A stretch of DNA of 64,000 nucleotides, from the IMG/VR virus record IMGVR_UViG_3300036985_004624. One strand, given 5' to 3'. Positions 1-64,000 of this stretch are shown here, one piece after another; within the stretch, counting starts at the first letter, position 1, and each line of letters opens with the position of its first letter. Position numbers and translations under genes: made by a program. The notes beneath the pieces are model-generated. The model searched no databases, was not told the origin of the DNA, and saw nothing but the letters and a program-made list of their open reading frames with translations. Origin of the DNA: a virus.

Positions 1-2092
1 AAGTGGCTTTAGTGGAACAAGTGGCTGGTCTGGAACAAGCGGAGAAAGCGGCTTTAGTGGTGTAAGTGGCTGGTCTGGTACATCTGGCGAAAGTGGCTTT
101 AGTGGAACAAGTGGCTGGTCTGGAACAAGCGGAGAAAGCGGCTTTAGTGGTGTAAGTGGCTGGTCTGGTACATCTGGCGAAAGTGGCTTTAGTGGAACAA
201 GTGGCTGGTCTGGAACATCTGGAACAAGTGGTGTAAGTGGATGGTCTGGTACAAGCGGAGAAAGCGGCTTTAGTGGTGTAAGTGGGTGGTCTGGTACAAG
301 CGGAGAAAGCGGCTTTAGTGGTACAAGTGGCTGGTCTGGTACAAGCGGAGAAAGCGGCTTTAGTGGAACAAGTGGTTGGTCTGGTACATCTGGCGAAAGC
401 GGCTTTAGTGGAACAAGTGGCTGGTCTGGTACATCTGGCGAAAGTGGCTTTAGTGGTGTAAGTGGCTGGTCTGGTACAAGCGGGGAAAGCGGCTTTAGTG
501 GTGTAAGTGGCTGGTCTGGTACAAGCGGAGAAAGCGGCTTTAGTGGTGTAAGTGGCTGGTCTGGTACATCTGGCGAAAGTGGCTTTAGTGGAACAAGTGG
601 CTTTAGTGGAACAAGTGGCTGGTCTGGTACAAGCGGAGAAAGCGGCTTTAGTGGAACAAGTGGCTGGTCTGGTACAAGCGGAGAAAGCGGCTTTAGTGGT
701 GTAAGTGGTTGGTCTGGTACATCTGGTACAAGCGGTATAAGTGGCTGGTCTGGAACAAGTGGTACAAGCGGAATAAGTGGCTGGTCTGGAACAAGTGGTA
801 CAAGCGGAATAAGTGGCTGGTCTGGAACAAGTGGTACAAGCGGAATAAGTGGCTGGTCTGGAACAAGTGGTACAAGCGGAATAAGTGGCTGGTCTGGTAC
901 ATCTGGCGAAAGCGGCTTTAGTGGAACAAGTGGCTGGTCTGGTACATCTGGCGAAAGCGGCTTTAGTGGAACAAGTGGTTGGTCTGGTACATCTGGCGAA
1001 AGCGGTACAAGTGGTTGGTCTGGTACATCTGGCGAAAGCGGTACAAGTGGTTGGTCTGGTACATCTGGCGAAAGCGGCTTTAGTGGAACAAGTGGTTGGT
1101 CTGGAACAAGCGGAGAAAGCGGCTTTAGTGGAACAAGTGGTTGGTCTGGTACATCTGGAACAAGTGGTTGGTCTGGTACAAGCGGAACAAGTGGCTTTAG
1201 TGGAACAAGTGGCGTAAGTGGCTGGTCTGGAACAAGTGGTACAAGCGGAGAAAGCGGCTTTAGTGGAACAAGTGGCGTAAGTGGCTGGTCTGGTACATCT
1301 GGAACAAGTGGCTGGTCTGGTACAAGCGGAGAAAGCGGCTTTAGTGGAACAAGTGGCGTAAGTGGCTGGTCTGGCACAAGTGGAACAAGTGGCTTTAGTG
1401 GAACAAGTGGCTGGTCTGGTACAAGCGGAGAAAGCGGCTTTAGTGGAACAAGTGGCTGGTCTGGTACATCTGGAACAAGTGGTGTAAGTGGCTGGTCTGG
1501 TACAAGCGGAACAAGTGGTTGGTCTGGTACAAGCGGAGAAAGCGGCTTTAGTGGAACAAGTGGCTGGTCTGGTACATCTGGAACAAGTGGTGTAAGTGGC
1601 TGGTCTGGTACAAGCGGAACAAGCGGCTGGTCTGGTACAAGCGGAACAAGTGGCTGGTCTGGTACAAGCGGAACAAGTGGCTGGTCTGGTACAAGCGGAA
1701 CAAGTGGCTGGTCTGGAACAAGCGGCTGGTCTGGAACAAGCGGAGAAAGCGGCTTTAGTGGAACAAGTGGCTGGTCCGGTACATCTGGCGAAAGCGGCTT
1801 TAGTGGAACAAGTGGCTGGTCTGGAACATCTGGTATATCAGGTGCAAGCACAAGTGGTTGGTCTGGAACATCTGGCGAAAGCGGCTTTAGTGGAACAAGT
1901 GGATGGTCTGGTACAAGTGGAACAAGTGGATGGTCTGGTACAAGTGGAACAAGTGGATGGTCTGGTACAAGTGGAACAAGTGGATGGTCTGGTACAAGTG
2001 GAACAAGTGGCTGGTCTGGTACAAGTGGAACAAGTGGCTGGTCTGGTACAAGTGGCTGGTCTGGTACAAGCGGAGTAAGTGGCTTTAGTGGC
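1..2092 (+). repeat. Coding tandem repeat block 1 ([15 protein letters not shown] triplets)
   Basis: 9-bp based units such as agtggctggtctggtaca and agcggagaaagcggcttt; near-perfect 36-bp (about 734-890) and 27-bp (about 1892-2030) sub-arrays. Confidence 0.95.
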
Positions 2093-5000
2093 TCACCGGG
2101 TTCTTCAACATTTGGGCGTGTTTGGTACTATCAACAAGAGCCATCGGGCGTAGGAACCTACGAAACACTATCACTTAATCCAACAGACATTTTATCCACA
2201 GATGTCACAGTAACTATTACTAGTGGATCGGGTACAGTGCTAATAGACGGGTATATTACTCCGGCGGGCGACCCAAATATTACTGTTATTCCGTCAGGCG
2301 AAATAGGATTTGATACTTACAGGTATGTTAGCGCGACTACAGGAACAACTACATTAACTTATGAAGTATATAAGTATGCGTTAGATACCACTGAAACGTT
2401 CTTATTCTCCATTACTGGAGCAGATATAACTGATACGATTATAACAATTGGTTCTACGGTTACTTATGTAAACACTCCTATTGTTCTTCTGGCTACAGAT
2501 AGAATAATAGTTAAGGTATACGCTCAAACAACAAGTGCTACGTCTGTAACAGTGAATTTTTATTACGGTGCTAATTACTCTTCACATATATTAACTTCGA
2601 TAGGTCAGGGAATAAGCGGAATAAGTGGCTGGTCTGGCACATCTGGTGTAAGTGGCTGGTCTGGTACAAGCGGTACAAGTGGCTTTAGTGGAACAAGTGG
2701 CTGGTCTGGTACAAGCGGAACAAGTGGCTTTAGTGGAACAAGTGGCTGGTCTGGTACAAGCGGCGTAAGTGGGTGGTCTGGTACAAGCGGAACAAGCGGT
2801 ATAGGTTTAAGTGGTTATAGCGGTCAGGCTGGTGCAAGCACAAGCGGTTACAGTGGAATTAGTGGTTGGTCTGGAACATCTGGCGTAAGCGGCTGGTCTG
2901 GAACATCTGGTACAAGTGGAATTAGTGGCTACAGTGGAATTAGTGGCTGGTCTGGTACAAGTGGTACAAGTGGCTACAGTGGAATTAGTGGCTGGTCTGG
3001 AACAAGCGGCGTAAGTGGCTGGTCTGGTACAAGTGGTACAAGTGGCTGGTCTGGTACAAGTGGTACAAGTGGCTGGTCTGGTACAAGTGGTATAAGTGGC
3101 TGGTCTGGTACAAGTGGAACAAGTGGCTGGTCTGGTACAAGTGGAACAAGTGGCTGGTCTGGTACAAGTGGAACAAGTGGCTGGTCTGGTACAAGTGGAA
3201 CAAGTGGCTACAGTGGAATCGCTGGTACAAGTGGCTACAGTGGAATTAGTGGCTGGTCTGGTACAAGTGGTACAAGTGGCTGGTCTGGTACAAGTGGTAT
3301 AAGTGGCTGGTCTGGCGTAAGTGGCTACAGTGGTATAAGTGGCTGGTCTGGAACAAGTGGCGTAAGTGGCTGGTCTGGTACATCTGGCGAAAGTGGCTTT
3401 AGTGGAACAAGTGGCTGGTCTGGTACAAGTGGCGAAAGTGGCTACAGTGGAATCGCTGGTACAAGTGGCTACAGTGGAATTAGTGGCTACAGTGGAATTA
3501 GTGGCTGGTCTGGTACAAGCGGAACAAGTGGCTGGTCTGGTACAAGCGGAACAAGTGGCTGGTCTGGTACATCTGGCGAAAGTGGCTGGTCTGGTACAAG
3601 CGGAACAAGTGGCTGGTCTGGTACAAGCGGAACAAGCGGCTGGTCTGGTACAAGCGGAACAAGCGGAACAAGTGGCTGGTCTGGAACAAGCGGAACAAGT
3701 GGCTACAGTGGAACAAGTGGCTGGTCTGGTACAAGCGGCGTAAGTGGCTGGTCTGGTACATCTGGAACAAGCGGAACAAGTGGCTACAGTGGAATAAGTG
3801 GCTGGTCTGGAACAAGCGGCTACAGCGGTATTAGTGGTTGGTCTGGAACAAGCGGCTACAGCGGTATTAGTGGTTGGTCTGGAACAAGTGGCTACAGCGG
3901 TATTAGTGGTTGGTCTGGAACAAGTGGCTACAGCGGTATTAGTGGTTGGTCTGGAACAAGTGGCGTAAGTGGCTACAGTGGAATTAGTGGCTGGTCTGGA
4001 ACAAGTGGCGTAAGTGGCTGGTCTGGTACATCTGGAACAAGCGGCTACAGCGGAGTTAGTGGTTGGTCTGGCACATCTGGTGTATCTGGATGGTCTGGTG
4101 TCAGTGGCTATTCAGGCATCAGTGGCTGGTCTGGAACAAGCGGAACAAGCGGAACAAGCGGTTACAGTGGAATAAGTGGCTGGTCTGGTACAAGCGGCGT
4201 AAGTGGCTGGTCTGGAACAAGCGGAACAAGCGGAACAAGTGGCTGGTCTGGAACAAGCGGAACAAGTGGAACAAGCGGTTACAGTGGAATAAGTGGTTGG
4301 TCTGGCACATCTGGTACAAGTGGCTACAGTGGTATCGCTGGTACAAGTGGCTACAGTGGTATAAGTGGCTGGTCTGGTACAAGTGGAATAAGTGGTTGGT
4401 CTGGCACATCTGGTACAAGTGGCTACAGTGGTATCGCTGGTACAAGTGGCTACAGTGGTATAAGTGGCTGGTCTGGTACAAGCGGAACAAGTGGCTACAG
4501 TGGTATCGCTGGTACAAGTGGCTACAGTGGTATCGCTGGTACAAGTGGCTACAGTGGTATAAGTGGCTGGTCTGGTACAAGTGGTACAAGTGGCTACAGT
4601 GGAATCGCTGGTACAAGTGGCTACAGTGGAATTAGTGGCTTAGGATTAAGTGGCTACAGTGGAATCGCTGGTACAAGTGGCTACAGTGGAATTAGTGGCT
4701 GGTCTGGTACAAGCGGCGTAAGTGGCTACAGTGGAATTAGTGGCTGGTCTGGTACAAGCGGCGTAAGTGGCTACAGTGGAATTAGTGGTCTAGGATTAAG
4801 TGGTTACAGCGGTATCAGTGGATCAGGTTTAAGTGGATATAGTGGTGTAGGTAGCGGCGGATCTTCTGGATATTCGGGTATTTCGGGTTCCAGTGCTAGT
4901 GGATCGTCGACTATAGTAGCACTCAACTTTGGAACTACACCAGTGACATCAAAATCATTCTCCATTGTAGATGCAGCAGCATTAACAACAAGTAAAATTC

Positions 5001-5173
5001 AGATGCAACCTGTTGCATCTACCACTGGTTCTGCATTAGGTGGCGACGAGTATGAAATGGATAATTTCTCGTGTGCCGCATACTGTTTAGTAAACGGCAC
5101 TATTATTGCATATATACAAGCCTTCCCAGGACCTGTGAGAGACAAACGTAACTTTATTTACATAATAGGATAG
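1..5173 (+). CDS. Giant Ser-Gly-X (collagen-like, Pro-free) repeat protein, probable virion fibre; 5' end outside window
   Basis: The frame starting at nt 2 is open without a stop to TAG at 5171-5173 (>=1723 aa), so the ORF-track start at 2237 is internal. Two SGX blocks (about 2-2092 and 2608-4890) flank a globular segment (about 2100-2607); about 95-aa C-terminal domain. Confidence 0.85.
2608..4890 (+). repeat. Coding tandem repeat block 2 ([12 protein letters not shown] triplets)
   Basis: Same 9-bp periodicity; Tyr/Ile largely replace the Phe/Glu of block 1. Confidence 0.95.
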
Positions 5174-5175
5174 AT

Positions 5176-5835
5176 ATGGCAATTATTCAAGATCCGAGGC
5201 CGGGCGCCAGTAGTGCAATTATAGTAGACCCGACATTCGATGCTATGAGACTTTCCTTACGTCCCGCAGAATGTCAGGGGGCATATCGTTTCTCTATGAG
5301 AAGCGGAACTATAGCTGCTGCAACTGCTGCAGGAATACAGTTCATGTTCAGATACACAGGTACAGGCTCCTGTCAGGTACACTCTGTAAGGGTCGGACTA
5401 CAATCTACTGCGGCATATACACAGAATAATATGACTTTTACATTGAATGTTGTGCGAGGTTGGTCAGTAGGTGATACAGGCGGCACTCAGGCTACGTTGG
5501 GTAATGTACAAAAAGTAAGATCAGCGATGACTCAGACTCAAGTTGATATACGATATCCCACAACCGGTACGCTTACTGCTGCGGCGGCGACGGCCGGCAT
5601 AGAAGATCCGGCGCCATTTGCTTCTGCACAGATGGACTGTCCTGCCGCGCCACTTCGTGCTCAACCAATGCAAGAATTTCTTGATGAGTCATGGTTTACA
5701 AAACCGCTTACGTTGACTAACAATGAAGGATTTAGAGTGCGTAATCAATCAGCATACGGCGCAGTCGGTACTTCTGTTGTTGTATTCAGTGTGTTCTGGT
5801 CTGAATATCCTGCTGCTGCAACATTCTTCTACTAA
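5176..5835 (+). CDS. Putative virion protein, paralogue 1 of 3
   Basis: Shares DPTF-x-A-x-R..RP-x-E..GAYR...GTIAAATAAG and PL-x-L...EGFR-x-RN...W-x-E with the next two ORFs. Confidence 0.7.
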   Translation: MAIIQDPRPGASSAIIVDPTFDAMRLSLRPAECQGAYRFSMRSGTIAAATAAGIQFMFRYTGTGSCQVHSVRVGLQSTAAYTQNNMTFTLNVVRGWSVGDTGGTQATLGNVQKVRSAMTQTQVDIRYPTTGTLTAAAATAGIEDPAPFASAQMDCPAAPLRAQPMQEFLDESWFTKPLTLTNNEGFRVRNQSAYGAVGTSVVVFSVFWSEYPAAATFFY

Positions 5836-5854
5836 ATACTAAAAGGAATCAAAT

Positions 5855-6487
5855 ATGGCACAAATACAATCGGGCGCAGATACAACTCTATTAACAGTCG
5901 ACCCAACATTCAATGCAGCTCGTGTATCGATTCGGCCACCAGAAGTAACTGGGGCATATCGTTGTACTAAAACTACAGGCACAATAGCCGCTGCTACAGC
6001 CGCTGGCGTTATGGCAGCATTTAGATATCCAGGCACTGGCGTAGCAGTTGTGGCTTCGGTCAGAATCGGCATTAATCTACTTACAGCATACACAGCTGGA
6101 TCTATTATTTTTAGTGTATGGGGTACACGAAGTTACACCGCAACAGAAACAACAAACTACACCGCTGCAACGCTGACAGGTAATAATGCAAAACTTCGTA
6201 CTAGTATGGCAACATGCTCCTCCTTATTTGGGGTAGCTACCACAACAGGTATTACAGGAGGTACAGGAACAGATGATTCTCAACCGCTCGGTTCATGTAC
6301 ATTCACCTTGCCTGCGACAGTAGCCGGTCAATCAGTTCAAGACTTCTTCACATTTAATATGCAGAGTTTTCCGTTAATACTTGGACAGAATGAAGGTTTT
6401 AGACTTCGTAACGATACAGCTTTTGCATCAGCAGGTACATCCAATCTTGTAATTTCAGTCGAATGGTTTGAGGCCACTTCGTATTAA
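5855..6487 (+). CDS. Putative virion protein, paralogue 2 of 3
   Basis: Same motifs; AAGGA SD and CTAAATA upstream. Confidence 0.7.
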   Translation: MAQIQSGADTTLLTVDPTFNAARVSIRPPEVTGAYRCTKTTGTIAAATAAGVMAAFRYPGTGVAVVASVRIGINLLTAYTAGSIIFSVWGTRSYTATETTNYTAATLTGNNAKLRTSMATCSSLFGVATTTGITGGTGTDDSQPLGSCTFTLPATVAGQSVQDFFTFNMQSFPLILGQNEGFRLRNDTAFASAGTSNLVISVEWFEATSY

Positions 6488-6488
6488 T

Positions 6489-7148
6489 ATGGCAATAATT
6501 AAATCAGGAGATACAGCGGATGGGTACTGGCAGGTAGACACAACAGCTAAAGCCGGCAAAGCGAGCGTTCGTTCTCAGGAGATCGGAACGGGCGGATACT
6601 ATCGTGCTACGCTAAACTCAGGCACTATTGCTGCGCCAGCAGCAGGATCTATCTTGTATGCTTTTCAAAATCCGTCGACTAGTCCTGATCTTGCAATAAT
6701 AATGGCACTGGCTCCGGGTCTTCGTGCAGTAGTTGGCAACGCTACCCCTTCTTGTTTCGTACTGAGTGCATATATAACACGATCTTATACTGTACTAGAT
6801 ACAACTGGTGCAGCGGCGGCGGTATCGTTTAAAGGTCAAATGATTACACAATCTTCACAACAGAATGCTTTATATCGTATTGCTAATACAGGGGCCATGT
6901 CTGGTGGTACAGGAACAGACGATGCCCAGCCTTTTTCTAGTATGGTTTTCACCCATCCGGGGACAATCAGCACATTAGGTGCCCAAACATTTTCTACGGT
7001 ACATATGAGTGGTATGTCGATGCCGCAATATCCAATTGTTCTTGCACCTGGAGAAGGTATCCGTGTTCGTACAGATCAGGCATGGCCTGCGAATAATACA
7101 GCAGTTCTTTTTATGGATGTAGCTTGGTTAGAAACAATTACGTATTAA
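6489..7148 (+). CDS. Putative virion protein, paralogue 3 of 3
   Basis: Start moved to MAIIKSG (6489) by homology to the paralogues; GGTGTDD-x-QP and PIVLAPGEGIRVR motifs. Confidence 0.7.
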   Translation: MAIIKSGDTADGYWQVDTTAKAGKASVRSQEIGTGGYYRATLNSGTIAAPAAGSILYAFQNPSTSPDLAIIMALAPGLRAVVGNATPSCFVLSAYITRSYTVLDTTGAAAAVSFKGQMITQSSQQNALYRIANTGAMSGGTGTDDAQPFSSMVFTHPGTISTLGAQTFSTVHMSGMSMPQYPIVLAPGEGIRVRTDQAWPANNTAVLFMDVAWLETITY

Positions 7149-7396
7149 CACTGTTTTTGCCATTTTATCTTATTCCATACTCGTTCGTGTAACCAATATA
7201 TAAAAGGTTTAATAACTATTTCGGTTGCACCTATCGCCAGAGATATAGTAATTACACCTGTTACGACATACGAAATAGCTACTGTAGTCAGTGTACCGCA
7301 CATCCGATAGCTGTATGCTTTTACCAGACTACGAATTCCCGACTCACCGTTATTTAAGTCCCAACTCTTTACGAATTTTTGTAGCAGAGATTTCAT
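7145..7396 (-). CDS. DUF2061-like small membrane protein
   Basis: ES-x-x-RSLVKA-x-S-x-R ... YWLHERVW pattern; this family often lies next to APS kinase genes. Confidence 0.7.
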   Translation of the reverse strand: MKSLLQKFVKSWDLNNGESGIRSLVKAYSYRMCGTLTTVAISYVVTGVITISLAIGATEIVIKPFIYWLHERVWNKIKWQKQC

Positions 7397-8201
7397 GTGT
7401 TACATCGTCAAATGTTTCTTGTGCAATAGTATAACCCACGCCCCGACCATACCCTATATGAACAATGTTAGGCACTGCCTGAATTTCATATTGACCTTGA
7501 TACAATGGGTCTAAGTCTCGTCTAATAAAACCTTCGACCTGTTTTAATTCAAATGGGTTTGTGCCTTGCCAACCCTGACAATCTCTAATCTGAATAACTA
7601 CTTGTCCAGTCTTCTGAATTAATCTATCAAACAGTGCTCTGTGACCTTCGTGCCAGGGTTGCCATCTACCCAACATCTGTACTGTTTCTTTTTGCCAGTT
7701 AAAAACGGGGCGACGACGATTATCCAATATATGCTGGCCGACAAACTCTGCCCATTTATCTGCATTCTTCTCATTAATCCGAAAATCATATTGTTCCGGT
7801 GGTATAAAGGCTTTATTGGTATCATCGAAACGACCTTGATCGATAGTATCCATCCAGATAGTCCAGTCTGCCTTAAAGTTATTTCGCATCTCCACTAGCG
7901 GTGCAACAAAGTCAGCGATAACAAAATCACCGGATGACTTTAATGCAAATTCTGCCATGCGTAGAGATTGGCGAATACGACCATCATGAGAAAAGTCCCA
8001 GTCGTTAAACCGCTTACGAATTTCATCTGCATTAAACCAGTCTACTGTGCAATGATATTCTCCTAACTGAAAATCAGTCGCCATTGCATTAGATAAAGAC
8101 ATATTATTTGCTGTGCCGTTATCTTCCAGATATTTTTTAAGTGCTGTCGCTAAGAATGTCTTGCCTGAGCCTGGGAGGCCCATTATTAAAATCTTTGACA
8201 T
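7350..8201 (-). CDS. APS-kinase-like P-loop domain fused to HxGH nucleotidyltransferase
   Basis: GLPGSGKT, NADEIR, DFS-x-x-GR, FVAP; C-terminal GRWQPWHEGH and ISATKIR. Confidence 0.8.
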   Translation of the reverse strand: MSKILIMGLPGSGKTFLATALKKYLEDNGTANNMSLSNAMATDFQLGEYHCTVDWFNADEIRKRFNDWDFSHDGRIRQSLRMAEFALKSSGDFVIADFVAPLVEMRNNFKADWTIWMDTIDQGRFDDTNKAFIPPEQYDFRINEKNADKWAEFVGQHILDNRRRPVFNWQKETVQMLGRWQPWHEGHRALFDRLIQKTGQVVIQIRDCQGWQGTNPFELKQVEGFIRRDLDPLYQGQYEIQAVPNIVHIGYGRGVGYTIAQETFDDVTHEISATKIRKELGLK

Positions 8202-8806
8202 TATAAATTATACTCCTTACATACCATATTATATATTTCTTCCCACGGTCTTTCGTAACTTACTGTTGGAAATAAATCAGTTGTGTAATGTGCGTTATAT
8301 GGGTGTCTAATTAATACTGTTTGTAGGCCAGCTTCATATCCGGCCTCTGCCTGACGCATGTGATCTTCAATCCAGAAATATCCCGTATCTTGCCAATTTT
8401 TTAAAATATGCGCTTTGCTTGCACCCATTTCAATACAATTGATTTCTTTAAATACATGACTACCGAAAATACTGTGCAGATTCTTTGATCTATAATAATG
8501 GGCATGTGGCGCATCACTAAGACTTGTAACAACAATAAATCTAAAACCTTTATCTGAGAGTCGGGCTACATATTCTACGGAATCAGCAAATGGTTCCAAA
8601 TCAGCAATACTCGGGCCTTCATTAAATTCCCTGACGAGTTCTGTAGCATATGCAGAAGTAATATTGTGCCTTTTCGATAATAGATATTGATCATCCGTAT
8701 TGGGTAATTGTGGCATACCTTTATCTTCCATGAACTTATTAAAACCGTCGTTCCAGTTGCAGAGTACTCCGTCGCAATCTGTTAAGATAATCTTCTCTTT
8801 AATCAT
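8201..8806 (-). CDS. HAD-family phosphatase / 5'(3')-deoxyribonucleotidase-like (T4 30.2-like)
   Basis: ILTDCDGVL (DxD motif), VTS, WIEDH. Confidence 0.8.
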   Translation of the reverse strand: MIKEKIILTDCDGVLCNWNDGFNKFMEDKGMPQLPNTDDQYLLSKRHNITSAYATELVREFNEGPSIADLEPFADSVEYVARLSDKGFRFIVVTSLSDAPHAHYYRSKNLHSIFGSHVFKEINCIEMGASKAHILKNWQDTGYFWIEDHMRQAEAGYEAGLQTVLIRHPYNAHYTTDLFPTVSYERPWEEIYNMVCKEYNL

Positions 8807-9159
8807 ATATCAAATACCGTATGTGGTCTTACGTTACCGAAAGAATCAGTAATCATTGTTTCGGGTATGACAATTTCTGGAACACGTAATGCATTATAGG
8901 CAGTCTCGAGTTCTGTCATTTGCTTAGAATACTTCTTCCATACATATTCTTCGAACTTTGCATAATCGCCCATTCCTTTACTTTCGCCGCTTATCATCTT
9001 TCTATTAAGATAATCGCCGATTGCGCTAGACATAGTGATATGCTTATTTCTTAACTGATTAACAAATTCTACAGATTCTGCAACTTCCCACTCTGTTCTA
9101 GAACCCTTCTTTAAATTATGTTTGTGAGATAACACGATAAAAACTTTTTCTTTACTCAT
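8803..9159 (-). CDS. Hypothetical protein
   Basis: 118-aa ORF with ATGA-type overlaps on both sides. Confidence 0.65.
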   Translation of the reverse strand: MSKEKVFIVLSHKHNLKKGSRTEWEVAESVEFVNQLRNKHITMSSAIGDYLNRKMISGESKGMGDYAKFEEYVWKKYSKQMTELETAYNALRVPEIVIPETMITDSFGNVRPHTVFDI

Positions 9160-10094
9160 AAAATACCTTTCGAAATCATTTCAAGTTCACATAAAGTTGC
9201 ACTAAGATTTAATTCAATATCAGAACACATAGTATGATTGATTAATCCATTTCTAATTGCAATAATCAGTCTACTCTGTTCTATATCATTTTCACTCCAA
9301 ATTTCTAAATTCTTATACATGAATGTATATACATCATCATATTCGTCTTTACTGATTTTTTCGCATATCAGCTTACGAGCATCTGTATATCTACCTGCCT
9401 TGAATAACACTACCATATCAGTCTTGTAATCGGATACAACCTCAGAGTCTGCGTCGGGAGAATTTAGCTTTCCATTGAAGGAATTAGCCTGAATCATGCT
9501 AATCCCGCGGCGTAGGTCGGGATATGTCTTCTGTACTATAGCTTCTAATGCATCTGGGTCAATTTCGACGTTTTCTTTATCCAGCACATTAACCAATCGC
9601 ATATAAAATTCGCTTGTATCTAATTTCTCTATATGCATACGACCAATTTCACATCTGGATTTAATCGCATCTATAATCTTGTGTGGATGATTACATGTAA
9701 GTAAGAATCTTACAGATCCTGCATACTTTTCTAATGTGCCTCTCAAAATACCCTGTGCTGGCGCCGAAAGACCGTCTGCTTCATCTAGAAATATATACTT
9801 TATATCTCCCACACCCATTGTTTCAGAAAATCGAGTAATAGTATCTCTAATAAAATCTACACCGTTATCCCTAGATGCGTTTACTTCTAATACATCAAAA
9901 GGATCTACGCCTAGTTCATTTAACAGAACTTTCACTAAGGTTGATTTACCCGTACCCGGAGACCCTGACAACAAGATATGTGGAAGTGCACCACTCTCTA
10001 TCCACTTCTCTATTTGTTTCTTTTGTTTTTGATCTTTGAAGACATAGTCTCCTATCGTCTTGGGTCTATATACTTCTGTCCACAGATTCTTCAT
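9156..10094 (-). CDS. Clamp loader AAA+ subunit (gp44/RFC small-subunit-like)
   Basis: LWTEVYRP, GSPGTGKS, NASRD, LDEAD, SRC, PDLRR; start set at MKNLW. Confidence 0.92.
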   Translation of the reverse strand: MKNLWTEVYRPKTIGDYVFKDQKQKKQIEKWIESGALPHILLSGSPGTGKSTLVKVLLNELGVDPFDVLEVNASRDNGVDFIRDTITRFSETMGVGDIKYIFLDEADGLSAPAQGILRGTLEKYAGSVRFLLTCNHPHKIIDAIKSRCEIGRMHIEKLDTSEFYMRLVNVLDKENVEIDPDALEAIVQKTYPDLRRGISMIQANSFNGKLNSPDADSEVVSDYKTDMVVLFKAGRYTDARKLICEKISKDEYDDVYTFMYKNLEIWSENDIEQSRLIIAIRNGLINHTMCSDIELNLSATLCELEMISKGIL

Positions 10095-10164
10095 ATGTTC
10101 TTTCTTAATTGACAAATAATAGCATAGTAAGGCATGCTATGCAAGACTTTCGGCTAATGCAGGC

Positions 10165-10509
10165 CTAAAATGCGTGTGATGTGGTAAATTCAGAAAATAT
10201 ATTCATATCAGGATCTTCGTCCGATACAAGCATAACAGACTTAGGCCATTCTACACCCCATACCTGTATATAGGTGCCATCGTCTTCTCTTATCTTTAAC
10301 ATGCGAGTCCAGCGACCATTCTCGACCAATATCCATTGTCCAACAGAAATTTCATCGATACCTTCGCCAATCGAATATACCCGGCCCCAGCGAGGGCGAA
10401 TGCCTTCGCTCTTACCATTATCATCAGGAATAATAATTCCATTTATAAGTCTAGAACCGCGTTCTAAATCTGTTACCAGTACTTTACCGGGCATTGCTTT
10501 GATTTGCAT
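10165..10509 (-). CDS. groES: Co-chaperonin GroES-like
   Basis: KVLV...GIIIPD...GRVYSIGEG..EISVGQWILV. Confidence 0.8.
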   Translation of the reverse strand: MQIKAMPGKVLVTDLERGSRLINGIIIPDDNGKSEGIRPRWGRVYSIGEGIDEISVGQWILVENGRWTRMLKIREDDGTYIQVWGVEWPKSVMLVSDEDPDMNIFSEFTTSHAF

Positions 10510-10657
10510 CTGTAGGCCTTTCTTCTTTAATTAATGTATTTAATGCTTCTTCCACTTCTTTTACTGCATCAATATTATGCAATTTCAGTTGTTCCAAGAC
10601 GGCCTTGCCTATGGTGTATTTCACACCATTCACATTTCCCTCGATATCGCCGTCCAT
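10484..10657 (-). CDS. Small hypothetical protein (57 aa, not in ORF track)
   Basis: Hand translation MDGDIEGNVNGVKYTIGK...NAR*; fills the gap between neighbours. Confidence 0.5.
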   Translation of the reverse strand: MDGDIEGNVNGVKYTIGKAVLEQLKLHNIDAVKEVEEALNTLIKEERPTDANQSNAR

Positions 10658-10658
10658 A

Positions 10659-10985
10659 TTATTCTACTATAATATCACCAGAAGGTAACTCGGTTTCTTT
10701 AGATGCTACTTTAGGTGTCTTAACTGCTTTAGGCGCCTTAGGTGCTTCCATTTGAATATCGGGTACAATAGGCTGTTTACCTTTTAACCCCGTATTTGTA
10801 ATAATAGTTTGAACGCGATGATTATCTCTTGCTATTTGATCTGCTGTTTTTGTTATTACGCCGCGATTAATTTGGTCGCCCCTTGCGTTAACCTTCATAT
10901 TACCAATTGCAGGAATCTTTTCATTTTCGCGACTTAGAGATTCCATATCTATTGTCGCACCTCTGTATGATACATGTCGAGCCAT
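10659..10985 (-). CDS. Hypothetical phage protein
   Basis: AAGGA SD; AIGNMKVNARGD motif. Confidence 0.7.
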   Translation of the reverse strand: MARHVSYRGATIDMESLSRENEKIPAIGNMKVNARGDQINRGVITKTADQIARDNHRVQTIITNTGLKGKQPIVPDIQMEAPKAPKAVKTPKVASKETELPSGDIIVE

Positions 10986-11003
10986 ATCTTTTCCTTATAA
11001 AAA

Positions 11004-11537
11004 CTATTTTAAAAAATCTCTTATATCTAAATTATATTTTATCGAATTAATACGATGTGTACCTATCAAATATAATATATAAGAACTAGTAGAACTACCT
11101 CTGCCAACACCCCAAACAAATTTATTCTTTCTCATATAATCAATGAGAAAGATGAATAGTCTTAGTAGCATAATCAATTCTCGTTCCTCGTAAAGTAGAT
11201 ACTCTTCGTCTACTCTATTTATTTCTTCTTGTGTCGTACATTTATCATATAACCACGCACGTACATCTATTTGCTGATAGATAATTGGAAATATCCATTC
11301 GTCTGCACATTTGTGATGGAACTCATCAAATGTTAACTTCTCCTCAGGGGCATCTAAAAATGTAATAGTTTCGGGCAGTAACATTGATTGATACTGTTTG
11401 AATAAATCTACCTCTTCATTGAATATAACATTTAAATGACTTATATTCTTTCCCTGGAGTAGCAACTCTCTGAGGTCAGTATCAGAGAGTATGGCTTGTC
11501 CATATAGATTAGTTCTTAAACTTTCTTTGGTTTCCAT
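11004..11537 (-). CDS. dnaE: DNA polymerase III alpha-like, N-proximal palm fragment
   Basis: WGVGRGSSTSSYILYLIG...IKYNL..DFLK matches DnaE GRGS..SLVAY.LGIT..DP....L.FERFL. Confidence 0.85.
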   Translation of the reverse strand: METKESLRTNLYGQAILSDTDLRELLLQGKNISHLNVIFNEEVDLFKQYQSMLLPETITFLDAPEEKLTFDEFHHKCADEWIFPIIYQQIDVRAWLYDKCTTQEEINRVDEEYLLYEERELIMLLRLFIFLIDYMRKNKFVWGVGRGSSTSSYILYLIGTHRINSIKYNLDIRDFLK

Positions 11538-12229
11538 TTTTCTATCTGTACAATTCTGGCAGGCTCATTTAGTATGCTCATAGGTATTTCTGCTACTTCT
11601 GTCACAATACGATGAAACTCGCTCATTGGATCAACTATATCCTTGAATAGTTCTTCGTCTGTCAATTTATTATCAAGAGGCTTAACAAATTCGAAACAAA
11701 ATCCGTCATCTCTTATCCACCAAGGTATCTTATCGCGAGTAGTACCTTCTGCATAATACTCAGATGTTGTCATAGGAAGTATATAATTACCGTCTGTGCA
11801 ATCGTATGTATATTGGAGTGCTGTATCACTTGCTTTTAAATGTATCTCTCCCACCATTAAATTAGGAAATGCTAATGCCGATATCTTAGAATGTAACAAC
11901 TGTATAAGCATATCGTCGTTAGGTGTATCTGGGCAATACATCATTATATTGCTCGATAAATTAGCAATATACAGATCGTCTTCATTATTTACATTCACTA
12001 CTACGATATTTGGTAAATTCGTATCTAACCAAAAATAAATCTTTTGATACGTTATGCTTGCGTCATATTCTACGAGTTCTTTTGCCTTACCTTTTTTTCC
12101 GGTAGCAACAAGATCAATAGTTAATTTCCAGTCTACGGGTATTAGATCACTATCTCGTATCCTAATACCTGTAAAGTCATATTCCAACGTCATATGACTT
12201 TTGATAAGATGGCGTCCTTTTTTAATCAT
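11516..12229 (-). CDS. Hypothetical protein
   Basis: 237-aa ORF overlapping both neighbours. Confidence 0.7.
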   Translation of the reverse strand: MIKKGRHLIKSHMTLEYDFTGIRIRDSDLIPVDWKLTIDLVATGKKGKAKELVEYDASITYQKIYFWLDTNLPNIVVVNVNNEDDLYIANLSSNIMMYCPDTPNDDMLIQLLHSKISALAFPNLMVGEIHLKASDTALQYTYDCTDGNYILPMTTSEYYAEGTTRDKIPWWIRDDGFCFEFVKPLDNKLTDEELFKDIVDPMSEFHRIVTEVAEIPMSILNEPARIVQIEKWKPKKV

Positions 12230-12470
12230 CTAATTTTCCTAATTCGAGTGGCTTATTTTTATCAGGATACTTCTTATTAAATTCATCTTCTGAACTCTTT
12301 TGTTGCCTCTCTAAACGAGCATCCTCTAATGTCTGTATTACTTCTTTGATACTATGAACAGTAGGATTATGTCCTAACATTACTTGAGCGTTCATATATG
12401 TATATGCTCGACCTAATCGTTCAATTATTTCTTCGTCCGTTAATTTACTTGCATCTAGAAAAGGGTGCAT
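12222..12470 (-). CDS. Hypothetical protein
   Basis: AAGGAG SD and TAAATA upstream. Confidence 0.7.
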   Translation of the reverse strand: MHPFLDASKLTDEEIIERLGRAYTYMNAQVMLGHNPTVHSIKEVIQTLEDARLERQQKSSEDEFNKKYPDKNKPLELGKLDD

Positions 12471-12513
12471 AATACTCCTTATTGATGTATTTATGTTAAG
12501 ATTACTACAACCC

Positions 12514-13122
12514 CTATAATGCTGAGCTAGTAGAAGAATTCTTTCTAAAATATTTAGTTAAAGCTTTCTGGAACTTCTCGGCCCATTCCTTATCATAAAA
12601 TATAGCAGTAAATAAAGAATTTTCTATTGTTGCCGATCTTATCAACCCAGGGTGATAAATTGGGAAGATCCTGCTATCTAATAAATTGACAGAAATCATA
12701 TATTCTTCGGAACATAAATAATATTTGGGTATTCTGTCTTCATCCTCTATCTCGGATATATCACTTCCTTCTGCTAATCTTCTTGTGGCAGGCATCAAAG
12801 GATGGCCATAGAAGATTACGGGATTATCTAACGTGTATATGCGTGCATCCTCGTATTGTAGTATAAGTTCGTTCTTAAATGTTACCTGACTACTACTTGG
12901 ACTCGGTTGCTCGACTATATGCAGCGAGCTATCTCTAAAATCCATTAATTGCTCTACAAACTCGACACGACACTTCCATACAAAATCGGGATTATCTACC
13001 TGGTCTTCCGGTCGTATACCATTTAATATTTTTGTCGTTTTCTTATAATAGTCTACAGCACTAGGCGAAAACTGTAAGAACTTAAATGTCCTAAATTCGT
13101 CAGTGTATAGAGATTTGTCCAT
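12514..13122 (-). CDS. Hypothetical protein
   Basis: 202-aa ORF, TAATG coupling to the upstream gene. Confidence 0.65.
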   Translation of the reverse strand: MDKSLYTDEFRTFKFLQFSPSAVDYYKKTTKILNGIRPEDQVDNPDFVWKCRVEFVEQLMDFRDSSLHIVEQPSPSSSQVTFKNELILQYEDARIYTLDNPVIFYGHPLMPATRRLAEGSDISEIEDEDRIPKYYLCSEEYMISVNLLDSRIFPIYHPGLIRSATIENSLFTAIFYDKEWAEKFQKALTKYFRKNSSTSSAL

Positions 13123-13364
13123 TATACATACATATGATGTCGCTTATAGAATGCTGTAACATCATCCTTTTCAGAAAAACGTAGGACAACATATTGTCCC
13201 ATGTCGAGTTCGGCATAAAGCCCCTTTACCGATTTGAATCCTTTTTGGATTTCATTTAGGCGGCGGTAAAACATGGTAGGATGTAATTTTACTGATATCC
13301 AATCTGCTGTGTAGCTATCAACAGATATTGGGTCACCGACAATGCATTTGCCTTCTTGCTTCAT
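13122..13364 (-). CDS. Hypothetical protein
   Basis: Tightly packed operon ORF. Confidence 0.6.
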   Translation of the reverse strand: MKQEGKCIVGDPISVDSYTADWISVKLHPTMFYRRLNEIQKGFKSVKGLYAELDMGQYVVLRFSEKDDVTAFYKRHHMYV

Positions 13365-13613
13365 TTACTTCTCCAATGGTATAACTGAATTCGACGGTAC
13401 GAGTTTCTTTAGATAATCTATCATTAATGCACGGCGATGTCCTTTAACAGACACTCTATATGCATCCACAAAATGATTCCATTGATTGGGCGGATATTTC
13501 TTTATTGGCTTAAGAATGCCATCTACCTTAATAGAGTAGAGCTTCTGTTCTTTTAAGTTCCAGAAATATCCCGTATATTTGGTTGCAACAAAATCAGCGG
13601 GTAAGGTTACCAC
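13365..13613 (-). CDS. Hypothetical protein
   Basis: GTG start after GGAGA SD (MVTLP...). Confidence 0.6.
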   Translation of the reverse strand: MVTLPADFVATKYTGYFWNLKEQKLYSIKVDGILKPIKKYPPNQWNHFVDAYRVSVKGHRRALMIDYLKKLVPSNSVIPLEK

Positions 13614-13890
13614 ATTTATTCTCCATAACATGACACCATTTTTCTAAAATAGACTGACCCAATACTTTTTCATTGGCAGGAATAGAATAATCTTTCAATG
13701 TGACCAAATGTTGAGACATCGACAACGTATATTCTTTTCCAGATGTTGTTCTTATATTAAACTTGACATCACCTTTTAATTTATCAATTATTTCTTCGCC
13801 TTCTTCAATGCGAAGATCAATACTTTCGATAAAAGGTATACCTATAATGATGCCGTCGGATACGACGAAACCCGGTGTATATAATGCCAT
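13594..13890 (-). CDS. Hypothetical protein
   Basis: Operon packing. Confidence 0.6.
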   Translation of the reverse strand: MALYTPGFVVSDGIIIGIPFIESIDLRIEEGEEIIDKLKGDVKFNIRTTSGKEYTLSMSQHLVTLKDYSIPANEKVLGQSILEKWCHVMENKCGNLTR

Positions 13891-14156
13891 CAGATTAAAC
13901 TAAGATACAGTGCCGATCCTGTGTCAAAATCTTCTTGGAAAATATAAATTTTCGGACTAACAGTCTTGCCTGTAGAGATGATTTTCAATACACGGCCTTC
14001 CATAGTCCACTTATCCGAACCTTTCCCAACATTTGTATTCAACCAGTTTACGATTTTATAAAAATGTTCGCGGTCACGGATGGTTACGCGGAAGGAATGA
14101 ATTGCATTTTTTTCTTTAAGGTTAGGAGATTCTACCTTTGTGATTTGCTTGATCAT
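13890..14156 (-). CDS. Hypothetical protein
   Basis: Operon packing. Confidence 0.6.
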   Translation of the reverse strand: MIKQITKVESPNLKEKNAIHSFRVTIRDREHFYKIVNWLNTNVGKGSDKWTMEGRVLKIISTGKTVSPKIYIFQEDFDTGSALYLSLI

Positions 14157-14207
14157 ATTACGCTTTCTGTTAATAAGTGTTTATTTTACTATAGCCTGTT
14201 ATATTAG

Positions 14208-14669
14208 TCAACCTCCGGCAGGATATGCATAAATCTTCACACCTGCCTCCTTCATCATTTCTAACGCAACAAACATATCTTCTTGCCATCTTTCCGGAGA
14301 TTTATCTGCGGTATAATCTGCGTCAATAACAACTGTCTTAATACCACGCTGTATAATAGATTGAGCACAATTAGTACACGGTGAAAATGTAACAAACATA
14401 ACGCAATCAGTTAAATCGCCACGCGAAGATAAATCCATAGCATTGCGTTCTGCATGACACATCCATTTATATTTAAGCGGACGTTCCTTACGTTCTGCTA
14501 CTGTATCATCTATACCTTTTGCCATACCGTTAAATCCCCAAGAGACAGGAGACCCATCTAACGTAGTAATAACTGCGCCGACTTTGGTCGACTCATCCTT
14601 AGACCAAACTGCCACATCTTTAGCCATTTTTAATAGGCGACTCGCCCATTTTTCATTCAAGACATCCAT
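14208..14669 (-). CDS. dCMP deaminase
   Basis: SKD-x-STKVGA, HAERNA, PCTNC zinc motifs. Confidence 0.93.
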   Translation of the reverse strand: MDVLNEKWASRLLKMAKDVAVWSKDESTKVGAVITTLDGSPVSWGFNGMAKGIDDTVAERKERPLKYKWMCHAERNAMDLSSRGDLTDCVMFVTFSPCTNCAQSIIQRGIKTVVIDADYTADKSPERWQEDMFVALEMMKEAGVKIYAYPAGG

Positions 14670-14980
14670 TATCGTGACAACATTTCTCGTGTAATGATTT
14701 GTGCAAGTTCTTCACCGAAATCTTCCTCGCTGGCAATAATATATAAACCAGTTTTTCGAGTATCCATTAATCGATCATAATTTACCGTCTGAATTATCTT
14801 GCCACCGCTTTTTGCCGAATACACTACAAATGACAATCCCGAAGAATCCTCAAATTCGCCATTTGTAAGATTGGCGCCTTTTTTCCAGTTTCCTGTAGAG
14901 GCTACCTTGCCCGAATCTATAGCGTTGGAATAAGTTGCCCAATTAACAAATTTGTTTGATAATTTTCTAAAGTAACCCAT
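14669..14980 (-). CDS. Hypothetical protein
   Basis: Operon packing. Confidence 0.6.
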   Translation of the reverse strand: MGYFRKLSNKFVNWATYSNAIDSGKVASTGNWKKGANLTNGEFEDSSGLSFVVYSAKSGGKIIQTVNYDRLMDTRKTGLYIIASEEDFGEELAQIITREMLSR

Positions 14981-14982
14981 AG

Positions 14983-15423
14983 TTAAATATCTCCATCTTT
15001 TCTATTTTCACTATAGAATGGATCAAACTTGCCGCCCGGGTAGCGTGATTCTAATTTAGTTACATTATCTGCAATAATTGTATCGGGATCTACACCTAAT
15101 GCTCTGCAAGCATTTGTCCAGTACCAAATTACATCGCCTAATTCTTTTTGCAGATGCTGATGTGTCTCTACTGTAAGTTCTTTACCATGAAATACAAGTT
15201 TCTTTACAATTTCAGAAAATTCTCCTGTTTCCCCGGACATACCCATTGCTGCTGTAAGCAATAAAGGAACATTAACATCGGGCCCATGCATATCGGTGAC
15301 TGTATTAAAATTTCCATCTAATCTATCTAACGAATCCATAAAGGTCGTTAAATCATTACTTGCCTTACTTGTTACACCTTCTACGAATTTAGTGTACTTG
15401 TTTAAATCAATTTTCTTTGTCAT
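14983..15423 (-). CDS. mazG: MazG-like NTP pyrophosphohydrolase
   Basis: GMSGETGEF..IVKK, KELGDVIWY, N..KL..RYP. Confidence 0.9.
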   Translation of the reverse strand: MTKKIDLNKYTKFVEGVTSKASNDLTTFMDSLDRLDGNFNTVTDMHGPDVNVPLLLTAAMGMSGETGEFSEIVKKLVFHGKELTVETHQHLQKELGDVIWYWTNACRALGVDPDTIIADNVTKLESRYPGGKFDPFYSENRKDGDI

Positions 15424-15431
15424 TATTTTCC

Positions 15432-16601
15432 TTAAATGTATGTTTCTTTTCTTACGTGCTTGATCATTATATAGAACTTCTTAAAATCTGCCAGATTATA
15501 ATCATCAGCAGCCTGTTGTTTAGCTGATGCAAATATAGATCGTCTAGTTTTACCCAATGTAATTTTATGAATATCTTCTGCATTTTTATTAGCAACTATA
15601 TTACACACCTTAAATTTACTAGATGGAGGAATAGTAGATCCCCAGATATATGGAAGATCTATTATATATCTAGTTTTATTTGTTTTCTCTAATACTAATG
15701 TGCCTATATCTTCGCGTACTCTTGCTTCTGCTAATAATACTGCTGCCTCTACGATATCTATTTCTTCGAGAGTTATATCTACTTTAGGAACAGAAATATC
15801 AGATACATATTTAATCAAACCGTCACCTGAAAAATACTGTGAATTAGTCATTGCTGCATACTGTGAACTACCGAAATATGAATTCTTTCGTTGAATTGCT
15901 TCGTTCATTCTTTTTATGGCATCAGCTCGCGACATTCCCGTAATATCTTTTTTAATAATTTTCAATATCTTTAAATCTGCATTATAAAAGAATTTGTCCG
16001 AATTTATTTCTAAAATCTGTCTTCGTAAAAATGCCTGCGGTTTATATTCGGCAGGTGTTGTATAATTACTCAGTGTACCATATAATGATGCTACACCCAA
16101 ATATGTGCCTTGTAAACCATTCTGCAAAAGAACGGTATCGCCTATGGATACATCTTGCATGTTTACTTTGCAATCTAGTAGTTCTGTATTTTTAATTGCT
16201 TCAAGATATGTATCGGAATTTATCGGCACTAATTTCATCTTTGTATCAGAATCTTCTCTTGCCCATACACACTTTTGCTGTATTAGTCCTTCGATGATAC
16301 CTGTTACATGTAATATCTCTTCTAGGTTCTGAGTAGTTATGCTAACTAGTATTCCACGTGGATCAATAACTAACCATTTTGTACTAGTCGAATAATTCTT
16401 ATTTTTAGTTTTATGTAGTGTAAAACCCGGCAGAGGTATATTTTCATATTCTTTGATATCTGAATATCGATTACTGATTACTTCGAGTTTCTTTCTTTCA
16501 GCGTTAGAATCGCCATACGGAATTACTTCTGCTTCTGGTAGCTCGTGTGACTGACTTGTCGGATCACATCCGAAATAAATAGTCTTTGCAACATTTATCA
16601 T
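15432..16601 (-). CDS. Hypothetical phage protein
   Basis: 389-aa ORF; no family recognised. Confidence 0.75.
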   Translation of the reverse strand: MINVAKTIYFGCDPTSQSHELPEAEVIPYGDSNAERKKLEVISNRYSDIKEYENIPLPGFTLHKTKNKNYSTSTKWLVIDPRGILVSITTQNLEEILHVTGIIEGLIQQKCVWAREDSDTKMKLVPINSDTYLEAIKNTELLDCKVNMQDVSIGDTVLLQNGLQGTYLGVASLYGTLSNYTTPAEYKPQAFLRRQILEINSDKFFYNADLKILKIIKKDITGMSRADAIKRMNEAIQRKNSYFGSSQYAAMTNSQYFSGDGLIKYVSDISVPKVDITLEEIDIVEAAVLLAEARVREDIGTLVLEKTNKTRYIIDLPYIWGSTIPPSSKFKVCNIVANKNAEDIHKITLGKTRRSIFASAKQQAADDYNLADFKKFYIMIKHVRKETYI

Positions 16602-16607
16602 TATGAA

Positions 16608-16838
16608 TTAACTTCCTAAACCGAATTGTATCTTAAACATTAATGCATCTGTACTATCTTCAAATCCAAATTTATTACCACCCAACATAGTCCAGTGTGC
16701 CTCTAAATTATCAACGCACCACATAACAATGCCTCTTCTGGCAATTTCATAATAAGGAATATTCAGATGTGTACAAGTCCAAACAATATCTTTATGTAGG
16801 TTCATCTCATTCATGGGTACATACATATCTTTTTCCAT
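16608..16838 (-). CDS. Hypothetical protein
   Basis: AGGA SD; consensus promoter upstream; F-x-FED-x-x-DA-x-x-F motif also seen in other small ORFs here. Confidence 0.65.
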   Translation of the reverse strand: MEKDMYVPMNEMNLHKDIVWTCTHLNIPYYEIARRGIVMWCVDNLEAHWTMLGGNKFGFEDSTDALMFKIQFGLGS

Positions 16839-16862
16839 GCTATCCTAACTAGTTAATGTAGT

Positions 16863-16891
16863 ATTATAGCAACAGTTGTAAGTTTTGTCAA
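16863..16891 (-). promoter_or_regulatory. sigma70-type promoter TTGACA-17-TATAAT
   Basis: Perfect consensus, intergenic, oriented into the 16.8-12.5 kb gene run. Confidence 0.85.
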
Positions 16892-16906
16892 TCTAATGAC
16901 GCAGGA

Positions 16907-17629
16907 CTAGATTTTATATGGCGCCCAGTTATCTTTTGTCTGTGATAATCTATTTGCAATAATAAACATAGATATGGGATTATGACCTAATCCTAGATGG
17001 CATGCGCCCGGTACTTCGATATTTTCGGATTGGGCGCCTGGTACTTCGATGGAAGATTCCCAATGAACTACACCATCTGTTCTACTGTATATAGAAGTAA
17101 ACGGTACAGGCGGTGGCTCTGCTATTTTTCTTAATATATCGGGATCTTTGTGACTAGTATCTTTGCTTAATAATTCATATAGCAAGGTTGCATTTGTACT
17201 ATCGGTACCTTTGAACGGTGTACCCAAAGTAATCACTTGTCTTACTGTACCGGGAATTACTTTCGCTATCTCTCGTGCGTATATACCACCCAAACTCCAC
17301 CCTATTATACTGACTTGCTGTCCATCAGATGCCTTCGATACATACTCGGTTCTCTCGACTAGTTTATCTAAAAGTACATCCATACCGTTCTTAGGTCCTA
17401 AATTCCTACCTAATCCCCAAGGATGGGTATCATAGCCTAAATTTGTTAAGAAATGTCTGATGAAGTGTGTGGAACCATCCGATGTTCCTAGTCCAGGTAT
17501 AATTATTACCGGGTGATTATCGCCTTTTGGAGAAATAAATTGGAGTGGTACATTTAGTAGCCACCCCAGTCCATATTCATAAATCGCTCTCAATACCTCT
17601 ACACTCAATAATGCCTTAGATGGTGCCAT
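16907..17629 (-). CDS. Alpha/beta hydrolase (lipase/esterase-like)
   Basis: IIPGLG, GWSLGG nucleophile elbow, SRTDGVV, HLGL. Confidence 0.9.
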   Translation of the reverse strand: MAPSKALLSVEVLRAIYEYGLGWLLNVPLQFISPKGDNHPVIIIPGLGTSDGSTHFIRHFLTNLGYDTHPWGLGRNLGPKNGMDVLLDKLVERTEYVSKASDGQQVSIIGWSLGGIYAREIAKVIPGTVRQVITLGTPFKGTDSTNATLLYELLSKDTSHKDPDILRKIAEPPPVPFTSIYSRTDGVVHWESSIEVPGAQSENIEVPGACHLGLGHNPISMFIIANRLSQTKDNWAPYKI

Positions 17630-17652
17630 ACGTTACCTTTATAATAACGTAT

Positions 17653-18234
17653 TTATAGGAAATCATATAGTTTTGTCAAGGTATCAAATTTAATAATACC
17701 CTTCTTTACTAATTCAAAAATTAATAATTCTGATTTAGCATGTGCATTATTGTGTTCTTGTACTGTAAGAAGAGCTAAATTTTCCCGCTTATTGTTTCTT
17801 TTATCACCATCTATATGATGAACTACATAACCATCAGGTATAATATGTCCTAATTCTTCTTGTATTACAAAAATATGCTGTCTAATCCAACCTGAATTAT
17901 TTAGATTTTTTTGATGCCAAGAATGTATTCCCGTCCATACTTCTATATATTTTGTTATATCTCTGGAACGAAACTCCCCGACAGAACCTATTATTCTTTG
18001 ATCAGTTTTCTTATTTCTTGCCAACAATGTAGATTTAGAAAAGTCGAAGCAAGAAGAACAAAAATGCATTAATTGAGCCCTGCCTTCCTTCGATCCGTTT
18101 CTTTGTTTTTCGAATTCTTTACCACAATCGTCGCACTTATAAGATAATATTTCTCTATCTCTAAAATAAGTAATTTCTTTATTACCTGTATGCCTTGTAT
18201 AAATATTCCTATCTATCCTTGTTCCAATAAACAT
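17653..18234 (-). mobile_element. Free-standing HNH homing endonuclease
   Basis: VVHHIDGDKRNNKRENL...EHNNAH; N-terminal CxxC...CxxC. Confidence 0.85.
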
Positions 18235-18271
18235 ATTATCCCCCAGATAATATATTTATCTAAAATCCCTA

Positions 18272-18589
18272 TCAAAATAAGACACTTTGACCACATCCAC
18301 AACTGGATTTTACCGTGGGGTTGTTGAACACGAAGGATTCTCCCATAAGGTCCTTTTTGTAGTCTATCTCTGCTTCTTCTAAGTACATGCTGCTGGCTGC
18401 ATCTACTATGAGTTTATACTCGTCCTGCAAGACATATTCGAGGTCATCTTCTTCTTTGGTGGTTTCTACCGCAAAATAGTAGTTCATGCCAGCACATCCT
18501 CCACCCTGAAGTCCGAATCGTAATAGTGGTGTAGTTTCACCACGTAAAACATCAATCATTTTTAATCTTGCTGCGTCTGTAATTTTCAT
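18272..18589 (-). CDS. iscA: A-type Fe-S carrier (IscA/SufA/ErpA family)
   Basis: GGCAG and CGCGQS cysteines, F-x-F-x-NP. Confidence 0.93.
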   Translation of the reverse strand: MKITDAARLKMIDVLRGETTPLLRFGLQGGGCAGMNYYFAVETTKEEDDLEYVLQDEYKLIVDAASSMYLEEAEIDYKKDLMGESFVFNNPTVKSSCGCGQSVLF

Positions 18590-18597
18590 TACTATAT

Positions 18598-19188
18598 TTA
18601 CCTCTTGGAAATAATATGATCGATAAGACCGAGTTCTAATGCCTTCTCTGGTCTTAAGAAATTATCACGATCAGTCAATGTAACCATTGTATCATAATCT
18701 GTTTTACCGTAAGTAAAATCGGATAACATTTTATTAAGTTTACGCTTTAAATACAGTGTTTCATTTGTATGTAATTCTAAATCCGAAGCTTGGCCACTAT
18801 AACCTGCCAATACTTGGTGAATCATAATAGTAGCATTGGGCAAAGAATATCGTTTACCCTTTGCTCCAGCAGCAAGAAAGAGTGACCCCATACTTGCAGC
18901 TTGACCTGTAACATAAGTGCAAATATCAGGCTTCACATATTCGAATAAATCCGTAATTGCTAAACCTGCTGTAACACTTCCGCCGGGACTGTTGATATAT
19001 ACGTGGATATCTTGTTCCGGATTCTCTGCCTCCAGAAATAACAATTGTGCTACTGCTATCTCGGACATTTGATCTGTCACTTCTCCGTTAAGGAAAATAA
19101 CTCGTTCTCGCATTAATCTGCTTGCCAGATCATATGCTCTTTCACCCTTAGATGATGTTTCGACGACTGTCGGCCAAAAATGTGCCAT
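18598..19188 (-). CDS. clpP: ATP-dependent Clp protease proteolytic subunit
   Basis: GERAYD..SRL, YINSPGG, GQAASMG (Ser), MIHQ (His), RDNF (Asp). Confidence 0.97.
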
Positions 19189-19228
19189 AATTTGTTTTCC
19201 TTTATGTAATTAGATAAATCTATATAGT

Positions 19229-19257
19229 AGTATATAAAACTTAACTATATAAGTCAA
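19229..19257 (-). promoter_or_regulatory. sigma70-type promoter TTGACT-17-TATACT upstream of clpP
   Basis: Near-consensus hexamers, 17-nt spacer. Confidence 0.65.
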
Positions 19258-19472
19258 GATACTCGAATGCAACTTGCTTCTATATTATTCAATGCAAACA
19301 TAGAATCTCCTATGCGAACTGCTATAGCGCCTTTATTTCGAGCGACAACCATTACAGTCTCGCCCGTAATAAATCCTAACTCGCCAAGACGATGAATGAT
19401 CTGATAGTAGCCAGTTTCTACGAGTTGGTCTACTATTCCCGGATAATTGATGGGCACATCGTATAGTGTCAT
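19254..19472 (-). CDS. feoA: FeoA domain protein
   Basis: RL-x-ELGF-x-x-GE-x-V...AVRIG..FAL...EA..I.V. Confidence 0.85.
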   Translation of the reverse strand: MTLYDVPINYPGIVDQLVETGYYQIIHRLGELGFITGETVMVVARNKGAIAVRIGDSMFALNNIEASCIRVS

Positions 19473-19492
19473 CTTATTTGATAAATAGTAAT

Positions 19493-19882
19493 ATGAAATT
19501 TAAAGACTTACTCTTAGAATCACCTACCGATGTTGTTGCCCGTTTTTATAAAGAAGCTGGTAAAGATTACGAAAAATTCTACAATCCAGAAGTAATCAAA
19601 TATCAAGAAAAGAATTCTAAATATTACGACGAGTACTTCAAAGAATGGTTCAGCGAAGGCGTTGTTCCTGTATTCATGAAACCCGTAACTAAACCCCAAC
19701 CCGAATATACAAACGTGCCTAAAGAAAGCAAACTACAATCCCCAGGTTACCGCGGATTGCAATATGCTCTTGCTGCTGCAGGTTTGCCTTATAATCATAA
19801 GGTTCAACGATATGAACCTAATCCATCTAAGATGCTTACAGCACAAACGATGGATGCTGCCCGTAACAATAACGGGCAATAA
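19493..19882 (+). CDS. Hypothetical protein (MKFKDLLLE N-terminus, likely head-associated)
   Basis: ATG 5 nt after GATAAATA; N-terminal LLE motif. Confidence 0.65.
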   Translation: MKFKDLLLESPTDVVARFYKEAGKDYEKFYNPEVIKYQEKNSKYYDEYFKEWFSEGVVPVFMKPVTKPQPEYTNVPKESKLQSPGYRGLQYALAAAGLPYNHKVQRYEPNPSKMLTAQTMDAARNNNGQ

Positions 19883-19883
19883 A

Positions 19884-20069
19884 TTACTTAGCTTCTTTAC
19901 GAGCGTTCTTTTCGTCTGTAATTTCAGCGCGGCGTGTCTTAGCTAACTTAGCCAGATCGCCCAATGCCTTACGTGCGCGAGTTCCTGCAGAAGCATTTCC
20001 ACCCACAAATTTAGCATCTTCTTTTTCCAAGGCTACCATAGCCTCTCTAATTTGATCCAATGTTGTCAT
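19884..20069 (-). CDS. Histone H1-like Hc1-family small basic protein
   Basis: GNASAGTRARKAL..LAK..R.EI. Confidence 0.75.
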   Translation of the reverse strand: MTTLDQIREAMVALEKEDAKFVGGNASAGTRARKALGDLAKLAKTRRAEITDEKNARKEAK

Positions 20070-20130
20070 ACAATTTCCTTATTATGTGTTTCAATTTTTA
20101 GTGTCTTATACACCGACTAAATTGTAAGTC

Positions 20131-20907
20131 TTATTCTCTACCTAATACAGCATTAATACTTGCTGCAAGGTCCGCATCATAGTTATCTGCATTCTCGTTG
20201 AACCAGTCTGTTTTTTCTATCGCCCACTGCCAGTAGCTGGATGGAATTTCGTCCATAGGTACGCCTTTATGTTTTCCAAAAGGCATAAATTTATAAAGTG
20301 TTGGTTCAGCCATCCATTTAAGAATCTGTGGACCGTAAGGTTTATCTAAATCTAATACGTTCATAGATTCCATAAAATCGACAAGTGCTTCTAACAATCT
20401 ACCTGTCATAAAACAATCATTGCCTGCACGATGGCAATGCATTTCGATAGGCACGTCTAGTTCGAGTGCAAATCTTAGATAGGGTAGATTCATTTCTTCA
20501 ATCTCTGGCATCTCATTAAATATCTTTTTAGATAATTTAAAGGTGCATAGCCAGTTATGTTTAGATGTATCAATACCGTGTTTGTTTAAAACACGCATAT
20601 CATATAAATGATTATGTGCAACCATATACCCATTTACATATCCGTCTACTACTGATTGGAATACTTCGGAAGATTCTGCAAATGTAGTTTTATCTTCAAC
20701 CATCTTGTTAGTTATATAACAGATGGATTCAATCTTTGGCGGTATAATTCCGGTAACGGGCTTATGTAAGTCTTGGAAAATAGTCCAACTATCATCTTCC
20801 CTAATAACAAATCCTAGCTCAATAATCTGTGCTGTATTGAAATTATTACTCGTGGTTTCAGTATCTACGATTAGGCAGGATTGTAAAAAATCTTCTTTTT
20901 GCGACAT
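20131..20907 (-). CDS. DEDDh 3'-5' exonuclease (ExoX/DnaQ-like) with C-terminal MPFGKHKG domain
   Basis: VDTETT, AHNHLYD, HRAGND. Confidence 0.9.
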   Translation of the reverse strand: MSQKEDFLQSCLIVDTETTSNNFNTAQIIELGFVIREDDSWTIFQDLHKPVTGIIPPKIESICYITNKMVEDKTTFAESSEVFQSVVDGYVNGYMVAHNHLYDMRVLNKHGIDTSKHNWLCTFKLSKKIFNEMPEIEEMNLPYLRFALELDVPIEMHCHRAGNDCFMTGRLLEALVDFMESMNVLDLDKPYGPQILKWMAEPTLYKFMPFGKHKGVPMDEIPSSYWQWAIEKTDWFNENADNYDADLAASINAVLGRE

Positions 20908-20929
20908 TCAGTTCTCTCCAGTAAACATA

Positions 20930-20958
20930 AGTATAATACTTACTTACTCGAAAGTCAA
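20930..20958 (-). promoter_or_regulatory. sigma70-type promoter TTGACT-17-TATACT
   Basis: Intergenic, upstream of the exonuclease. Confidence 0.7.
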
Positions 20959-20973
20959 TAACTCACCCAAGAA

Positions 20974-20995
20974 TAATGGCACAGAAGTGCCATTA
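20974..20995 (-). terminator. Hairpin, possible terminator after the 25.9-21.0 kb late operon
   Basis: taatggcac-4nt-gtgccatta 9-bp stem; weak U tract. Confidence 0.5.
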
Positions 20996-21005
20996 AGGGG
21001 AGATA

Positions 21006-21269
21006 TTATTTACCTTGAGTCAATTTTTGTAATAATGCGTTAGCAGTCTGCATAGATTTATGCATATTGAACATCATTTCATTTAACGCATCAATTGTTT
21101 CGGCTGTAGGATTTTCTGATCCTGCCTTAACTCTTTCTGCTCTGGCACTATCAAAACCTTGCGGTTCTGTATTGCCAGCAATTTTTCCGAGCATACTATC
21201 AAATTTGGCATCGCCTGTTGCTTCTGGTATCGGTTTTTTCTTACCGCTCGAGAATTCATCTAAGTTCAT
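21006..21269 (-). CDS. Hypothetical protein
   Basis: Operon packing. Confidence 0.6.
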   Translation of the reverse strand: MNLDEFSSGKKKPIPEATGDAKFDSMLGKIAGNTEPQGFDSARAERVKAGSENPTAETIDALNEMMFNMHKSMQTANALLQKLTQGK

Positions 21270-21270
21270 A

Positions 21271-23040
21271 TTAACGACCGTAGCCTTTCATATTACCGAG
21301 TTTAGAGAAACGACTCATCCATTCTAACACTTCTGGATCAGCGACATCTGTAGATTCGTCGACTTTCCTATGAACTAGACCCGTTGTTGTCTTAGTTACT
21401 TTACCACCTTTATGAGTAGTAGTTTCGTCGCCTGGCTGTGCTTCCTTTTCTTCTTTATCTTTTCCGAGATCTTCCCACGGATTTTTCTTATCTTCTTCGC
21501 CTTCCTCAATATTTACTTCTTTAGGTGGAGCCTTAAGCTGTTTATTAGCAGGTACTTTAGGATTATGGAAGAAATCTTCTTCCTCAACCTCTTCCTTCTC
21601 TGCTATATAAGGTTTGGGACGAGCCATCAATACTGGCGCGCATGATTCCACAAGTGTATCATATTTCTTTAAATTCTTAAGCATTGCTGCTACATCTTTA
21701 TCTACATTTTCCATGATCTCTGTTCCTTTATTATTAAATGATTCCGGCATTGTTGGTGCTGTACCTGGCGGAAATTTTCCACCACCCGTTGGGCCAGCGC
21801 CGGCGCCCATTGATCCTAAATCTGAATCTGTGTCTTCTAAATCTTCTTCGTCTAACTCGTCTTTATTAGTTTTACCTTCTGACATTCTTCGAGCAAATTC
21901 TGTGATACTTTCCATAGGTGCAGCTTGTGGCGGCGTCTCAACCGGCGGTGATAGTTGCGGTTGTTCTTGCCCGGCATCATCCTTCTCTACGTGCTCTTTA
22001 GGACGAACTTCGTCTGTCATATATCCGGCAGTTATAAACTTCTTTAATTTTGTAATTTCTTCATCTACATTATATGTCCTAATCTTACTCATATCGGGAT
22101 CTTGCAATGCGGGGTCTTCAGAAAATGTCTTTTCTAATTCTACAACTTTGGCCTTATTCTGTTTTAATGCAGTAACAAGATCTGTATACAAGTAAGGAAA
22201 TTTTGTTCTTATATCTTCAGGCTTAACATTTTCATCTGCTATATCTTTGAAGGATAATCCAGAATCCGGACCAAACTGATATTTTTCTTTACCAGTTATT
22301 TCTTTACCTGTCATACTGCTTTTCTTACTGATTGTTTCCGGCACAGCAGGATACATCTGATATAACATTGCCTCACCGGCATACCTTTTAAACATATCGC
22401 CATATGTAGAATTTGCAGTACACCACTGTGTTCCGGATCCTAACTTACACGCTGCTGCTCTGTTTAAAGCAACTGTAATTTTATAATCTGCATTATTAAC
22501 AAGCGGAATAGCCCGGGCCATTTTATCCCTGGCGGCAAATTTTGCGGCATTACGAACATCTTCTAACTTATCTTGATAGTGATGAACCATGTATGCACCG
22601 ATTTCCCGTACACTCTTAAATTTAGAAACTTCTTTGTGGGCGGGATCTAATTCGTTACGATTCTTAAGAATTGTCCAATCCCTAAGATTCATATTCATCA
22701 CACCCTTCAAATCTTCCCAGTTGTGACTACCTGCAATATATCGTCTAACAATCCAGTCGCTATACATTCCGTCTCTAGAATATATAGTACCTTCATACCC
22801 TTCTTTTTCTATCTTATCGATATTTTCAAGAAACCACTTTGCAACATCTTCGTCGGGTGCCTTTTCAAATTTCCTATCTGCATTAGGTGGAAAGACAGAC
22901 GGATTAAAATCCGCATCTCTTCTCACTCTTGCTGCCAGGCCGCTCACTAAAGTCTTATCGCTCATAACACGCTGACTACCTTTAGTCAGCGCAACGTCCT
23001 CTAATAGAAATGCTTCTGGCAAATAATTTGCAAATGTCAT
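21271..23040 (-). CDS. Large modular, probably head-internal protein with ACKLG..TQWCT (PcfJ-like) motif
   Basis: 589 aa; acidic linkers with repeated hydrophobic-x-E sites. Confidence 0.65.
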   Translation of the reverse strand: MTFANYLPEAFLLEDVALTKGSQRVMSDKTLVSGLAARVRRDADFNPSVFPPNADRKFEKAPDEDVAKWFLENIDKIEKEGYEGTIYSRDGMYSDWIVRRYIAGSHNWEDLKGVMNMNLRDWTILKNRNELDPAHKEVSKFKSVREIGAYMVHHYQDKLEDVRNAAKFAARDKMARAIPLVNNADYKITVALNRAAACKLGSGTQWCTANSTYGDMFKRYAGEAMLYQMYPAVPETISKKSSMTGKEITGKEKYQFGPDSGLSFKDIADENVKPEDIRTKFPYLYTDLVTALKQNKAKVVELEKTFSEDPALQDPDMSKIRTYNVDEEITKLKKFITAGYMTDEVRPKEHVEKDDAGQEQPQLSPPVETPPQAAPMESITEFARRMSEGKTNKDELDEEDLEDTDSDLGSMGAGAGPTGGGKFPPGTAPTMPESFNNKGTEIMENVDKDVAAMLKNLKKYDTLVESCAPVLMARPKPYIAEKEEVEEEDFFHNPKVPANKQLKAPPKEVNIEEGEEDKKNPWEDLGKDKEEKEAQPGDETTTHKGGKVTKTTTGLVHRKVDESTDVADPEVLEWMSRFSKLGNMKGYGR

Positions 23041-25877
23041 CTTATAGCCCCGATTAATATCTTTCTTAGAGATTGAATAAGCGGTTCTAATTTCATTGCT
23101 GGACCTTTTGCTAAATTTGATACGGCTGTTTGATAATTATTATCATAGGAATTAGCGCCTGTTGCCTTCTCAATTGCTTTTGTCAGGATATTATTCAATG
23201 TACCTGATAGAGCAACCGGACCTTTTGTATCAACTGCGACCTTAATTTCATTTATCGCTTTACGTACAGATGTCAGTCTTTCTAAATCGCCCTGGTGATC
23301 ATCACGTACCGCATCTTGCAATGCTAAAGATACTTTACTATATGCTTTGGCAATTATTGGCTGCAGGATAGGCCGAATTCTATCAAATATTCTTGTCTTA
23401 GCTTCCGATACACTTAATGCTGGTGCAGGATTCTTAAGATCCGATCTGGCTTTTATCTTTTCTCTCTCAACCGATCCTTTATGTGGTTGTATTTCTGCTT
23501 CTGCACCCTTCTGGTCACCTAACTGGCCTTTTCTGAGCGCATGGAATCCACTCATATACATGGTTGTTAATCTACCGATTTCATCAGACAATAATTTAAA
23601 TACATTATACTGTGACTGGGTATCTTTACCATGAAATAATCCCATTCTAAGTCTTTGCACTGTAGGATCCGTCGTTGTAAACTTATCCTCATCGTCGTCT
23701 TCTTTATCTTTTGCTTCGACATCTTTAAATAAAGATGAATCTAATTGCTTACCGTCGTTTTGGAAAGCAATAACTTGATATTGTAAATACGGTGCATTCA
23801 AATCCTGATTTGGATCCGATGCGAATCCTTTAGGATTAGGACGTTTTCTTGTCGACGGTTTATTTCTTTCATGTGCAAAATATTCTTCGGACGGACGAAT
23901 AGCTGCTACTCCGTGTGTACCTTTTACAATAATAAAATGATCTGGATGATTTTTAAAATAGCCATAAAGCACATCTCTATTAAATGGCAATGGTTCCATA
24001 TCTGCTTCATTACTTAATTTATGATTTCTATGTAATAACTGCAATAAATTCCAACCGCCCTGGTTCTTTTCTTGCTTTCCTGGAGATCCCGGTTTCCACG
24101 CAATCTCCTTGCTTAGTGTACTTTCCTCGATCTCTTCAGATTCTGTAATTATTAGCTGTTTCAACGCAGACTTAATTGCCTGATCTAATTCTAATTCTTC
24201 AAATAGTGATAACGACATGTCTTTTCCTTTGTTAGATTCACGTAATCTTGGCGTATTTCCGCCACCTAATCTTGTGCCTGGGTCTCTGGCTGCTGGTCCT
24301 TGTATTCTTGCTGTATTATCGGGGTAAGCATAGATATATTGTCCATGATCATCTCTTACAACATGGAATCTAATACCATTTGCTTTATATTCTTTTACAT
24401 CAACTTCATATCCAGATACTACTATACCGTGACTTACTTCTACTCGACCCAAATCTTCTGCATTGTCTCGTAACCATCCGGCGACTGCTCTTAGTTCTGC
24501 ATCTGTATTTGGGCCTTGTCCTTCTACATTGGCAATTGTTTGTATTTGTCCAACAGGGGTGGATGTAAACATACCAAATATATCTTTACCTATGCCTCTT
24601 ATATGAGCATCACTCATCCCCGGTAAGTTTCGTACATGATGCCATTCGGGTGATTGGACACCTGCGGCGCGCATTGCTGTACTAACCACTGCGGGAACAT
24701 CTCTTGCTGTTCTAACAACTAATTCATTTTGCGGAATAACAGGCTCTTCTGTATCCGGTGTTATTGCAGCACGATTAATAAGGTCCATCGAACGTCTCAT
24801 GCCGTCGGACGGATTCATATTACTTAATCTATCTTGTGTGGATTGTTTAGATGCAACAGGGAGTGATGCTGTCGGTTCATTACCTACAGGTTCATTTCCT
24901 TGCTCGTCGGGTATATTAGCTAATGGTTGATCGGGCTTAGGATTAAACAAATTGTCCATATCATTCCAAAATGGATCATCTTCTTGTTTAGTATCTGTCT
25001 TAGGCTTATTGGGCTTTGGTGCAGGCATCGGGCCCGTTGCTTCGTCCATGTCTGGCGAGGCGCCACCTGTTGTATTACCCATAACTTCGGAATGGTGCTT
25101 CTCTAATTGCTCCGGAGTCATTCTATTTAATTCGTCTTCATTATATGCTCTATCGGAATTACTCAATCCCATGGATTGCATATATTCGATTGATTTTTTC
25201 AAATCCATTGCATCATCTTGATCTGTATAATTATGATTGCCGGATCCTGCGCCTAATTGACTTTGCTCTTCACCAAAAAGTGGTTGCTCTACATCTAATG
25301 TATTTTGTGGCTGTTCATCAATATCATAACCACCCTCGGCTGCATCGGCACAACGGTCACATTGATAACCACGACGCTTGTCTTGCAATGTTAGGGCATC
25401 TTCTGCTCCGCAAGATGGGCAAGGATATATACGTGGGTTATCATCTGTTGCTGCTCTTAATGCGCTATTGCCACCCGGATCTGCAAACATTGAACGATCG
25501 TCGTCATCTTGAAATTCTCTATCGTCATACTCTTCGAAATCATCTTCATCATCGAAATTAAGTGGATTTTCATCCAAATTATCTTCAGCGTGTGTCATTG
25601 GGGAATCTTCCCCACCAGTTGGTTCGAATTCTGTTTTTGTTACAATATTTCCAATCTTAACGCCCTTACCTGCACCTAGTGCCTGTGTTGCCTTGGGTTT
25701 TTCTTCGGTGTCATCTGGAAAACATGTTTTACAGGACCATTCTCCGCAACCGCATTCATCTAAAGCAGGTTTATCTTCTGCAAGTGGCTTACCTTCATCA
25801 GCTAATGCTTCCTCTACAGCCGATATCCATTTTGAAAATTCGTTTCGTTGATCCATTGCTGGCCCCTTTATACTCAA
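23037..25877 (-). CDS. Large modular, probably head-internal protein with two Cys clusters
   Basis: 946 aa; CGCGEWSCKTC and CPSC...CDRC; TAAATA upstream. Confidence 0.7.
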   Translation of the reverse strand: MSIKGPAMDQRNEFSKWISAVEEALADEGKPLAEDKPALDECGCGEWSCKTCFPDDTEEKPKATQALGAGKGVKIGNIVTKTEFEPTGGEDSPMTHAEDNLDENPLNFDDEDDFEEYDDREFQDDDDRSMFADPGGNSALRAATDDNPRIYPCPSCGAEDALTLQDKRRGYQCDRCADAAEGGYDIDEQPQNTLDVEQPLFGEEQSQLGAGSGNHNYTDQDDAMDLKKSIEYMQSMGLSNSDRAYNEDELNRMTPEQLEKHHSEVMGNTTGGASPDMDEATGPMPAPKPNKPKTDTKQEDDPFWNDMDNLFNPKPDQPLANIPDEQGNEPVGNEPTASLPVASKQSTQDRLSNMNPSDGMRRSMDLINRAAITPDTEEPVIPQNELVVRTARDVPAVVSTAMRAAGVQSPEWHHVRNLPGMSDAHIRGIGKDIFGMFTSTPVGQIQTIANVEGQGPNTDAELRAVAGWLRDNAEDLGRVEVSHGIVVSGYEVDVKEYKANGIRFHVVRDDHGQYIYAYPDNTARIQGPAARDPGTRLGGGNTPRLRESNKGKDMSLSLFEELELDQAIKSALKQLIITESEEIEESTLSKEIAWKPGSPGKQEKNQGGWNLLQLLHRNHKLSNEADMEPLPFNRDVLYGYFKNHPDHFIIVKGTHGVAAIRPSEEYFAHERNKPSTRKRPNPKGFASDPNQDLNAPYLQYQVIAFQNDGKQLDSSLFKDVEAKDKEDDDEDKFTTTDPTVQRLRMGLFHGKDTQSQYNVFKLLSDEIGRLTTMYMSGFHALRKGQLGDQKGAEAEIQPHKGSVEREKIKARSDLKNPAPALSVSEAKTRIFDRIRPILQPIIAKAYSKVSLALQDAVRDDHQGDLERLTSVRKAINEIKVAVDTKGPVALSGTLNNILTKAIEKATGANSYDNNYQTAVSNLAKGPAMKLEPLIQSLRKILIGAIR

Positions 25878-25915
25878 TATACTTATTTATCATGTATGGT
25901 AGAGTTTCCGGCCAA

Positions 25916-25939
25916 TAAAAAAGATACCTAAGTATCTTT
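25916..25939 (-). terminator. Intrinsic terminator
   Basis: aaagatac-ttag-gtatcttt followed by a T run on the minus strand. Confidence 0.6.
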
Positions 25940-25947
25940 CTATTTAA

Positions 25948-26145
25948 TTACAAGTCGATTGATTGTTTTATTTTAGTATAGGCTTGTGTGGCTCCTGCAC
26001 CTAACGTAACTAATAATAGTAAGGGTATGGTTACTGTGCATACAACTACCATACTCAAAATTTGTACAGAGAGCGATGGTGTCTTATTCTCATCTAACAT
26101 TAACCAATGCCCTGTAGACATAGTTCTATTTGATCTTTGTATCAT
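25948..26145 (-). CDS. Small membrane protein
   Basis: One long hydrophobic segment; ATGA overlap with the upstream ORF. Confidence 0.55.
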   Translation of the reverse strand: MIQRSNRTMSTGHWLMLDENKTPSLSVQILSMVVVCTVTIPLLLLVTLGAGATQAYTKIKQSIDL

Positions 26146-26300
26146 TTTTTTAATTCTTTCTCTATAATATAGTCCGCTATTTCTGGGGGAAGTGTGGTAT
26201 ACATCCTATCGTGGTGTGTTTCACAATATGCCTTACCATATATTGTTGGTTGACGGCATCCTTCACCTTCTCCTACCCAAGAACAGACATTGCGTTCCAC
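26142..26300 (-). CDS. 52-aa Cys/His microprotein resembling the GcrA C-terminal region (not in ORF track)
   Basis: Hand translation (GTG start) MERNVCSWVGEGEGCRQPTIYGKAYCETHHDRMY...LKK*; stop overlaps the next ATG. Confidence 0.6.
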   Translation of the reverse strand: MERNVCSWVGEGEGCRQPTIYGKAYCETHHDRMYTTLPPEIADYIIEKELKK

Positions 26301-26304
26301 TTTA

Positions 26305-26643
26305 CTAGGCTTTGTCATCAATCTTTTCTTCTAAATGTTCTAATATAATTTTGTCGTATCCATTCAGTAAAGCATACTCTATAATTTCTGTTATTACTAC
26401 TTCATCTTCTGTTGTAGCATACCATAATACTTTTGTAGGATCTATTTCTTCAAATCCCGATAAGATAGAAATCGATTCGTCAATATATGCTTGATAGCTT
26501 TCAGATTCGAATATATAGGACCCTTGTGTAGCAGATAAGATATCATCATAAGGTATAATCTGTATTGTACCTATGACATCTCCCTTTGGGTCTGCTACTG
26601 TATATTCTGTACCTAACGATAAAATGTCTGTTATTTTATACAT
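26305..26643 (-). CDS. Hypothetical acidic protein
   Basis: AGGAG SD. Confidence 0.65.
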   Translation of the reverse strand: MYKITDILSLGTEYTVADPKGDVIGTIQIIPYDDILSATQGSYIFESESYQAYIDESISILSGFEEIDPTKVLWYATTEDEVVITEIIEYALLNGYDKIILEHLEEKIDDKA

Positions 26644-26679
26644 GTTTTCTCCTGAAAATTATTAAGGAACTATTGTTAT

Positions 26680-27717
26680 TTATAAAGAAAAGAGATACTT
26701 AGATTTATTATCATAGAATCTCTTAACCCCGCTCATTCTTACCAAAATAGCATCATTAACTATACCTGATACAAATTCAGATATCTTTGACGACACTTCA
26801 TATGACGGAATATCATCTGTCGTAATGTTTGAAATATCTATTGTTGCTGAATCTTCTGTAGGTAATTCTCCCAATACAGTAGGGTAAAAAGACACATTAG
26901 AATGCTTAAATAGTATGCCTTTATAATCTACAGAAACTGAATAATCATTTGTTTCAGATTGTACGCCTAATATAGTATGAAAATTCATACCTAAAGAATT
27001 TACTATACCAAATAATTCTACAATAGCTTTTGGGGAGATTTGAATTCTGTTTTCATCTATCACAGTAGTCGACCCTTTTCCAAATAATATATGGTTAAAG
27101 GCAGCGCCATCACGTACAATTATATTTCTATAAAAAAATGACAGAGATGATATATGATTCTTATAAAAACTTCTTAAATTCAAAGTAGATTCGGGACTTA
27201 AGATATAATTCGTTACTGCATTAAGTGCACCAAAACTTTCTATTTCCTCGATAACTTCTACTTCGATGCCGTCTAGTATATCGAAAACTAATAAGGAATT
27301 ATAAAATGTTTCGTAATCGGCTTTATATGTTATATAAATGGGCTCATCTATCTCTCCTACAATCTGCAGAGTAGTTTGGTTCTGACATAGAAGATAGGCG
27401 ATAGTAGAAAATATTTCGGAATCATATAATTCTTTTATATCTACCTGCTGACTAGACTCCAAAGAGTTATTAACAATAACATTTGGATGATCGTACAATT
27501 TCTTACTTATATAAATTTCATTACCACTAATTACTAATGTTAAATCTGTAATTAACGGATCAACGATCATTCGAACTTTATTATTCTGTATATGAAATCG
27601 TTGTTCGAAGAATCTACCCAGGTCAGTATTTTTATATTTGTCTTGTTTTGACAGAGATAATAATTCCTGGTGATACTTACCTAGAAAGGATTTAACGGGA
27701 ATTAATTTGTCTAACAT
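26680..27717 (-). CDS. Divergent SufD/SufB-like beta-helix protein
   Basis: IDEPIYI, VEVIEEI, V-x-NYIL..ESTL, IIVRDGA, VDYKGIL..HS repeats typical of the SufBD fold. Confidence 0.55.
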   Translation of the reverse strand: MLDKLIPVKSFLGKYHQELLSLSKQDKYKNTDLGRFFEQRFHIQNNKVRMIVDPLITDLTLVISGNEIYISKKLYDHPNVIVNNSLESSQQVDIKELYDSEIFSTIAYLLCQNQTTLQIVGEIDEPIYITYKADYETFYNSLLVFDILDGIEVEVIEEIESFGALNAVTNYILSPESTLNLRSFYKNHISSLSFFYRNIIVRDGAAFNHILFGKGSTTVIDENRIQISPKAIVELFGIVNSLGMNFHTILGVQSETNDYSVSVDYKGILFKHSNVSFYPTVLGELPTEDSATIDISNITTDDIPSYEVSSKISEFVSGIVNDAILVRMSGVKRFYDNKSKYLFSL

Positions 27718-27743
27718 TCATGTATTCTAATATTGTATTTATT

Positions 27744-28049
27744 TTAAATTTCTTCTAATGTGGTTACTAGAGGAAAATTATTTAATCTGGAGAAACTAGT
27801 AGTTTCTACAACCTTCTCATTAGCCACTTCGTGTGTGTAGGGCGAGCCGGCAATACCTATACCATTCTCATGAACTTCTTGTGTTACAAGCATAGAATCT
27901 TCTAACGTTCTATGAAAGATACGTAGAAGGACAGCAACAACAAAATCCGCCGTAGTGGTATTGTCATTATGCAATAACACTTTGTACATCTTAGGAATCT
28001 TTATGTCGGTAGATTCCTCGATTTTTTCAATAACGTCTGTTTCTGTCAT
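27744..28049 (-). CDS. clpS: Clp protease adaptor ClpS
   Basis: PKMYKVLLHND..T..FVV.VL..IF...VH..G...EVA..K...FPL. Confidence 0.92.
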   Translation of the reverse strand: MTETDVIEKIEESTDIKIPKMYKVLLHNDNTTTADFVVAVLLRIFHRTLEDSMLVTQEVHENGIGIAGSPYTHEVANEKVVETTSFSRLNNFPLVTTLEEI

Positions 28050-28110
28050 ATGTGACCCCAAATATGTAATATATATTATTACATATCCAGGGCAAATAAG
28101 TCAATCAATC

Positions 28111-28521
28111 TTATTTGATTGCAATCAACTTAGGTTTGGCTTCTTCTGGTGCATTCTTAACAAAGTTAACTGTTAAGATGCCGTCTTCCATAGATGCTGC
28201 ATTTACTTCAAAATATTCAGCGATACGGAAGCTCTTCGAGAATGAACGACCTGCAATACCTCTATATTGATAGGCTGAATCTGGATCGACATTCTTGTCT
28301 CCAGTAATTGTTAACAGACCCTGATGTTCTTCCATCTTCATTTCATCCTTCTTAAATCCAGCTACTGCTAATTCAAGATAAAATTCATTGTCAGAAATTT
28401 TAACAATGTTGTGCGGAGGATAGTTATTTGTAGGAACCTGGAAGTCTCTAAACACTGGACCAAAGCCAACAGTAAGAGAATCTAATTGATCGAATAGCCG
28501 TGTGAAATCATTTCTTGACAT
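28111..28521 (-). CDS. hsp20: Small heat-shock protein (IbpA-like)
   Basis: YPPHNI, ELAVAGF, YRGIAGRSF, A.MEDGIL. Confidence 0.96.
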   Translation of the reverse strand: MSRNDFTRLFDQLDSLTVGFGPVFRDFQVPTNNYPPHNIVKISDNEFYLELAVAGFKKDEMKMEEHQGLLTITGDKNVDPDSAYQYRGIAGRSFSKSFRIAEYFEVNAASMEDGILTVNFVKNAPEEAKPKLIAIK

Positions 28522-28525
28522 AATT

Positions 28526-28620
28526 ACTCCTTTAAAGCAAGTTTATCGTGCTATATCAAAACACGTTGCAGTACCATACTGCTAATTTACAAAACCCCAT
28601 TATGGGCATCTTGCAAAATT
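28526..28620 (-). promoter_or_regulatory. ROSE-like RNA thermometer candidate in hsp20 leader
   Basis: Four consecutive hairpins; the last is ACUUGCUUUAAAGGAGU with UUGCU opposite the SD. Confidence 0.65.
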
Positions 28621-28647
28621 ATTTACCTCACTGACATTATATACTAA

Positions 28648-28908
28648 TTAATAGTTTTTGTCTTTATGCCAATGACCGTTTGTTATCATTTCTTCTACAG
28701 TTCTTTCCCAACGCTTACGAGCTTGTTTTTTCATTCGCTGTCTTAAGACCGCAGGTTTTTCATAAGACATATTTTCTTTAAGGACTTGCATTAATCCTGA
28801 ATCTTGAACTTTCTTAGAGAAAGTCCTTAATGCTCGTCCAAAGTCGTCGTTCCTAACTTCTACAAACATACCTTTGTGTCTCTTGCTGTCTTTATATTTA
28901 CTGCTCAT
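28648..28908 (-). CDS. rpsU: Ribosomal protein bS21
   Basis: VEVRN.DF.RALR.F.KKV..SG......YEKP...R...K..ARKR. Confidence 0.88.
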   Translation of the reverse strand: MSSKYKDSKRHKGMFVEVRNDDFGRALRTFSKKVQDSGLMQVLKENMSYEKPAVLRQRMKKQARKRWERTVEEMITNGHWHKDKNY

Positions 28909-30133
28909 TTTTTGCTCTTTTTGCTGCCTTGTATACATGTTTAATTGTTCCATTCGCATCTACAAATATTTTGTTGACGCCGTTTTTTGCTAATTTCGGA
29001 AGTACAAATTGTGTAGCCTGAAGATCTTTCTCCATTATTGCTCGTAATCCACGCGCACCTATCTTTTGCTTTAAAGAATTATCAGCTACATTCTGTAGGT
29101 ATTTATCATCGAAGTCTAAAGTAACCCCCTCGTATTTGAATAATGTCTTAAATTGCTCAACTATACTGTTTTTAGGTTCTTTCAATATCTTAACCAGTAT
29201 ATCTGCGGTAAGGTCGTCAAAAACAACAGTAACAGGACATCTGCCTACAAATTCGGGAATAAGGCCATATTTAATTAGATCATCGGACCTTATATCTTTA
29301 ATTGTTTCAGAAAAAGATGTTCTTGTACTTATGTTTGCACCAATACCTATTCCGGTTTTGGATCTATTCTTTCGAACAACTTCGTCTAACCCCACAAATG
29401 CTCCGCTACATACAAATAGTATATCTTTCGTATCGAAATCGATAGGTTCGTCATACCCGTCTTCTATCTTTATAATCGAACCTTCTATCAATTTTAACAA
29501 TGCCTGTTGCACGCCTTCGCCGGATACATCTCGTCCAGTTACTGCAGATTCGCTCTTACGACTCTTTTTATCTATTTCATCTATGAATATAATACCTGTT
29601 CGTGCCTTTTCTATGTCGTCGCCAGCGTTTTGTATAAGAAGATTTATTAGATTTTGAACATCTTCCCCTACATATCCTGCTTCAGTTAATGTAGTAGCAT
29701 CTGCTATAACACAAGGTAAGTCGAATAATTTGGCTACTGTCTTTACAAGAAGTGTCTTGCCGCAGCCCGATTCACCAATCATTAATAGATTGGATTTTTC
29801 TAATTCTGTTTTAGTTTTATTATTGATACGTTTATAATGATTATAAACGGCCACAGATATAGCAATCTTGGCATTATCTTGTCCTATAATATATTCATCC
29901 AAGAATTTTTTAATTTCTTCAGGAATTAATATTTTTTCTTTTTTCTTCTTTATAACATCTACTTCTTCGGTATGTATTGTATTATATGTAACATCTACAC
30001 ATTCATTGCATATATAAATAATCTTTCCACCGAACTCCGGTCCTTCTACCATTTGTTCTACGTCGTGTCTCCCCTTTCCACAATAAGAACAATTGACGAT
30101 CTTCCTGATTATTTTATTTTCGATATTATCCAT
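28898..30133 (-). CDS. clpX: ClpX AAA+ unfoldase
   Basis: CSYC...ICNEC zinc domain, VYNHYKR, GESGCGKT, EAGYVGED, DVSGEGVQQALLK, GARGLR. Confidence 0.97.
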   Translation of the reverse strand: MDNIENKIIRKIVNCSYCGKGRHDVEQMVEGPEFGGKIIYICNECVDVTYNTIHTEEVDVIKKKKEKILIPEEIKKFLDEYIIGQDNAKIAISVAVYNHYKRINNKTKTELEKSNLLMIGESGCGKTLLVKTVAKLFDLPCVIADATTLTEAGYVGEDVQNLINLLIQNAGDDIEKARTGIIFIDEIDKKSRKSESAVTGRDVSGEGVQQALLKLIEGSIIKIEDGYDEPIDFDTKDILFVCSGAFVGLDEVVRKNRSKTGIGIGANISTRTSFSETIKDIRSDDLIKYGLIPEFVGRCPVTVVFDDLTADILVKILKEPKNSIVEQFKTLFKYEGVTLDFDDKYLQNVADNSLKQKIGARGLRAIMEKDLQATQFVLPKLAKNGVNKIFVDANGTIKHVYKAAKRAKNEQ

Positions 30134-31193
30134 TATTTTTTGACCTTCTAAATTCTGCCAACCAACTCAACGCGGTGGGATACTTTTTTGGAGTATGTTT
30201 AACTTCGTCTGATTTTTCTATTCTATTATCTAATAATTCCACAATTTCTTCAGGTACTGAATCATGTATCTTGGCTTCTTCTTCGACTGCATGAAGAGGT
30301 ATTCCAGAAAAATCCACACGCTGGTCGGGTTCGGTGCTCCTGCTTTCTTCGATATGCGGAGAGTCTTCAACTTGCTCTTTGTCATCGGGGATAGTAATTT
30401 GCGGCCCATCAACCGTATCCGTTTCTTTCTTTTTACTTTTCTCATTTTGGAGTCGCAGTAAGGTATGGTTAGCGGCAATTAATAGTATAACTGCTAAAGG
30501 ATCTAATGTCGATACAATCAGTAATGTAAATAATTTTACTGCCGCTTCAATATTTTTAGTTTCATCGCCACTGCTACTATAAAATAACTCGGCAATATAC
30601 CTAATGGGGCCAACTTCTAATTTAAGTGCTCTAACTTCGGATTGTAATTTAAACTTCTCGTCACTATATCCATCTATCTTTTTGTGAGCAGATTCTATAT
30701 CTCCGCGCAATTGTTTACGCTGCGAAGCTTGTGAACGGCGTATTACTACCGCCCTATCTGCATTATCTTTACCTAGATAAGAATTAACTGTTGTATCTAA
30801 CTGTGTGATAACTTTTTCATCATCCGCTATAACAGATTTTTCTCTTGCTATCTGCTGGTCTAATCTTTCTACCTTGGCAGAATTATCTATAGTAGCAGCG
30901 CCTTGTTCTAAATGGCTTTTCGTTAAAAAGCCAAATACGGAAATACTTGTTATCAGCATTAGTGCAGCGATGGAATATATAAGAGGGCCTCGCAATTTCC
31001 ATTTAGCTTCAGGCCAATTCCTATATATCCAACTTACTGTAACTAATTTAGCGAACTCTAAAACTACACCCATTACAAATGCGGCGTGCATTGGCGCACC
31101 TGCATAAATAGACATAATACCTACTATAGAGAACCAGCCAGCTACCGCTGCAAGCGATAAAGCAGAGAATAAAGTTAATAGTGCAAATATCAT
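30126..31193 (-). CDS. Multi-pass membrane coiled-coil protein
   Basis: Three N-terminal hydrophobic segments, GFLTKSH, coiled coil, EVGPIRYIA, LDPLAV. Confidence 0.75.
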   Translation of the reverse strand: MIFALLTLFSALSLAAVAGWFSIVGIMSIYAGAPMHAAFVMGVVLEFAKLVTVSWIYRNWPEAKWKLRGPLIYSIAALMLITSISVFGFLTKSHLEQGAATIDNSAKVERLDQQIAREKSVIADDEKVITQLDTTVNSYLGKDNADRAVVIRRSQASQRKQLRGDIESAHKKIDGYSDEKFKLQSEVRALKLEVGPIRYIAELFYSSSGDETKNIEAAVKLFTLLIVSTLDPLAVILLIAANHTLLRLQNEKSKKKETDTVDGPQITIPDDKEQVEDSPHIEESRSTEPDQRVDFSGIPLHAVEEEAKIHDSVPEEIVELLDNRIEKSDEVKHTPKKYPTALSWLAEFRRSKNNG

Positions 31194-31226
31194 CTAATAT
31201 TTATCACTAAATAATCACATATATTA

Positions 31227-31703
31227 TTATTCGAACTCCTTGTCTTCCCTGTGTCCTACTCTCATAGCCATATTAGCATCTGTTTCTCTTACTTCCACCT
31301 TACAGCACCAAACTCGTTCTGCCTCTGCTGAACCGCAATTGGGCAGAAAAATTGTGTTTATGTACTCATAAATAAAATCGGCAAGACCTTCGCAGCCTGT
31401 TTTTTCTACTACAGTAATCTTTGCCAATCTTAATTGACCAAGATGAAGCAATTCTTCTTTCATCGGGTCATCCTGCGCTACAAGTAATGTATGATCAAAC
31501 CAATCTTCCAATACACCCTTAAGTGGTTTTAATCCGCCGAAATCAAATACCCAATTACGAGCATCTAGAGTGTCTGATTCAAATTCTAAATGAAAAGATA
31601 GTGCATATCCATGAATAAGATTGCAATGGGAATCTGATCGCCATTGTCTATAAGCTACTGGCCCAATTTGTTTATATGTTTTAGTTGAAATATATTTTGT
31701 CAT
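31227..31703 (-). CDS. queD: 6-carboxytetrahydropterin synthase (QueD/PTPS)
   Basis: HCNLIHGY, WVFDFG, FDH, GCE, VRET. Confidence 0.9.
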   Translation of the reverse strand: MTKYISTKTYKQIGPVAYRQWRSDSHCNLIHGYALSFHLEFESDTLDARNWVFDFGGLKPLKGVLEDWFDHTLLVAQDDPMKEELLHLGQLRLAKITVVEKTGCEGLADFIYEYINTIFLPNCGSAEAERVWCCKVEVRETDANMAMRVGHREDKEFE

Positions 31704-31858
31704 AATGCCTCTTTTTCGTCTTTATTACAGCAGGTACAATTCCTGCCTTGATCACAATCGTGTGTACAATTCGATTCAATGATTCTTCCATATATTATTG
31801 CTAATCTAAGAACAATGCACAGATTTAATGCGAGTATTATTAAGAGTAATGCAATCAT
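31700..31858 (-). CDS. 52-aa membrane-anchored Cys-rich microprotein (not in ORF track)
   Basis: MIALLLIILALNLCIVL...NCTHDCDQGRNCTCC...; ATGA overlaps at both ends. Confidence 0.65.
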   Translation of the reverse strand: MIALLLIILALNLCIVLRLAIIYGRIIESNCTHDCDQGRNCTCCNKDEKEAL

Positions 31859-32322
31859 AGTAGTTTCTCCTTACAATTTTCAGAATCTGCCACACGCTTT
31901 CGTAGATTACTGGAACTAAAACTATGATCGCGTCCGTTATATACTATTTCAATATTGCGGTTACGACATATATCTTTGCCAGTAAAGGATATGTCTTTAT
32001 ACTCTACACCTAGTATTCTTACATTAACTGGTAAAATTAATAATAAGTCTTCTAGATCTTTTTCAGTTTCATATACAACTACTTCATCTACATTTCTATT
32101 TGTAGCAAGTTGTATTTGTCTTTCCACGATACTTTGAACTGGTTTGTTCTTAATTCCTGGCCTGTCGATTGTCGGATCTGTCTGCAATCCTGCTATTAAA
32201 TAGTCGCAATGATTTTTAGCTTCGCTCAACATTGCTATATGTCCAGCATGTAGTAAATCGAAGGTAGAGAAAACAATCCCTACCTTCATACCTTTTAGTT
32301 CTTTACTTTTATTAAAGATCAT
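31855..32322 (-). CDS. TagD-like cytidylyltransferase
   Basis: FDLLHAGH, RDHSFSSS.LR. Confidence 0.88.
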   Translation of the reverse strand: MIFNKSKELKGMKVGIVFSTFDLLHAGHIAMLSEAKNHCDYLIAGLQTDPTIDRPGIKNKPVQSIVERQIQLATNRNVDEVVVYETEKDLEDLLLILPVNVRILGVEYKDISFTGKDICRNRNIEIVYNGRDHSFSSSNLRKRVADSENCKEKLL

Positions 32323-32333
32323 ATAAGATATCC

Positions 32334-33017
32334 TTATCTCCGTGAATCTACCGGCACTAATCTCATAAATTCAGAACGAACGTGCGATTCATCTTTAAAA
32401 CACCCGCCCAATTTACTTGTTACAGTACTCGATCCCACATCTTCCACGCCACGACTCTTAACACAAAAATGTTGAGCATGAATAACTACTCCGATATTAT
32501 CTGTTTCAAGAATATATTGTAGTGCATGATAAATCTGCTCAGTTAGTCGCTCTTGGATTTGCGGCCTCTTACTAAAGTATTCAACGATCCGATTAATCTT
32601 ACTAAGGCCCAGTACCTTTTGCTTAGGAATATAACCGACCGTTGCAACACCATCGATAACAACAAAGTGATGTTCGCAGTTAGATTGTACATTGATATTC
32701 CTTTCAACGACCATTTCGTCGTATTTCATTTTATTATCTACAGTGGTGCATTTAGGAAATGCTTCGTAGTCAAGACCCCAGAAGATTTCGTTTACATACA
32801 TTTTAGCGACACGCTTAGGTGTTTCTTCTAAACTATCATCGCTCAGGTCTAGCCCTAGCGTTTCCATGATAGCAGCGAAATGATGTTCGATCTTTTCTAT
32901 TTTTTCTTTACGATCCATAAAATCAGATTCGCAGGGTGTTTCGACACCCATTCTAACTAGATGCTCGTGTACTTCCTGACCCAATCCCGGGTCGCATTTT
33001 GTTTTATTATATGACAT
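32334..33017 (-). CDS. folE: GTP cyclohydrolase I
   Basis: ETPKRVAKM, SNCEHH, GLSK..R, RPQIQERLT, HFCVKSRG. Confidence 0.97.
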   Translation of the reverse strand: MSYNKTKCDPGLGQEVHEHLVRMGVETPCESDFMDRKEKIEKIEHHFAAIMETLGLDLSDDSLEETPKRVAKMYVNEIFWGLDYEAFPKCTTVDNKMKYDEMVVERNINVQSNCEHHFVVIDGVATVGYIPKQKVLGLSKINRIVEYFSKRPQIQERLTEQIYHALQYILETDNIGVVIHAQHFCVKSRGVEDVGSSTVTSKLGGCFKDESHVRSEFMRLVPVDSRR

Positions 33018-33083
33018 TGATAACCTTCCTTTATGATGGTTTGTTTTTGATTTGTGCTACCATTGTGTAGCATAGTTATTTAT

Positions 33084-33770
33084 CTAAACACCTAAGATGT
33101 GTTCTCTAAAAGCGGCAGTAGAAATTGGAACGATAGGTTCGATCAATTTCAACATAGCTTCAGCATAAACACGAATTTCGTATTGTGCATGAGAATGTAA
33201 TCTAAGTTTAAGGAAGTGAAATAAGTTATGTAAATCGCAAGTAGCAAACATATGACTATATGTTCCTACCGGTAGTACCGAACGTGCTAACTCACGAGGG
33301 CAACCATTTAATATTAACTTGCGATAATGGCTGAAGGAAGCTTCGCTAGATGATCTGATAATTTCGGCCACGCCTTCTGCATCCCGATGTTGTTCGTCTG
33401 TACGCATCTGCTTATTAGATGATGACTGAGTGGTAATTTGAGCTAGTTCCGGCACGTAGAATTCTTCTGGCAGCTCTGCATAACGAGCAGAAATTTCATT
33501 AAAACTCCAAGTACGATGTCTGTGCCATTGTCTAAATACAAAGATAGGTGCTTTTACATCAAATGTAAAAACGCAAGATTCAAACGGACTGGTATGTTTA
33601 TTTTTTAACAAGTAATGGAGCAATTTGGCATCTTTGCCATCGTCGTCACCTGCTCGCCATTCTGCATCGTAGGATACTCTGGCATTACGCACAATGGATA
33701 AGTCGCTACCCATGCTTTCGACCAATCGTACATGGCCATGATCTAAAACTTTAATAATATTATCTTGCAT
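33084..33770 (-). CDS. thyX: FAD-dependent thymidylate synthase
   Basis: H-x-SPFE, RQWHRHRTWSFNEISARY, HAQYEIR; start MQDN after AGGAGA. Confidence 0.96.
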   Translation of the reverse strand: MQDNIIKVLDHGHVRLVESMGSDLSIVRNARVSYDAEWRAGDDDGKDAKLLHYLLKNKHTSPFESCVFTFDVKAPIFVFRQWHRHRTWSFNEISARYAELPEEFYVPELAQITTQSSSNKQMRTDEQHRDAEGVAEIIRSSSEASFSHYRKLILNGCPRELARSVLPVGTYSHMFATCDLHNLFHFLKLRLHSHAQYEIRVYAEAMLKLIEPIVPISTAAFREHILGV

Positions 33771-33814
33771 ATCTTCTCCTGATATGCAAATTGTATACGA
33801 AAATCTATCGAAAG

Positions 33815-34060
33815 TCAAAAGCCTTCAATTAATCGCCTAACAATATAATCTGCTTCTGTTATGTTCTCTATAAAATCTGTGTGACCCATACCTAATTCGG
33901 CCGGGCCGTCAGAACCCCATATCTCATATTTTTTATAATAATACTCGAACCACACATATTCGCCTTCCACGCACTGCTTTGGCAAAATTGCAAATCGTTT
34001 CTTATATGCGAAATAAGATTTTAAACCAGGTTCAAGTCGCCAATTACCACTGAACGACAT
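33815..34060 (-). CDS. Hypothetical protein
   Basis: 81-aa ORF filling the gap. Confidence 0.55.
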   Translation of the reverse strand: MSFSGNWRLEPGLKSYFAYKKRFAILPKQCVEGEYVWFEYYYKKYEIWGSDGPAELGMGHTDFIENITEADYIVRRLIEGF

Positions 34061-34086
34061 ATTAAATAAGGGGCCGAAGCCCCTTT
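34061..34086 (-). terminator. Intrinsic terminator (UUCG loop)
   Basis: aaggggc-ttcg-gcccctt then attt on the minus strand, right after the hydrolase stop. Confidence 0.75.
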
Positions 34087-34087
34087 C

Positions 34088-34627
34088 CTATTCTTTTGCT
34101 GGATACAATTTATAAAAATCGTGATTTCCAACTGACATTGTTTTAATCAACTCGTGTTTCCAAGCAGGATTACTTGTATGTGGATTATGGAAATGAGTTG
34201 CCCCATTTGTATTATCATCCACATTACCTCCAAGCACAGTAATCGCTACAATACTGGCAACCTGGAATTGATCTACTACTCGTTGATTAACTGTTCCATC
34301 TTTATTTCTCACAGGTATTTCTCTACCTTTCTTGTCATTTTCGCAATACCAGGAAAACGCACAGACAAGTCGTTTACTGATTCTTGATACAGCGGTTTGT
34401 TTAACCACTGCACAAACAGTATCCGGAAATCGCCCATCATTGGCGCGATTTAAGGTAACAGAAGCAACTGCAAATTGACCTCGGATATCTTCATTTCTTG
34501 CTTCATAATAGATATTCTCTGCCAAGCAATACGCTTGTTCAGGGTCTACCTTAGATGTGTCAACGTCTATACCGACGATGTTAGCTGTACTAATGAGATA
34601 CGCTAATAATAATTTAGCTGTAATCAT
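34088..34627 (-). CDS. SleB-like cell wall hydrolase (Hydrolase_2)
   Basis: CLAENIYYEARNE..GQ.AVA.V.LNR...FP.TVC.VV.Q, AFSW, GATHFH; N-terminal signal-like segment. Confidence 0.92.
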   Translation of the reverse strand: MITAKLLLAYLISTANIVGIDVDTSKVDPEQAYCLAENIYYEARNEDIRGQFAVASVTLNRANDGRFPDTVCAVVKQTAVSRISKRLVCAFSWYCENDKKGREIPVRNKDGTVNQRVVDQFQVASIVAITVLGGNVDDNTNGATHFHNPHTSNPAWKHELIKTMSVGNHDFYKLYPAKE

Positions 34628-35279
34628 TCTTACCTCGCGATTTATATATTCGCCCCTTCTTCCACTCGACTCCCGGCGATTCCTTTTGCATTTTACACAG
34701 TGTACCGTTGTTCCACCATAATACACCACGCGATAATCTCCCATTATACCACCCAGTGCCTGGACATTCCTTTGATCTCATCTCCGTTATTCCATCAGTC
34801 CAGTGTGGCAAATTCGATTTTAATCTGGCACTTCTTTTAATTCCGTTATTATCCTCTTCAGCTATAAGTCGTTTCTGTACTTCCGAAAATATTTTACCAG
34901 ATTCTTGTGTATGTTTCTTACCGCGCATCTTCATACGTGTCTCTTCTGTATGAATATACCCTTCCATAGACTTAATAAACATAATTCGTGCCTGTTCATA
35001 TGCTCGCGCAGTAATCTTGTATTTTCTTATTAATGTGCCGTGCATATTCTTCTGTGACATAAACCACAATCCCTGTGCTAATTTAGAATTGGTTGGATAA
35101 ATTTTGCATAATAGATAATGTGCTACATAATGCTCTCTGGCCGTAAGTATAGCAATATTTTCTCTATCGTTTGTACCCTTCATCGAAACAGGAATAATAT
35201 GGTGCCTCTCTGTATAATCGCTAATTTTACGATTCAGTGAACGATGTATTAAATCTGAATATATTTTTGTATAATTCAA
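34614..35279 (-). mobile_element. Free-standing HNH homing endonuclease with NUMOD3-like and W-x-N/D-G repeats
   Basis: ERHHIIP...G.N...N...LTAREHYVAH.LL; HTEETRMKM. Confidence 0.88.
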
Positions 35280-35408
35280 TACTCTCCCCTAATGCTCCCT
35301 CTAAACTCACAAGGGATAGTTATTTAGCAATAGTATTATAGCATAAAGTACATTGTGAAGTCAAATCAAAAATTATGGATAAATAATGTAAATGAAAAAG
35401 GGTTTCTT

Positions 35409-37487
35409 ATGAAGTTATCACATGTCACAGAAAATGGTATTCCAACGGGAGATGAAGCTGCCGAAAGAGTCACTAAGTACTTACAATCAAGGAAACATCT
35501 AAAGGCGGCGCCGGCTGCACATGTAAGAAATCCGGGCAATAATGAATATCATAGGGAACAAGATCGGTCAGAACAAAGACGAAGGGACGAACTATCATCT
35601 ATAGAAGAATCTCCTGATATGCCTGAGCCGGGCGATAATATACGAACTAGAAAAACAAAGATGGAAGGTAAGGTTAAGAAAGTTAGTGGTGATATAGTCT
35701 TATTTCAATTGGTCGATGGTAGAATGATGAAGACATCTATTGGAAATGTTATAGTGATAGAAAAACTTGCAGACGAGGATGACGAGATCATGGAAGCAGG
35801 TTGGAAAAATGCAGTCGCTGCCGGTGCTATGGCATTAGGCTCATTAGGATCAGGTGGCGCACATGCCGGTGGCGTATCGCTTGACCACGGACAAGGTTTT
35901 CAACCACAAGATCAGGTTACATTAAATCAACGAGTTCAGCAGCAACAAAATCGGCAGGATCTCAGCAATTATAGCACAGAATATTTACAGAAAGCGGCCG
36001 ACCCCAATCGTTTCGGACGGTTTATGGTAAGTGTCGACAATGCTAAAGCAGAATTACAAGATAGAGAGAACGGCAAACAACAGACAGTTGCGGCGCCAAC
36101 CGCAGAAAAACAGTCAAGTGGGTATAGCACAGAATATTTACAGAAAGCTGCCGATCCGAAACGTTTTGGTAGATTTCTAATTAGTGTAGAAAAAGCACAG
36201 GAGTTATTAGATCAAATGAAAGAATCTTTCGAACTTAACGAAATATCAGACACAGTTATCAATAAATGGCAGAAGGAAAAACTTGGACCGCAAATGGATG
36301 CTGCAAAAGCAAGAGGCGATACAGAAGAGGAAGATCGGGTTTATGGTAAGATTATAAAATCTACAAAACATATGGGCGATAACTTCGAAAGAAGGGCAGC
36401 GCAGAAGGTGGCAGCACAGCAAGATGTTGAGGAAGGGAAGGCAGATTATAATTTTAGCATAGAAGACTTAAAACGCCTCGAACAAATTAGAGATCTTCCT
36501 ACATTAAAAGTTCAAGCGATGAACTTAATTAGTAAACCTAGCATTAAGCCGATGAAGCCGGAGAAGATCGAATGGTTCAAAAATTCGTTAGAAAGAATGA
36601 ATAGCCCGACAAAAGTTATTAAATTAATGTACGATCTATTATTAAGTGGCGAAGGTAATTCGGTTATAGGTACAAGATCTTCGATGAAGTCTAATGACTA
36701 TCGTCAACGATTCGGCGAGCAAGGTGTGGACGAAGAGCAAATTAATGAATTAGATCGCGAAACTGTGAAAAGATACGTACCAGCAAGAATAAATAAGGCA
36801 AAAGAATTAGCTCGAACAGACTTTGATAAGGCCGAAAGAGTCACACAACAAGATTTACCGCGTGCATTAGGTAAACTTAAAGATAAGTCATATGGTTACG
36901 CTGGAAAGGATATACTGTTCTATGCTAAATTATCTAATGGACAGAAAGTTTATGCCAGAATTAAAGATAAAGAGCAGTTAGGAGACTTACAACAACAATA
37001 TGCTGATGCAGAATGTAAGATGTTCGATTTTAATCGTCCCGATATACAAAAATGGTTGGAAGCACGCAGAATTAATCTGCGTAAATTCGAGCCAGGTATG
37101 GTTCAGACTATGGGTAACGTAACAGAAGGCGAAGAAATCAATAATCCTGCCGATACAGTAACAGTAGATGTACCTTTATTGATTCGGATCATGGAATACG
37201 CCAAAGAAGACGCAAAAACCGACTTAGATTTGCACAATGCAGCCGAGAAGTTAATCGAGTTAAGCCAGGAAGGCAGAACACTCACAATGGATGACTACGC
37301 AACCATGATTGGTGATGTAAATGAAGGTGGTATGGGTGGCATAAACCGGTCTGCACCTTCCAACGATGTGAGTTATCAGGATGTACTAGATGACTCAACA
37401 GATGAGTGGAGGGGTGATACTGTAAAGGTGAAGGAATCAATACCTTATTCAGTAAGACTTAAAACTTTCTTGAAAGATATCGATTAA
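35409..37487 (+). CDS. Modular acidic polyprotein-like head protein
   Basis: Start MKLSHVTE; GATAAATA upstream; internal duplicated YSTEYLQKAADP module. Confidence 0.7.
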   Translation: MKLSHVTENGIPTGDEAAERVTKYLQSRKHLKAAPAAHVRNPGNNEYHREQDRSEQRRRDELSSIEESPDMPEPGDNIRTRKTKMEGKVKKVSGDIVLFQLVDGRMMKTSIGNVIVIEKLADEDDEIMEAGWKNAVAAGAMALGSLGSGGAHAGGVSLDHGQGFQPQDQVTLNQRVQQQQNRQDLSNYSTEYLQKAADPNRFGRFMVSVDNAKAELQDRENGKQQTVAAPTAEKQSSGYSTEYLQKAADPKRFGRFLISVEKAQELLDQMKESFELNEISDTVINKWQKEKLGPQMDAAKARGDTEEEDRVYGKIIKSTKHMGDNFERRAAQKVAAQQDVEEGKADYNFSIEDLKRLEQIRDLPTLKVQAMNLISKPSIKPMKPEKIEWFKNSLERMNSPTKVIKLMYDLLLSGEGNSVIGTRSSMKSNDYRQRFGEQGVDEEQINELDRETVKRYVPARINKAKELARTDFDKAERVTQQDLPRALGKLKDKSYGYAGKDILFYAKLSNGQKVYARIKDKEQLGDLQQQYADAECKMFDFNRPDIQKWLEARRINLRKFEPGMVQTMGNVTEGEEINNPADTVTVDVPLLIRIMEYAKEDAKTDLDLHNAAEKLIELSQEGRTLTMDDYATMIGDVNEGGMGGINRSAPSNDVSYQDVLDDSTDEWRGDTVKVKESIPYSVRLKTFLKDID

Positions 37488-37585
37488 GAACTTCGTTTTT
37501 GTGCTGGCCAATTTGGGCAGGCTTCACACGGCTGAAGAAGTTTCGTGAGAGAACATTCGATGCAACTCATCCAGAATACTTTCAT
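37484..37585 (-). CDS. 33-aa CxxC-x8-CxxC microprotein (not in ORF track)
   Basis: MKVFWMSCIECSLTKLLQPCEACPNWPAQKRSS*; ATGA overlap with the upstream gene. Confidence 0.45.
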   Translation of the reverse strand: MKVFWMSCIECSLTKLLQPCEACPNWPAQKRSS

Positions 37586-37767
37586 ACTGACTCCAGTTCA
37601 GCAATCTTCTTGCGATATTCTTTACAGCGGTCGCATAGATATCTAATCAAACCAGAAGAAAGTTCGATAGCTGAGTCTTTACCAAACTTCTCCTGCCACA
37701 TTTTCCAGAATTCCATCTCTTCCTCAAGTTCCGGTGTAAGTTCAAACTGGTGATGTAGTGTTTTCAT
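37582..37767 (-). CDS. Hypothetical protein
   Basis: Start MKTLHH after GAGGA, just past the nadV stop. Confidence 0.55.
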   Translation of the reverse strand: MKTLHHQFELTPELEEEMEFWKMWQEKFGKDSAIELSSGLIRYLCDRCKEYRKKIAELESV

Positions 37768-37768
37768 A

Positions 37769-39211
37769 TTACTTCCTCGCGTTAGCGCGAACTTCGTCAA
37801 AGGTGATTTCCTTCACCAAGACACCATCACGATAGACTTCCGAGAGAGCCTCGACCCACGGGCCAATGCTCTTGTCAGCCCAACCACGGGGTTGTTCAAC
37901 AGCAGATTCAAACGAACCGCCGCTTTGCCAAAGAGTCACGCGACCCTTCTTGGATGCCTTGCCGTGATCAGTGATCGGATCCTTGAACACATCACGCCAT
38001 TCTACCCGAGACGGGGTGACAAATGTTGGATCATCGCTAAACTCTACATACTCACGAACACCGATCGCAGAACACTTCATTGCAAAACGCATTGTGTCAC
38101 GATTGACTTGTTGAAGCAGCGCACCACCTTGACCAAATGCCACATTGTCTGCACTGAATCCAGCAAGTTCCATACAGAACAAAATGCTGCGAATTGTAGC
38201 ATGATCAATGCCATCACCTTGGATAACGCGGACATTGTTTAATACACGGAATCCCTTGGCGTTCTTCACAGAACCGTAGTACTTTTCCAGAATGTAAAGA
38301 CACTTGGTGACCACTTCGCTTGGTTCACCAGAGTCAGGACGAATGACAACAACAGCGCCTGAGTCAAGCACGTCTTGTTTCAGTTCTGTGCCCCACATCT
38401 TGCAGGCATTGTAAATGTCGTATGAGTCCGAGACGAACGCAATCGGGGCGCCGGCCTTGCCGTGTGTTTTCAGCATGTTCCTGTAGGAATCTACTTCGTG
38501 GTCCTTGCCCCAGGATGTTACAGTAGAATGCTCCATAGCAGGTATGCTGAACCCAGCAATACCAGCATTATAAAACTCACCTGCGTACAATAACCCAGAT
38601 ATGTTGTCAGTTCCCATGAAGTTAATGAGGTGTGCTGCTCCACCCAATCCGGAACTTTCGAAGCTACTAACGCCACGGGCGCCAAAGTCGTGAAGCTTAA
38701 AATCAATAAGAGTAGGGTCACCAGTTTTCTCCAAGTAGTCAAGAATAATTTTCTTCGATTCGTAGCTGTTTGTAGCTACTGTGGTAGGATACCAGATTGC
38801 GCGCAGAATGGCCGTTTCCAGGAAGCTTGTGAGCCACCAGCACTTCGGGTCGGTGTTGACGATTGTTGCTAGGACGTTCTTAGTCGGAATGAGTGTACCT
38901 TCTGGGGCCGCTTTAATGACGACTGGAAGACGACCTTCGTGCGCCTCAAGAATATATTCCCACCCTTCACGATAAAACGGTTCACCGTGAGCAGTGATAA
39001 TGGCTTCTGCAACATCGATATCTTCCTTGGTGATCGGAGTAGTCAAATACTCCTTGATGAATGCCTGCAATCCGAAAAAGACTGTTTTGTTCCACTGACC
39101 GCCACGCGATTCAATGTAAGAATACACATATTCGGTATTTTTAGGGTATTGATTCCACTGAGAGAATTTATAACTGTCACTATTAAGTATCAGGTTGTGA
39201 GATAATTTCAT
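37769..39211 (-). CDS. nadV: Nicotinamide phosphoribosyltransferase
   Basis: DSYK.S, LHDFGARG, SIPA.EHS, VSDSYD, IRPDSG, QGDG, KDPITD..K.SKKG. Confidence 0.97.
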   Translation of the reverse strand: MKLSHNLILNSDSYKFSQWNQYPKNTEYVYSYIESRGGQWNKTVFFGLQAFIKEYLTTPITKEDIDVAEAIITAHGEPFYREGWEYILEAHEGRLPVVIKAAPEGTLIPTKNVLATIVNTDPKCWWLTSFLETAILRAIWYPTTVATNSYESKKIILDYLEKTGDPTLIDFKLHDFGARGVSSFESSGLGGAAHLINFMGTDNISGLLYAGEFYNAGIAGFSIPAMEHSTVTSWGKDHEVDSYRNMLKTHGKAGAPIAFVSDSYDIYNACKMWGTELKQDVLDSGAVVVIRPDSGEPSEVVTKCLYILEKYYGSVKNAKGFRVLNNVRVIQGDGIDHATIRSILFCMELAGFSADNVAFGQGGALLQQVNRDTMRFAMKCSAIGVREYVEFSDDPTFVTPSRVEWRDVFKDPITDHGKASKKGRVTLWQSGGSFESAVEQPRGWADKSIGPWVEALSEVYRDGVLVKEITFDEVRANARK

Positions 39212-39252
39212 AATAAAGTTCCTTTATTTAAATGCCTAACTCTATCGTCAGG
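39212..39252 (-). promoter_or_regulatory. Two-hairpin leader element, nadV copy
   Basis: CCUGAC-GAUAGA-GUUAGG, then AAUAAAG-GAA-CUUUAUU abutting AUG. Confidence 0.65.
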
Positions 39253-39271
39253 ACTTTTCTTACTATGACTT

Positions 39272-39300
39272 ATTGTAGCAGAATTACTATTTTAAGTCAA
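39272..39300 (-). promoter_or_regulatory. sigma70-type promoter TTGACT-17-TACAAT for nadV
   Basis: Near-consensus; predicts an about 55-nt leader containing both hairpins. Confidence 0.7.
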
Positions 39301-40276
39301 TTTTTTTGGACAATACCAAATTCCCGCACGTAACTAATCCTTGTTCCTCGTCCATCGAAGGAACAAAAACTAACACATCGTAGCCTGCCAGTTTAAGTGA
39401 TTCCTCTACCGTCTTATACGGTAGATAGGAGTCATATCCGCCAACAGTTTTAATGTTGTTTTTCCTACATGCGTCATTATTATGAATCGGAGTAATCTTT
39501 ACCATAAATTTATTCGGATCAAAAAGACCCAATAGCTTATTAGCATCTATTTCGTAGTTAGTGCTATAAGCAAAATTCAAACAATATTTTCTGCCGATAG
39601 GATCAGGCAGTCGATTTCCAATATCGGATATTTCTTTAAGGGTTAGCTGCCCATACGCAAACATATCATTCCGTTGTTCCTCACTAGTTGAATTTATGCT
39701 CAACTGTAATCCTGCCTGGCCATTATATAGCTCATTTTTAATCTGGCACCATTCATTTAATCTCGCTTCATTGTGCTTAAACTTATTCGGTAACGAAGTA
39801 GTTAGAACAGGATGAATAACTTCGGTACGGAGATTTAACTCTTGCTGAATAATATGCTTGTTAGTAAATAACCATCTTGCGAAGTTGAAAACATGATCAT
39901 TAACAATAGGTTCGCCCATCCGAGCAAAATGAATATTCAACCGGTCAGTATAATGAACTTCGGGAAAACATTTTACTGCCTCATAAAACTGTAACTTAAG
40001 ATCGTCGAAGGATGCATTACCTTTAAATGGAATCTTTGGCACATCGCAAAATCGGCAGTTTTGGATACAACCATATTGCGTTGAGAGTGTGATCACCCAT
40101 TTTTCAGATAAGGGCAAACAATTGCCATTTGCAACTCCGTTGATTTCATTTGGAAATCCGAGAAAATCAGCTTTTATGTTTCGTGATTTTCCGTAGTCTC
40201 CGATGGATAATGTTTCGAGTTCGCCACGTAATCCATCGACTGTAAAAAGGTAGCCAGTTGGTATCTTATTTCTCAT
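39287..40276 (-). CDS. RlmN/Cfr-like radical SAM protein
   Basis: STQYGCIQNCRFC (CxxxCxxC), MGEP, LQLSIN, C-terminal CGNL. Confidence 0.85.
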   Translation of the reverse strand: MRNKIPTGYLFTVDGLRGELETLSIGDYGKSRNIKADFLGFPNEINGVANGNCLPLSEKWVITLSTQYGCIQNCRFCDVPKIPFKGNASFDDLKLQFYEAVKCFPEVHYTDRLNIHFARMGEPIVNDHVFNFARWLFTNKHIIQQELNLRTEVIHPVLTTSLPNKFKHNEARLNEWCQIKNELYNGQAGLQLSINSTSEEQRNDMFAYGQLTLKEISDIGNRLPDPIGRKYCLNFAYSTNYEIDANKLLGLFDPNKFMVKITPIHNNDACRKNNIKTVGGYDSYLPYKTVEESLKLAGYDVLVFVPSMDEEQGLVTCGNLVLSKKIDLK

Positions 40277-41187
40277 TATACAATTCCCAATGTTGTACGA
40301 AGCATCGAGATAGTATCATCGTCGTATCGTATTCTAACCATTTTATATCCATTATCGTTTGCATATGATGTCTTAAATTCATCATTAGTCTTCATATCCT
40401 CCAGATCGTTACAACGATATCCTTCCTCATAATGTTGTTTGCCATCATATTCTAATAGAATATTATATTCAGGCAAATAAAAATCATATTTTAATTTACC
40501 TTTATTTCTAATGCAATTATGAAATGTTTTCTGGGTTGTATATTCGATATGATGTCTAATCAAAAAATTTCTAATTAAATTCTCTCCCTTTGATGAAGAA
40601 TTACAACTGGGACAGCCTACACCACGGCCGTGATCATTTGCTTGTTGTTTAAATATGCCGTGCTTGGGACAAATAATCCGAATTTTAGATGTTGCTCGCT
40701 TATAATCTTCGAAAACATAATTGTATCTATATGAATTTCCATGATGGGATATAGAATTCAATAAAAAATCGTTAATTAATATTTCTTTTGCTTCAGTTGC
40801 ACATTCGGGACACCCGCATCCGCTCAAATGATCGCTATATGATTGTTCAAAAACGCCATGTTTTCTACATATAATTTTTAATTTACTACCAGAGGTATAA
40901 TCAGCATCATTTAAGTAATATTCATATAATTCCCCGTGTTTATGGAGTATTTTACTCTTCATATATTCCCACCCCTTTGGACCAAACGGAGAACACGATC
41001 GACACCCGTATTTAGATGCCTTCATTAGGTGGAAGAATGACGTTTCAAATTCACCATGCTCAAAGCAAACAAAAGTTTCTTTATAATCTACACCACGAAA
41101 AATAAATGTAGGCAAGGTTGTAATTTTGTTACCATATTTTTCATATATTTCTGATACAGCAGATGATGTTGTTCGTTTCTTTTTCAT
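40276..41187 (-). mobile_element. Putative homing endonuclease: three C-x-x-HG-x-F zinc repeats plus Vsr/DUF559-like nuclease
   Basis: CFEHGEF, CRKHGVF, CPKHGIF; SKGE..I, YDFYLP..NILLEYDG.QHY. Confidence 0.8.
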
Positions 41188-41231
41188 AGAATATCTCCTA
41201 TATTGTATTTACCGATAATCATCGGAATAGA

Positions 41232-42260
41232 TTATGCAATCAAGGAAGAAATAATTTCAAAATGATCTTCAAAACATACGGCAGAATCCAATTCGCTTAA
41301 CGGCATAAACCGAGCCTTATCAGCGTCGTCTATTCCCCTCACTTTCGGTAATACTCCGTCGGGAAGATCTATTTTAAATACATGGGTTATTGTGCGGCCG
41401 CGAGTACTTCGATCAATGGCATCAAACACCCTGACTTTATTAATATTACCGATCAGTACAGGGGATGGTACTTTAATCCCGGTCTCTTCTCGCAATTCCC
41501 TAATCATAGCATCTTGTATGCTTCGGTCAGTCTGTGCATTTAAAAACCCACCAGGCAATGCCCATAACCCCTTACCGGGTTCACTCTTACGACGAATCAT
41601 TAGTATATGCCCGGAGCATATTACCACTGCATCTGTTGTTACAAAAACAGGCGCATATGGTAAACTTGAATATTGTTTCTTATACATTTCAACAAATTCT
41701 CGTTCTCGAATAATTTGTTCGTATTCAGGTGTATCTTTCCAACCTTCGAGCAATCTAAATACAGGTTGTGGTACAACACCCTGAATAAAGTGCATATTAG
41801 CATCTCGACGAAAGTAAAGATCACGGATATTTGTAGCATTGAGTGGCTCCAATAACGGAACTTCTACTTGTTCCCATTGCGGAAACATATCAAGATAGAA
41901 ACAAGTGCTATCTTTCTTGTGACCAATCACACCAATTTTATCACCGGGCTGTGTATGTTTTGCCACAATAGACTGAATGCGACCAGCCCATGCTGTATCG
42001 TTATAAATTGTGTCTACATTATGCTCTATGCGAACTGCACATTCGGTTTCCGGAACTATATAGTTCAGAATATTTTCGAGCATGTTTTGGCGGTCTTTGC
42101 TTGTCCACGGATTCTTATAAGTCCGTGGTTGATTGGCACTGCCGACAATGATAATAATTTGTTTGGAGAGTTTGCTTGCTCTACGAATAATTTCTGTATG
42201 AGCGTTGTGGACCGGTTGAAAGCGGCCGATGAATACAAGTGTATGATACTGTTTTGTCAT
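41232..42260 (-). CDS. nadM: Bifunctional NMN adenylyltransferase / Nudix ADP-ribose pyrophosphatase
   Basis: FIGRFQPVHNAH, NATNIR; Nudix box GG.......RELREETG. Confidence 0.96.
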   Translation of the reverse strand: MTKQYHTLVFIGRFQPVHNAHTEIIRRASKLSKQIIIIVGSANQPRTYKNPWTSKDRQNMLENILNYIVPETECAVRIEHNVDTIYNDTAWAGRIQSIVAKHTQPGDKIGVIGHKKDSTCFYLDMFPQWEQVEVPLLEPLNATNIRDLYFRRDANMHFIQGVVPQPVFRLLEGWKDTPEYEQIIREREFVEMYKKQYSSLPYAPVFVTTDAVVICSGHILMIRRKSEPGKGLWALPGGFLNAQTDRSIQDAMIRELREETGIKVPSPVLIGNINKVRVFDAIDRSTRGRTITHVFKIDLPDGVLPKVRGIDDADKARFMPLSELDSAVCFEDHFEIISSLIA

Positions 42261-42310
42261 AACATAAATCCTATGTTGTTTAATGATATAGTAAAGTCTA
42301 TCTCTACTAT
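42261..42310 (-). promoter_or_regulatory. Two-hairpin leader element, nadM copy
   Basis: AUAGUAGA-GAUAGA-CUUUACUAU, then AACAUAG-GAU-UUAUGUU abutting AUG. Confidence 0.65.
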
Positions 42311-42351
42311 TGTTATTTAGCCTTTATTATACAATAACGGCATAATCTTGG

Positions 42352-42612
42352 TCAATCTTCGCTAATATTACCCGAGTTATTAACTATGTGCAGGAACTCT
42401 TCCTCTTCTTCGGGTGTCCATTCTAAAAACTCATCGTATATGTCTTCATACGGTTCGCTAAACATGGGGTTTTTTACATTATTGTCTTCCGCCCACTGTT
42501 TGGCTTTAACTAATGCATCTTCCGAAGAAGTTGCATTAATTATAATATGATGTACATCTGATGCAGTAGGTCCGCATTCGACACTAATATTCCATTTTAA
42601 TAATTCTGTCAT
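42352..42612 (-). CDS. Hypothetical protein
   Basis: 86-aa acidic ORF. Confidence 0.6.
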   Translation of the reverse strand: MTELLKWNISVECGPTASDVHHIIINATSSEDALVKAKQWAEDNNVKNPMFSEPYEDIYDEFLEWTPEEEEEFLHIVNNSGNISED

Positions 42613-42630
42613 TGTGGACCTATTTATAAA

Positions 42631-42885
42631 TTATTCTGCTTGTTCAGCAATAAACTTATTTCTGATGCTCGAAGCAAAAAACTTGCCTTTAGAAGCTGCT
42701 GCGACAAAGCTCTCCATTGTCTTTTCGTCAACGGCCTTATACAAATAAGTACCGCCGTTATTAAACTTCAATGCAAGATCATTACCTGTACGTGCATAAG
42801 AAGCAACGAGCGAACTTCCTTCAACAGGAATAAATTTTGCAGCTTTATCAATCTTTACCAATTTCTTTGCGTTTGTGTTTGTCAT
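42631..42885 (-). CDS. KTSC domain protein
   Basis: SS.V...A.....L..KF.NG..Y.Y..V......F..A.SKGKFF...IR. Confidence 0.88.
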   Translation of the reverse strand: MTNTNAKKLVKIDKAAKFIPVEGSSLVASYARTGNDLALKFNNGGTYLYKAVDEKTMESFVAAASKGKFFASSIRNKFIAEQAE

Positions 42886-42936
42886 AAATTCTCCAAGTTA
42901 AAATTTTGTTAAGCCAGTATGGCTGCAACAGTTGTA

Positions 42937-42965
42937 ATATTACTAGTCTGCGGCGCTTTTGTCAA
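42937..42965 (-). promoter_or_regulatory. sigma70-type promoter TTGACA-17-TAATAT
   Basis: Intergenic, upstream of the KTSC gene. Confidence 0.55.
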
Positions 42966-42970
42966 ATTTT

Positions 42971-43738
42971 TCATTTAAACTCAACAAATCTGTCAACAAC
43001 AAAGCCCTTCTTACCCGATAGCATTACTGCACCAGATAAAAATCCGCCCTTACCGCAACCGGTATCTAAAAATATCACCTTGCCACCATTCTTATTAGAA
43101 ACGGTCATCGGCTCTGTTATATCAACATTATGAATAGGCATTTTATCATGCCCCACCATAACCGTTTTCCCCAAAGGTACATCTTCTATCCAGTTATATA
43201 GCCTAACAGGATATCCATCATCATATTTTTGACCGTTTGTTTCGCCTACTAAAAACCTAGCCTTCTCTGTTTTACTCATAACAAAGCCAGATTCCCACAT
43301 ACGCTTGTGGCATCCTGCATGTACTAAAGTAAACTCGTCGAATTTATGAAAGAATCCAGAAAACATCTTATCATCTATCATAGAGACATACATTTTTAAG
43401 AAATCTTCCATTCTGTCCGCCCCAACGTCGTCTAATGTACGCTTGGCATCCGTAGAAAAGCTTACTTTTGCACCATCCGCATATCTACGAAATTTATCAT
43501 CGTGATTTCCTATCACTAAACCCGCACGACCTTCGTACATTGCTTCATACATTGCTTTAACTACTTCGAATGGTTGGCGGCCACGGTCAACTAAGTCGCC
43601 CATAGACATAAAGAAGAAATTCTCGCTCTTGGCGAAATTATACGCCTTTTCGAAGGAAGTATAATCTCCGTGGGTATCCCCAAACACTAACATTCCATCG
43701 AAACCATTTTTCACATAATTTTCTAAACTATTATACAA
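42971..43738 (-). CDS. Calcineurin-like metallophosphoesterase
   Basis: GDTHG, GDLVDRG, GNHD, VHAG, VGH, DTGC. Confidence 0.92.
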   Translation of the reverse strand: MYNSLENYVKNGFDGMLVFGDTHGDYTSFEKAYNFAKSENFFFMSMGDLVDRGRQPFEVVKAMYEAMYEGRAGLVIGNHDDKFRRYADGAKVSFSTDAKRTLDDVGADRMEDFLKMYVSMIDDKMFSGFFHKFDEFTLVHAGCHKRMWESGFVMSKTEKARFLVGETNGQKYDDGYPVRLYNWIEDVPLGKTVMVGHDKMPIHNVDITEPMTVSNKNGGKVIFLDTGCGKGGFLSGAVMLSGKKGFVVDRFVEFK

Positions 43739-44102
43739 TTTCTTCTTCCCAGGGACACTGTTTCCATCCTATTCTATTAAAACATTCTTCTACTAAAGGA
43801 CTTACTAAACCTTCATTAACGCCGCAATAAAAGTCCATATAATCTTCTGTTGTATTGTAAAACATATTGCGTAGACCCGCAATAACTCCAGCGGATCCTC
43901 TCCACGAAATCGACCATATATTTGAATTTATGCCCTTTAACTTATCGATGATTTTTTGATCGCGATCTCTTTCATCTATCTTTTCCCATCGCATATTACA
44001 CATTGCAGCATAGAATTCTCTCGCAAGTTCTTTATTTTCCAAATGTGTAATTATGATTGGGTCGGCAATCATATCTCGCTCTAAATCAGGCGTTAAGTCC
44101 AT
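43731..44102 (-). CDS. Hypothetical protein
   Basis: Overlapping operon packing; WSISWR...YMDFYC. Confidence 0.65.
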   Translation of the reverse strand: MDLTPDLERDMIADPIIITHLENKELAREFYAAMCNMRWEKIDERDRDQKIIDKLKGINSNIWSISWRGSAGVIAGLRNMFYNTTEDYMDFYCGVNEGLVSPLVEECFNRIGWKQCPWEEEIV

Positions 44103-44872
44103 AATCCGCGGCGCACCTTAACAAGGCGAACAAGCATATCGTCGTCTTCTTGCTGCCACTCTTCTTCTTTATTCTGACGTGATGTCATAGATTTTACATG
44201 ATCTTTATAGTCGTCGGCTTCTCTGTCGAAATCGTCATCAAAACAGCCCAATGAACCCAGGCCTTGATCATTATATTCGACATATTTTTCTTTTTCTCTT
44301 GCTGGTCGTTCATTCACCCACCATCTATACAATGATAAAGTTTCTCTAGCAAAAACGGCCTGGCTGTCACACCTTTCATGCACCGGTAAAGATGGATCGT
44401 CGAGTGTAGCCGCCCATTCTAGATGTTTGATACCTAACTCGGGTCGTCGAAAAGGATAAAATGTTCGGTAAAACGGCATATGCTTCTCAAACCAACTTGC
44501 ATTCTTGCACTCATCCGACCACCAATATGTATGTATTGCTTGCTCGACTTCGACAAAGTCTTTCAACATGTTGAAGTTAGAATGTAACATTAGTGTATCT
44601 ATATCGTAATATCCAGGTTTCAATCCTGTTTTAACGATATGATATTTGTCATATGTACGATGTCGGATCCATTGATCGATAGCTTCATACTTCCATATCA
44701 TTGGGAGTACGATATTTCTTCTAAACTTTGTTTTAAACCAATATCGGATTGGCGCCTTTTCGCTAAATTCTTTTTCAAAAAGACGCCACCCCTTCGAAGT
44801 CATTGACCCGGGAGGTTGAAATTTAAACCAATGTTTAAATTTCCTTATAGCTAATTTAATATTTTTGTACAT
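44093..44872 (-). CDS. Hypothetical protein
   Basis: 259 aa; promoter TTGACA-17-TATTAT at 44880-44908. Confidence 0.7.
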   Translation of the reverse strand: MYKNIKLAIRKFKHWFKFQPPGSMTSKGWRLFEKEFSEKAPIRYWFKTKFRRNIVLPMIWKYEAIDQWIRHRTYDKYHIVKTGLKPGYYDIDTLMLHSNFNMLKDFVEVEQAIHTYWWSDECKNASWFEKHMPFYRTFYPFRRPELGIKHLEWAATLDDPSLPVHERCDSQAVFARETLSLYRWWVNERPAREKEKYVEYNDQGLGSLGCFDDDFDREADDYKDHVKSMTSRQNKEEEWQQEDDDMLVRLVKVRRGLWT

Positions 44873-44910
44873 AGAGAATATAATACAGTATTTTCCCTAT
44901 GTTGTCAAAT

Positions 44911-45123
44911 TTAATGCGATAGATTAGCTTTAGAAATAAATGCATTCATTTTTTCGGCTTCTGTAATAATTTCTTCTGTGGTAGGTGCTGTTGTAGCTGC
45001 AGGTCTGGTCGAATTTGCTGCGGCAGCATTGGCGGCATGTTTCCCGTTGAGAATTAATTGGGCGAGTTGTAATAGCTCTAATCTAATTTCGTATGGTGTC
45101 TTGGGTGTAGTTCTCATGTTCAT
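44911..45123 (-). CDS. Small hypothetical protein (TPYEIRLELL motif)
   Basis: AAGGA SD. Confidence 0.65.
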   Translation of the reverse strand: MNMRTTPKTPYEIRLELLQLAQLILNGKHAANAAAANSTRPAATTAPTTEEIITEAEKMNAFISKANLSH

Positions 45124-45132
45124 GATTATCCT

Positions 45133-45441
45133 TTAGGTGATGATAGAGCTTTTTTGTGGCAATGCAATTCCCGTCGTAATACTTTCATATTGACTTTCCA
45201 ACTCTACCAACGGTGTAGTTGTAGCGACAATTAATGATCTATTCAAAGAAATTGTTTTTCCCGGATCTGCCATCACCATAAATGGGCCAAATTGTGGACC
45301 TCGTTGACCCATTACCATTTGTAAAGGATTTTTAATCATAATAGCAGTCGATGTTTCTTCAGAAACGCCTGCTATAATTTCTTCCCCTGTAGATAATTTA
45401 AATACCCGTATATATGATGTGTCTTTTTTCTGTAATAGCAT
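45133..45441 (-). CDS. Sm-like small phage protein
   Basis: FKLSTGEEIIA...IKNP; Y..ITTGI.LP tail. Confidence 0.6.
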   Translation of the reverse strand: MLLQKKDTSYIRVFKLSTGEEIIAGVSEETSTAIMIKNPLQMVMGQRGPQFGPFMVMADPGKTISLNRSLIVATTTPLVELESQYESITTGIALPQKSSIIT

Positions 45442-45509
45442 AGTGTCCTTTTATACTGTTGTGTGTGTGTTTATTATATATGCTAAGTAATTAAATTGCA
45501 AACATTCGG

Positions 45510-47399
45510 TTAAATTTCACATCCGCCGGCCGTACAAGCAAGCATTTGTGCACCTTCCACATTATCATCTAATTCTACAATATTATCCCAATCAATATCC
45601 TTAGGCATTTTAGCCGATAATGCTTCGAATTCTTCTTTAGTACAATCTTCGTATGGTGCTTGTTTATAATTACCACCGTCATAAGGTAAGAAAGATACAC
45701 CTGACATCTCATCGAAGTGATCCCAGACAAATGCACCCACTGCCGGCCATTCTTTTTCACTAACAGAGATAGTTACTGACGGTTTATGCTCACAATAGTG
45801 TCGCTGATAAACAAGCCACAGATTCAAATGCTTTATAGCATCTAATTGGCAACGTAATACTGCCCCGTCAGGTGCTTTCTTTGGGAAAGTAAATACCATC
45901 GTACTACCTGGTTTCATTACATCAGGCTCGCAAGGTACTCCTGCTGCGATCATAGCCTTCGTAAGTGGATCTTTAATATCGCCACGGATACGTCTATAGT
46001 AATAAGCAGCATGGCGTGGATGAATACCGCTTGCTGTATTTGTTAATTGAGATACTGTACCAGACGGCTTAACTGCTGTAATAGCTGCTGCTGCTTGTAT
46101 TCCCAATGATGATGCTAATTTAGTATTTACATCTACCGTTAATGTCTTAATTGCTTCAAGACGTGCAGGTAATTCTTTATCGGATGGGTCATTTAACAGA
46201 TGATTATCTAATATACCGGTCATAGACACACCTAATAAGCGTTCTTGTTCGGTATTGTCGCGCCAAATCTTACGAAGGTAAGGAAAATGAGTCATTGTCG
46301 ACTGGAATGTACCCATTATTGTTGCAATACGGGCTTTCCTCAATAAATCATCTAATGTATCTGTAGATCGAACAATGATTTCGGTCAAATTACAGAATTG
46401 GTATGGACGTAAAATGATCTCTGCACATGGATTTGTACCAAACTCGAAGTCCGGGTTACGACGACCGTTCATCTTAACAATATTCTTTGCTGCTTCTCTA
46501 TTAAATATCCCACGCTCGCCCGATTTAGATTCATATAGTGATAACCACTCTTGCATAAAAATACCCACATCAGGTCGTTCTGTATGGCAAGCACTATTAT
46601 TAGCTAAGGCACGCTGGCCTTGTGTCTCCCACCAAGAACCTGTCTTAGCATTACGCATACGGTCATCAGAAAGATTCGATAAAGAAATCATTGCCGATCT
46701 ACGCACACCGCCTACAACAACCACTTCACCTACCTTACACATAATATCGTGACATTCGATACTATTTAATTTACGTCCTTGAGCATTCTTAAAAATCTTA
46801 ACAACAAACTTGAATAATTCTACCAATGGTTCCGGGCCAGATGCTCGACCACCAAAAGTTTTTAATCTAGCGCCTGCTGGACGAACCTTACTTGTGTCCC
46901 ATCTAGGTGCTTCACCCGAATATAACATTGCAATGACCTGACGCAAAGACTTTGCCCAACCTTCTTTACTATCTGATACAACGATAACAGATTCACTATC
47001 AAAAATTCTTTCTGGTACTTCTGGTAATTTTGCTATATATTGTCTTTCTACACTAAATCCCACACCGGTGCCACATAATAGAATAAACATTGCTTCATCG
47101 AATGCCTTTGGATCGTCGATAGGCAAGTAAGAACAGTTATAACCGGATGTATTATCTCTACCTAATGCTTTACCTGCTGTCATTAAGGCTCGCATAGAAG
47201 GCATGACTTCGAAATTAGTAACTGCACTCTGTAATTCCGATCTTAATTCTTTTGTTAGAGTATAGTTACATTGTTCTTTCAGATGGTCTGTCATAAAGTC
47301 AAAATATCGTACTACAGTTTCATCCCAATTCTCTCGACGTTTCTTAGAATCGATGTATCTGGCGTAGCGACTTTTTGCAATATAGGTTTCGTATATCAT
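45510..47399 (-). CDS. nrdJ: Class II (B12-dependent) ribonucleotide reductase
   Basis: MPSMR, YNC, GTGVGF, GGVRRSA, TNPCAEI, FCNL, VKPSGT, C-terminal CxxxxC; no small-subunit gene nearby. Confidence 0.88.
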   Translation of the reverse strand: MIYETYIAKSRYARYIDSKKRRENWDETVVRYFDFMTDHLKEQCNYTLTKELRSELQSAVTNFEVMPSMRALMTAGKALGRDNTSGYNCSYLPIDDPKAFDEAMFILLCGTGVGFSVERQYIAKLPEVPERIFDSESVIVVSDSKEGWAKSLRQVIAMLYSGEAPRWDTSKVRPAGARLKTFGGRASGPEPLVELFKFVVKIFKNAQGRKLNSIECHDIMCKVGEVVVVGGVRRSAMISLSNLSDDRMRNAKTGSWWETQGQRALANNSACHTERPDVGIFMQEWLSLYESKSGERGIFNREAAKNIVKMNGRRNPDFEFGTNPCAEIILRPYQFCNLTEIIVRSTDTLDDLLRKARIATIMGTFQSTMTHFPYLRKIWRDNTEQERLLGVSMTGILDNHLLNDPSDKELPARLEAIKTLTVDVNTKLASSLGIQAAAAITAVKPSGTVSQLTNTASGIHPRHAAYYYRRIRGDIKDPLTKAMIAAGVPCEPDVMKPGSTMVFTFPKKAPDGAVLRCQLDAIKHLNLWLVYQRHYCEHKPSVTISVSEKEWPAVGAFVWDHFDEMSGVSFLPYDGGNYKQAPYEDCTKEEFEALSAKMPKDIDWDNIVELDDNVEGAQMLACTAGGCEI

Positions 47400-47458
47400 G
47401 TTTTCTCCGGTGATTGTATAATGATTAATCTGTGGCGATTATCTTTTTAGTTGTTGTA

Positions 47459-47896
47459 TTATTTTATTTTTTTGATTTGTTCTTTTCGATATTTGTCTAA
47501 TATCTTAAATTTTTCTTCAATTTCTGAGTAATTATTTACCGCAGAAAGTTCAAAATTTAAAACAAATTGATTATCGATCACAGGCAACAAATAAATGCCT
47601 TCGTTATCTTCTACAAGATATAATTCTACTGTATTTTGTATATTTAAGAGATCTAATGTATAAAACATTAGTAAACTAATGGAACTTGTGCAGAAAGAAC
47701 CATGAAATAATATTTCCCATGGCGACGGCCATTCCATAGGACTATAATAGTCCAGTGTCCTGGCTCCAAAAGGGATTGTAGAACAAAATTTTGCAATTTG
47801 TTCTAATTGTTCCTCTAAAGATTTCTCTTGTATTTCTACTCTTAAATTTTTCCAAAGACGGAGTCGCTCGTCATTAGAGATTGTGTGCCAAATCAT
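47459..47896 (-). CDS. Hypothetical protein
   Basis: 145 aa; WPSPWEIL motif. Confidence 0.65.
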   Translation of the reverse strand: MIWHTISNDERLRLWKNLRVEIQEKSLEEQLEQIAKFCSTIPFGARTLDYYSPMEWPSPWEILFHGSFCTSSISLLMFYTLDLLNIQNTVELYLVEDNEGIYLLPVIDNQFVLNFELSAVNNYSEIEEKFKILDKYRKEQIKKIK

Positions 47897-47906
47897 GATT
47901 AATTAT

Positions 47907-48626
47907 TTAAAGAGAAACCCACTTGATTGTGCTTGTGCTAAACATCAAATCAGTAGGAAAATCGTGTTTATATAATATCTGTATCATTGTATTGGTAACG
48001 GTATCATATTGTGCAATAAGACTCAAATTGCATACATCTGTGGGTGATAAATTAATTTCTGTATGTACATCACTTAGTGATGCAGGAGTAGTATCTGGAT
48101 ATGGAGGATTAGGAATATCGGGAGAAAAATACTCTACGGCAGTAATCTGTAACTGGCCATTTCTAGAAAACGTGGTACCTACCACATTACTCTCTTCTAA
48201 TGATGAATTAGTGACTCCATACAATATATTAATGAACGGTGTCGATGGATACTCTAATGTGTTAGGTCCAGGTCCTACTCTTGTTATATTGACATAAGTG
48301 CCCGATGGTGGTAAAACCCACATATAGGGTTCTAATCTATCAAGTACTGTCGCACCATTTGCACCAGTGTCAACTATTATGTATTCGCCGTTCGAGTTCC
48401 CCATATAGACATTACCGGAATCAGTACATAGTGCTAATTCTCCAGCTAAAAGTACATTAGGATAATTTATCGAATCAAAGTCAGGGTAGCTACCATATCC
48501 TCCGGTACCAGTATACCCAAAAGGGTATACACTATTCGGCCCAGCGGGATTATAGACATAACCATCGAACTGGTCTTGCGTACCACGTCTATTTTGTATT
48601 CTTGAAACTATTACAGGTGTTGCCAT
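47907..48626 (-). CDS. Virion structural protein with fibre-type N-terminal motif
   Basis: RIQ-x-RRG...L-x-x-GELA-x-x-TD....YMG. Confidence 0.65.
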   Translation of the reverse strand: MATPVIVSRIQNRRGTQDQFDGYVYNPAGPNSVYPFGYTGTGGYGSYPDFDSINYPNVLLAGELALCTDSGNVYMGNSNGEYIIVDTGANGATVLDRLEPYMWVLPPSGTYVNITRVGPGPNTLEYPSTPFINILYGVTNSSLEESNVVGTTFSRNGQLQITAVEYFSPDIPNPPYPDTTPASLSDVHTEINLSPTDVCNLSLIAQYDTVTNTMIQILYKHDFPTDLMFSTSTIKWVSL

Positions 48627-48653
48627 TTTTATAAATTCCTTTGTGTGATGTAT

Positions 48654-49319
48654 TTAGCAGATACCGAACCGATCATAATAATCACACACGGTGTTCGCCC
48701 ACTTAGTTTCGTAGTGGGTAAATTCGTCACCTTCTATCACAAATTCCTGGTATTTAGCGTCCCGTGTGGCAATCATTATGACACCACGATGAATATCTGT
48801 GCCAAACATCTCATTATGGGAAAGGGTATAAGCGCATAATTGCATAAAATACCCCTCAATCCATTCCCTCCTCTTTTCCTTCAAGCTATTCTTATAATCC
48901 ATAATAGATGGTATACCGTCGTGCAAGCCTACCAAGTCTGTTGTTCCTGCATAAAGGCCCGTCGAATATAAAGATACTTCTGTACCCCAGACTTCACTTA
49001 CTTTAGAGATACCTTTTTTAATTATCAAATTTGCTAAAGATTTTGCCATGAAAGATCCGGTCATAGGCTTGTCTAATATGTAATTTTCTATATTATTATG
49101 CATGCCTGTACCAAGACCGCTGGCTTCTGTGGTAATTCTTGTGGCTTCCTTTTCGCCCACGTTAGCACGCCACTCTAATAGGTGTGTCATATCTTGCGTT
49201 TTGCTAAGGATTGTTGTTACAGACGGGAGTGGTCTGCCTTCACCGACTATATATCGTCTACCGTTTCCTGTATCTACTCGTTTTAAGGGTTTATAGTCGA
49301 ATTTATTTGTTATTATCAT
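48654..49319 (-). CDS. PD-(D/E)XK exonuclease
   Basis: LPSVTTILS, GT.MH, YAGTTD, DYK, Q..AY. Confidence 0.9.
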   Translation of the reverse strand: MIITNKFDYKPLKRVDTGNGRRYIVGEGRPLPSVTTILSKTQDMTHLLEWRANVGEKEATRITTEASGLGTGMHNNIENYILDKPMTGSFMAKSLANLIIKKGISKVSEVWGTEVSLYSTGLYAGTTDLVGLHDGIPSIMDYKNSLKEKRREWIEGYFMQLCAYTLSHNEMFGTDIHRGVIMIATRDAKYQEFVIEGDEFTHYETKWANTVCDYYDRFGIC

Positions 49320-49359
49320 TGATAAAGTGTAACACAAAGAGTATCACTAAGTCAATGTT

Positions 49360-50526
49360 TTACCAGCAGATTTTCCACTGTATCGTACTGCCGGTTTGAG
49401 GATTTACTTGTATTAAAATAGTATATCCTAACCCAGCAAAATAAGACAATACGGCATTTAATTGCATTTGAATCGGTTTATTAGTAGTTGTGCCGGCCCA
49501 GACTTCCCAATATAAGTGAGGGTCCGTTCCGAACGTATTATTCGCCGAATTTATGGTAATTACAGCCGGCGGTGCGGGTGGATTAGGCAAAGGTGCTGTG
49601 ACAGGATTTAATACAGCACCTGTGGCAGAACTAGTGTATTGTGATCCGGGTGTAAGTACATTAATTGCCGAAACGGCGTCACCAGTTAATACAACAGATG
49701 TGGTGGCGCCGGTACCGGGGTCTGTTATAATTACATAAGGCGGAAATACAGCGTATCCTGCTCCTATATTTTCTATGATTACTTGTGTAATTGTTCCTAG
49801 TATATTAGTATTCACATATGCTGAGAAACCTGCGCCTAATGGGTAAGGCAATAAAGGATTTATAGAGGAAACAATCTGTACTTCCGCAAGGCTAGGCTGA
49901 TAACCTGATCCTGGATTTAAAATAGCAATCGATAGAATTTCACCTGTTATACTGACTGCTGTAATCGCAAATCTTGCATCAACATACCCGGCATTTGGTA
50001 ACACTGCGCGGGTAGCAACAACTGAATCGAGTGTTGTGTAGCCACTACCTCCTGAAACAATACTGATACCTACTATATTACCTGTTGCGTTAACAAGAGG
50101 TGTTAAATTTGCGTTTATGCCAGCTAAAGAACTTACGTCCATAGTTGCTGGTACGGGTTGATAATCTAATCCACCCGATACCATATTGATAGATAAGATA
50201 CTTCCACCATTTGTTGTAACTGTTGCCGATGCTGTCGACGAAGGTGTGGACCCAACAGGTGGTATAAAAACAACCGCTGGGCTATCCTCATAATAATCGG
50301 CGCCACCATCTACCACTGTTATTGATGTTATACCAGTAACAAATGTCATAGGAGTATTTCCTACCACTGTGGTGCACATTTGGCCGCCGCCGGGTTGGCA
50401 CTGACTAGATGCTGCAAGAACAGCTTGTTGAATTGCACATATTTCTTCCCAGACTACTGGTAGATTTGTTGCAAGGCCTTCCATTTGGGAGGCATTTGGG
50501 AAACCAGTAGTTGTATCACAAGACAT
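49360..50526 (-). CDS. Virion structural protein with repeated I-x-I-x-x-x-G-x-GY beta motifs
   Basis: Six or more copies (ITVVDGGADY, ISIVSGGSGY, IAILNPGSGY and others). Confidence 0.7.
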   Translation of the reverse strand: MSCDTTTGFPNASQMEGLATNLPVVWEEICAIQQAVLAASSQCQPGGGQMCTTVVGNTPMTFVTGITSITVVDGGADYYEDSPAVVFIPPVGSTPSSTASATVTTNGGSILSINMVSGGLDYQPVPATMDVSSLAGINANLTPLVNATGNIVGISIVSGGSGYTTLDSVVATRAVLPNAGYVDARFAITAVSITGEILSIAILNPGSGYQPSLAEVQIVSSINPLLPYPLGAGFSAYVNTNILGTITQVIIENIGAGYAVFPPYVIITDPGTGATTSVVLTGDAVSAINVLTPGSQYTSSATGAVLNPVTAPLPNPPAPPAVITINSANNTFGTDPHLYWEVWAGTTTNKPIQMQLNAVLSYFAGLGYTILIQVNPQTGSTIQWKICW

Positions 50527-50535
50527 GTCTATTTC

Positions 50536-50859
50536 CTATTTAATCTTCGTGGCTTTTTGTGCCATATCGCCAACTCTGGCTGCTGCGTCCTCTCCAGGAT
50601 CACTACCGCCCTGTGCCGAACCTTCTGCATCTGTCATGCGAACAAGTGTAGGTGTTGCATTAAGCACTGCAGGATTTCGACTTAATAATAACATTAAACT
50701 ATTCTCGTCTACCGAATAACCCATACCTTGTAATTGCGAAACAAGATCCTGTGTATTAATTTCCAAAGACCCGGCGCCTTTAGCGCCTATAAGAAGATTA
50801 CTGAGATCTGATTCTAAGTTCTCATTATAATCTTCTTCGAGTATTTCTCTTGCTCTCAT
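50536..50859 (-). CDS. Hypothetical head-associated protein (MRAREILEE)
   Basis: Operon packing; N-terminal ILE motif. Confidence 0.65.
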   Translation of the reverse strand: MRAREILEEDYNENLESDLSNLLIGAKGAGSLEINTQDLVSQLQGMGYSVDENSLMLLLSRNPAVLNATPTLVRMTDAEGSAQGGSDPGEDAAARVGDMAQKATKIK

Positions 50860-50867
50860 TGCGGATA

Positions 50868-52322
50868 TTAATATGTTTTGCTAACGTGGATTTGACCGCC
50901 GCTGGCACTTTGATCGTTACCAGATTTTCTAATTTCTTTAGCATATCCGGCAGTCTTATTTCTATCAGCTACAGCAGCAGGATTTGATGCATCTTTCTTA
51001 GTTCTAGAAAATGTATTATCACCCGAATATTTGTTGCGTGAAGAAATTTCTACCTTTTCTTCAACTTCTTGAGCTTCTTTAAGTGCCTTTGCCTTGGCAA
51101 TAAGCTTCTTCATTTCCATAACTTTATGCTGTAGGATAGACTCCATCTTCTTAGAACGCCCCAATGCTTCTTCACTACCGAAGTCATCTTCGGGTTCACC
51201 GAGTTCAGCACCAATATTATCTAAATCGGCATCGTCTCCCATGCCGTCATCTTCCGGAGGTACGCCGTCCATGCCGTCCATGCCGTCCATCCCAGTATCC
51301 ATGCCAATATCTTTATCCATATCAGTCTCGGCACTCACTTGTCCAGTTGCTGCCATGTTTCCGACTGCATCATCCACTTGTCCTTTAGCAGTATAAAGAG
51401 CATCCATAACACTTTGCAGTGCACCATATATCTGTGTCTGGAAAGCCGAAGCCGATTCCATACCATATGTTTCTCTCATCTGATCAGTAACAGGAGGCAG
51501 ATCTTCGTTTTGTAAGCGACCGATCTTTTCTACCATTTCTTGCAGCTCGCCTGAGAAGCCTTTAGCTGCCATCATAACCTCTGCTTGACTAACTTCTGTT
51601 TCCAAAAGACGTCTTAGGTTTTTTACTAAATTTGCGTGTTCTTTCATTGCTATTCCTTTACTTCTTGCGTCTGCTTGTGCAGCAAATGGGTCTGGTACCA
51701 TACGACCGCTCTTATCGCGAATCATTGGTGTCTGTTCTTCGTCTTCTTCAATTCCTACAGTTGCTTCGCTGTCTTCTTGGGCTGCTTCGCCGTCTGTCTC
51801 TTCCGTTACAGAAATTTGCGATTCTACATGTACAGAATCTGCATTAAGTTGAGACAATGCTATAAGTGCAGACATTGCACCAGCCCGAACTTTTTCCTCG
51901 ATGAGGTCGTTAGGAAAATCTTTATCACTTTTGCGATATTCTCTCATTGTGTGTTCGATAGCCTTCTCGAAGTCGGACATACTCACTCCTGCTCCTTCGA
52001 AATGATCAACAACCGCAGATACCATGCCGTCGATAAGAGGTTTTAACTGACTCGACTGAAATTGCTTCTGAATCATTGCATATTCTTTAATACTTCTTAT
52101 GCCTTCCAGAACTAGTAATCTCTTCGATACTTCCGAAGAACTTCTTGCATCATCACCCTTAATCTTTAAGTCAGCAATTTCTTCTTCTATCTGTTCTGTT
52201 ATAAAGACTAGATCTTTATCGCTAATATTCTCAGAAATCTTAAAACCGTAGTTAGTTTCGAGGTACTGATTTATCCTTCTGAATGTGGTGTCTGGTGATT
52301 TACCAATATCGTTTAAAAGCAT
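50868..52322 (-). CDS. Acidic head scaffold/core-like protein
   Basis: Acidic coiled coil with LLE sites; TAAATA upstream. Confidence 0.55.
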   Translation of the reverse strand: MLLNDIGKSPDTTFRRINQYLETNYGFKISENISDKDLVFITEQIEEEIADLKIKGDDARSSSEVSKRLLVLEGIRSIKEYAMIQKQFQSSQLKPLIDGMVSAVVDHFEGAGVSMSDFEKAIEHTMREYRKSDKDFPNDLIEEKVRAGAMSALIALSQLNADSVHVESQISVTEETDGEAAQEDSEATVGIEEDEEQTPMIRDKSGRMVPDPFAAQADARSKGIAMKEHANLVKNLRRLLETEVSQAEVMMAAKGFSGELQEMVEKIGRLQNEDLPPVTDQMRETYGMESASAFQTQIYGALQSVMDALYTAKGQVDDAVGNMAATGQVSAETDMDKDIGMDTGMDGMDGMDGVPPEDDGMGDDADLDNIGAELGEPEDDFGSEEALGRSKKMESILQHKVMEMKKLIAKAKALKEAQEVEEKVEISSRNKYSGDNTFSRTKKDASNPAAVADRNKTAGYAKEIRKSGNDQSASGGQIHVSKTY

Positions 52323-52371
52323 ATAAACCGTTCCTGTTAAGTTTTATTTGTATTATTTATCATTCTACTTA

Positions 52372-52827
52372 CTATTTTACTCTCTTGAAATTAAAGATAC
52401 TGTCCTTAGTTCCTTTAGCGTAAGTCTCTGCAACTTGAAATTTGTCTTCTAATATAGCCATTCGCTCTATATCATGCTTTTGCTTGGCACCTTTAAGACA
52501 ATTTAAATAATGAATCATATCTGTATGATATTTTGAGAATTTTTCTTCTAAAGATAATACTTTTTTTATAATACTAGATTCGCCCGAGTTATATCTCTGA
52601 GCAATTATTACCGCGATATCAAATATAGATATATTTTCATAAATTATCTCTTTATCGGTGGTTACAACATTGTATAATCCCGATGAATTCTTTTCTACTA
52701 ATGTATTACCGACAAGAGTAATACTATTAGACATTTTCATAGGGTACCCTTTAGTAAAGGCCAGACGAGCACCCCGAGTTGTAGCCTTATCTAGCTTATC
52801 TATTAAGACAGATCTACTAGTTTTCAC
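52372..52827 (-). CDS. Hypothetical protein
   Basis: GTGA overlap with the upstream gene. Confidence 0.65.
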   Translation of the reverse strand: MKTSRSVLIDKLDKATTRGARLAFTKGYPMKMSNSITLVGNTLVEKNSSGLYNVVTTDKEIIYENISIFDIAVIIAQRYNSGESSIIKKVLSLEEKFSKYHTDMIHYLNCLKGAKQKHDIERMAILEDKFQVAETYAKGTKDSIFNFKRVK

Positions 52828-53426
52828 TTTTTAAACCCATTATTTGTTCTACTTGCCGTCTTCTTATTGTTTGCTGCGAGGGTAGCGGACAATTCACCCG
52901 ATGCCTGATTTGGTTTTGTATCGCCTACTACTGTTTTTGCTACTTCCGGAGTATATTCTTTCTTTATTTTTTCGTCGGTTGGTTGACGACGGTTCATAGA
53001 GCCCATCGACTTAGGTGCTACAGCGATACCACTGGCGCTTATGCCACCACAGCTACCATCTTCTACAATGCCGGCCAATTGCTTCATTCTTGCAAGTGCT
53101 TTATCTTCGACCACAGGTTTTCCAGATTGATCAACAGACGGTTTCATCCATTCCATTTTACCTGTCTGCGGATTCTTAACCTGAACGCCACGCGGGTCAG
53201 CTTCCGGTTTCAATGGTGCAGGTGCTGTAGCGGCAGGTCGACTTTGTTGGCCTGCCGCTGGCTGTGTCGCGGCTGGTGCTGTAGGTGATATTGGTTTCCC
53301 CGATGGTGGCACAATATCGGCACTTGCTTCATCTAACGCATAGTAGTCTTTAAATGACATACTCGAAATCATTTCTCTTGGTTCACCATGCATAAGCGAA
53401 TTAATAATTTTATCATGTTTAATCAT
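52824..53426 (-). CDS. Hypothetical head-associated protein
   Basis: Start MIKHD overlaps the upstream stop; RMKQLAGI.E motif. Confidence 0.6.
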   Translation of the reverse strand: MIKHDKIINSLMHGEPREMISSMSFKDYYALDEASADIVPPSGKPISPTAPAATQPAAGQQSRPAATAPAPLKPEADPRGVQVKNPQTGKMEWMKPSVDQSGKPVVEDKALARMKQLAGIVEDGSCGGISASGIAVAPKSMGSMNRRQPTDEKIKKEYTPEVAKTVVGDTKPNQASGELSATLAANNKKTASRTNNGFKK

Positions 53427-53923
53427 ATCGTAGCCATCCTTGAAAATGCTATATTCTTTAACCAACCCGACGGGCTTCCTGTTACTGTAGTAATTCTGAC
53501 ACCACTCGGAATAATGACACCATTTAAATCGTCTACCAGTAAACCGACCGGGCCGGGTGTACCATAGGGAGTAAAATTATAAAATTGAACACCTCGTTCT
53601 ACAGCAAATTTCCATACAAAACCTTCTCCAGATAATTCCGGAGTATAATCGGCTAATTGTAAGACTGCTGCAGGATCTGATAGAACAACAGGCATGGCTC
53701 TTAGTCCTATGCTCATTAAAAACACTTCGAAATTCTTTTGACTCTGATCTAAGGGACTACCTGTAACTTGAATGTTTATTAAACGTGCTAATTCTTCAGA
53801 TGGAGGCGGATTGGGATTAGGATCAGTAAAGGCACCCGGAGAAGACGCATAGCAAACATAGAATGCCAAATCTGCTGTCAGATTTTGCATTGCTGTGGCC
53901 GCGCCATGTATTTTTTGTACCAT
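53423..53923 (-). CDS. Putative virion protein (MVQKIHGAA)
   Basis: SD plus TAAATA; N-terminus shared with 54305-54898. Confidence 0.65.
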   Translation of the reverse strand: MVQKIHGAATAMQNLTADLAFYVCYASSPGAFTDPNPNPPPSEELARLINIQVTGSPLDQSQKNFEVFLMSIGLRAMPVVLSDPAAVLQLADYTPELSGEGFVWKFAVERGVQFYNFTPYGTPGPVGLLVDDLNGVIIPSGVRITTVTGSPSGWLKNIAFSRMATI

Positions 53924-53943
53924 TTCTTATCCTTATCCGTTAT

Positions 53944-54183
53944 TTATGTTAAAGTCCAGGGATGGCCTTCAGCGGGGCTAACTGTACCCGGTGACGTATA
54001 TACATTATATGGACGATAGCTGGGGCTAGATGTGTCGCCGCCGGCTTGGCGCTCGACCTGTGCTATCATTCCCAGTTTAATATCTCGTTTAGTTAATGCC
54101 GGGTTCGGCGATATACTACCTTGATAGTCAATATAATCGTTCCAACTAGTATATCCTGGCGGCACTGGAGGCGGTGTAGACAT
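53944..54183 (-). CDS. Small Pro-rich hypothetical protein
   Basis: SD plus GATAAATA upstream. Confidence 0.6.
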   Translation of the reverse strand: MSTPPPVPPGYTSWNDYIDYQGSISPNPALTKRDIKLGMIAQVERQAGGDTSSPSYRPYNVYTSPGTVSPAEGHPWTLT

Positions 54184-54263
54184 TTTTGTTCCTTATCATT
54201 TACATTATTTATCAAGTTCTGTGCTATACACATAAATTTTGATATACTGAAATTTTATTCATT

Positions 54264-54288
54264 AAAAAAGGCTCCGAAGAGCCTTTTT
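54264..54288 (-). terminator. Intrinsic, probably bidirectional, terminator
   Basis: aaaaaggctc-ttcg-gagcctttttt on the minus strand. Confidence 0.85.
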
Positions 54289-54304
54289 ATTTTAAAAACA
54301 ACAA

Positions 54305-54898
54305 TTAAGTTGTAATTAAAGCTACTGGTTGGTAGCTGTTTGCAGAGCCAATAGGGGCTCCGTTTGGATATGTTGTAGAACCAGGTGTGGAACCCACGCC
54401 AGTTTCTAAATCACCATTAGCTAATGTAGCAACTGGCATTGTGCCGTCGAACGCTGCGAAATACATAGTGAATGTCAAATACGAATCGCTAACATCAACT
54501 AGTTGTCCAAGCACTGTGTTTCCACCTGCTGTTGTAATAACTGCTTTAGCACCAACCACTGTATTGCCAGTAGAAATAGCACCGACGTTATCCGAGAAGT
54601 AACCTTCCGAACATCCAACCATCACGTCAACAACTGTACCTGCTGCGCTCAAAGCAGAAATACCTAATACTGTTGCCTTCAACTCTAAGTTCTTCAAAGC
54701 TTGAACAACTGCAGACTCAACCACACCAAAAGAAGTATCACCTTCGGAAGTTGTTGTTGTTGCTGTATTTGTTCCAGTTAAAAACATGCTTGCTGCAGGA
54801 ATAGCCAGAAGACTGTGATTAAATGTAAGCTTGATGAAAGCTACTTGTTTTTCGACCCAGATACCAGGATATGCTGCGCCATTAATTTTTTGTGTCAT
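54305..54898 (-). CDS. Putative abundant virion protein (MTQKINGAA)
   Basis: Monocistronic unit: GATAAATA, AAGGAG SD, own terminator. Confidence 0.7.
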   Translation of the reverse strand: MTQKINGAAYPGIWVEKQVAFIKLTFNHSLLAIPAASMFLTGTNTATTTTSEGDTSFGVVESAVVQALKNLELKATVLGISALSAAGTVVDVMVGCSEGYFSDNVGAISTGNTVVGAKAVITTAGGNTVLGQLVDVSDSYLTFTMYFAAFDGTMPVATLANGDLETGVGSTPGSTTYPNGAPIGSANSYQPVALITT

Positions 54899-54974
54899 TT
54901 TAAAAACTCCTTATTTTTTGATAGGATAGTCCTATACATAAACTTATTTATCATTTTGAGATAAAATAGTTTCC

Positions 54975-56999
54975 TTATTTAATTAAATCGTGTATATTTA
55001 GATGAATCTGAGATAAAAGTCCTGCATAATGTTTACTATGCTTTTTACCGCTCTTCCACGACTGTATAATCTGGTTCTTTATACGAGTTACATTTATATC
55101 AGTGCCAGTTTTTGTTTTCATGTGACGTAATATTTTAATGTACTGATCCGATTTTAGTACATCGCTTAATGTTACACTTTCATCTATAATGGTATCGTCG
55201 ACTTTCTTGTTACGACCCAAAGAGTTATATTCGTGCTCTCTAATAACCTCATTCTGCATAGTTCTCTTTTCTAAAACTATAGCTGTAAAAATTTGCTTTA
55301 CTTCTTCGGTAGTAACTTTCCTACCGAATATCTTCTTACCTAAGTCGGCTGCTCTGCCAAACATTCTTTCGCCTGCGCCGGCGGCCTTATCTAACCACCC
55401 TGGTTCTTCTTCTTTACTTAATTCTTCGCCATATTCTTTTTGCATAAATGCAATTAAATCTTTCTTTAGGCCGCTCTTATTAACATGATCCATTATAATA
55501 TCGATAGCTTTACTCACAGATCCCGAATTTGATTCACTGGAATCTCTGTCATTTTCGCCACGACCAAAGACGGTAGAAAAGACTTTATCACGCGCATCGC
55601 TATCATACCCGAAGCTTTTCAGAATTCTAACTATCTTTTCCGAATCATCTGTATAACCCGTATCTTTCCAAGCCTGTTGAAGGTCTTTTATATCTACTCT
55701 TTTCCTAGAAAATCCCGGCTTAGATACCTGTATAAATATATCTCTTATATCATCCTTATCTAATGCCTGTTCCGTTAAAGTGGTATCATTTAATGCTTGC
55801 CACAACGACTTTCTTTGTTCGGGTGACATACGTTTAATTATATTCTTTATCTTATCTAACTGTTCTTCCGGTTCTACTTCTGCTGTAGGTGCCACATCTG
55901 TTCCCGTATTAATCTCTGCGTCAGATATCTTTGATTGTAATAAAGTAAAGACTTTTTCGACACCTTTTTCATCTATTTCTGTCGGTTTATCTATAAATTC
56001 CTCGACCAGACCAGTTGCAGGAGTATCTTTGTCGGGTACATTTCTATATTTCTTTTTGTCTATAATATTATAATTGTCGTCATATGTTAAATTTAGACTA
56101 GTTTCTCCGGTAGGATCGTCGGGATCATCGATAGTTACCCCTAATGTGCCATTACCATTTCTTGTAAGGCCCTGACCTCCGGTCACTTTCATCATATCAC
56201 TCTTACGCTTATCTTTTTCTATCTCTTCTTTACTTTTCGGTTTTGCTGGTTTAGGTGCAGGAGCAGGAGGTGTACCTGGTTTAGGTGCTGGCGCAGGAGG
56301 TGTACCTGGTTTAGGTGCTGGCGCAGGAGGTGTACCTGGTTTAGGTGCTGGCGCAGGAGGTGTACCTGGTTTAGGTGCTGGCGCAGGAGGTGTACCTGGT
56401 TTAGGTGCAGGAGCAGGAGGTGTACCTGGTTTAGGTGCTGGCGCAGGAGGTGTACCTGGTTTAGGTGCAGGAGCAGGAGCAGGAGGTGTACCTGGTTTAG
56501 GTGCGCTTGGCGGACCTTTTTTCGAAATAACAGTCTCTATCGCGCCATTAATTGTTTCATCATCTAAATGAGTATTAGTCTTTAAGAATTTTGTAAGCAT
56601 ATCGGTAGTTACTTTCTTCTTATACGAAAGTTTACCAGTCTTTGGGTCAGATTGAGTGGCAACTACTTGATTATTTTTTAAGAACTGAATCCATGCTTTT
56701 GTTAATTCTTTAGATGGCGCACCTGCAGCAGGTGCTGGCGGGTTCGATGCTTTTGGTGCTGCCGGGTTCGATGCTTTTGGCTTGGCTGCTTTTGGCTTTG
56801 CTGCTTTTGGCTTTGCTGCTGTTGGCTTTGCTGCTGTTGGCTTTGCTGTATGTACTAATCCTGTCGGCGTCTTTGTAATTGTGCCTCCTGTACTAGATTT
56901 TGACTTGTTTGCACCGCTTAGTGTATTACTCATCTGGCCAAATGCGTCGGCACCACCTGGCGGACGTTTAGATGAACGTGATATTTCATTTAAGTTCAT
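54975..56999 (-). CDS. Modular protein with Pro/Ala/Lys-rich repeats
   Basis: 674 aa; MNLNEI start; AKPKA and PAPKPGTPPA repeats. Confidence 0.7.
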   Translation of the reverse strand: MNLNEISRSSKRPPGGADAFGQMSNTLSGANKSKSSTGGTITKTPTGLVHTAKPTAAKPTAAKPKAAKPKAAKPKASNPAAPKASNPPAPAAGAPSKELTKAWIQFLKNNQVVATQSDPKTGKLSYKKKVTTDMLTKFLKTNTHLDDETINGAIETVISKKGPPSAPKPGTPPAPAPAPKPGTPPAPAPKPGTPPAPAPKPGTPPAPAPKPGTPPAPAPKPGTPPAPAPKPGTPPAPAPKPGTPPAPAPKPAKPKSKEEIEKDKRKSDMMKVTGGQGLTRNGNGTLGVTIDDPDDPTGETSLNLTYDDNYNIIDKKKYRNVPDKDTPATGLVEEFIDKPTEIDEKGVEKVFTLLQSKISDAEINTGTDVAPTAEVEPEEQLDKIKNIIKRMSPEQRKSLWQALNDTTLTEQALDKDDIRDIFIQVSKPGFSRKRVDIKDLQQAWKDTGYTDDSEKIVRILKSFGYDSDARDKVFSTVFGRGENDRDSSESNSGSVSKAIDIIMDHVNKSGLKKDLIAFMQKEYGEELSKEEEPGWLDKAAGAGERMFGRAADLGKKIFGRKVTTEEVKQIFTAIVLEKRTMQNEVIREHEYNSLGRNKKVDDTIIDESVTLSDVLKSDQYIKILRHMKTKTGTDINVTRIKNQIIQSWKSGKKHSKHYAGLLSQIHLNIHDLIK
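56248..56504 (-). repeat. 30-bp coding tandem repeat, about 8 copies (PAPKPGTPPA)
   Basis: Unit ggtttaggtgcWggMgcaggaggtgtacct; one copy has a 6-bp insertion. Confidence 0.95.
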
Positions 57000-57007
57000 G
57001 TTATTGA

Positions 57008-57277
57008 CTAATCTCTATCTATCTCGTCACCATCTTTTATACGATTTACCATTCGAGTAAATCTAGCTGGATCTGATCCTCTGATACTCGAGACAAAGCG
57101 TTTCTTTAATGCTTCAGCCTCGGCGGGCGAGAATGAATCATCTATCGATTCAAGTAAATTTATTGCTGATACTATAATATGTTGCGCTCGTGCCTCAATC
57201 AGATCTTCTTTACTTTTCTGAGGTACGTAGGCGCTAATTTCTTCTAATATAGATCTGCTTCTGCGATTAATAGACAA
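57008..57277 (-). CDS. Hypothetical protein
   Basis: TTG start after GGAG; TAAATA upstream. Confidence 0.7.
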   Translation of the reverse strand: MSINRRSRSILEEISAYVPQKSKEDLIEARAQHIIVSAINLLESIDDSFSPAEAEALKKRFVSSIRGSDPARFTRMVNRIKDGDEIDRD

Positions 57278-57315
57278 TTTATAGTCTCCAATAACTTTTA
57301 ATTATTTATCGTCTT

Positions 57316-58755
57316 TTATCTTTTCTTAAGAAATGCTCGAACACCAGCTGCACCTTCTAACGGGTCTACTGTAGATTTATTTTGTGTGAAACTAGTAATC
57401 TCGCCCGTTTTTGCATCAACTTTTTCACTCGATCTGACAACACTGTTCCGCTTCAATTGCTCCATCACACTCTTAGAAGTTGCTGCAACTGCACCTTCAT
57501 CACCCTCTTCTAAGTCTGATATACGCAAACTCTTATTATTGAATGCTAAATCTATCTTAGACCCAACACCCGAACTCGAACGTGTCTTAATAAATTGAAT
57601 CTGATAACGGCCGCTTTCCTTCATAGCAGCACTTGTAAAAATGCCTATAACATTATCAGCTGTGTTCACCTTAGAAATACCACCTGCAATATGACTAGGG
57701 TCATATTCTATTTCTTCGTATGAACCGCGATTCAATTGTGATGCAGATACTGTCACTATATCGAGTTCTACCGCTAAATTTCGTAATTCTTCTGTAACAT
57801 ACTTGTCTTTAACGAATAAATTCTCTGCAGAAATCTTCTTGCTCATAGGAGACATAAGATCTAAGTAGTCAACTAAGATTGCATCTACTTTTTTACCACA
57901 ACTAATTTCATATTCTTTAATATATGCTCTAATATCATTGGTCGTACATCCATTCGGCATTTGTTTAATACGCAAGGAGCCTTGACTTTTCTGTTGAGAT
58001 GCACGAATACGCATATGTACATCATCAATATTACGCATAACTTCTCTTGTTTCATAATTCGTGTGCATTGCATCGATACGCATAGCACTAAGCTTTTCAC
58101 TTAACTCTAAAGATAGATATACTACATTAAATCCCGCTTGTGCCCAATTAACTGCTAAATTCTGTAAGAATAAAGACTTACCTGCACCGGATTGTCCTGC
58201 AAAAATAGTTAATTCACCCTTGTTCAGTCCGCCGAACAATTTATCATCGACTGTTTTCCATCCGGTAGATACTTGTCCCTTATTTTCTCTTAAAGCTTCT
58301 AATCGTGCCCTCGGGTCAGCATAATAATCGAGTCCGAGATCCTTAACCAATGCAATTTCCACCGCAGCTTTAATATCAGCCAATACCTCACCATATCTGC
58401 CCTCATCTAATCTTTCCGGTGATGCTAGAATTGCATCACGCAATGCTTTGTGTTGGCAGAACTTTTCAAACTCTCTTAAGAACCAGCCATCGTGTACGGC
58501 TGCTTCTTCTTCCATTATTTTGATTTCTTTTTTTGTTACTGCCCGGATTTCATCTAAGGACGGTATAATCGAGAAGGCAGTACTATATCCTTCTATGAAT
58601 GCAACTGTGTCACGGTTTTGTTTATCGTCGAAATAAGCAGATTTTATAATTCCCTTACATCTAACAAACAGATCTTTATTACTCATCATAAAACTGATGA
58701 ATATATCCTCTATATCTTTACTATAGTCATTAATTTCGCTGGCATCATCGCTCAT
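57316..58755 (-). CDS. dnaB: Replicative DnaB-like helicase (gp41-like)
   Basis: STGW..VD..L.GG...GEL, GQSGAGKS, SLEL, VDYLDL, ASQLNR. Confidence 0.93.
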   Translation of the reverse strand: MSDDASEINDYSKDIEDIFISFMMSNKDLFVRCKGIIKSAYFDDKQNRDTVAFIEGYSTAFSIIPSLDEIRAVTKKEIKIMEEEAAVHDGWFLREFEKFCQHKALRDAILASPERLDEGRYGEVLADIKAAVEIALVKDLGLDYYADPRARLEALRENKGQVSTGWKTVDDKLFGGLNKGELTIFAGQSGAGKSLFLQNLAVNWAQAGFNVVYLSLELSEKLSAMRIDAMHTNYETREVMRNIDDVHMRIRASQQKSQGSLRIKQMPNGCTTNDIRAYIKEYEISCGKKVDAILVDYLDLMSPMSKKISAENLFVKDKYVTEELRNLAVELDIVTVSASQLNRGSYEEIEYDPSHIAGGISKVNTADNVIGIFTSAAMKESGRYQIQFIKTRSSSGVGSKIDLAFNNKSLRISDLEEGDEGAVAATSKSVMEQLKRNSVVRSSEKVDAKTGEITSFTQNKSTVDPLEGAAGVRAFLKKR

Positions 58756-59806
58756 ATTTTCGTTGTCTCTCGTTTTGTTCTAATTCCCATGCCACTTTAA
58801 TCTTGACTTTACCGGATACTGCTGAAGAAATTATGGAATGAGTCGTCAATAATCTTCCATATCTTACTGCTGCGGCTGCGGCATCTTTTATGTCTACTTC
58901 CCACTTCGGGAAGGATACTGCCCAATTATTTTCGATAGCGGCATCGACTAGATCGCCACCCTTCTTATCTCTATCAGGACATACAATAATATTCTTCTGT
59001 AATCTGTTAATTATATCAACTTTAGATTGTCCTATTTCGCCTAATATACTTATGCCATCTGTTACCCAGGCATCCAGTACACCCTCAGTGGCTATAGTGT
59101 ATTTACGTGACCACCCTTGCTGATGATCCAAGTTATAGACAAAGTCTGTCGGCGACTGCTGAAAGTATTTAGGTATCGATTTGTCTGGAACATCGTAACA
59201 TAGCCTACCTGTATATCCTACTATGTTATCCTTATAGAAATAGGGTATAATAAGTCGTTGATGCATATTATGCATCTTAGAAGGTGACCAATAAAAATTC
59301 TGTAAATCAAATATCTTTCTATCTATCGCATAATTGACTACTCTTAAGAAATTTCTGTCTGTTAATCCATTTTCTAACCAAGTCGAAACGGAACAAGCAT
59401 CCTCGGGTAACTCCATGGGCTTCCATTTCTGAAATAATGCTTTAAATTTACTCTCGGGATCTTCTACTACTGCACCTTCTCTAACGGACTGGATTTGATT
59501 CTTTTGTTTGAATATTTCAAACTCCATTTGCTCGATAAATTTTTCATCTATGTGTAGTTGATTCAAGAAAAACTTAAAAGACTTGGATAACTCCTTACCT
59601 TCTGTATATCCCGAAGAGAATCCACAGTTAAAGCAATTCATCGCAATAGAATTAGGATTAAATTGTATTCCGAAACGGAAGCGAGTATCTCTACCGTGGC
59701 CCTGTGTGTGACAGAGTGGACAATTGCGCTTATTCCAGCCCTTAGGTGCTTGCTTGAGCGGGCCTATATTCGAAAGTATTGCGTCTTTTAAGACATCTAT
59801 AATCAT
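58745..59806 (-). CDS. dnaG: DNA primase (gp61/DnaG-like)
   Basis: CPLC...CFNC zinc domain, RLIIP, GYTGR, TEG..DA, PDRD, KDA; adjacent to the helicase. Confidence 0.88.
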   Translation of the reverse strand: MIIDVLKDAILSNIGPLKQAPKGWNKRNCPLCHTQGHGRDTRFRFGIQFNPNSIAMNCFNCGFSSGYTEGKELSKSFKFFLNQLHIDEKFIEQMEFEIFKQKNQIQSVREGAVVEDPESKFKALFQKWKPMELPEDACSVSTWLENGLTDRNFLRVVNYAIDRKIFDLQNFYWSPSKMHNMHQRLIIPYFYKDNIVGYTGRLCYDVPDKSIPKYFQQSPTDFVYNLDHQQGWSRKYTIATEGVLDAWVTDGISILGEIGQSKVDIINRLQKNIIVCPDRDKKGGDLVDAAIENNWAVSFPKWEVDIKDAAAAAVRYGRLLTTHSIISSAVSGKVKIKVAWELEQNERQRKYER

Positions 59807-59812
59807 TCAGTA

Positions 59813-59841
59813 AGTATAACAGATAACCTAACGAAAGTCAA
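59813..59841 (-). promoter_or_regulatory. sigma70-type promoter TTGACT-17-TATACT for primase-helicase
   Basis: Near-consensus with TG extension; 6 nt separate the -10 box from the ATG. Confidence 0.7.
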
Positions 59842-59854
59842 TTAGGTTATGTAG

Positions 59855-60733
59855 TTATGTTCTTACAATCAGCTTCTTAAAGATACCCGGATCTAATACT
59901 TGTGTGCTTGGAAAGTATCTAAACTTCAGAAATAGTACGTTAGCCTGAAATGTCCAGGCCTGCGTTCCTGTATATTGCATATATTCTATATCGACCGACA
60001 TAGTTGACGGATAAATCTTGAACCATCTTGTATCTTGCAGGTATGGATCGGGCGTTTCTTCTAGTGTTCCCCATATTTCGAGAATACCTGTGAAGTTTTC
60101 CGTATAGGTCGAGAATGATTGAACAGAGTCTTTATGATTTAATACTCTTCCACCCGGTATTCTGCTACTATAGAAACAAGGGCGCGGCGCACCACCCCCA
60201 TTTACTGAAACCAATATATCGGGTGTCCAATCTTCAGGATTTAATGTTATGCCTGGTTGTGGCGACTTAAATGCCTGATTTGTAATTTCTATCTGCATAG
60301 AAATGTTATCGTACATATCGCTATACAAAGGTTTCTCTACGTAATATCCGGGAAAATTTTCCACAAAATTTTCCGTCCTTATCAGAACCATGTTATATAT
60401 TGCAGGTGCCACATCGGATATGTCGCCGCTATCCAATTCTAACGTGATTAATCCTTTTGCCGGACCTAATCGGCATAATTTTTCTAACACAATTGTATTA
60501 TTATCAGTGTTAATTATTCTTGCATATACTTGCTGATTACAGGAAACATCGGCAGGTATTCTGTCGGGACCTAATGCTCTAAAGATAATTTTATTGTCTA
60601 TTCCTCTATGTGCTAAAATTGTATTCTTGTTCATCGGGCCTGTATCCTTGAGTGGGCAGAACACATCATTAACAACCAATAGTTGTCTAACGTGATCGTA
60701 CAAATATACTTTATTGAATGTTATGTCTGTCAT
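59855..60733 (-). CDS. Putative virion structural protein
   Basis: Beta-rich; FTG.LEI.GTL motif; GATAAATA upstream. Confidence 0.6.
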   Translation of the reverse strand: MTDITFNKVYLYDHVRQLLVVNDVFCPLKDTGPMNKNTILAHRGIDNKIIFRALGPDRIPADVSCNQQVYARIINTDNNTIVLEKLCRLGPAKGLITLELDSGDISDVAPAIYNMVLIRTENFVENFPGYYVEKPLYSDMYDNISMQIEITNQAFKSPQPGITLNPEDWTPDILVSVNGGGAPRPCFYSSRIPGGRVLNHKDSVQSFSTYTENFTGILEIWGTLEETPDPYLQDTRWFKIYPSTMSVDIEYMQYTGTQAWTFQANVLFLKFRYFPSTQVLDPGIFKKLIVRT

Positions 60734-60739
60734 ATTATA

Positions 60740-60795
60740 TATTTATCAGTAAGAACATCGAAAAAAGTTTCAGCTGATTCTAAAACGTATAAATA
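60740..60795. promoter_or_regulatory. Back-to-back T4-like late promoter motifs (GATAAATA on minus, TATAAATA on plus)
   Basis: TAAATA recurs in intergenic DNA ahead of many genes, e.g. near 17650, 18253, 19480, 25884, 28620, 31198, 33078, 35379, 41206, 52355, 54207, 54945, 57304. Confidence 0.7.
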
Positions 60796-60801
60796 ACTGG
60801 T

Positions 60802-61173
60802 ATGACAAATATTCTAGAGATAAAAGATAAATTTCCGTTCTTAAGTGGACTAAAATCGCCTACCTATGAATATATAGGTATTATTCAAAACTCCGATGAC
60901 AGAATAATAAGCTTCTACGATTATGAAGCCATACATACTCCGCAAGAAAAGATACTTTTCTTAGAGTTAGGTGAAATATGGTGGTGGGAAAGTAATAGGT
61001 TGCTACCTATTAATATATTCTTACAAGGCCAGATGAACCCGTTTCGTTATTGTATGAAGACTGTAGTTAATAAAGACATAGAAGTTATGTTTGGCACATT
61101 GACTAGTCTAAATAATATAATGAAGAAACGCATTAAGAAGCGTCAGATACAGTTAATCAGAAATACTGATTAA
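60802..61173 (+). CDS. Hypothetical phage protein
   Basis: FPFLS...YIGIIQN, WWWESNR..PINIFL. Confidence 0.75.
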   Translation: MTNILEIKDKFPFLSGLKSPTYEYIGIIQNSDDRIISFYDYEAIHTPQEKILFLELGEIWWWESNRLLPINIFLQGQMNPFRYCMKTVVNKDIEVMFGTLTSLNNIMKKRIKKRQIQLIRNTD

Positions 61174-61760
61174 TCTTTCGATATTTTCTCAATCAATAAA
61201 TTTAAATTTACTATAATAGCTAACGCATAGCTAAGAGAGTGACAGCGTTTGAATTGATAGGTTTCGTCACCTTGTACCTTAACCCATACTTCTGCTTTAA
61301 TCTTATCCCAGGAACTATGCTGTAGATAAGCCTTAGCTGGTCTAATGATAGCAAGTATCATTGCTAAATCTTCTACGGACTTAGGTTTATATTTCTGTAA
61401 TAAGTCACTATGCCCTTTTAAATGGAATAACTGCTCAGTTATTTCTTCATATTCGAAGAAGTCCCAGGGCGGTTCTTTATCAATAAGTTCTAATAAGTGA
61501 TCTTCATCACGCACAGACTCATACATATTGACATTAAGAAAATCTACCTTAAAGTATCCGTACTCGTTTGCTACCCTGTGATCCACAGTCGACATATTTG
61601 TTGTCGGATCTCTCGGTATATTTTGGAAATATACACCGGTAGGATGCTTCTCTACCTTATTATCTGCACGACTGATAGAGCCGTATATACATTCTAAGCC
61701 ACGCAATATATCTTCGCGACCTATGCAATCTATATCTACGTCTGTCGAAACTTTTTTCAT
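61170..61760 (-). CDS. dnaE: DNA polymerase III alpha-like, catalytic fragment
   Basis: DVDID, HPTGVY, FKVDFL, LA..LAIIRP, YQFKRCHS.SYA; start MKKVS overlaps the upstream stop. Confidence 0.87.
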   Translation of the reverse strand: MKKVSTDVDIDCIGREDILRGLECIYGSISRADNKVEKHPTGVYFQNIPRDPTTNMSTVDHRVANEYGYFKVDFLNVNMYESVRDEDHLLELIDKEPPWDFFEYEEITEQLFHLKGHSDLLQKYKPKSVEDLAMILAIIRPAKAYLQHSSWDKIKAEVWVKVQGDETYQFKRCHSLSYALAIIVNLNLLIEKISKD

Positions 61761-62020
61761 TTTATCTCGGGAATATATGGGCAATAATACATAGCTGTTC
61801 TTATAGGTGTTTTACCTGTATACCATATCTTAGGTATAAAACATTTTTCAAATGTTAACTTAAATGCTACTAGATCCTCATCATTGGCAAACTCATATGT
61901 TTCTACCTTGTCTATACCTTCGTGATGTATTACTCGTCTTACATCAGATCCGGATCTTTGTATCCAGTCCAGAAATTCCTGCTGCGATAAATCCCAGTCA
62001 GCCATAATAATGCCACTCAT
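61757..62020 (-). CDS. Hypothetical protein
   Basis: Operon packing. Confidence 0.6.
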   Translation of the reverse strand: MSGIIMADWDLSQQEFLDWIQRSGSDVRRVIHHEGIDKVETYEFANDEDLVAFKLTFEKCFIPKIWYTGKTPIRTAMYYCPYIPEIK

Positions 62021-62688
62021 AACCTTGCCTGTTCTAATAATTCTCTGATATATTCGACATCATCGTCAGACTTTTTAAATTTCTTCATCCAGCCGCCTGG
62101 ATCAATTATATCGCCTATAATTTTCGAATGATCTTCGTTGAATCGAGATAACAAATCGTCACCTTTATTGGCAAGGTATAGTACCCACGGGCTAATTCTG
62201 CCAGTCTTTATAAGATAAGCCGCTTCGTTTGCAGGCACATCTCGGAAGAAATCTTCAAACTGCACATTATTCTTACTACTCCAATCCATTATTTCGATGA
62301 TTGTTCTCTCTGTAGCACTTACAGCAGGCTCTTTCTTTATAAGATCTATTACATACGTTTCATATACAAAATCTTTAGACCAGTCTTTCAGCTTTATACC
62401 ATTTAAGATAACAAAATCTATATATTTTTCAATATAGATAGGTTTTAATAATGCTAAATGGTTTCCAAACTTAGCAAAATCTATATAATATGGACTGTTG
62501 ATAAAATCTTCTACAGATTTTACCTTTTTGCATTGTGTTGTTAATTCGTAGAATCGTTGAAATGCTCTTAGACCAAAACGAGAACCTGCGGCCTCTATAT
62601 CCAAAAATCTTTGTTTTTTCACACAGACATGTGTCGACAACGTCTTCATATGAAGGAATGACTTGCCGCAATATTTACAGATATTCAT
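62017..62688 (-). CDS. Hypothetical protein with N-terminal C2HC zinc finger
   Basis: CKYCGKSF.....LSTHVC; GRISPWVL. Confidence 0.7.
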   Translation of the reverse strand: MNICKYCGKSFLHMKTLSTHVCVKKQRFLDIEAAGSRFGLRAFQRFYELTTQCKKVKSVEDFINSPYYIDFAKFGNHLALLKPIYIEKYIDFVILNGIKLKDWSKDFVYETYVIDLIKKEPAVSATERTIIEIMDWSSKNNVQFEDFFRDVPANEAAYLIKTGRISPWVLYLANKGDDLLSRFNEDHSKIIGDIIDPGGWMKKFKKSDDDVEYIRELLEQARL

Positions 62689-62689
62689 T

Positions 62690-63298
62690 TTACTTCGCTT
62701 TACTCTTAGTCTCGCCCTTAAACAATTCTTTTATAGTCTTATCGTCGTACCCGTGATCCTTAAAAAACGTCTTAAGGTCCAGTTGTGTATTCATGTGTAA
62801 CAGGAGTTCTATATCATCATCTTTCATTAACGGGAAGTGTGAAATAAGAGCTGCTATTAACGGACTTTTCTTTACACCCTTCGGTGCTCCGGGCCACTCG
62901 TGACGTTCTTTTCTACCTGTCCCTGTAATAGCAAGAAGCATCCATTCCAGTTCTTTATGTTTGCCTGTTTCTAAGGAATTTTCTGTTTTCTTAGAACTAA
63001 ACAAACTAGAGCGTTTATTCATTGTCTCATTTACAGTATATATCTGATCTGCATAGCAGCTAGATACCGAACTCATCCATCTTGTTAGTTGCCAAATAGA
63101 TATTTCTTTCTTTTGTACATCCGTTAAGGTCGAATAATAGTTCTTATTATTCCTGTCGAGCGCGGGCAATACATCCGCGAATAGGTCGTTCTTATATTCT
63201 TTTATTGTAACTTCTTCCTCTACTGGTGCAGCATCGGGATTTAATTCATGAAATCCTGACAACCAATCCCCTATTTCGTTACTCAAAGAGTGCTCCAA
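62690..63298 (-). CDS. Hypothetical protein, possibly clamp-loader gp62-like subunit
   Basis: Helical; W.L.RWMS motif; replication context. Family call is tentative. Confidence 0.45.
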   Translation of the reverse strand: MEHSLSNEIGDWLSGFHELNPDAAPVEEEVTIKEYKNDLFADVLPALDRNNKNYYSTLTDVQKKEISIWQLTRWMSSVSSCYADQIYTVNETMNKRSSLFSSKKTENSLETGKHKELEWMLLAITGTGRKERHEWPGAPKGVKKSPLIAALISHFPLMKDDDIELLLHMNTQLDLKTFFKDHGYDDKTIKELFKGETKSKAK

Positions 63299-63782
63299 TA
63301 TCTATAACATCCGGTAATTTACTTACTTCTTTAACAAATAATACACAGTTAGGAAATGGTTTATCTTCTACGGGTACAACAAGGATATTTCCGTTTTTTA
63401 ATTTAGGAAAGAACCATTTTAATTCTGCATACACATTTGTAATGACGACTTCCTGCGGTCTAGGCACCATATGACGCAAAGGATTAAATGCCATGGTATG
63501 AAAACCTCTGTCATTTAAGCTAGTTAATGGCATAATCTCTAAATCGCTATAATCCGAATCACACACAAGTATAGACCAATCTAAAGGCATTTGTACTGTA
63601 AATTTTCCTATATTAAGAACTACAGCAGGTGCATAGAAGCTTTCTAAAAAGATGAGTGGTATAAAAAAGTAATCAGGATTTTTAGGATCTGAATAATCTA
63701 ATACACAATATCTAATATCCTGATCCTCTGGCGGAATTCTGTCCAGATTGTATGCTACGTTATCGTTAGTTAGTATATTAAT
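63279..63782 (-). CDS. Hypothetical protein, probably starting at ATT
   Basis: Frame open from the stop at 63795-63797; AGGAG at 63789-63793, ATT 6 nt later; first in-frame ATG only at 63590. Confidence 0.65.
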   Translation of the reverse strand: MNILTNDNVAYNLDRIPPEDQDIRYCVLDYSDPKNPDYFFIPLIFLESFYAPAVVLNIGKFTVQMPLDWSILVCDSDYSDLEIMPLTSLNDRGFHTMAFNPLRHMVPRPQEVVITNVYAELKWFFPKLKNGNILVVPVEDKPFPNCVLFVKEVSKLPDVIDIGALFE

Positions 63783-63794
63783 TTTATTCTCCTG

Positions 63795-64000
63795 TTAATA
63801 CATTACTCGTGTCCAGCCCTTCTCGACTCCGAGAGACTTTTTATATTCTTCATAATCTTTATCTGTTGCAGACCTGATCGGCACCTTACCAAAATTAAAG
63901 GTATTTTCGCTGATTCCGCATCGTTTTAAATAGTCACACAACATATTTTCGACACTACAATGTTTTAAAGCTAAGAATGCTAGTGTATCTGCCGAATCTG
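63795..64000 (-). CDS. Partial CDS (3' end only)
   Basis: Open frame ...DSADTLAFLALKHC...WTRVMY*. Confidence 0.5.
   Translation of the reverse strand, partial: DSADTLAFLALKHCSVENMLCDYLKRCGISENTFNFGKVPIRSATDKDYEEYKKSLGVEKGWTRVMY

What the first reader, a model, noticed from the sequence alone, without database searches (positions are those of the whole stretch)
39212..42310. Covarying two-hairpin RNA leader shared by both NAD-salvage genes (candidate riboswitch or translational operator)
Seen: nadV and nadM-Nudix lie 2 kb apart, each with its own promoter-like sequence, and both leaders share one architecture. First comes a hairpin with GAUAGA at its apex (39235-39252; 42288-42310). Then comes a 7-bp stem with a 3-nt GAW loop that holds the AGGA SD and ends at the base before AUG (AAUAAAG-GAA-CUUUAUU vs AACAUAG-GAU-UUAUGUU). 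The SD stems differ at pairs 3 (U-A vs C-G), 5 (A-U vs U-A) and 7 (G-C vs G-U), and pairing is kept each time. The upstream stems share no sequence beyond GAUAGA, and their closing register differs by one base. Inference: coordinated translational control of phage NAD salvage, through a metabolite (NAD/NMN/ADP-ribose) or a protein such as NadM-Nudix itself. I do not recognise it as the known NAD-I or NAD-II riboswitch classes.
Basis: partly seen in the sequence, partly recalled or inferred. Interest (0 to 1): 0.8.

Follow-up and report, generated by a model that had tools for sequence, protein, structure and literature searches.

The report
Leader RNA controlling NAD-salvage genes
Both NAD-rebuilding genes of this large phage start with the same small two-hairpin RNA, an uncatalogued control element found almost only before these two genes in many phages and bacteria, and comparative evidence points to one of the enzymes (NadM-Nudix) binding it to turn down its own costly pathway.

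Summary
nadV and nadM-Nudix each carry a 5' hairpin (loop AUAGA) and a weak hairpin with the Shine-Dalgarno GGA in its loop. In 63 sequence-aligned leaders from phages and bacteria, 90% of cells pair and all 13 pairs show double-sided changes. G.U outnumbers A.C 37:6, so it acts as RNA. A gene-blind scan put 42 of 42 viral two-hairpin matches at nadM/nadV operons; no other of 67 window genes has it. No Rfam family or paper matched. A riboswitch is unlikely: only the loops are conserved, with no pseudoknot or alternative fold. It occurs where fused NadM-Nudix and NadV coexist. A NadM segment just after the Nudix box (residues 257-271) is kept with the element, lost without it, and altered where the loops change; NadV shows no such signal. 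The phylogenetic sign test was not significant (p 0.25). Best reading (about 0.6): an autogenous translational operator read by NadM-Nudix; binding and ligand are inferred. This scan reported the element before on other genomes; the protein segment and the need for both genes did not appear in the short notes I could see.

The parts
37769..39211 (-). nadV, nicotinamide phosphoribosyltransferase (480 aa); regulated gene
   Evidence: Pfam NAMPT_N + NAPRTase; NCBIfam PRK09198 594.7 bits, cut-off 405; 42% identical to KVP40 NadV
39212..39228 (-). nadV SD hairpin, 6 bp, loop GGAAC (39222-39218)
39234..39254 (-). nadV hairpin 1, core 39235-39252, loop GAUAGA (hexaloop variant of the family pentaloop)
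   Evidence: an A-to-G/A-to-G type pair swap keeps the stem in the close relative L001
39272..39300 (-). sigma70-like promoter of nadV with extended -10; predicted start near 39265, about 10 nt before hairpin 1 (inferred)
   Evidence: similar spacing in relatives
39287..41187 (-). RlmN/Cfr-like radical SAM gene and endonuclease-like gene lying between the two NAD genes; passengers, no element in front of them here
   Evidence: 1.8 kb of this is missing in relative L001 and in an RNA contig
41232..42260 (-). nadM-Nudix, bifunctional NMN adenylyltransferase / ADP-ribose pyrophosphatase (342 aa); regulated gene and best candidate reader
   Evidence: (PDB 2qjo E 3e-78); HxxH and Nudix box intact
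41448..41492 (-). NadM residues 257-271: end of the Nudix-box helix, loop and short helix 266-271; segment that tracks the RNA element (with residue 308 at 41337-41339)
42261..42277 (-). nadM SD hairpin, 6 bp, loop GGAUU (42271-42267)
42288..42310 (-). nadM hairpin 1, 9 bp, G-C closed loop AUAGA (42301-42297); the family consensus form
42314..42320 (-). TAAATA late-promoter-like site ending just before hairpin 1; a transcript from it would still hold both hairpins (inferred)
   Evidence: in 17 of 67 window leaders; 0-8 nt before hairpin 1 in 17 of 26 nadM/first-gene leaders against 1 of 26 nadV leaders
42326..42355 (-). sigma70-like promoter of nadM, 11 of 12 matches; predicted start near 42319 (inferred)
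   Evidence: kept in relatives whose upstream gene differs

Best explanation
The element is an autogenous translational operator of the nadM-Nudix/nadV NAD-salvage module. SHOWN by comparison: a roughly 55-nt 5' leader of two pentaloop hairpins on a flexible linker, conserved as RNA structure, the second holding the SD and ending next to the start codon, found almost only at these genes. INFERRED: oligomeric NadM-Nudix binds the two loops with two equivalent sites, using or depending on the segment after the Nudix box (residues 257-271, 308). Binding stabilises the weak SD hairpin and blocks 30S entry, so the enzyme caps synthesis of itself and of NadV even when the genes are unlinked. SPECULATIVE: occupancy of the Nudix site by ADP-ribose (or of the other site by NAD/NMN) loosens the RNA, as ADP-ribose does for NrtR on DNA, so the pathway rises when NAD is being destroyed.
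For: Structure: 90% of cells paired, 13/13 pairs with double changes, 0/500 shuffles, slid controls 27-45% (104 model-aligned rows). RNA not DNA: G.U 37 vs A.C 6, p 2e-6. Specificity. Two equivalent sites: in several lineages both hairpins carry the same loop (GGAGU in Roseibium, AGAGA in RSL1 and L036, GUAGA in L026/L043/L047), and the nadM and nadV leaders of one genome share the loop class in 59 of 67 loci. Reader travels with the genes: the same loop occurs in phages of cyanobacteria and Alphaproteobacteria and in gammaproteobacterial chromosomes. Needs fused NadM: complete in 15 of 17 nadV genomes with NadM-Nudix (one hairpin in the other two), in 1 of 21 without; absent before 15 stand-alone NadM and 4 Acinetobacter-type nadV genes. 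Protein signature: P265, V268, L269, G271 are 88-100% kept in 122 element-bearing NadM and 4-35% in 23 element-less ones while catalytic residues stay; best 15-residue window scores 3.38 against 1.19 next and 0.78 for the best in NadV; 51 of 52 proteins without the segment lack the canonical element; segment and element both decayed in two genomes that keep nadV (L490, L501). A split nadV carries a copy before each half (L052). NARP2 overproduces NAD, spends PRPP and was toxic to clone in E. coli (10.1101/2024.02.11.579819), which gives a reason for feedback.
Against: No binding, reporter or probing data. The independent-pairs test was not significant (7 supported pairs, 3.2 same way, 0 opposite, p 0.25), and my labels were refined once after seeing misses. 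The element is also missing from 20 of 22 Moraxellaceae genomes with fused nadM but no nadV found, so co-occurrence alone does not single out NadM. Exceptions: G008 has the element at nadV with no NadM found (fragmentary assembly); L308 has the canonical element with an altered segment; 21 proteins keep the segment without the canonical element. The segment is mostly hydrophobic and could be an oligomer interface (kept in hexameric Synechocystis NadM, lost in Francisella NadM; alignment, oligomer states from my own knowledge). NadM has no recognised RNA-binding domain. The SD hairpin is not in the minimum-energy fold of the longer mRNA.
Confidence: 0.6

Rival explanations
1. NadV, or a NadV-NadM complex, is the reader (as the phosphoribosyltransferase homolog PyrR reads RNA hairpins); the NadM segment would then be a NadV-docking surface.
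For: The element is lost in 20 of 22 genomes with fused nadM and no nadV found; G008 has element plus nadV and no NadM found; NadV is a dimer (own knowledge).
Against: No NadV column or cluster tracks the element (best drop 0.28). Same-clade nadV genes without fused NadM lack it (20 of 21). The NadM segment decayed with the RNA in L490 and L501, where nadV is intact and adjacent, and changes with the RNA loop type. G068 and G132 have element plus nadM and no NadV found.
Confidence: 0.13
2. A minimal riboswitch: the two loops form a pocket for NAD, NMN, ADP-ribose or PRPP and the SD hairpin is the expression platform.
For: Strict association with one pathway; position over the SD; small riboswitches such as preQ1-I exist (own knowledge).
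Against: Only about 7 + 5 nt are conserved; loop-to-loop spacing runs 23-34 nt, longer with an inserted hairpin in Psychrobacter-like loci. No conserved complement of loop 1 downstream (15 of 84) and no alternative partner for the anti-SD arm (4 of 84). Loops change between lineages in step with a protein segment, which an unchanging metabolite would not cause. It is lost where nadV has other partners although the ligand would still be there.
Confidence: 0.1
3. A host or other trans factor reads it (CsrA/RsmA, a ribosomal protein, a RegA-like phage repressor).
For: GGA sits in a hairpin loop at the SD, as in CsrA targets (own knowledge).
Against: 0 of 88 sites match the C-ANGGAN-G CsrA geometry; hairpin 1 has no GGA in the main form; hosts span Cyanobacteria and three proteobacterial classes; a global regulator should have more than 1-3 sites per genome; bacterial chromosomes rule out a phage-only protein.
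Confidence: 0.08
4. No ligand: hairpin 1 protects the 5' end of the mRNA and the SD hairpin sets a fixed low translation rate.
For: Hairpin 1 lies at the predicted 5' end; the SD stem is weak.
Against: It does not explain the conserved loop sequence with free stems, the matching loops on both hairpins and both genes, or the tie to a NadM segment.
Confidence: 0.07
5. A palindromic DNA operator of NrtR type, or a T4-type early block relieved by a late promoter inside the stem.
For: NrtR controls nadM-nadV in Synechocystis (PMC2330246); a late-promoter-like site is in the nadM leader.
Against: G.U over A.C bias, arms without sequence conservation, fixed orientation; GT-N7-AC centred in 1 of 81 sites; the TAAATA site lies upstream of hairpin 1, so late transcripts keep the whole element.
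Confidence: 0.02

Closest known systems
Autogenous translational operators read by enzymes: E. coli thrS operator (ThrRS dimer binds two stem-loops), T4/RB69 gene 43 operator (own knowledge; the analogy also appears in earlier scan notes)
   Same: Two hairpins with conserved loops and free stems next to the SD of the enzyme's own mRNA; likely two-site binding by an oligomer.
   Different: No sequence or structural homology tested or claimed; here the SD is inside one hairpin, the site is repeated on a second pathway gene, and the proposed reader is an NMN adenylyltransferase/Nudix enzyme with no described RNA role.
PyrR binding loops of the Bacillus pyr operon (own knowledge)
   Same: A nucleotide-metabolism enzyme fold reads repeated leader hairpins of its own pathway, tuned by nucleotides.
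   Different: PyrR acts by attenuation and its site is in Rfam; no Rfam match here; no terminator or antiterminator in these leaders.
NAD+-I (nadA) and NAD+-II (pnuC) riboswitches (PMC7749635)
   Same: 5' leader elements of NAD-metabolism genes; NAD+-II also involves the ribosome-binding site.
   Different: NAD+-I has tandem aptamer domains; NAD+-II has nested P1/P1a plus a pseudoknot, with a variable unimportant loop. Here there are two side-by-side hairpins, the loops are the conserved part and there is no pseudoknot.
NrtR regulon (PMC2330246)
   Same: Same target genes (nadM-nadV); a Nudix domain as the likely sensor; ADP-ribose as a plausible effector.
   Different: NrtR is a separate HTH protein on a 21-bp DNA palindrome with GT-N7-AC; this element behaves as RNA and lacks that core.
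NARP2 anti-defence pathway (Nampt + Nmnat of KVP40; 10.1101/2024.02.11.579819)
   Same: The regulated genes are NARP2 homologs (42% and 32% identity).
   Different: The passages read describe no control element. KVP40 itself has only the SD hairpin, on both genes.

Membership tests
Any Rfam family | Score at or above the gathering threshold | tested here: not met
   0 hits in the window; best local hit 22.6 bits against 75 needed, on the wrong strand
NAD+-II riboswitch | Nested P1/P1a with a pseudoknot to the RBS region | tested here: not met
   Side-by-side hairpins; complement of loop 1 downstream in only 15 of 84
NAD+-I riboswitch | Tandem aptamer domains of the nadA motif | tested here: not met
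   No Rfam match; only short loops conserved
Riboswitch (any class) | Protein-free, selective metabolite binding | not testable with these tools
   Needs in-line probing or calorimetry
Riboswitch (any class) | Conserved alternative structure linking sensor and SD | tested here: not met
   Alternative partner for the anti-SD arm in 4 of 84
Autogenous translational operator | Conserved RNA structure overlapping the ribosome-binding site of the regulator's own gene or operon | tested here: met
Autogenous translational operator | Co-distribution and co-variation with the encoded protein | tested here: inconclusive
   Strong raw association and a localised NadM segment, but sign test p 0.25 and nadV is needed too
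Autogenous translational operator | Direct binding and repression by the protein | not testable with these tools
   No protein-RNA tool or assay available
NrtR DNA operator | 21-bp palindrome with GT-N7-AC core, strand-symmetric | tested here: not met
   1 of 81; G.U bias
CsrA/RsmA site | ANGGAN hexaloop closed by C-G (definition from own knowledge) | tested here: not met
   0 of 88
NARP2 (the regulated genes) | Nampt plus Nmnat homologs in one phage | tested here: met
   anti-defence activity itself not tested

The most novel reading that the evidence does not exclude
NadM-Nudix moonlights as a metabolite-switched RNA-binding repressor: ADP-ribose released when host defence systems destroy NAD frees the leader, so the phage (or bacterium) raises its NAD-rebuilding pathway only under attack. 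This would be an RNA-level counterpart of NrtR, an immune-activity sensor in phages, and a new RNA-binding surface on a Nudix fold.
Probability: 0.28. Interest if true: 0.88.

Novelty: new variant of a known kind. Interest (0 to 1): 0.72.

Why it matters
NARP2 is a published anti-defence pathway described as always on and costly (it spends PRPP and overproduces NAD), and I found no description of how it is controlled. This element is a widespread, uncatalogued cis-regulatory RNA family shared by jumbo phages, cyanophages and many proteobacteria, and the analysis names a reader, a 15-residue surface and natural loop/protein variants that allow swap tests. If right, it adds a metabolic enzyme to the short list of moonlighting translational repressors and explains how phages dose an anti-defence pathway. 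It is directly testable with cultured phages (B23, MD18, BF, KVP40) and standard reporters.

Tried and rejected
No whole genome is held for the window. Rfam: nothing at gathering score, chance-level hits only by E-value. Literature: no paper on the element in searches; the 224-motif paper has no such motif in its main text and its supplements are not held; the NadM structure paper is not held; most subscription papers are outside the library, so absence is not proof. Freshwater RNA contigs cover parts of nadM, its leader and nadV but cannot show strand, start or level: not used as evidence. Homodimer prediction of NadM gave no verdict (score 0.66, one control 0.74). The fold search only returned the known NadM and Nudix structures, with no RNA-bound relative of note. 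The radical SAM gene was considered as reader or regular regulon member and rejected: none of 13 unrelated full-length viral homologs lies beside nadV or nadM or has the element. The first pair counts selected on pairing, so the G.U test was repeated with a sequence-only anchor. Phylogenetic sign tests lacked power. The Synechocystis and Francisella leaders could not be fetched. Weak model hits at L514, L517, L518 and L135 look like chance.
Full report
1. The observation. Both genes lie on the minus strand: nadV 37769-39211 and nadM-Nudix 41232-42260, with a radical SAM gene and an endonuclease-like gene between them. The two-hairpin leaders fold better than shuffles (z about -2.9); hairpin 1 is stable (-7.9 kcal/mol), the SD hairpin weak (-2.4, -2.7). 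Sigma70-like promoters put the predicted starts about 10 nt before hairpin 1. A TAAATA site, present in 17 of 67 window leaders and so probably a late promoter, ends just before nadM hairpin 1 here and in 17 of 26 related nadM or first-gene leaders. Transcripts from either promoter would therefore contain the whole element, which argues against the T4 mechanism of a late start inside the stem.

2. It is a conserved RNA family. Leaders of nadV and nadM homologs from 68 viral loci and 55 bacterial loci show the same plan: a stem of free sequence closed by G-C on the loop AUAGA, a linker, and a second stem with GGANN in the loop ending next to the start codon. Loop-to-loop distance is 23-34 nt. 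On a sequence-only alignment of 63 leaders, 90.3% of cells pair, all 13 pairs show changes on both sides, none of 500 shuffles reaches this and slid controls give 27-45%; the 104-row model-fitted alignment agrees. These rows were chosen for having hairpins, so I repeated the test with a sequence-only anchor: 46 of 61 leader sites pair at 5 or 6 of 6 positions against 5 of 95 other sites with the same 7-mer, and G.U outnumbers A.C 37 to 6 (p 2e-6). That asymmetry is expected for single-stranded RNA, not for a DNA palindrome. The NrtR core is centred in 1 of 81 sites.

3. It is specific. Of leaders in the viral loci, 20 of 46 nadM and 26 of 52 nadV have the strict form against 5 of 423 other genes, and those five are first genes of nadM operons or lie between nadM and nadV. 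The model finds two sites in the window and one to three per whole 134-385 kb record, all significant ones at these genes. A gene-blind pattern scan gave 80 distinct viral matches: all 42 that form both hairpins lie at nadM/nadV operons; in metagenomes 13 of 17 do, three more sit at contig ends and one has no frame. In L052 nadV is split by an insertion and each half has its own copy. Named carriers include Synechococcus phages B23 and BUCT-ZZ01, Phaeobacter phage MD18, Serratia phage BF, Ralstonia phages RSP15 and RSL1 and Ochrobactrum phage OC; KVP40 and RB43 keep only the SD hairpin; the Caulobacter phages CbK and BL9 have none.

4. Not catalogued, as far as I could search. No Rfam family matches and six literature searches found no description. 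It does not meet the definitions of NAD+-I or NAD+-II. This scan has noted the element on about nine other genomes; those notes are not independent support.

5. What reads it. (a) The architecture is that of a two-site protein operator. In Roseibium both hairpins have the loop GGAGU, in RSL1 and L036 the SD loop is AGAGA (both loops in L036), in L026/L043/L047 both are GUAGA, and the two genes of one genome share the loop class in 59 of 67 loci. No conserved pseudoknot or alternative fold exists. (b) Distribution: among 38 nadV-bearing bacterial genomes the complete element is in 15 of 17 with fused NadM-Nudix and 1 of 21 without; stand-alone NadM and Acinetobacter-type nadV lack it. But it is also missing in 20 of 22 Moraxellaceae genomes with fused nadM and no nadV found. 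(c) Protein signature: comparing element-bearing with element-less proteins, NadM shows one cluster, residues 257-271 after the Nudix box plus 308, while catalytic positions are unchanged. The best window scores 3.38 against 1.19 for the next and 0.78 for the best in NadV. In the model (pLDDT 93) this is a loop and short helix 266-271. Of 52 proteins without the segment, 51 lack the canonical element; the segment changes 15 times on the tree. It decayed together with the leader in two genomes that keep an intact adjacent nadV (L490, L501), and it takes other forms in the lineages with other loops. Limits: the supported-branch sign test gave p 0.25, labels came from my own rules, one phage (L308) and one fragmentary genome (G008) are exceptions, and the segment could be an oligomer interface rather than the RNA contact.

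6. Mechanism. Shown by comparison: a structured RNA over the ribosome-binding site of both pathway genes. Inferred (0.6): NadM-Nudix binds both loops, clamps the weak SD hairpin and limits translation of nadM and nadV. Speculative (about half of that): ADP-ribose or NAD tunes binding, by analogy with NrtR (PMC2330246). The motive is plausible: NARP2 makes excess NAD without any defence present, spends PRPP and was toxic to clone. Rivals: NadV or a complex 0.13, riboswitch 0.10, host factor 0.08, ligand-free structure 0.07, DNA site 0.02.

7. Verdict. A real, widespread, uncatalogued cis-regulatory RNA family. It most likely works like the thrS, gene 43 or PyrR operators but is not a member of any of them: a new variant of a known kind. 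Interest 0.72; 0.88 if it proves to be an ADP-ribose-switched sensor of NAD-destroying immunity.

Noticed in passing
window 39424-41225: This 1.8 kb (endonuclease-like gene plus most of the radical SAM gene) is missing in the close relative L001 and in a freshwater-sediment RNA contig, leaving the last 46 codons of the radical SAM gene; the joint has a short microhomology, so it looks like a deletion polymorphism.
   Followed up: partly
window 39287-40276; L003 2533-2581; L159 1501-1556: RlmN/Cfr-like radical SAM gene, far below family cut-offs. Usually unlinked to NAD genes, but in one phage and one bacterial assembly it sits in the NAD cluster with its own copy of the RNA element.
   Followed up: partly
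L052 6312-9041: nadV split in two by a 1.2 kb insertion, each half with its own SD and RNA element; suggests a two-chain NadV.
   Followed up: partly
L098-L108, L118 upstream of nadM: Roseibium-type promoters carry a DNA palindrome resembling the NadQ box (from memory) just upstream of the GGAGU form of the RNA element: probable dual control.
   Followed up: no
L175-L192 upstream of nadV: Psychrobacter-like loci insert an extra hairpin in the linker, lengthening it to 50-90 nt while keeping both conserved hairpins.
   Followed up: partly
L006, L017, L051, L055, L061, L063, L066, L287 first genes: Unknown 106-125 aa genes head some nadM operons and take the element; no Pfam family; at least three unrelated types.
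   Followed up: partly
window, 17 of 67 gene leaders: A C/A-TAAATA motif, mostly 23-40 nt before the start codon, probably this phage's late promoter.
   Followed up: partly
L352 2215-4500: NadV of 769 aa with a roughly 300-residue in-frame insertion near residue 290, possibly an intein.
   Followed up: no
L481-L489, L508 upstream of nadV: Some Moraxellaceae leaders have a third hairpin upstream whose loop resembles the SD loop, a possible three-site form.
   Followed up: no

Follow-up and report, generated by a model that had tools for sequence, protein, structure and literature searches.

A phage-encoded relative of RlmN and Cfr that lacks the resolving cysteine and lies in an NAD+ reconstitution operon

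The window, i.e., the whole stretch of 64,000 nucleotides analyzed from IMG/VR virus record IMGVR_UViG_3300036985_004624, encodes a protein with a single radical SAM domain that carries a CxxxCxxC motif and a GEP-type motif (designated rSAM here; Table 1). The open reading frame is intact and contains all the motifs quoted in an earlier note on this DNA; the motif ITLSTQYGCIQNCRFC spans residues 62 to 77, and C53 and C232 lie in NGNCLP and KYCLN, respectively. The gene starts with an ATG that shares letters with the stop codon of the HNH gene lying upstream of it (TAATG), and the two translationally coupled genes make up one cassette, which is located on the same strand between the NAMPT and NMNAT-Nudix genes. 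The window also encodes FolE and a QueD-like enzyme 6 to 8 kb from rSAM, and no tRNA genes were found in it. A promoter and terminator scan of the locus gave nothing above chance, and a defense-system reading of rSAM was dropped because PADLOC returned no match for rSAM or its operon partners. Metagenomes of lake water and sediment, produced in many different studies, contain the phage lineage, and no RNA run is listed among the public runs that contain it.

TABLE 1 Genes and features of the rSAM locus, with positions in the window
Feature	Position	Strand	Evidence
Nicotinamide phosphoribosyltransferase (NAMPT) of NARP2; lies downstream of rSAM in its operon	37769..39211	-	Profile matches
rSAM gene (329 aa; long, phage-type form; phrog_24834)	39287..40276	-	ORF, phrog, fold, alignment
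VTCGNL, residues 315-320; C317 = RlmN Cys355	39317..39334	-	Alignment
1802-nt segment (HNH gene + rSAM codons 1-283), absent from sister phage L103 and from the more common natural allele	39424..41225	.	Junction mapping
ARMGEP, residues 118-123; corresponds to GMGEP (SAM binding) in RlmN	39908..39925	-	Alignment
C70-x3-C74-x2-C77, [4Fe-4S]/SAM cluster motif (= RlmN C125/C129/C132)	40046..40069	-	Alignment
T63 codon (= RlmN Cys118 position)	40088..40090	-	Alignment
rSAM residues 1-58: three short beta strands, invariant E21, then long-form insert	40103..40276	-	Alignment, model
HNH-type homing endonuclease (DUF723 + treble-clef zinc fingers)	40276..41187	-	Profile matches
Bifunctional NMNAT-Nudix enzyme of NARP2; lies upstream of rSAM in its operon	41232..42260	-	phrog_395, phrog_1198

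To place rSAM among known enzymes, a phmmer search against the PDB, a search of the PDB with a family profile (built from 27 sequences, with ~260 residues aligned), and an hhalign comparison with RlmN were combined, and all three yielded one common register. The family profile matched RlmN (6fz6) with an E value of 6.7e-22 and Cfr (9p0p) with an E value of 2e-19, and its hhalign comparison with Escherichia coli K-12 RlmN (NC_000913) aligned rSAM residues 54 to 320 with RlmN residues 109 to 366 at a probability of 98.9%. In this register, T63 corresponds to Cys118, C70/C74/C77 correspond to Cys125/129/132, and C317 of VTCGNL corresponds to Cys355 of aCGQL. The structure modeled by AlphaFold2 from the family alignment (pLDDT of 91.2 and pTM of 0.91) placed the RlmN proteins of E. 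coli and S. thermophilus on top in Foldseek (TM of ~0.6), with Cfr 9p0p as a strong match at rank 16. The earlier note had proposed an RlmN/Cfr-like radical SAM enzyme, an identity that is borne out by the register, the profile matches, and the modeled fold. It had also described a kept methyl-carrier Cys, a Thr at the Cys118 position, and an absent N-terminal helical domain, and each of these was recovered: C317 aligns to C355 and is conserved in 93 to 98% of the family, T63 stands at the Cys118 position in all alignments, and RlmN residues 1 to 108 (the helical N-domain and linker) found no counterpart in the hhalign comparison, with the N terminus of the model formed by three beta strands and then a loop insert rather than by a helical domain. 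This insert of ~30 residues (GDYGK...FLG), which is specific to the long form, takes the position of the helical RNA-binding N-domain of RlmN. The scores against curated models were 25.7 bits for TIGR00048 (cutoff, 290) and 25.4 bits for TIGR04432 (cutoff, 550). Judged by these comparisons, the similarity of rSAM to RlmN/Cfr is well beyond chance yet far under the family cutoffs: rSAM is a homolog of these enzymes rather than a member.

To our knowledge, methylation of rRNA/tRNA is the sole role of class A radical SAM methylases. These enzymes are defined by two conserved cysteines, and the second one (RlmN C118/Cfr C105) is indispensable (PMC9692996). The lack of this resolving Cys was examined in a family alignment, as the earlier note had advised, and turned out to be common to all 310 full-length homologs aligned, comprising 240 long-form sequences (with the N-terminal insert) and 70 short-form sequences. 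The Cys118 column held Cys in 0 of the 310 homologs, with Thr in 238 of the 240 long-form sequences and I, T, N, A, or V in the short form. As a control, 301 Clostridia genomes were searched with a profile, and xCxSxQxGC with Cys118 is present in every canonical RlmN/Cfr protein among the matches listed. The only cysteines conserved in both forms were those of the cluster (C70/74/77, 97 to 100%) and the C317 equivalent (98% in the long form and 93% in the short form). The idea that another Cys, such as C53 in NGNCLP or C232 in KYCLN, might replace C118 fails at the family level, since neither residue is conserved (Cys in 54% and 68% of the long form, respectively, and in ~0 to 1% of the short form) and some members have no Cys to spare; with just four cysteines in total, a hidden second Cys is impossible in those members. 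C270, the most frequent of the additional cysteines, attains 83%, and this in the long form only. In the alignments, loss of Cys118 together with the N-domain is a family-wide trait.

Apart from the cysteines, E21, K59, R119 (within ARMGEP), N126, Q191, S193, T197, R202, N234, K260, and E310 are invariant and family specific. Five further residues are invariant in the long form, namely, T63, H116 (just upstream of ARMGEP), H155, H265, and T316, which are located at or just past the ends of the barrel strands. The protein in the window fits the long form, having the GDYGK...FLG insert at its N terminus, T63, the three histidines, and TCGN. The five residues added in the long form are candidates for a replacement catalytic apparatus, an inference drawn from their conservation.

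The protein matched phrog_24834, whose function is unassigned in that resource, with an E value of 3e-113 over residues 5 to 326. A word-indexed search returned 6741 relatives, the best 120 of which share 65 to 73% identity with rSAM; more than 100 metagenome proteins in this identity range amount to very strong conservation, which fits a universal substrate. Moreover, an exhaustive search of representatives gave 510 clusters at 50% identity, and the matching clusters in a protein atlas were 73 to 91% viral and all unnamed. The family is very large, mostly viral, and sister to RlmN/Cfr. Scanning of species-representative genomes revealed two tiers of relatives, the long form and the short form. 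The long form also occurs on MAG contigs of many phyla, and a contig labeled Kaiserbacteria is phage-like. Only two family members were found in the 301 Clostridia genomes, where the rest of the matches were almost all canonical RlmN. Bacteroides phage Versailles is a tractable cultured carrier with a homolog 53% identical to rSAM. Literature searches found no paper characterizing a one-cysteine RlmN-like family and none linking a radical SAM enzyme with NrtR; the NARP3 paper describes its system without a radical SAM component, and no such enzyme is listed in the paper on NrtR regulons.

According to the summary in PMC13464706, NARP2 is a two-component phage counterdefense pathway in which NAMPT and NMNAT rebuild NAD+ from nicotinamide, with no radical SAM enzyme among the components. 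In the window, rSAM sits between both NARP2 genes as part of their operon and shares their strand. A sister phage, a 134-kb IMG/VR record (L103) with a CheckV completeness of ~35% and therefore a jumbo phage, lacks most of the cassette: the stop codon of NMNAT is joined straight to the final 46 rSAM codons at a CTAT microhomology. The retention of a conserved, in-frame 3' remnant of rSAM indicates a cassette deletion rather than a preinsertion state. The same joint, from position 39,423 to 41,226, was found in contigs from three freshwater runs of three studies and matched the sister phage exactly, with 30 letters on its shorter side, a borderline length. Word depths of the joint were 27.5, 6.95, and 14.2, compared with ~5.4, 3.1, and 4.5 for the full cassette in the same samples, so that the deletion allele was 2 to 5 times deeper than the full form in all three freshwater metagenomes. 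A natural deletion allele that keeps NAMPT and NMNAT shows that rSAM is dispensable, polymorphic, and not needed by NARP2. Thus, rSAM is a passenger or adjunct of the NARP2 operon and neither of its two required enzymes.

NAD salvage genes were located within ~4 kb of the long form at 9 of ~121 loci, which represent six independent lineages. Besides the window and the sister phage (NMNAT-Nudix/rSAM/NAMPT), these loci included a Woesearchaeota MAG (L006; rSAM-NMNAT-NrtR), three gut alphaproteobacterial MAGs (L021, L024, and L027; PncB-PncA-rSAM-DUF5662-NrtR), and three viral contigs with PncB and NrtR nearby (L092), with PncA and PncB nearby (L148), or with an NMNAT/Nudix-like gene directly downstream (L105). 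The top matches of the hydrolase in the alphaproteobacterial pnc operon were solved nicotinamidases, and the DUF5662 partner gave no informative match against the PDB. In other alphaproteobacterial MAGs, the rSAM gene follows a prephenate-dehydratase-like (PDT) gene. Paired TAATAACA half-sites occur directly upstream of the PDT-rSAM and pncB operons of gut alphaproteobacteria, and a palindrome was found as a candidate NrtR operator in the Woesearchaeota MAG; both lie in AT-rich DNA, and the assignment of these sites as NrtR operators is suggestive only. About 90% of the phage loci had no NAD gene within 8 kb, no conserved neighbor of the long form was found among 84 viral loci, and in large phages the rSAM gene is near RNA ligase 1 or Thg1 about as often as it is near NAD genes. 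Part of the phage neighborhood signal may therefore merely reflect accessory or counterdefense islands. The association between the long form and NAD genes is enriched but far from universal, and the cellular NrtR operons are more specific evidence for a link to NAD than the phage neighborhoods are.

The short-form relatives, which share 30 to 35% identity with rSAM over residues 54 to 325, occur in a wide range of anaerobes, both bacterial and archaeal, among them Heimdallarchaeota, Thermotogota, and Bacteroidales. They belong to a conserved three-gene operon encoding an isochorismatase-family hydrolase, a TrxR-fold flavoprotein, and the radical SAM protein, sometimes as fusions. Among the best 80 genome loci, 43 of which were short-form, the cysteine hydrolase was present at 22 of the 43 short-form loci, with its catalytic Cys kept, and the flavoprotein was present at 26 of them. 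The latter has neither a CxxC nor any conserved Cys, which makes it an electron-transfer protein of the FNR type rather than a disulfide reductase and rules it out as the source of a second thiol. A nicotinamidase role for the short-form hydrolase was dropped, since its best PDB matches were closer to isochorismatases of the EntB/VibB type than to PncA. In other cellular representatives, among them P0146 and P0154, a QueT-like ECF S-component, the radical SAM domain, and a nucleosidase are joined in one protein; the N-terminal domain of these two exceeds the Pfam QueT cutoff, and the nucleosidase of P0154 is MtnN (MTA/SAH/5'-dA), at 223.9 bits against an equivalog cutoff of 169. By argument from the transporter, hydrolase, and 5'-dA/SAH-clearing partners, the short-form contexts point to a small-molecule substrate and catalytic turnover. 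Points on the other side of a reading in terms of NAD are that most phage loci have no NAD gene, that the short-form hydrolase is EntB/VibB-like, and that NARP2 persists without rSAM.

The protein is intact and keeps the [4Fe-4S]/SAM site and the mobile C-terminal Cys loop, and we predict that it is an active radical SAM enzyme from a family that split off from the RlmN/Cfr (class A methyl synthase) stock. Of the options listed in the earlier note, a different chemistry or a different substrate is supported as the best reading, because ordinary RlmN/Cfr activity is excluded by the family-wide loss of Cys118 and the N-domain and by the NAD and small-molecule contexts; covalent trapping of RNA is not supported. 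The reading we favor, to which as a whole we give slightly less than an even chance, is that rSAM carries out turnover SAM chemistry with Cys317 and a non-thiol base on a non-rRNA substrate linked to NAD salvage and that it is an accessory gene in the NARP2 operon. Under this proposal, rSAM would not methylate rRNA but would act with multiple turnovers on a ubiquitous nonribosomal substrate, most likely a small molecule of nicotinamide/NAD+ salvage such as a nucleotide, nucleoside, or base of the pyridine or adenine type. SAM would be reductively cleaved to yield a 5'-dA radical, and Cys317 would serve either as a methyl/methylene carrier in the manner of RlmN or as a hydrogen-atom donor. The role that Cys118 plays in RlmN, i.e., proton abstraction or release, would have passed to a non-thiol residue, with H116, H155, and H265 as candidates, or to the substrate itself. 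As a dispensable accessory gene, rSAM would have been brought with the homing endonuclease into the NARP2 NAD+ reconstitution operon, where it may widen or protect the supply of NAD precursors during infection. It is possible, though less likely than not, that these enzymes catalyze a radical SAM step new to NAD+/nicotinamide metabolism by one-cysteine class A chemistry, a step shared by phages, as an adjunct to counterdefense through NAD+ reconstitution, by tiny-genome archaea, and by gut bacteria, in which NrtR would control it; such a step might be, for example, a C-methylation, a repair, or the turning of a nucleotide or base of the pyridine or adenine type into a salvageable form. NAD+ metabolism is a central battleground between phages and the NAD-depleting defenses of bacteria.

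Among the alternatives, an RNA-modifying enzyme fares best, although we consider it unlikely. Such an enzyme would methylate, or modify in some other way, an adenine in tRNA or another RNA, would dock by means of the long-form insert, would use a base other than Cys, and could protect or repair tRNA during infection. The nearest relatives in fold and sequence are indeed RNA methylases, the long form adjoins T4-type RNA ligase 1 and Thg1-like tRNA repair genes at four viral loci (L095 and L173 to L175) and lies near Rnl1 at two others (L092 and L094), and a universal RNA target would be compatible with the extreme conservation as well. Nevertheless, the RNA-docking N-domain is missing, the window has no tRNA genes, the cellular relatives are tied to small-molecule partners (hydrolase, flavoprotein, transporter, and nucleosidase), and the cellular long-form members are found in NrtR/pncAB operons and not in RNA-processing ones.

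A role in 7-deazaguanine salvage, in which queuine or a related base would be trimmed to a precursor for tRNA or DNA modification as by QueL, seems improbable. QueL (Yuan et al. 2019, cited in PMC11477304 and PMC11570991) is the queuine lyase of Clostridioides difficile queK-qrtT-queL, a radical SAM enzyme that trims the salvaged base; it is described as a gut-Firmicute enzyme, and its gene is linked to those for an ECF S-component and a nucleosidase. The fusions of a QueT domain, the radical SAM domain, and a nucleosidase in P0146 and P0154 mirror the logic of this gene set (PMC11477304), and FolE and the QueD-like enzyme are encoded close to rSAM in the window. Compared by distribution and context, however, a gut-Firmicute enzyme would hardly be expected to leave only two family members in 301 Clostridia genomes, which probably places QueL in a different radical SAM subgroup, and no preQ1 or other Rfam riboswitch was found upstream of P0154 (L086), the one fusion gene tested. 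Furthermore, FolE and QueD accompany the gene in this phage lineage only, being absent from all the other ~120 loci, and the 134-kb record of the sister phage (~35% complete) showed no TGT/DpdA and only weak QueC-like matches. On this indirect evidence, rSAM is probably not an ortholog of QueL, which was kept as a low-probability analogy, and a 7-deazaguanine pathway was likewise set aside.

DNA hypermodification, for instance C-methylation of adenine in phage or host DNA as an antirestriction measure, is in our view very improbable. DNA-modifying enzymes are frequent in phages, and some siphovirus-like contigs carry the gene in replication/recombination modules, but there is no conserved transglycosylase, kinase, or glycosylase partner, the identical protein type is found in cellular NAD operons, the sister phage is otherwise intact after loss of the gene, and 65 to 73% conservation among unrelated phages is atypical of arms-race DNA modification genes. 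We can hardly credit the deliberate covalent trapping of host rRNA/tRNA raised in the earlier note, by which Cys317 would be cross-linked to RNA in an adduct that is never resolved. In its favor are the Thr at the Cys118 position and the finding that C118A RlmN stays cross-linked to RNA (PMC9692996); against it are members in cellular operons, MtnN fusions (P0154) whose clearing of product makes sense only for a multiturnover enzyme, the missing RNA-docking domain, strong purifying selection on Thr63 and the three His that suggests a replacement catalytic apparatus, and the weakness of a stoichiometric trap as a weapon against ribosomes.

The favored reading, a turnover enzyme acting on a substrate linked to NAD salvage, is best set against the known class A enzymes. 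Cfr is the 23S rRNA m8A2503 methyltransferase, and RlmN is the methyl synthase for m2A2503 in 23S rRNA and m2A37 in tRNA. With Cfr (TIGR04432; PDB 9P0P), rSAM shares the class A architecture and the conserved C-terminal Cys (Cfr C338), whereas Cfr keeps the second Cys (C105) and RNA-binding elements and rSAM scores only ~25 bits against cutoffs of 530 to 550; no hint of a role in antibiotic resistance like that of Cfr was found for rSAM. RlmN (TIGR00048; PDB 3RFA, 5HR7, and 6FZ6) is the best match of rSAM in both sequence and fold, and the two have in common a partial TIM-barrel core, a CxxxCxxC motif at an equal position, a GEP motif, an S-(S/T)-Q stretch ahead of the cluster loop, and a C-terminal CG(Q/N) loop whose Cys aligns with the methyl-carrier Cys355. 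In contrast to RlmN, to which it is ~16% identical, rSAM has no helical N-domain (RlmN residues 1 to 108), has Thr in place of Cys118, and possesses an N-terminal insert of its own as well as the long-form-invariant H116, H155, and H265, and the contexts of its family are NAD salvage and small-molecule operons rather than ribosome or tRNA genes. What is new is a family that combines the scaffold of class A methyl synthases with a single catalytic cysteine, has no RNA domain, is plentiful in phages, and is found repeatedly with genes of NAD salvage. Its phage and cellular genes, which number in the thousands, retain the loop of the methyl carrier, and in none of them is the second cysteine or the domain for RNA docking kept. 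The placement of the family among NAD salvage, NrtR, and NARP2 genes provides a testable link to NAD+ metabolism, and its reaction would reveal either the RlmN mechanism operating with a different base or the RlmN scaffold reused for other radical chemistry.

Among the relatives of the one-Cys RlmN/Cfr-like radical SAM enzyme (rSAM), the short form occurs in a conserved three-gene operon of unassigned function, together with an isochorismatase-type hydrolase and an FNR-type flavoprotein of the TrxR fold that lacks CxxC, and in some copies of the operon genes are fused. Its hosts were diverse anaerobic bacteria and archaea, one of them represented by a complete Heimdallarchaeum chromosome. Other relatives were triple fusions of ∼810 amino acids, composed of a QueT-like ECF S-component, the rSAM and an MtnN-type MTA/SAH/5'-dA nucleosidase. 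The fusion genes were located on cellular contigs and had no operon partners. A riboswitch search, run upstream of just one of them (in L086), gave no hit.

Further details were obtained for the operons containing nrtR. In a Woesearchaeota MAG (L006), a perfect 9+9 palindrome, TAGTGTATA-T-TATACACTA, is located directly upstream of the rSAM-NMNAT-NrtR operon and represents a candidate NrtR operator. In the pncB-pncA operon of the gut alphaproteobacterial MAGs (L021, L024, and L027), a DUF5662 protein was encoded between rSAM and nrtR every time; nothing informative matched it in a PDB search, and its function is unassigned.

Features of the window and of loci carrying rSAM relatives
Feature	Location	Strand	Remark
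Short-form operon	L042:4355-6819; L061:4354-6843		∼25 further loci
Triple-fusion proteins	P0146, P0154 (L086:6001-8445, L087:3423-5885); L184
Palindrome	L006:5930-5962
DUF5662 protein	L021:4864-5361		counterparts in L024, L027
ORF of at least 1723 aa	window 1-5173	+	runs off the window's 5' end
Stretch of distinct composition	window 1-5173 and 5176-7148		GC and skew
QueD-like CPH4 synthase	window 31227-31703	-
Small cytidylyltransferase-like protein	window 31855-32322	-
GTP cyclohydrolase I (FolE)	window 32334-33017	-
Homing endonuclease 1	window 34614-35279	-	adjoins ThyA and an endolysin-like gene
710-aa ORF	window 35355-37487	+	GC and AT skew reversed locally
Homing endonuclease 2	window 40276-41187	-	adjoins rSAM
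Metallophosphoesterase	window 42971-43738	-

The two homing endonucleases of the window differ from each other and lie less than 6 kb apart, and their presence in its nucleotide-metabolism region suggests active intron-less homing there. A second deletion joint, from 39292 to 41129, was observed in metagenome run X3 and skips 1836 nt, with weak support (just 21 letters on the shorter side); it would mean the loss of nearly all of rSAM and most of the adjoining HNH gene.

The grouped FolE, cytidylyltransferase-like, and QueD-like genes (31227-33017) correspond to the opening steps in the synthesis of 7-deazaguanines or pterins. Across the 134 kb searched of the sister phage, TGT/DpdA was not detected and QueC-like matches were only weak.

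At the 5' end of the window, the long-ORF stretch showed a GC content of ∼0.48 to 0.52 and a strongly positive GC skew (0.18 to 0.42), the remainder of the window having a GC content of 0.35 to 0.41 and negative skew; the ORF may encode a structural or repeat protein of divergent composition, or it may be acquired DNA. The 710-aa ORF, with zero PHROG matches, is the sole large plus-strand gene within a block otherwise on the minus strand. Near the NAD operon, the N-terminal half of the metallophosphoesterase matches the phosphatase module of phrog_8238, a phage "RNA ligase" PHROG, and this protein is possibly an RNA-end-healing enzyme.
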